Source: Octopus sinensis (Eukaryota). From it: a stretch of 22,639 nt of DNA. Shown here piece by piece: positions 1-22,639 of the stretch (positions are counted from its first letter, which is position 1; each line of letters starts with the position of its first letter). A program made the position numbers and the translations under genes. The stretch spans positions 1-22,639 of the forward strand of contig NW_021836949.1 of the NCBI RefSeq assembly GCF_006345805.1, written 5' to 3'. The notes under the pieces were generated by a model, which saw only the letters and a program-made list of their open reading frames with translations, was not told where the DNA came from and searched no databases.

Positions 1-689
1 TAAGTTTGAGTTCAAGTCCAGCGGGAATCACTTCAGTGATCCATCTATATATGGTGGGCGAAATACGTTTTGTATTTAAGCTTAATCGGTTGTATTCCTT
101 CACCAACGTTTCTGACTTTACCCCTACCTGAGGGAGCTACTTTGGTGTCGATGTTGATGGAGTTGAAGACGCCACTACTGGCTTATGTCTGGTGGTGTTA
201 GTGGAGATAATTCTTACACCACTTGTTTTGGTTTCACTCCTCACTACATATTTACTGAATTAGGATTTTAGAGTTACCTCCCTTAATTTTGACGAAATAT
301 TACTGATTCGTTTTCTCTTTCCGTGTCGTATATTAGGCTTTCGTTAGACAATTTCAGTAGCAAGTAAATGTTATTTTATTAGAAGAGGTTACTAGTCTCT
401 CGGTCAAGACAGCTCTATTTTCTCTAACGGTTCTCCCACGCTTCCTCTCATTGTTCAACATGATTTGCCTCGCTTGAAAAATGTCACATCCTCTAAGTGC
501 CATGATTTATCCTATGTGACTATTCCTTATTAGGATTTAGCATCAGTTTTTTGTTTATTATATCGATATTATTATTATTATTTAATATAAAATATAAAAC
601 CGGGTGTATATATTTTTTTCAGTATCTTTCCACTTGACGTGACACAAACCTTCATTATGTCTTCTTCCATTTTTGCAATGTCAAAATGT

Positions 690-735
<46 letters not shown>
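690..735. repeat. (TAC)n trinucleotide microsatellite, ~15 units
   Basis: Direct reading: tactactac... It produces the spurious poly-Leu and poly-Ser ORFs 686..979 and 655..951. Confidence 0.97.
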
Positions 736-1029
736 GTTACTGCTGCTTATTATTGTTATCGTTAATTTTCTTATTGATATCTTCATCATTACTACAAACA
801 CCATCATCAGCATCATGATCATCCACATCCAAACGTTCTCTCTTCCTCTGTTTGTTACCGTCATCATTGACACTGCATCACCTTTACCTTTCATTTCCTT
901 CTTTTCTTTCCTTCTTTCTTTCTTTCTTTCTTTTTTCTCTGTTACCTTCAACTTAATCGAATCACTCCGCCATTATTGAACGCTCGTCCAACCACACCAA
1001 GCAACACAAAACATCAATCAGCAGCATGC

Positions 1030-1154
1030 ATCCAGCCACCCATCTTAGCCACCCAACCATCCTTAATAACCAGCGAACCAACCAGCTAGCCAGCCAGCCA
1101 ACCAGCCAGCCAGCCATCCAACCAACCAACTAACCAACCAGCCAGCCAGCCAGC
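1030..1154. repeat. Degenerate tetranucleotide repeat (CCAG/CCAA/CCAT)n
   Basis: Direct reading: ccagccagccaaccagccagccagccatccaaccaacc... Confidence 0.9.
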
Positions 1155-2567
1155 GTTGCACTAAACATCAATTCAGTCATACAAGCATCGTCCAACGATC
1201 TTCTCTATTGCCAATCCATTTGACAGCAGTAGTCAAGGAGCAAAGATTTCGATTAGGGCCATGAACGGAGGTTTGCGTATCGACCCTCCCATTATTGATT
1301 ATCGGATTCATATAAAACAGAAGGTCGAACGAATAAAAGATATTTTTTCTTCCCTGCTGTTCTGTACGTGTGTGTGAGCGAGTATATGAGCGAGTGTTTT
1401 AAATTCCTGTTTTATTCTATAGATTGTTTCCCCCACCCAAGAGAAAGAGCCATGCCCTCGTGTTACACCCGCGCGATTTTTCACATGAATATATTCATAA
1501 ATATGTGCAAAACAATCAAAAATGTTTTACACGTGTGAATTCATGCGAAAAGTCGAATTTAGGGAAGTCTCAGTCAGCGCATGCGTAGATCATTTTTATC
1601 CGGTGTTCTGTTTATAAAAATGCAGATAAACTTTCACACAACCCCACGCGCTCGTACACACACAAATAGACATACATACACGCACACACACGCCGCTGAG
1701 GATGCATCTTTTTGATTAGAGCACAGAAATATACTTACGTATGTGTGTATATGTATTTATATATGTGCATACTCACACGGGGAAGTATGATATCTCTATC
1801 CCTATATGCATATGAAAATATATACATAAATGTGTGTGTGTGTGTGTGTGTTTACGGGGCTCAGTTCTCAGTTCTCAGTTTCGTATCAGTTTAGATTTGA
1901 TATATGCACTCTCTATGAATATTCAGTTAATGTACCACAACATTTCTCACTTCTAAACATGAATAGAAAATGTATACAGACATTTATGAATGCACATTGA
2001 AGCTCGATTAACATAAACTGATTCAGTACCGCGAAGGAGCAAATGAGGTGGGCATCCATAGATACATACTTACACACACATACAGTTACACACACACACA
2101 CACTTGGGTAAAGCCCGAATGTGTAAACAGATTCATAGATACACGCATATAGACTCGCGTCAATACATCCTAATACATATACACATACGCATATAAAGGA
2201 AGAAATCACGATGCATTCATATATTCATACATACATTTATTTATAAATAACAGTCATTTTGAGGTGAACTGCCCTGAACATATGAACACTTCTTTCAAAA
2301 CCAGTGATAACGGGAATATTTATGGATAGATGCTTCGAAACCTACAGCTTCTCTTCTCAGATTATAAATATACATTGATACTGATAATTGTTGATGCAAG
2401 TGAGTATACCGCGAAATAAATGGCAAAGTGGTAATCTCAGGAAGATGGGATTCTCAGGCAAAAAAAAAAAATAATAAACGAAGAGCGAAACCCAATTCGC
2501 CAAATATAATCTATATGCAGACCTGCAAAAATATGTATGAGGTTTCTAATGTTCAACATGTAGTCAC

Positions 2568-2890
2568 AGCGTGTGGCTTAATGGTAGGATTATTCGTTTC
2601 CCGATCGTTAGCACGTGAGTTCGATTCCCGGCGATTCGTTGTGTCCTCCAGCAAGACGTTTTATTTTACGTTTCTCCGGTCAAATTGACTGGTAAAAGTG
2701 AGTCGCACCGGTAATCCAAAGGTCCAGCATTGTCAAACTGTGTAATGCTGAATCTCCCTGAGAACTACGTTAAGAGAACGAGTGTTCGATGAGTGCTCAG
2801 CCACTGACACATTAATTTCACAAGCCGACTGTTCCGGTGATAGAATCAATTGGAACACTCGTCGTACTGACCGACGGAGTACCAAGCCTT
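2568..2890 (+). mobile_element. tRNA-derived SINE, working family C (CORE-like centre shared with family B, different 3' tail)
   Basis: A-box-like TGGCTTAATGGTAGG (2574-2588) and B-box GTTCGATTCC (2619-2628). The central GTGTCCTCCAGCAAGACGTTTTATTTTACG (2641-2670) aligns by eye with 10850-10880 and 14370-14400. The 3' end is approximate and no TSD was seen. Confidence 0.85.
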
Positions 2891-3022
2891 AACAATTAAC
2901 ACTCATCATTTATGCTATCCACTAATGGAATTCAGCTCCTCCTTTATGAGAAAGCATTCAGATTATTAGAATCTAAATATAACATGCATAGACACATGTG
3001 CAGCTTAACAAACATACAGATA

Positions 3023-3024
<2 letters not shown>

Positions 3025-3057
<33 letters not shown>
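3025..3057. repeat. (ATA)n microsatellite
   Basis: Direct reading. Confidence 0.95.
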
Positions 3058-3547
3058 TAATAAAGAGACAGATTGCATCGATGCATATAAGCAACACATA
3101 TATCGCATACATATCATATACACATAAATATATTTATATAAATTTGGCAATGAGCTACGAAATCAAGCAAAAGAATTTACAAGAATAATCAAATGATATG
3201 ATCTCTGATTGCACTAAGACTTTCTATAAGTAAGACTTTATTTTATGTTACTAAGTAGTTCGCTACTTGTGTAGAAAAATATGGTCATTTAAACCAGAGG
3301 TAATGATAATCTAACAAGTAATTAAGATAATTAAATACATCAGGAACGGATCAGAATATATAAGAGTTTCCAGAGATGTAGCAAGCTTTTGGCAACTTTG
3401 TAGATCCAAAGATAAGGCTTTGGTTATTAGAAACCACCTCTGTATTTAAGTGGAGATTATTAAAGAATGATATTGATAAATATCTACATAACTCCCTTGC
3501 TCCCTGTGCGTGTACATACACACACACACACACACAAACACACAAAC

Positions 3548-3549
3548 TA

Positions 3550-3592
<43 letters not shown>

Positions 3593-3661
3593 ATATATAT
3601 TTTATATACTATATATATATTATATATATATATATATTTATATATAATAATATATATATAG

Positions 3662-3698
<37 letters not shown>

Positions 3699-3706
3699 AG
3701 ATATAG

Positions 3707-3738
<32 letters not shown>

Positions 3739-3749
3739 ATATATATATA

Positions 3750-3784
<35 letters not shown>

Positions 3785-3798
3785 ATATATTATTATAT

Positions 3799-3850
<52 letters not shown>

Positions 3851-3926
3851 ATATATATATATATTTTATATATTATATATATTTATATATATATATATTA
3901 TATATATATTATATATTATTTATATA

Positions 3927-3973
<47 letters not shown>

Positions 3974-3982
3974 ATATATATA

Positions 3983-4081
<99 letters not shown>

Positions 4082-4090
4082 CATATATAT
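3548..4090. repeat. Very long (~540 bp) imperfect (TA)n array
   Basis: Almost pure A/T alternation with occasional TT, AA, GA or TC interruptions. Confidence 0.97.
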
Positions 4091-4476
4091 ACGAACATAT
4101 TTTTCAGAAGTTAAATCTGAAAAGCCATCACAAAAACTGTCACTCAGAGTTTCACGTGTCTGTTCATCGAAAAGTTGTGATGAAGAATCTTGATCACAAA
4201 TGTCCTTTGTGTGTGTGTGTGTGTTTTGTGTTGTTGTGTTTGTGTGTGTGTATATGTCTGAATGATTCACTTATTTCCTTAAATATGGATAGGCGCATAC
4301 AGTGGTACGAACACATACACCAATATGCATTCACATATAAAAGCAGATATCAATGTAGTCTACACTTGGACGTTTGTGTTCCAATATACTCTACGTATAT
4401 ATATATTGGAATCGCCATTTGCCTACTCTGTGTGGTATCTATTACATAATTAATGTGATATTGCAAGCATCCATAC

Positions 4477-4558
4477 CTCATATTGCATGTTTGGAATAAA
4501 GCGGGAAAATGCGTCCGAATGTACTTACCTAAAAAAGAAAAAGAAAAAACATGATATT
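4477..4558 (-). other. Candidate recursive splice site (branch point, polypyrimidine tract, TAG|GTAAGT) with a 52-nt RS-exon-like segment
   Basis: The minus strand reads TGCTAATATCATGTTTTTTCTTTTTCTTTTTTAG|GTAAGTACATTC, with the junction at 4529/4528. A second donor GAG|GTATGG ends the segment at 4477. Motif evidence only. Confidence 0.4.
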
Positions 4559-5037
4559 AGCATAAGAAAATCATATGAAACAATACAGTATAAAAGCTAG
4601 GCAATGTATTAGAAAATACACAAAAACGAGTATAGTAGCGAGGCACCAATGCCTATGCGCACACGAGTGTGTGTATATATATATATAATGTATACAATTT
4701 ATTACATAACGATTTATTACATAAAACATCAAAAGACATTTTAAAATATCAAATTTTCGTGTTATTGAGTACATACTGCTTTAACATAGGATACCCACTC
4801 AAATTATATTTATGTATAAATGTGACCGCGTGTGTACCGTTGGCGATTTTTTTCCTCTGTCTTCCCTTCTCTGGATCTTTTTTTTCTCTTATGTTTCCGA
4901 CGAAGAGTTCCGCTCGAAACGTTAAATCCTCCTTCTTCCCTTCCTTCCTGAGCGTCCAATAATACTATATTTGTTCCACGGCCTCGCGTTGTTGTGTTTT
5001 CTCTTGTGTTTTCATGTTTGGATTAACTACACACACA

Positions 5038-5082
<45 letters not shown>

Positions 5083-5298
5083 AATATAATTCGAGACAAA
5101 ACCACTATTTTAAAACCAAACAAGGAAAGACTTAATCAATACATAAAATTTTAATATAAATTAAATAAACCGCCACTACAAATGTTTCATGTCTGCTACC
5201 GACAATCTTCAGGTGGATTTTCGATCTTCTAATCAGTATCAAATTTTGAAGTGTGTGTGTGTGTCTGTGTTTGTGTGTATGAGTGTGTGTGCGCACAC

Positions 5299-5602
5299 AC
5301 GCACAGATAGAGAGAAAGGGAGATGTGTTGGAAGTCTTTATGGTGTGAAAGTTTACGATGTAAGACAATATGCACACACATACGATCACAGATATGTGCA
5401 TGGATGAATGTATCTGTGTGCGTGTATATATATATATCTTGTAGGAACATTGCAAATTGGATTGTATAGTTTTTGGTGAAATGAGTATAGGGAAATGAGA
5501 CATTGTTTAAAGCCGGCACGCATCACTCTCAATTGTCTTACATCGTAAACTTTCACACCATAAAGACTTCCCACACATCTCCCTTTCTCTCTATCTGTGC
5601 GT
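5299..5602. repeat. Long inverted repeat: 71-bp arms (5299-5369 and 5532-5602), 70/71 complementary, 162-bp spacer
   Basis: Arm 1 ACGCACAGATAGAGAGAAAGGGAGATGTGTTGGAAGTCTTTATGGTGTGAAAGTTTACGATGTAAGACAAT equals the reverse complement of arm 2 except at 5329/5572. The peptide GSLYGVKVYDVRQ appears in both a plus and a minus ORF of the track. Confidence 0.97.
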
Positions 5603-5867
5603 ATGCGCGCACACGCTCAAACACACACATACACACACACACTACTACAGTCTATGAAATCAATAGAATCAATGACCAATAATCTTTGAAATAAAAACCG
5701 GACTATTTTTTCTTCCTCCCTCTCTCTCTCTCTCTTCTTCCAAATATCGATATTTGTTGGGTTATTATTATTATCAATATCATTTTTTTGTAGGTATCGA
5801 TCAAGCAAGTAACGGATATACAGACTGAACGATTGTATATTTGTGTGTGACTGCGAGCGTGTGCACA

Positions 5868-5908
<41 letters not shown>

Positions 5909-5927
5909 ATAATTATATATGTGTGTA

Positions 5928-5959
<32 letters not shown>

Positions 5960-6515
5960 GGAATGTATGTATGCATGTATGTATATAAATATGTATGGAT
6001 ATATGTGTAGTTATACATGTGTGCGTTTGGGTGTTGAGTGTTTGAAGTGGCAAGAGAGAAGCTTTGAAGTTGTGAAATGTTATATGCAGGCATGGCATCT
6101 TAGAAGCGATCCGCTCCTTTTATCCGTGTCAATACCAATATGATGCAATCAATTCAATGTGTGGCAGCACCTTTTCCGTTGGATAAATGCATATCATCAC
6201 CGACATGATCCCCCCACGACAGGACACTCACCTTCTGCATGACCGACCTTGACATTTCACAAAAATACAGAAGAAATATATGCAACTATGTGTGCGCGCG
6301 TGCGTGTATATATTATATCGGAGAGAGAGAGGGAGAAAGACAGAGAGATGGGAGTGTGGAGTAACAGAGAGTCAGAGACCGACAAACAAATTGATAGGAT
6401 ATATATAATGTATATATAATATATGTGTGCGTATTTATATATGTATGCATGTGTTGTTATATAAATGCATACTCTCTCACGCACTTCGTGTGTGTGTGCA
6501 TACGAGTGTGTATAA

Positions 6516-6589
6516 AATTCAAACACATCTATATAATATAATATAATATATATATATATATATATTATATATACATGCCCACACACACA

Positions 6590-6638
<49 letters not shown>

Positions 6639-6727
6639 ATATATATATAATCTATATCTTCGTTTGTCTATAATTCAAACACATCCATATATATATATCT
6701 ATCTCTATATAGATGTGTTTGAATTAT
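6516..6727. repeat. Three copies of an AATTCAAACACATC motif (two direct, one inverted) flanking TA arrays
   Basis: 6516-6535 is the perfect reverse complement of 6706-6725 (20 bp). 6670-6685 is the perfect reverse complement of 6712-6727 (16 bp). Confidence 0.9.
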
Positions 6728-6732
6728 TCTAA

Positions 6733-6840
6733 TTTTTTCGGTCACTGGACATGGCCATGCTGGGGCACGGCCTTTAAGAGAATATGGGGCGCATATTGAA
6801 CTCCTGTAATGATTTCTGAGTCTTAGGAATTATTTTATGG
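6733..6840 (-). mobile_element. Decayed 3' fragment of SINE family A
   Basis: GTCACTGGACATGGCCATGCTGGGGCACGGCCTT resembles GTCATTTGACTGTGGCCATGATGGAGCACCGCCTT at ~13335-13369 and the equivalent segment at ~16755-16790. Confidence 0.65.
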
Positions 6841-7782
6841 ATATATGCTGATTGACGAAAAGACCAAGTATCAGCTATACAAGGTTATACACTGTTATAA
6901 AAAGCTATACCATGTTGGTGTATATCTATAAACATAAAATATTTTAACTATTAAGCACCAATGCTTCCTAACTGTGTTTATGTGTCTCTAAATGCATACA
7001 AAATGGTATAGTATGTCTTCTTCCAGAATCTGTGAATTGTTTTGCTTCTTACACCTACTGTGACATATTGTGAAGAAAGAAAATTATCGGTTGAAATACA
7101 CTTCTAGATCGCCATTCAACCGTTGTAATTTTAGAAAGTCTCAGAAATTCAGTAATTACAAAAGTTAAATATACCTTTCAACGAATTTTGGAACAAAAAC
7201 TGCAATCTATATGTGGGAGTGTACAATCCGAAAGTACGACTTTAAATGCCGCAGATCTGGTTCGTTTGAAATGTTTTCCGTTTCTCTTTTAACGGTTCAA
7301 CATCAAGTAAGATATAACAGCTTCGCTCACTGAGTAACCAGTAATAAAACTCCATTGCTTGTGGCCGTTTCGTAAACGGGATGCCTAAAACATGAAAGCA
7401 TCACCTGTTTATAAATGTAAATAGAGGAAATTAGCATTGGCTCAGCACAAATCTATTCCATAAAACCCAATGGAGAAAGCAAATTCCGATGCAATGCTGT
7501 TCAATTATATTTCGATATGCTTGCAACTATTTATACCTCTATATTAACACGTTGTGTTGTTACTCCTAACTCTAATTTACGAAACACTTGGATCTTCAGT
7601 TACTATGGATACATATTTGAATGTAAATTTTGCATTGGGTTTTATTTGTTTCTTCCTTCGCAAAATCCAAGCTCATAACAAAAAAAAATGCATGTTTTCA
7701 GGTCATAAACCACATATGGAGAATCCTTGGAGCACTTTTTTTACATGTGCGTATGAGTGTATATAGATATATATGTATGTTT

Positions 7783-7854
7783 TCCCATGAAGTCTATTGG
7801 TTAAGTTTCCTGGTTCTCATTCCGGTGCCACGGGTTCAATTCGCGGTGTGGGAA
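7783..7854 (+). pseudogene. Decayed tRNA-Glu (anticodon CTC, 7816-7818), 72 nt
   Basis: TCCCATG AA GTCT ATTGGTTA AGTT T CCTGG TTCTCAT TCCGG TGCC ACGGG TTCAATT CGCGG TGTGGGA A is colinear with canonical metazoan tRNA-Glu (TCCCACATGGTCTAGCGGTTAGGATTCCTGG...CCGGTGTGGGAA). The acceptor stem pairs with wobbles, but U8 is lost and the D, anticodon and T stems carry mismatches. Confidence 0.85.
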
Positions 7855-7869
7855 CTTGTTGACCTTACA

Positions 7870-8074
7870 GGCGGAGGCTTGGCTGAGTGGTAAGAAGTTT
7901 GCTTCACAACCACATGATTCCATGTTCAGTCCCACTGCGTGGCACCTTGGACAGGTGTCTTCCACTATAGCTTCGAGGCGACAAGAGACTTGTGAGTGGA
8001 TGTGGTAGACGGAAAAAGTCGTATATATTCATACATATATATAAATATATATATGTGTATGTATGTATGTATGT

Positions 8075-8132
<58 letters not shown>

Positions 8133-8338
8133 TGGGTATGTGTTTGTCCTTTCCACACCCAGCTTGAACAACTGGTATTGGTGTGTTTACGTCCTCAGAC
8201 CTTAGCGTAAGGCAAAGCACACCGATAGAATAAATGCCAAGATTAAAAACATAAAAATAAGTAATGGGGTTGATCCGTTCGAGTAAAATTCCCCAACGCA
8301 GTGCCCCAGCATGACCGCAGTCTAAATATTCAAACAAG
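7870..8338 (+). mobile_element. Full-length SINE family A with internal (TA)/(TATG) microsatellite (~8012-8130)
   Basis: A-box TGGCTGAGTGGT (7880-7891), B-box-like GTTCAGTCCC (7924-7933) and CORE-like GGCACCTTGGACAGGTGTCTTCCACT. The 3' half (8131-8338) matches the reverse complement of 13308-13466 and of ~16735-16930. Confidence 0.9.
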
Positions 8339-8804
8339 CTATATGTGTGTGCGCGCGTGTGTGATTCTGCTTGCCTTATAAAAAGGGAGTGACTCAACAA
8401 GGAGGAACAAAATTATTGCATTTGCGAAAGAAGCTGGCCTCCTTAAGCATTCTGTTATATAACCAAATACTGCGTATAGTTTATTGAAAAGAAGCAACGT
8501 TAATATCATGAGAGTTATGTAAAATTCGAAGACGTCAAGCGGAAGTCCATCTTCTTTCGAAGGTTATATATTTGGAGAAATATGCGTGATGTGAAGCAGA
8601 CTTGTGTTAGATACATATCAAGAAGACAAGGTATCTGATGCTATCTATATCTCACCCGCTTCTATAATGGCATTCAGAATGAGTATCACGGTGGCAATGT
8701 GGCCTGAAGGTATTTTATTCGCTGTAGGTTCATATTTCAAATAAGCGTTCATTTTAACTCTGATCGCACTAACGTTCTGCAAGTAACATAATACATCGGA
8801 GAAA

Positions 8805-8842
<38 letters not shown>

Positions 8843-8845
8843 TGT

Positions 8846-8882
<37 letters not shown>

Positions 8883-9052
8883 GTGTGTGTGTGGTGTGGT
8901 ATAAATATATACGCGTTCGTAAATCTCCAAGTAGCTATGGGATGAATCATAACTTTAAATATCTAAACTCTACTACACGTATTAAGTATACTGGTTTTCC
9001 TTCGTGCACGAGTATATATTATTTACGTAATATACCGTAAATACAAAAACAT

Positions 9053-9394
9053 TATATATATATATATATATATAATATATATATAAACATATATATTTTT
9101 GTATATATATATATATGTATATATATATGTATATATATATATATAAACATACATGTATACTAAACATATATACATATATATACATATATATACATACATA
9201 TACATATATATATATATACATATATACATACATATACACATATATATATACATATATATACACATATACATACATATATGCATATATATATACATATATA
9301 TCACATATACATACATATATGCATAATATATACATATATATACACATATACATATATACATATATACATCTCAGTTTGTATTTTTCTACATATC

Positions 9395-9428
<34 letters not shown>

Positions 9429-9452
9429 TATATACTGTAATATATATATATA
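9053..9452. repeat. Compound (TA)/(TACA) microsatellite array, ~400 bp
   Basis: Direct reading. It is the source of the YI/IY-rich ORFs 8982..9353, 9023..9361 and 9115..9489. Confidence 0.95.
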
Positions 9453-9794
9453 CCAATTCGAAGAGATATCCGAGGAAGTGAAGCGGTAAAATTAACAGCG
9501 TGAAACGAAAAGCAGTGACGGCTTACCCTCGCATAACCTTGTAGTTGCCACAAAATATGAAAACTTCTAACCCTATTCTAAGAGCACTGAACCATTACCA
9601 TACGATTCCACTTAAGTCAAGAAAGAACCGCTTAAACCTCGTCTGATCTTTTCCATAGACAGACAGTAATGTACGTACAGAGAGTGGTTTGTGTGTACAT
9701 ATAAGTACGTACACACGAAAACGTGCAAGACAGTATATATTTAAATATATAAATGTGTGTGTATGCATTTATGTACGTATATAATATATATATG

Positions 9795-9835
<41 letters not shown>

Positions 9836-9905
9836 ATATACATATAGCTATATGTCCAAATAAACGTGAACACATAATTAAGTCTATATATAATTACGTG
9901 TATAT

Positions 9906-9965
<60 letters not shown>

Positions 9966-10100
9966 CATGCGCAAACAAAACTGTGAAAACCTCATACATA
10001 GACTGACGACTTAGCATTTAAAAAATCAGTATATCAAAATTTATTATAATTATGTAATATATCTTTTTAGGTCAACAAACGTCAGAAACCTATACGTAGG

Positions 10101-10122
10101 TCTCTCTCTCTCTCTCTCTCTG

Positions 10123-10196
<74 letters not shown>
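10101..10196. repeat. (TC)10 followed by a perfect (TA)36
   Basis: TC run at 10101-10121 and uninterrupted TA run at 10125-10196. Confidence 0.95.
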
Positions 10197-10198
<2 letters not shown>

Positions 10199-10771
10199 CC
10201 AGTATGAGATCATTTCAAACGGGAGAAAAAAAAAAATATATATCCACGCAAAAATAATAAGGAACACAACGATATTTCTTTGAAATGCATGTGACAAGAA
10301 TTAAAATTGTTTACTATCCATGAATATCCTGGTATATATCATGTGTACATTCAGAACTCCATAGGGATATTTTGTAATGGTTTCAATATGTTCTTCCTAT
10401 GAATGATGTGTTGTTGTTTTTTTTTTCCGAGCTTGAGTATATGTGGTCTGTGTCTGTGTCTGTTTGTTTCCTGTGTGTTTATATATATATATATATATAT
10501 CTATTATATATATATTATTAATATATATATATATATATCTATATATATATATATATATACTATATGCGCATATCTTTGTGTGTGTAGAAATAAGATATGG
10601 TTCTAAAGGAAGTGGTTGCAAGTTTTAAAGTTATAAATAGTACCAAAAGGAGCATTTAATAATATCTTCTCTATTCGAACATGGTGGACTCTCATTGTTG
10701 TGATGTCCATCTAAAAATGTAATGCGTGCACACAGGCGCGCGCGTATGTGTGCATATGTATGCAAGTGTGA

Positions 10772-10995
10772 TGGCTTATGGCTTAGTGGTGAGAGCGTCG
10801 GGTGTTCAAACAGGATCGTGAGTTCGATTCCTGAACCGGGATGCGTGTTGTGTTCTTGAGCAAGACACTTTATTTCACGTTGCTCCACTTCACTAAACTA
10901 TAGAAACGAGTTGTAGCTTCACTGGTGCCAAACTGCATCGGACTTTGCCTTTACTTTGGATAACATAGGTGCTATGCGAGGGCGACTGCTTGACT
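10772..10995 (+). mobile_element. SINE family B, 3' end decayed or truncated
   Basis: A-box TGGCTTAGTGGT (10779-10790) and B-box GTTCGATTCC (10822-10831). The body TGTTCTTGAGCAAGACAC...ATAGAAACGAGTTGT...ACTGGTGCCAA is closely similar to 14370-14470. Confidence 0.9.
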
Positions 10996-11160
10996 TTCAT
11001 AAACAAACGACATACGAGAGTGAATTACAGCGAATATCGAAGCGAATACAGCTATAAATAATAGCAAGTAATATATCGGGTTGAACAATCTAGTGGATGG
11101 GAAAAAATGGCTGATGGCTACCAACGGAATACGAACCTTCTTCCTCTGTCCTCATTTCAG

Positions 11161-11221
11161 ATGTGTTATTTATCACACAGACAAGATTGTCCGTATTTGA
11201 GTAATACAAAGATAAGTTGAG
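11161..11221 (+). other. Candidate 61-nt exon with stop codons in all three frames
   Basis: Acceptor CCTTCTTCCTCTGTCCTCATTTCAG| and donor GAG|GTAGGT. Motif evidence only. Confidence 0.25.
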
Positions 11222-11693
11222 GTAGGTGTGGGGCATTTGCTACCCTCAAATAACCTTTAGCTTCTGTTTCGCCGGATTAGATGTTTTGTTCTTAACAATC
11301 AAGTAAGTAAGACAATTTGAAAATGAAAGAGTTCCGTGAAATTATGAAGTAATTTACAGCATGTTATATATATATTAGCTTTGGGTTTAACATTTTCTAA
11401 TGACACATTGTTTGTGATTCAGAGTTTCCTTTACTATTTTTAGCAGTTCAAGAGTTCTTCTCGATGGATCAAGTTTCATTTATTCTATACGCGTTACCAC
11501 TCCATATTTATTAAAAATTATTTTTATTTCGTTTACTAGATCACTTTAGACTCGCAATATAACGTTCTGATTCTAGGACTGAGATTATAACTAAGAAGTT
11601 AATTCAAAGTTTAGTGTCTGAATCAACCGTCAAATATAATAAAGTTGATTCAATCTCTTAAACATCTGCTCTTCACCACCATTTTTATCAACA

Positions 11694-12058
11694 TTATTAC
11701 CTCTGCCTTAGCGAAGGCGGAGATATTGTTTCAGTCGTGTTTGTTTGTTTGACCTTGGACAAAATATCTCAAGAACCGCTGGATGGATTCGGATGAAACT
11801 TTCAGAGATGTTTTACCTTTTGACAGGCACGAACTGATTAGATTTTGGGATCGATTCTGTCCGGTCAGGACAAGGATTCTGGATTACTTTTCCGGTTCTT
11901 TTACTTAATTTTTAAGAGCAGTCGCGTTCATGTTCTCGATAGTGAGAGCAGTCGAGTTTATTTCAGATATTCTCATTTTAAAAATCATCTCTGACATATC
12001 GCTGAGAGGACGTTGGTGTTGTCTTGGCAGGGGTTTTCGCTCTCTGAGTGCTCTTGTT
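11694..12058 (+). mobile_element. Non-autonomous Helentron/Helitron2-type element (HINE/DINE-1-like architecture)
   Basis: 5' palindrome CTCTGCCTT-AGCG-AAGGCGGAG (11701-11722). Subterminal inverted repeat ACCTCTGCC (11699-11707) / GGCAGGGGT (12026-12034). GTTT microsatellite near the 5' end. Internal 30-bp-period repeat AGAGCAGTCG (11915, 11945). 3' hairpin CGCTC-TCT-GAGTG (12038-12050). T-rich flanks. Confidence 0.8.
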
Positions 12059-12647
12059 ATTATTGCTATTAAGATTTTCATTATCATCATCATTATTATT
12101 ATCCGAACTAACTGCATCCAGTTAGTTTAAATTCTATTATAAAATTTTCTTTGTTTATCTCAAATTTCTACTTAGCCTTTATTTTCTAATTATATTCTTA
12201 GTAAAACAATGATTAATTTTTTTGCTTTGTTTTTGCACGATTCTCACTGTCTTAGATTTTTTAAAGAATTTCCAATAATCTCCGAGATTTATAATTGCCA
12301 GCTTATCGCATTAAAAAAATACAACCTTGTGCTTAATAAGTCTGTGTCAGCTGCTGAGAGCAGCAGCTGCACTTCAATTACTACATCTGTTTCTAATTTG
12401 CATGTTCACCATTTTCAATAATTAATATTTGTCGTATAAATCTTGAAATCAGTAATATTTATCTCTTCAAACATGTTCTTTAGGATTATTCAGATCTGTT
12501 GGCCTATATTTTCAATAGTAACTAATTCAGAACTACCAACGAAATGTTAGGCACTAGATTTGATATATGTAACCTATATAAACTGACAGTAAATACAAAT
12601 GATCTATTCTTAATATTATACTTATATTAAATTATATCATATCATAA

Positions 12648-12862
12648 AGCGGTGAGCTGTCAGAATTTTTAATACGCTGGGCAAAATGCTTAGCGGCTTG
12701 GCATTCACCTTTACGTTATGAGTTCAAATTCGACTGGGGTCGACTTTGCCTTTTATCCTTTTGGTCATTAAAGTAAGTACCAACTGAACACTTGCATCGA
12801 GGTAATCGACTTATCCCCTTCCTGTAATTGCTGGCCTTGTGTCAAAATTTGAAATCAATATT
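12648..12862 (+). mobile_element. SINE family D, near full length
   Basis: B-box GAGTTCAAATTC (12720-12731). The segment GCAAAATGCTTAGCGGC...TTTACGTT.TG.GTTCAAATT recurs in reverse at 22057-22116, and GTCGACTTTGCCTTT is echoed at ~16395-16410. Confidence 0.85.
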
Positions 12863-13051
12863 CCTAATACTGTGATGATCATTTCCTAGTAGTATTAACT
12901 TCTTACCTTCGTAAAGGTGAACACGAAGGAGTGTAATAAATTACTCCGAGTTTTATATTCTGTTTCGAGTCGCATTATTTTCGTCCTTCTTGTTTCATCA
13001 AGTCGTAAAAATTATTTTAACTTGCTAACTTATTTTAAGTTACCAGATCAA

Positions 13052-13064
13052 CCACCAGGGGGCG
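13052..13064 (+). promoter_or_regulatory. CTCF-like motif CCACCAGGGGGCG
   Basis: 13-bp match to the core of the canonical CTCF consensus (CCACCAGGGGGCGC) in unique AT-rich sequence. Binding is not demonstrated. Confidence 0.5.
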
Positions 13065-13307
13065 ATTTAATCGTCTTTGAACAAATGCCAAATGTGTAGC
13101 TTTGTCGATCTGATGAGAAAACTCAATATAAAAATTGATTTGTAACTTTAACACTAAAAGTGATGTCATACCTTCAGGCGCATCCGCCCAAAACGACAAG
13201 AAATATTATTGAAATATTTCTTAACTTAAGATTTCGCAATTTGGATTTCATCTTCGCCAAAAGGCCGAGTCCAATTATTATGAAAGGCATCAAATATTGA
13301 TTCACTG

Positions 13308-13466
13308 TACTCTTTTACTCTTTTACTTGTTTCAGTCATTTGACTGTGGCCATGATGGAGCACCGCCTTCTAGTCGAGCAAATCAACCCCAGGACTTATT
13401 CCTTGTAAACCTAGTACTTATGCTATCGGTTCTTTTGCCGAACCGCTAAGTTACGGGGACGTAAAC
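13308..13466 (-). mobile_element. 5'-truncated, little-diverged 3' portion of SINE family A with an (AAAAGAGTA)n tail
   Basis: The plus strand reads TACTCTTTTACTCTTTTACTTGTTTCAGTCATTTGACTGTGGCCATG...CCGAACCGCTAAGTTACGGGGACGTAAAC, the reverse complement of the 8175-8338 type sequence. Confidence 0.92.
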
Positions 13467-13570
13467 TATCTTAGTCTTTTTTGTTGTGAATTCTCCCTAT
13501 ATAATATATATATAAATGTGTGTGTGCGTGTGTGTGCGTGTGTGCGCGTGTGTGTGCGTGTGTATGTATG

Positions 13571-13605
<35 letters not shown>

Positions 13606-13742
13606 ATATAGTCAAAAGTATTGAAAAGGTTGCAAGACGCAACGAAAATTTTAGGACATAAAATAAGAAAAACGTGGAAATATTACCGGTGAGTTGTTAC
13701 ATAATAAGCCACAAAAAGAGAATGACTCTCCTCTCCAACAGA

Positions 13743-13773
<31 letters not shown>

Positions 13774-13783
13774 GATATAATAT

Positions 13784-13807
13784 ACATTTCTAGTGTACTA
13801 GAAATGT
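13784..13807. repeat. Perfect 11-bp inverted repeat with 2-nt spacer
   Basis: ACATTTCTAGT-GT-ACTAGAAATGT. Confidence 0.9.
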
Positions 13808-14287
13808 TTCTAAATTTGATCTTGCCCAAGAAAAACACATAGTATATGACCATTATGATCCGATGAATGGGTGGTATAATCTTGAAACTCATACCGTCTA
13901 ACACAAGGAATGGTGATAATATACCCGTGTGTAACGAAATAAGTCTTTCACTCACATATACACAAAGACATATATATTGACTCGTACGAATGTATGCACA
14001 CTAACTCGGAGTGTCTTCAGTCTACTGCACAAATCCTAATATACTCATAAGGGACATCATTAAAGTTTAACTAGATACGCAATCGAAATACTGACGGCCA
14101 CTCTTTGGCATACTTCATATCGTACATAACTTTTTAACTTAACCCTCTCTCTGGAGAAAAATTTAATAAAGGAACTACCATGCGATCATTTAAATATAGT
14201 AATTAAAATAGAATGATAATAGTAATAAAAGCAATAATATTAACAATGGTAAAATTCGCGTAAATACAAATTACGTATTAGACACCA

Positions 14288-14609
14288 CGATGGCGCATGA
14301 CTCAGTGGTTAGAGTGCCAGTCTCACAATCAAGAGGTACTGAGTTCGATCCCGGACAAGGCTGCATGTTGCTGTTCTTGAGCAAGACACTGTATTTCACT
14401 TTGCTCCAGTTCACTCCATTATAGAAACGAGTTGTGATGTTACTGGTGCCAAGCTGTATCGGCCTTTGCTTTTCCCTAGCATAACATCGGTAGCATGGAG
14501 AGGGGAGGGTGCTAGTACCATAAAAAAACCTTGCCCAGACTTGTGCCTTGGAGGGGAACCTTCTAGGTGCAATCCTATGATTATTCATGACCGAAGGGGG
14601 TCTTTACTC
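14288..14609 (+). mobile_element. Full-length SINE family B flanked by an 11-bp target-site duplication
   Basis: TSD ATTAGACACCA at 14277-14287 and 14610-14620. A-box-like TGACTCAGTGGTT (14298-14310), B-box GAGTTCGATCCC (14341-14352), body similar to 10772-10995. Confidence 0.93.
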
Positions 14610-14687
14610 ATTAGACACCATGGATATAAACCCTACCATAGCTAAATCCTTAAACGTGACGCTAAATCTAACCGACTTCTTACATAG

Positions 14688-14738
14688 AACAGGAATCTTG
14701 GTTGTTGGATTTGCTGAATCACAGAATTATTAAGACAG
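14688..14738 (+). other. Candidate 51-nt exon, open in one frame (QESWLLDLLNHRIIKT)
   Basis: Branch-point-like CTAAC about 15 nt upstream, acceptor CTTCTTACATAG| and donor CAG|GTATGA. The pyrimidine tract is short. Motif evidence only. Confidence 0.25.
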
Positions 14739-16365
14739 GTATGATGCTTTGCACTAAATCATTTGGCTATTTAAGTTCTCAGCTCAATTATATTTACATT
14801 CCTGCAGGTGTACATTACCTACTGTCCGCCGTTCCAATTAAGTCACAAAAGCTGTAGCAGGCAGAGAAGGATTCTGCCCTCTGCTTCCTTAGCTGGACGA
14901 AGAGGATAGTGAACCATTGCTGAATCTTAATTCTGCCGGCGTCCACTGAATCCATGTATATCTTTTAGAAAAGGTGAAATAAGTGCGCGTCAAGTACTGC
15001 TCCAAATTCAAATGACCAACTACCCCTCCTCACCAACTCTATTGTCTTGTTCTTAGAAATTCATGTTGCAATTGTTGTTACGGTTAGTCGGCTGTAGTCA
15101 ACAGAGATTCTTTATAACGCCAATAATACTTAGCTTCCAAAACGTAACGGAATATATGAAACTTAATGTAGTACCTCTCAAAAGGAATGGAATTCACTTC
15201 AGTCTCGTTTTAATGATCTTCACGTATATGAGTGATGCATGCAAGTGTGTTCTAGGTTGTAGGCCACAGTTTTGTGCCTGAAATATTGCATAGTGGGCAC
15301 ATGCTTGAAAGAAGAGGGTTTTAGGCCAAATGACCTTTAATTTCTCTATTTGCATATTTTGAACACTTTTTATGTAGCTCAACATGAACAATACTCGGAA
15401 TTCATAAAGAATGAACAATTATTAGTGAATAAAAACATTCGTGTAGCAGCTGGAAATGATCACCATCATTTTCAAGCAATTTATTCCAAATATAGTTAAT
15501 TCAAATAATATTATGTCTTTTAGATATTAATAAACTCTAGAAAAGCTGGATGTTGCAACTAATTCTTCATACTTCTGCTTGAATACTTGCGCCTTCTCTT
15601 TCTTGTATTATATTTTCTTTAGTCAACTTACTACGTTTATTATTTCTGGCTTGCTGGTGGTTGGTTATGTCTCTCACTCTCTTCCATACAATAAATCTGC
15701 AAGCTATGTATATAACTGTCAGATCCACTTTCATTTATCATACATTCTTTTTATCATACATTCACTTCCACCGCTCTCGGTACACCCAATGCTTTCCCCT
15801 TCCACATTTTTATACAGTGACAGAACTAGGGAAACAACAAATAGAAGAAAGAAACATGTGACTTAGTATTTTTATATTATATTTCCATGAAGAAAAAAAA
15901 AAGAATATTTTTTTTCCTTTTGATATTTCAATAAATGGACGAATTAAAATATTGTTTCATTTTCCCAGTAACCTTATCTTATTTTTAAATTGTTATTTGA
16001 TGACATATTTCGAAACTTATTTTATTAATTAATTATATACTCAACAATTAATTACACTTTTGATGTTGCGCTGGTAGTATTTATTTTTTGTAAGCATTTA
16101 ATCAAATTCATCGTCGTCAGTCAGCAACACCATAACCACTAACTTCATAGACATCATTATCGTCGTGTTTCTTCTATAGTTGTATTTGCTTGTTACTCTG
16201 ATGTTTGTGTCAGTTCTATCCAGCCTCTCCGCTTCTCTCTCTCTGTCTCACTCACACACCCAGACACAACCATCAAAAGTATGAGTTGTTTGACACGTAC
16301 AAACTGTGCACAGAAACCGGCTAATGAATACAAGACACCAGAAACAGTATAATTTAGTTATGGCC

Positions 16366-16432
16366 TTTTAACTCTTTAGTTCAAATCTCGTCGCGGTCAA
16401 CTTTGTCTTTAATCATTCCAGCTTCGATAGAA
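16366..16432 (+). mobile_element. Short fragment of SINE family D
   Basis: TTTAGTTCAAATCTCGTCGCGGTCAACTTTGTCTTTAATC resembles ATGAGTTCAAATTCGACTGGGGTCGACTTTGCCTTTTATC at 12718-12757. Confidence 0.7.
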
Positions 16433-16729
16433 AAAAAAATCATCTATATAGCATCGTTGTTATGAATACACTTATACTATAAAATTAGGGGCATCATCTG
16501 CAAATATACAACACACTGCCGGGACAACGAGAGGATATCTGAGAGGAAACTGCATTTCCGAAAAATAGTAGTCTAATCTCTATCAGATCACATCCAACTG
16601 CTTTCGAAAATATCAGGTTGGATTATTTAGTCCTGGGTAATTTGAGGACGAGGAAAATGGCAGTAAGGTGAACTGTTGAATGGTTTTTAATAGGTGGGCA
16701 GTATCAGTTGGAACTATATGCCTTTTATT

Positions 16730-16974
16730 TTTATGTATTTTACTTGTTTCAAACATAAGATTGCGGTCATGTTGGGGCACCGCCATGAAGGATTTTTATT
16801 TGAATGGAGCCCGGTTTATAATTCTATTTTAAGCCCGGTAATTATTCTATCGGTTTCTTTTGCCGAATCGCTAGCTTACAGGGTTGTAAACACACCAACA
16901 CCAGTTTACAAGCAGTGGTAGTAGACAAACATTGACACAAGAACACACACGAATATATATATATATATATATAA

Positions 16975-17012
<38 letters not shown>

Positions 17013-17084
17013 AAAATAAGCAACAAGCTGAAATTATATATATATATATATATATATATTATAGATATATATATATATATATAT

Positions 17085-17129
<45 letters not shown>

Positions 17130-17278
17130 GGCTTCTTTCATTTTCCATCTACCAAATCCACTCACTAGGCTTTGGTCGGCCCGAGGCAATAGTAGAAGAC
17201 ACTAACCGAAGGTAAGTGGGACTCAACCCGGAACGATGTGTTTGGGAAGCAATCTCTTCATCACATAGTCGCGCCTGT
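16730..17278 (-). mobile_element. Full-length SINE family A with internal (TA)n+(GA)n microsatellite (~16953-17126)
   Basis: The head in reverse (AAATCCACTCACTAGGCTTTGGTCGGCCCGAGGCAATAGTAGAAGACAC...GGGACTCAACCCGGAAC) matches 7870-8010. The 3' half (~16735-16930) matches 13308-13466. Confidence 0.9.
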
Positions 17279-17701
17279 TCCCATAGCATTATGATCACAT
17301 GTCTCATCATCACACACGCCATCACAATTTAGATTACAACGAGTTAAAGAGAAAAGTTCTATGTGGTCTAGATACATGTTAGAAATAGAAGCTATAGCTA
17401 TATCTCCTACAAATCGCACTCCGCTCCCTAAGAAAAGAACACATTAAACACACGTATATGTCTGCTGGGTGCCGTACACATTGCCATCCACTCCTCTTAC
17501 TGATTAAAACATCCTGGACCCTTCAATTTGATCGGGATCAAGATAGCCCGTGGTAGTAGTAGTAGTAGAAGATTGTTGTAGTTAGAGTAGTAGTTGTTGA
17601 TGTTTAGATTTAAGTCAGCAGACATTTGCAGATAGGCGTTCAAGTTGCGACCATTACGTTTTATAAGTAAATTTTATTTTTATTTTCGTATTCTTTTGCA
17701 G

Positions 17702-17730
17702 GGAGCGTGAATTCTCGATCATATTCTCAT
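17702..17730 (+). other. Candidate 29-nt small exon
   Basis: Long AG-free tract AATTTTATTTTTATTTTCGTATTCTTTTGCAG|, exon GGAGCGTGAATTCTCGATCATATTCTCAT, donor |GTGAGT. Two frames are open (SVNSRSYSH or EREFSIIFS). Confidence 0.4.
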
Positions 17731-18961
17731 GTGAGTCTTTTTCTTCCATTAAAACGGAATGCATTCATTTGAGGAAGACTTAGCTGTTTTCTTTTCTATC
17801 CGGACAACGGACCGCATAAAGGCTTCGGCATTATCTCACCAAATTACAAAATTTTCTGTATAAGAGACTGGGAAAATGGCTTGTAGTAATCATCACCAAA
17901 CCGAAGCACCAATCTCTTGGAAACACATTTCGATGTATAAAGCAGTTAAAAAAAAAAGAAATCACTTCTTATTTACCGATTCCATTCAGTCCAATTTTTG
18001 CTGATTCTTATTTTTTGCATTTTATCTATTATTTGTAATTCTTTCTCCAGTTTGTGTGTTTTGTTTTTTTGTGTTTTCCGATTAAACGTTCATTCTGTTT
18101 TTTTCATTCCTTCATTCTGTTCTTCTTTCTTTCTGCTTTCCTTCATTCCTTTCTTTCTTTCTTTTTTACTTTCTATGTAACTGTTTTCCTATGTGTTTCT
18201 ATTGTTATTAGATTCATTCTTTTCTATCTCCCCTTGTATCCACCGTTCGTTTTAGAATGAATATATATATATATATATATATATATAATAATATATTATA
18301 TATAGCCCCCTGGGGTAGTAAAGAAATATATATATATATATATATATCAATATATATAATATGCATACATGCATGCATGCATGGCGTGCATGCATGTATG
18401 TGTGCATGTGTATTTGTGTATGTAAGGATGTATGTATATATATGTATGTCATTCTAATACCTTGCATTCACCCATTTACCTCCGCCGTTTCAGTGAAACT
18501 CTCTCAGCTTCCTTTCAGTTTTATGCCCTCCGTATTTTTACTTTCAATTTCAATACAAAAATAAATAAATAAATAAAATAAAATCAAACAAAAAAAAAGG
18601 AAACATTTATTTATTCACCCTATAGTTTTTACCATTTTTCCTTTCATTTATTCGTCTCTTAGCTATCCATTTCCCGTCGGTTCTCACACCATATAATCTT
18701 TCTCCTTATCACCTCTCTCTCTCTCTCTCTCTCCCCTCTTTCTTTCTCCCTCTCTCTTATACACTCACAGAGTTTTGTTAATTTCAAAACAAAAGGCAAA
18801 TACAGTTTGATTATATAACACATGAAACGGTAAGTGGCGAAGATACATGCACATACTCTCACAAACAAATGTGTTCATATATGTTTATATTCCCACACGT
18901 ACATATATACATACGCAGACATGGCATATGTACATGCACACGCACACACACACACACACAC

Positions 18962-19006
<45 letters not shown>

Positions 19007-19304
19007 ATGCATGTGATATATATTTAAGAATATATACATAATGCAAATATAATATACATATATATATATACGTGTTGATGTCTATGTATGAATACATACG
19101 TACAAATATATACACAAATATATATGTGTGTGTATGTGTGTAAATATATATATTATATATATATAAAGGAGTACCTTCTCCCGGTCATTACGACTTTGAA
19201 TTTCTCGCCTTGCTAGTCTTCAGGTCGCACACACCCAAACACACGACAAACATGCACACACAATATGCACAATAAACGCAAGCAATATACATAAGTTTAA
19301 ATAT

Positions 19305-19420
19305 ATATGTATATATATATGTGTGTGTGTGTGTCTGAGTGTGTGTGTTTGTTTGCGTGTATATGAGTAATATATATATATTTACATATATATACATACA
19401 TACACACACATATACATATG

Positions 19421-19466
<46 letters not shown>

Positions 19467-19553
19467 GTCTGAGTGTGTGTGTTTGTTTGCGTGTATATGA
19501 GTAATATAAATTATTTACATATATATACATACATACACACACATATACATATG

Positions 19554-19585
<32 letters not shown>

Positions 19586-19600
19586 ATATGTGTGTGTGTG
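19305..19600. repeat. Tandem duplication of a ~134-bp compound-microsatellite unit (2 copies plus a partial third)
   Basis: The anchor GTCTGAGTGTGTGTGTTTGTTTGCGTGTATATGAGTAATAT starts at 19333 and again at 19467. The peptide [16 protein letters not shown] repeats in the ORF track. Confidence 0.92.
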
Positions 19601-20434
19601 TGTATATATATATGTATGTATATATGTTAGTGTTTGCGTGTATCTGTTTGTGTGTATGGCTTCTCTCTGCTTCAACGTGTATTGCCTAAGTCTTAGCAAC
19701 TAATGGAATACTTAACGTTACATTTCCATGCTAAATAAGAAACAATTCCAATTATATTTTCCTCTCTAAATTCAATCTTTGATTTTCATACCATTTTTAT
19801 TTATTTGTTTGTCTACATTTTTATTTATCTATTTATGTTTTCTTTCTCTTTCCTTCTTTCTTTCTATTATTTCTTTACAATTCTTTTTCATTTTTTTTTA
19901 TATACTTTCGTAAATTTTTATATATTTTATGTTTTACTGTTATTTTTTCTTCATTTTCTTTTGTTTTAGTCATTTGTTTTAGACATTTCCACATGCTTTT
20001 CTAAATTTTCTTTCCTTGTATTTGTTAAATTTTCTTTCAATCTTTTTTGTTATTTGTGTATTTCTAGTTACCATTTTATTTATGTTAATTACTTCTTTTT
20101 CTTTTTCTTTCTTGTTTCTTTTTTGGTTTTTATCCTTCTTCTATTGGTTTGTGTGTAGTTGTTGTTTTTTTTATTCTTCTTCATTTCAGACAATCTCTTT
20201 GGAAACAGTATTTATATATTTGTTTATTGATTGATTTATTGACGTGTGTGTTTGTTTGTTTGTTTGTTTGTTTATCCATTTATTCATTGTGTTGCAACGG
20301 AGTTGAGTCGACTGTAGTGAAATGGAAGCAAGAGAGAACGACACGGAAGTAGAAAATGAGCGGAAGAGAGAGAGAGAGAGAGAGGGAAGACAGACTGAGA
20401 CAATAACGAATAGACAGAAAGTATCATATATATA

Positions 20435-20472
<38 letters not shown>

Positions 20473-20594
20473 CATACACATATGCATACATACATACATA
20501 GATACATAGATACATACATACATACATACATGCATGCATACATATATATATATATGTGTATGCGTGAGAGAGAGGAGATACGAAGTGAGATAAA

Positions 20595-20605
20595 CAAGAT
20601 GGCGG
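20595..20605 (+). promoter_or_regulatory. YY1/Pho-like motif CAAGATGGCGG
   Basis: 11 of 12 bases of the canonical CAAGATGGCGGC consensus. Binding is not demonstrated. Confidence 0.35.
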
Positions 20606-20715
20606 ATTTGAAAGACTAAATGCATCTAAAACCTAACAAAGCTTCAAATGGTAGTTGATGCAAAAACAAATACACCAGGACGAAAAACGAAATTACAAAG
20701 TAGTATTAATGGTGA

Positions 20716-20748
<33 letters not shown>

Positions 20749-20779
20749 CAGTAGCAGTAGTAGTAGTAGTAGTAGTAGT
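20716..20779. repeat. (TAG)n microsatellite with two CAG interruptions
   Basis: Direct reading. It produces the poly-Val ORF 20655..20870. Confidence 0.95.
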
Positions 20780-21129
20780 GGTGATTACTGAATTATACAA
20801 TTTTTCTAAAGTCAGTTGCTGTTGTTTTGTTTTCTCTCTTCTCCAGCTTTTGTCATTCTTCTCTCATTGATGTTGTTGTCAATTATATTAAAGGCCTTGT
20901 TGTTGATGTTGTTGTTGTTGTTTCTCTTATTAAATAATGTTGTCATTGTTATATTAATGTAACTACTGCTGCTGCTACTGCTGCTGCTGTTATTGTTGCT
21001 GACGTCAATTTGTTGTCTGATTATAGAGTAAGATGTCAACAATTATCAGAGACAAATGCTGTTTTGCATGTTTTACAGGCTCTGCTTGCGTGTTTCTGTG
21101 CTGATGTGTGTGCATAGAAGAATTATATA

Positions 21130-21170
21130 CGCACACACACACACACACACACACGCACACACACACACAC

Positions 21171-21209
<39 letters not shown>

Positions 21210-21215
21210 CACACA
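21130..21215. repeat. (CA)n microsatellite with CG interruptions
   Basis: Direct reading. Confidence 0.95.
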
Positions 21216-21345
21216 AAAATGCGTGTGTATATCCTTCCATGTGTTTTCGAACACTTGTACATCCATGATTATAGCTGCGTCTGTATTAGTGCGTGCATTC
21301 ATGTGATCGCTGGTGTATATGTATGTATGCGTCTAATAATGCACA

Positions 21346-21730
21346 TCTCTCTATATATAAACGGCAGTTTGTCTGTGCGTGTTTCTGTGTGTCTGTTTGC
21401 TTGTACCCTCACCCTGACCACGGCTTTCAACCGATTCTGATGAAACTTGACACACACATAGCCCAATGTCATAATTCAAAACTAACGCAGCCAAAATTTT
21501 GAAAAGTTTCCCCAGTTCTGAAAAAAACGATAAATTCGACATGGGGTCGAGAATCAGAAACACGAACCACAAACTGTCTAGGGGACGCAACTCCATCCTT
21601 TTTTAAACTCTCAAAAAAAATTTACCATCATTTTTTTCCATTTTTTTGCTATTTTTTGGCTATAACTCTCTAAAAATGCTTTATAGTTATTTCCCTTACA
21701 AATCTGAGCAACGCCGGGCGATACTGCTAG
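21346..21730 (+). mobile_element. Non-autonomous Helitron (385 bp)
   Basis: 5' terminus TCTCTCTATATATAAACGG follows an A (21345). 3' terminus GAGCAACGCCGGGCGATACTGCTAG has a GC-rich imperfect hairpin and is followed by T (21731). There is no TSD. TC...CTAG in an A|T site is the established Helitron signature. Confidence 0.88.
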
Positions 21731-22056
21731 TAAGTATATATGTATGCATACATTTCTATGCATTGCTTGTATGTGTGACTAGATACGGGCACCCCTTTGC
21801 GTCTAAAAACATTCTCATGCGATGGGTATGCGCATGTATTCATGTCTGAAATGTTGTAACTACATTGTGTGTATGTAAGTGTGTATATATGTGTATGTAT
21901 ATATATATATAAGGAGTTACAACATCTTTACTTGTGAGATTTTTGCTGCCCTGGTAACTATTCATTCATTTATCCGTGTTAATGCTAACAGGTAAAATAC
22001 ACTCATCTATTATTATATATTATATATATATATATATATATTTATATATTTATATA

Positions 22057-22116
22057 CTCGTTGGAATTTGAACCCAGAACGTAAAGTCAGACGGAATGCC
22101 GCTAAGCATTTTGCTC
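22057..22116 (-). mobile_element. Fragment of SINE family D head
   Basis: The reverse complement GCAAAATGCTTAGCGGCATTCCGTCTGACTTTACGTTCTGGGTTCAAATTCC aligns with 12681-12731. Confidence 0.85.
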
Positions 22117-22366
22117 TGTGTTTCCATATATATATATAGATAATATATATATTATTCAAAGAAATTCCAACTCTGTCTGTTTTTTATGTCTTATTTATAT
22201 TCTTTGTAATATTAACGTAGAATGTAGAATATATAGTATAAATAATATATATAGTATATATAGTAAAATGAAATGAAGTATTGAATATAAAATATTAAGG
22301 GACTAGTATACTTTCTTGCATTAAAGCAGTCTTCAAGGTCCAAGGTTGTGACAGGAGTGTTTCAAC

Positions 22367-22399
<33 letters not shown>

Positions 22400-22541
22400 T
22401 GTGTGTGTGTATGTATATGTATATATGTATATATATATATATCTGTATGTATGTGTGAACATCAGGCTAAATGCATGGGCATAATGTTTTTTTCAATATT
22501 TCGTGTCATACGCATCATGCTTTATTTTTACTTGTGTGCAG

Positions 22542-22616
22542 GGTAATGCAAGTGAAAATGCGCGTAACTGCCGAAACACTAGAAAAAGCAAAGAGACAGA
22601 ATTCCTGCAAAAATAG
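22542..22616 (+). other. Candidate terminal coding exon segment (GNASENARNCRNTRKSKETEFLQK*)
   Basis: Acceptor CTTTATTTTTACTTGTGTGCAG|, open in phase 0 to TAG at 22614-22616. Motif evidence only. Confidence 0.15.
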
Positions 22617-22639
22617 TTTTTGAGATCTTAAAAGGTTTC

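What the first reader, a model, noticed from the sequence alone, without database searches (positions are those of the whole stretch)
4477..4558. Recursive-splice-site (ratchet point) architecture on the minus strand, with an RS-exon
Seen: the minus strand has a branch-point match (TGCTAAT), an uninterrupted pyrimidine tract (TTTTTTCTTTTTCTTTTTT), then TAG immediately followed by a perfect donor GTAAGT (junction 4529|4528). A second donor, GAG|GTATGG, lies 52 nt on (segment 4528-4477). That segment has stops in two of three frames and is not a multiple of three. Established: recursive splice sites in long Drosophila and vertebrate introns have this AG|GT overlap, and a short downstream RS-exon helps define them. 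Inference: this window may lie in a very long intron of a minus-strand gene removed stepwise. I am not aware of recursive splicing being characterised in cephalopods, but cannot check. Caveat: A-rich tracts are common here and no host gene is visible.
Basis: partly seen in the sequence, partly recalled or inferred. Interest (0 to 1): 0.72.

Follow-up and report, generated by a model that had tools for sequence, protein, structure and literature searches.

The report
Candidate recursive splice site, unverified
The minus strand really does carry a textbook "ratchet point" (branch point, 19-base pyrimidine tract, AG|GTAAGT, and a weaker donor 52 bases on). No host gene, related sequence or RNA evidence could be reached, so it remains a good candidate for stepwise intron removal in an octopus-like genome and not a demonstrated one.

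Summary
Observation confirmed. On the minus strand the elements are:
- TGCTAAT at 4562-4556, with the branch A at 4557, 28 nt from the acceptor and no AG in between.
- T6CT5CT6 at 4549-4531.
- AG|GTAAGT, with the junction at 4529|4528.
- GAG|GTATGG, giving a 52-nt out-of-frame segment (4528-4477).

It is the best of the 87 AGGT sites in the window by a wide margin: 14.6 bits against 3.2 for the runner-up. The core motif is expected about 4e-5 to 7e-4 times per window. In a 2.3-2.8 Gb octopus genome that still gives roughly 5-85 chance copies. Requiring the branch motif and downstream donor as well cuts this to about 0.02-7.

Every sequence-level feature of fly-type ratchet points is met. These are TT at -5/-6, an RS-exon of about 50 nt that is out of frame, and a ratchet donor stronger than the RS-exon donor.

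The context features could not be tested. No exon or host gene was detected in 22.6 kb, and no cephalopod DNA or RNA is reachable with these tools.

A rival reading exists on the plus strand. The tract is A6GA5GA6 lying 30 nt after an AATAAA, which looks like a decayed retroposon tail, but there is no target-site duplication.

My estimates: used recursive site about 0.4, unused fortuitous motif about 0.35, ordinary or cryptic exon about 0.15.

The parts
4556..4562 (-). Branch-point-like heptamer TGCTAAT; presumptive branch A at 4557
   Evidence: It lies 28 nt upstream of the acceptor G with no AG in between. A CTRAY motif in the 18-45 nt zone occurs at 7% of mock junctions in this window.
4531..4549 (-). 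Uninterrupted 19-nt polypyrimidine tract T6CT5CT6, with T at -3 to -6
   Evidence: It is the only AG in the window (both strands) with 19/19 upstream pyrimidines. TT at -5/-6 matches 196/197 Drosophila ratchet points.
4523..4530 (-). Composite AG|GTAAGT (junction 4529|4528): acceptor abutting a consensus donor, the putative ratchet point
   Evidence: It ranks 1 of 87 AGGT sites, at 14.6 bits against 3.2 for the runner-up. The 8-mer alone occurs twice in the window against about 0.2-0.7 expected.
4477..4528 (-). 52-nt RS-exon-like segment, not a multiple of 3, with stops in two frames
   Evidence: [quoted passage not shown] The open frame has no protein homologue.
4471..4479 (-). Second donor GAG|GTATGG (8.8 bits), weaker than the ratchet donor TAG|GTAAGT (10.3 bits)
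   Evidence: A donor at least this good lies 20-100 nt downstream of only 3.3% of mock junctions. Its lower strength fits the donor-competition model.
4495..4500 (+). AATAAA on the opposite strand, 30 nt upstream of the A-rich tract (rival reading: polyadenylation signal of a retroposed sequence)
   Evidence: AATAAA density on the plus strand is 24 per 22.6 kb, so one in a 25-nt window has p of about 0.03.
4531..4549 (+). The same bases read on the plus strand: A6GA5GA6, a decayed poly(A)-like tail
   Evidence: It is one of only two tracts in the window with at least 17 of 19 A. No target-site duplication was found.

Best explanation
The element is a splice-competent composite acceptor/donor on the minus strand, most likely a recursive splice site (ratchet point) of the kind known from Drosophila and vertebrates.

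Proposed mechanism (all steps inferred, none shown):
1. A long minus-strand pre-mRNA is transcribed through the window.
2. U2AF and U2 recognise the TGCTAAT branch point (A at 4557) and the 19-nt pyrimidine tract. U1 at the downstream donor GAG|GTATGG (4477|4476) defines a 52-nt RS-exon.
3. The upstream exon is ligated to 4528. This removes the first part of the intron as its own lariat and recreates a strong donor, xxG|GTAAGT.
4. That donor is stronger than the RS-exon donor. It out-competes it and is spliced to the next acceptor, so the 52-nt out-of-frame segment never reaches the mRNA.

What is shown here is only the anatomy and its statistical rarity. Transcription, strand, host intron, use and conservation are all unverified.
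For: - All motif elements are present at the stated coordinates.
- The site is the extreme outlier among 87 AGGT sites: 14.6 against 3.2 bits. It is the only AG with 19/19 upstream pyrimidines.
- The core motif is expected 4e-5 to 7e-4 times per window.
- Both a branch motif in the right zone and a good donor 20-100 nt downstream occur at 0.33% of mock junctions (7.8% under lenient definitions). With the core motif's 5-85 chance copies, the complete architecture is therefore expected only about 0.02-7 times by chance in a 2.3-2.8 Gb genome (sizes).
- Published sequence features are all met. TT at -5/-6 is present, as in 196/197 fly ratchet points, and the pyrimidine tract is prominent. The RS-exon is about 50 nt, out of frame and flanked by a donor, and the ratchet donor is the stronger of the two. 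AGGTAAGT and pyrimidine enrichment also mark mouse RS sites.
- 22.6 kb without any detectable coding exon is compatible with a very long intron.
Against: - No host gene, exon or transcription evidence exists for either strand.
- AATAAA is not depleted on the minus strand (38 against 24), and base skews are contradictory.
- The median octopus intron is only about 2.5 kb and gene density about 8 per Mb. An exon-free 22.6 kb window is therefore more often intergenic than intronic.
- Recursive sites are rare in a genome of comparable size: 19 in mouse brain, and 46 of 84 junction-supported candidates there were simply unannotated exons.
- Exon-like acceptor/donor pairs arise on both strands of this window at lenient thresholds: 7 on plus and 3 on minus.
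- The same bases read on the plus strand look like AATAAA plus a poly(A) tail.
- Whether the 400-bp unique block is part of a multi-copy repeat could not be tested genome-wide.
- Splice-site scores use position weight matrices recalled from memory, not MaxEntScan and not a cephalopod training set.
Confidence: 0.4

Rival explanations
1. Fortuitous, unused motif in non-coding (intergenic or antisense-intronic) repeat-rich DNA. In the more specific version, the pyrimidine tract is the antisense of the decayed poly(A) tail of an old plus-strand retroposed sequence. That sequence's last bases, ACTTACCT, happen to be the complement of AGGTAAGT. This is the same way antisense Alu tails supply pyrimidine tracts in primates.
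For: - The plus strand reads AATAAA (4495-4500), then 30 nt, then A6GA5GA6 (4531-4549). This spacing has p of about 0.03 by chance, the same order as the downstream-donor coincidence cited for the recursive reading.
- Tracts this A-rich are rare in the window (2, both on the plus strand), so this one needs an origin.
- The core motif alone is expected about 5-85 times by chance in a genome of this size.
- There is no host gene.
- Most of an octopus genome at 8 genes per Mb is not sense-intronic.
- Pseudo-exon-like pairs occur on both strands.
Against: - No target-site duplication was found, exact or with mismatches.
- The presumed element body (about 4260-4530) has no paralogue in the window, no protein homologue, and no tRNA/7SL/5S-like head.
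- The full architecture (core, branch motif and donor) is expected at most a handful of times per genome by chance.
- Every element is near-consensus, not mediocre, which is unusual for a chance site.
- A retroposon origin would not exclude later use as a splice site.
Confidence: 0.35
2. Ordinary or cryptic exon. In this reading 4528-4477 is a real 52-nt exon of an unannotated minus-strand transcript. It could be a UTR, lncRNA, poison or cassette exon. It merely happens to begin with GTAAGT, and it may be included and not always skipped (an 'expressed RS-exon').
For: - It has a strong acceptor and a good donor 52 nt apart.
- In mouse, 46 of 84 AGGT candidates with junction reads turned out to be unannotated exons.
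- Hundreds of annotated human exons start with a donor-like sequence and are protected from recursive splicing by the exon junction complex (abstract of PMC6224609, seen).
Against: - It has no coding potential: stops in two frames, a length that is not a multiple of 3, and no homologue for the open frame.
- No other exon-like partner with homology exists anywhere in the window.
- A start matching all six bases of GTAAGT is expected in only about 3e-4 of exons by composition.
- The ratchet donor being stronger than the exon's own donor predicts skipping under the competition model.
Confidence: 0.15

Closest known systems
Drosophila intronic ratchet points with cryptic RS-exons (Ubx, kuz, Bx; Hatton 1998, Burnette 2005, Duff 2015, Joseph 2018/2021)
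   Same: - Juxtaposed acceptor and donor around AG|GT, with a donor matching GTAAGT.
- An unusually prominent T-rich tract with TT at -5/-6.
- A short cryptic exon of about 50 nt that is out of frame.
- A downstream donor weaker than the ratchet donor.
   Different: - The fly sites are defined by location in introns of tens of kb, by ultraconservation of the motif, and by junction, lariat and saw-tooth RNA evidence. None of these could be examined here.
- The -3 base here is T (TAG), not the commoner C.
- The organism appears to be an octopod, where the process has not been described.
Vertebrate recursive splice sites in long neuronal genes (Sibley 2015; mouse brain set, PMC8797253)
   Same: - AGGTAAGT complementary to the U1 5' end.
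- A pyrimidine-rich 20 nt upstream.
- RS-exon definition by a downstream 5' splice site.
- A large, repeat-rich genome of similar size.
   Different: - Vertebrate sites sit in introns longer than 51 kb within genes longer than 294 kb, mostly in first introns, and are conserved. Host intron and gene are unknown here.
- In mouse they are very rare (19 sites), so the predictive value of the motif alone is low.
Exonisation of antisense retroposon tails (for example antisense Alu poly-T acting as a pyrimidine tract) and intronic pseudo-exons (my own knowledge, not tested here)
   Same: - The pyrimidine tract is the complement of an A-rich tail that follows an AATAAA at 30 nt on the other strand.
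- Exon-like acceptor/donor pairs occur by chance on both strands.
   Different: - There is no recognisable element body, no repeat-family match and no target-site duplication.
- The acceptor is immediately followed by a donor matching the GTAAGT consensus in all six bases, which is not a feature of Alu-type exonisation.

Membership tests
Recursive splice site / ratchet point | Juxtaposed strong 3' splice site and 5' splice site around AG|GT, with a donor close to GTAAGT | tested here: met
   T6CT5CT6-AG|GTAAGT at 4549-4523 on the minus strand. It ranks 1 of 87 AGGT sites, 14.6 against 3.2 bits. The weight matrices were recalled from memory, not MaxEntScan.
Recursive splice site / ratchet point | Prominent pyrimidine tract with TT at -5/-6 (196/197 fly ratchet points) | tested here: met
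   Positions -3 to -6 are all T, and 19/19 upstream bases are pyrimidines.
Recursive splice site / ratchet point | Usable branch point upstream with an AG-free zone down to the acceptor | tested here: met
   TGCTAAT, branch A at 4557, 28 nt from the acceptor, with no AG in between. This is sequence evidence only; no lariat data.
Recursive splice site / ratchet point | Short cryptic RS-exon (about 50 nt, usually out of frame) closed by a downstream donor weaker than the ratchet donor | tested here: met
   The segment is 52 nt with stops in two frames. The donor GAG|GTATGG scores 8.8 bits against 10.3 bits for TAG|GTAAGT. The background frequency of such a donor is 3.3%.
Recursive splice site / ratchet point | Lies in the sense orientation inside a very long intron of an expressed gene | tested here: inconclusive
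   - There is no clean long ORF.
- 165 stop-free segments of at least 38 aa from all six frames gave zero homologues among 5.8 billion proteins.
- The window is therefore exon-free as far as homology can tell, which fits either a long intron or intergenic DNA.
- Strand proxies are ambiguous.
Recursive splice site / ratchet point | Motif conserved well above the flanks in related species | not testable with these tools
   No cephalopod DNA is held in the searchable collections. Local ORFs are absent from the protein collection, there are no homologues, and a 31-mer scan of the metagenome contigs found nothing.
Recursive splice site / ratchet point | RNA evidence: exon-to-ratchet junction reads, saw-tooth nascent-RNA profile, lariats to and from the site | not testable with these tools
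   No RNA-seq access.
Retroposed sequence 3' end (plus strand) | A-rich tail preceded by AATAAA at 10-35 nt | tested here: met
   AATAAA at 4495-4500, a 30-nt gap, then A6GA5GA6 at 4531-4549.
Retroposed sequence 3' end (plus strand) | Flanking target-site duplication | tested here: not met
   There is no exact repeat of 10 nt or more. The only mismatch-tolerant match is a 16-mer with 3 mismatches 1.4 kb away. An old insertion could have lost it.
Retroposed sequence 3' end (plus strand) | Body recognisable as a repeat family or a parent gene | tested here: not met
   There is no paralogue in the window, no protein homologue, no tRNA, and no Rfam match better than E = 0.2. The source genome itself could not be searched.
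Ordinary protein-coding cassette exon | Frame-preserving length and coding conservation | tested here: not met
   The length is 52 nt (not a multiple of 3), two frames have stops, and the open frame has no homologue.

The most novel reading that the evidence does not exclude
This is a working ratchet point. If so, recursive splicing with a fly-type motif and a cryptic RS-exon operates in cephalopods, a lophotrochozoan lineage with vertebrate-sized genomes and very long neural genes. That would argue that the mechanism is ancestral to bilaterians and recruited wherever introns become huge.
Probability: 0.35. Interest if true: 0.6.

Novelty: new member of a known kind. Interest (0 to 1): 0.42.

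Why it matters
Recursive splicing has been characterised only in flies and vertebrates. The held literature contains no relevant paper on it in cephalopods or octopus.

Octopus genomes are 2.3-2.8 Gb and have large brains, so they are a natural third test case. The questions are whether stepwise intron removal is a general bilaterian answer to long introns, and whether its motif grammar is shared. That grammar is TT at -5/-6, GTAAGT, and a cryptic exon of about 50 nt.

One motif-only candidate proves nothing. It does define a cheap, decisive test on public data: junction reads at one coordinate, plus a genome-wide sense-versus-antisense count of the motif in long introns.

If the site is unused, it is a useful reminder that in gigabase genomes even a flawless composite splice motif can arise by chance or from a retroposon tail.

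Tried and rejected
1. **Structured RNA or a known RNA family at the site.** Rfam at gathering threshold over the whole window gave nothing. The permissive scan of 4090-4700 gave only microsatellite-driven miRNA noise with E of 0.2 or more. There are no tRNAs. The fold of 4440-4600 is no better than shuffles, z = +0.9.

2. **Site inside a repeat present elsewhere in the window.** Self-BLAST found no paralogue of 4380-4660. The repeat finder was swamped by microsatellites.

3. **Route to orthologous DNA through ORFs.** Ten local ORFs are absent from the 15-billion-protein collection. Two searches with concatenated six-frame segments (4,912 and 3,975 aa) found nothing. One scan of the metagenome contigs with a 31-mer across the site found nothing. 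This negative is uncalibrated, because I did not check whether any octopus DNA is in that collection.

4. **Host-gene detection by homology.** Same searches, negative. Segments under 38 aa, low-complexity segments and the SINE copies were not queried, so short exons could be missed.

5. **Strand of transcription from composition.** The plus strand has T>A but C>G. AATAAA counts are 24 on plus and 38 on minus, about what the A/T skew predicts. Uninformative.

6. **Target-site duplication for the retroposon reading.** None found.

7. **A TE-like ORF I thought I recognised at about 11.3-11.9 kb.** It has no homologue, so the recollection was dropped.

8. **A Markov simulation.** It timed out and was replaced by an exact calculation.

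9. **Calls that failed on argument format.**

Full report
**What is there**

Reading the minus strand of 4440-4600 gives:

...TTATGCTAATATCATG TTTTTTCTTTTTCTTTTTT AG|GTAAGTACATTCGGACGCATTTTCCCGCTTTATTCCAAACATGCAATATGAG|GTATGGATG...

- TGCTAAT occupies 4562-4556. The presumptive branch adenosine is at 4557, 28 nt from the acceptor G at 4529, and there is no AG in between.
- The 19-nt tract (4549-4531) is pure pyrimidine.
- AG (4530-4529) abuts GTAAGT (4528-4523).
- A second donor, GAG|GTATGG, closes a 52-nt segment (4528-4477) with stops in two of three frames.

There are two small corrections. The AG follows the tract directly, so there is no extra T. Tracts this A-rich are not common here: only two exist in the window, both on the plus strand.

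**Is it more than chance?**

Within this window, clearly yes.
- It is the only AG on either strand with 19/19 upstream pyrimidines.
- I scored all 87 AGGT sites with approximate 3'ss and 5'ss weight matrices. These were recalled from memory and are not MaxEntScan. This site scores 14.6 bits and the runner-up 3.2.
- An exact Markov calculation gives 4e-5 (order 1), 1.2e-4 (order 3) and 7e-4 (order 5, overfitted because it was trained on the site itself) expected occurrences of Y12+AGGTAAGT per window, both strands.

Genome-wide the picture changes. Octopus assemblies are 2.3-2.8 Gb, about 1.2e5 such windows. The core motif alone should therefore arise about 5-85 times by chance.

The accessory features help. 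I treated 6,292 positions of this same window as mock junctions.
- A CTRAY branch motif 18-45 nt upstream occurs at 7% of them.
- A donor of at least 8.8 bits lying 20-100 nt downstream occurs at 3.3%.
- Both occur at 0.33%. With lenient definitions (YTNAY; donor of at least 8 bits within 300 nt) the figure is 7.8%.

The whole architecture is thus expected roughly 0.02-7 times per genome by chance. These figures assume the block is single-copy, which I could not check.

**Surroundings**

The window is AT-rich (about 33% G+C) and dense with TA/TG microsatellites. It has no tRNA and no Rfam family, and no long clean ORF.

A SINE consensus that I recalled from octopus genomic sequence matches three places: 7887-8338 (+), 13310-13466 (-, 95% over 158 nt) and 16738-17264 (-). 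It rests on a remembered sequence, so it is a lead and not a test.

I concatenated all 165 non-low-complexity stop-free segments of at least 38 aa from six frames, leaving out the SINE copies. I searched them against 5.8 billion proteins in two queries, and neither gave a single hit. The window therefore contains no detectable coding exon on either strand.

That fits a very long intron. It fits intergenic DNA equally well, and intergenic DNA is the larger part of a genome with about 8 genes per Mb and a median intron of 2.5 kb. Composition gives no usable strand signal.

**Comparison with what defines recursive sites**

[quoted passage not shown] They carry TT at -5/-6 in 196 of 197 cases and are far better conserved than other AG|GT sites in the same introns.
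- Joseph et al. describe the obligatory cryptic RS-exon as short (about 50 nt), poorly conserved, generally out of frame, and closed by a donor that loses the competition to the stronger ratchet donor.
- Mouse sites are enriched for AGGTAAGT and upstream pyrimidines. They lie in introns longer than 51 kb, and only 19 were found in mouse brain. Forty-six of 84 junction-supported candidates there were unannotated exons.

The present site meets every sequence-level criterion. It has TTTT at -3 to -6, a GTAAGT donor, and a 52-nt out-of-frame segment, and its ratchet donor scores 10.3 bits against 8.8 for the second donor. The context criteria (long host intron in sense orientation, conservation, junction/lariat/saw-tooth RNA evidence) could not be tested with the collections on hand.

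**A rival reading on the other strand**

On the plus strand the tract is A6GA5GA6. It lies exactly 30 nt after an AATAAA at 4495-4500. That is the layout of a polyadenylated, retroposed 3' end whose tail has decayed.

The chance of an AATAAA in that position is about 0.03. This is the same order as the downstream-donor coincidence used in favour of the recursive reading. The AATAAA lies inside the putative RS-exon, so the two readings compete for the same bases.

Against this rival:
- No target-site duplication was found.
- No recognisable element body, paralogue or RNA-gene-like head was found.

The two readings are not exclusive, because tails of old retroposons are a known source of pyrimidine tracts for new splice sites.

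**Weighing**

The posterior depends mainly on how many true recursive sites an octopus genome holds, which nobody knows.
- If the number is fly-like (hundreds to thousands), a site with this complete architecture is almost certainly real.
- If it is mouse-like (tens), real and chance sites are of similar number.
- If cephalopods do not use the mechanism, it is chance.

I allowed for the post-hoc choice of features, the untested possibility of a multi-copy block, and my approximate scoring. On that basis I put a used recursive site at about 0.4, an unused fortuitous or retroposon-derived motif at about 0.35, an ordinary or cryptic exon that merely starts with GTAAGT at about 0.15, and anything else at 0.1.

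**Verdict**

This is a well-formed candidate that was correctly described, and it would be a new member of a known kind in an unstudied clade. It has no evidence of use. It is worth one look in public stranded total RNA-seq and a whole-genome alignment.

Noticed in passing
window 7887-8338 (+), 13310-13466 (-), 16738-17264 (-): Three copies or fragments of an abundant octopus-type SINE-like repeat, each adjoining TA/TG microsatellite.
   Followed up: partly
window 17210-17217 (+): The only other AGGTAAGT in the window sits inside the antisense SINE copy and has no pyrimidine tract. High-copy repeats can therefore seed consensus donor 8-mers.
   Followed up: partly
window 10770-10970, 14289-14491, 2614-2677: A second interspersed repeat family (77-83% identity between copies). 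It is unclassified, and the ORFs across it were not searched.
   Followed up: no
window 5257-5369 and 5532-5642: An inverted duplication with arms of about 111 nt that are 91% complementary and a 162-nt spacer. It could be a foldback or MITE-like structure, or a local inversion-duplication.
   Followed up: no
window 19287-19466 and 19422-19600: A tandem duplication of a microsatellite-containing unit of about 135-180 nt, at 95% identity.
   Followed up: no
window 3548-4091: A 544-bp (TA)n array (about 283 units, 85% matches). On the minus strand it begins about 390 nt downstream of the second donor at 4476. If the region is transcribed, this long self-complementary tract would sit just after the putative RS-exon.
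   Followed up: no
window 11141-11230 (+): A plus-strand exon-like pair: acceptor cttcctctgtcctcatttcAG (9.1 bits) and donor GAG|GTAGGT (10.4 bits) 61 nt apart. It has no protein homologue. It illustrates that pseudo-exons occur on both strands here.
   Followed up: partly
window 2460-2478 (+): The only other strongly A-rich tract (A12TAATAAA). It lies about 140 nt upstream of a fragment of the second repeat family and may be another retroposon tail.
   Followed up: no
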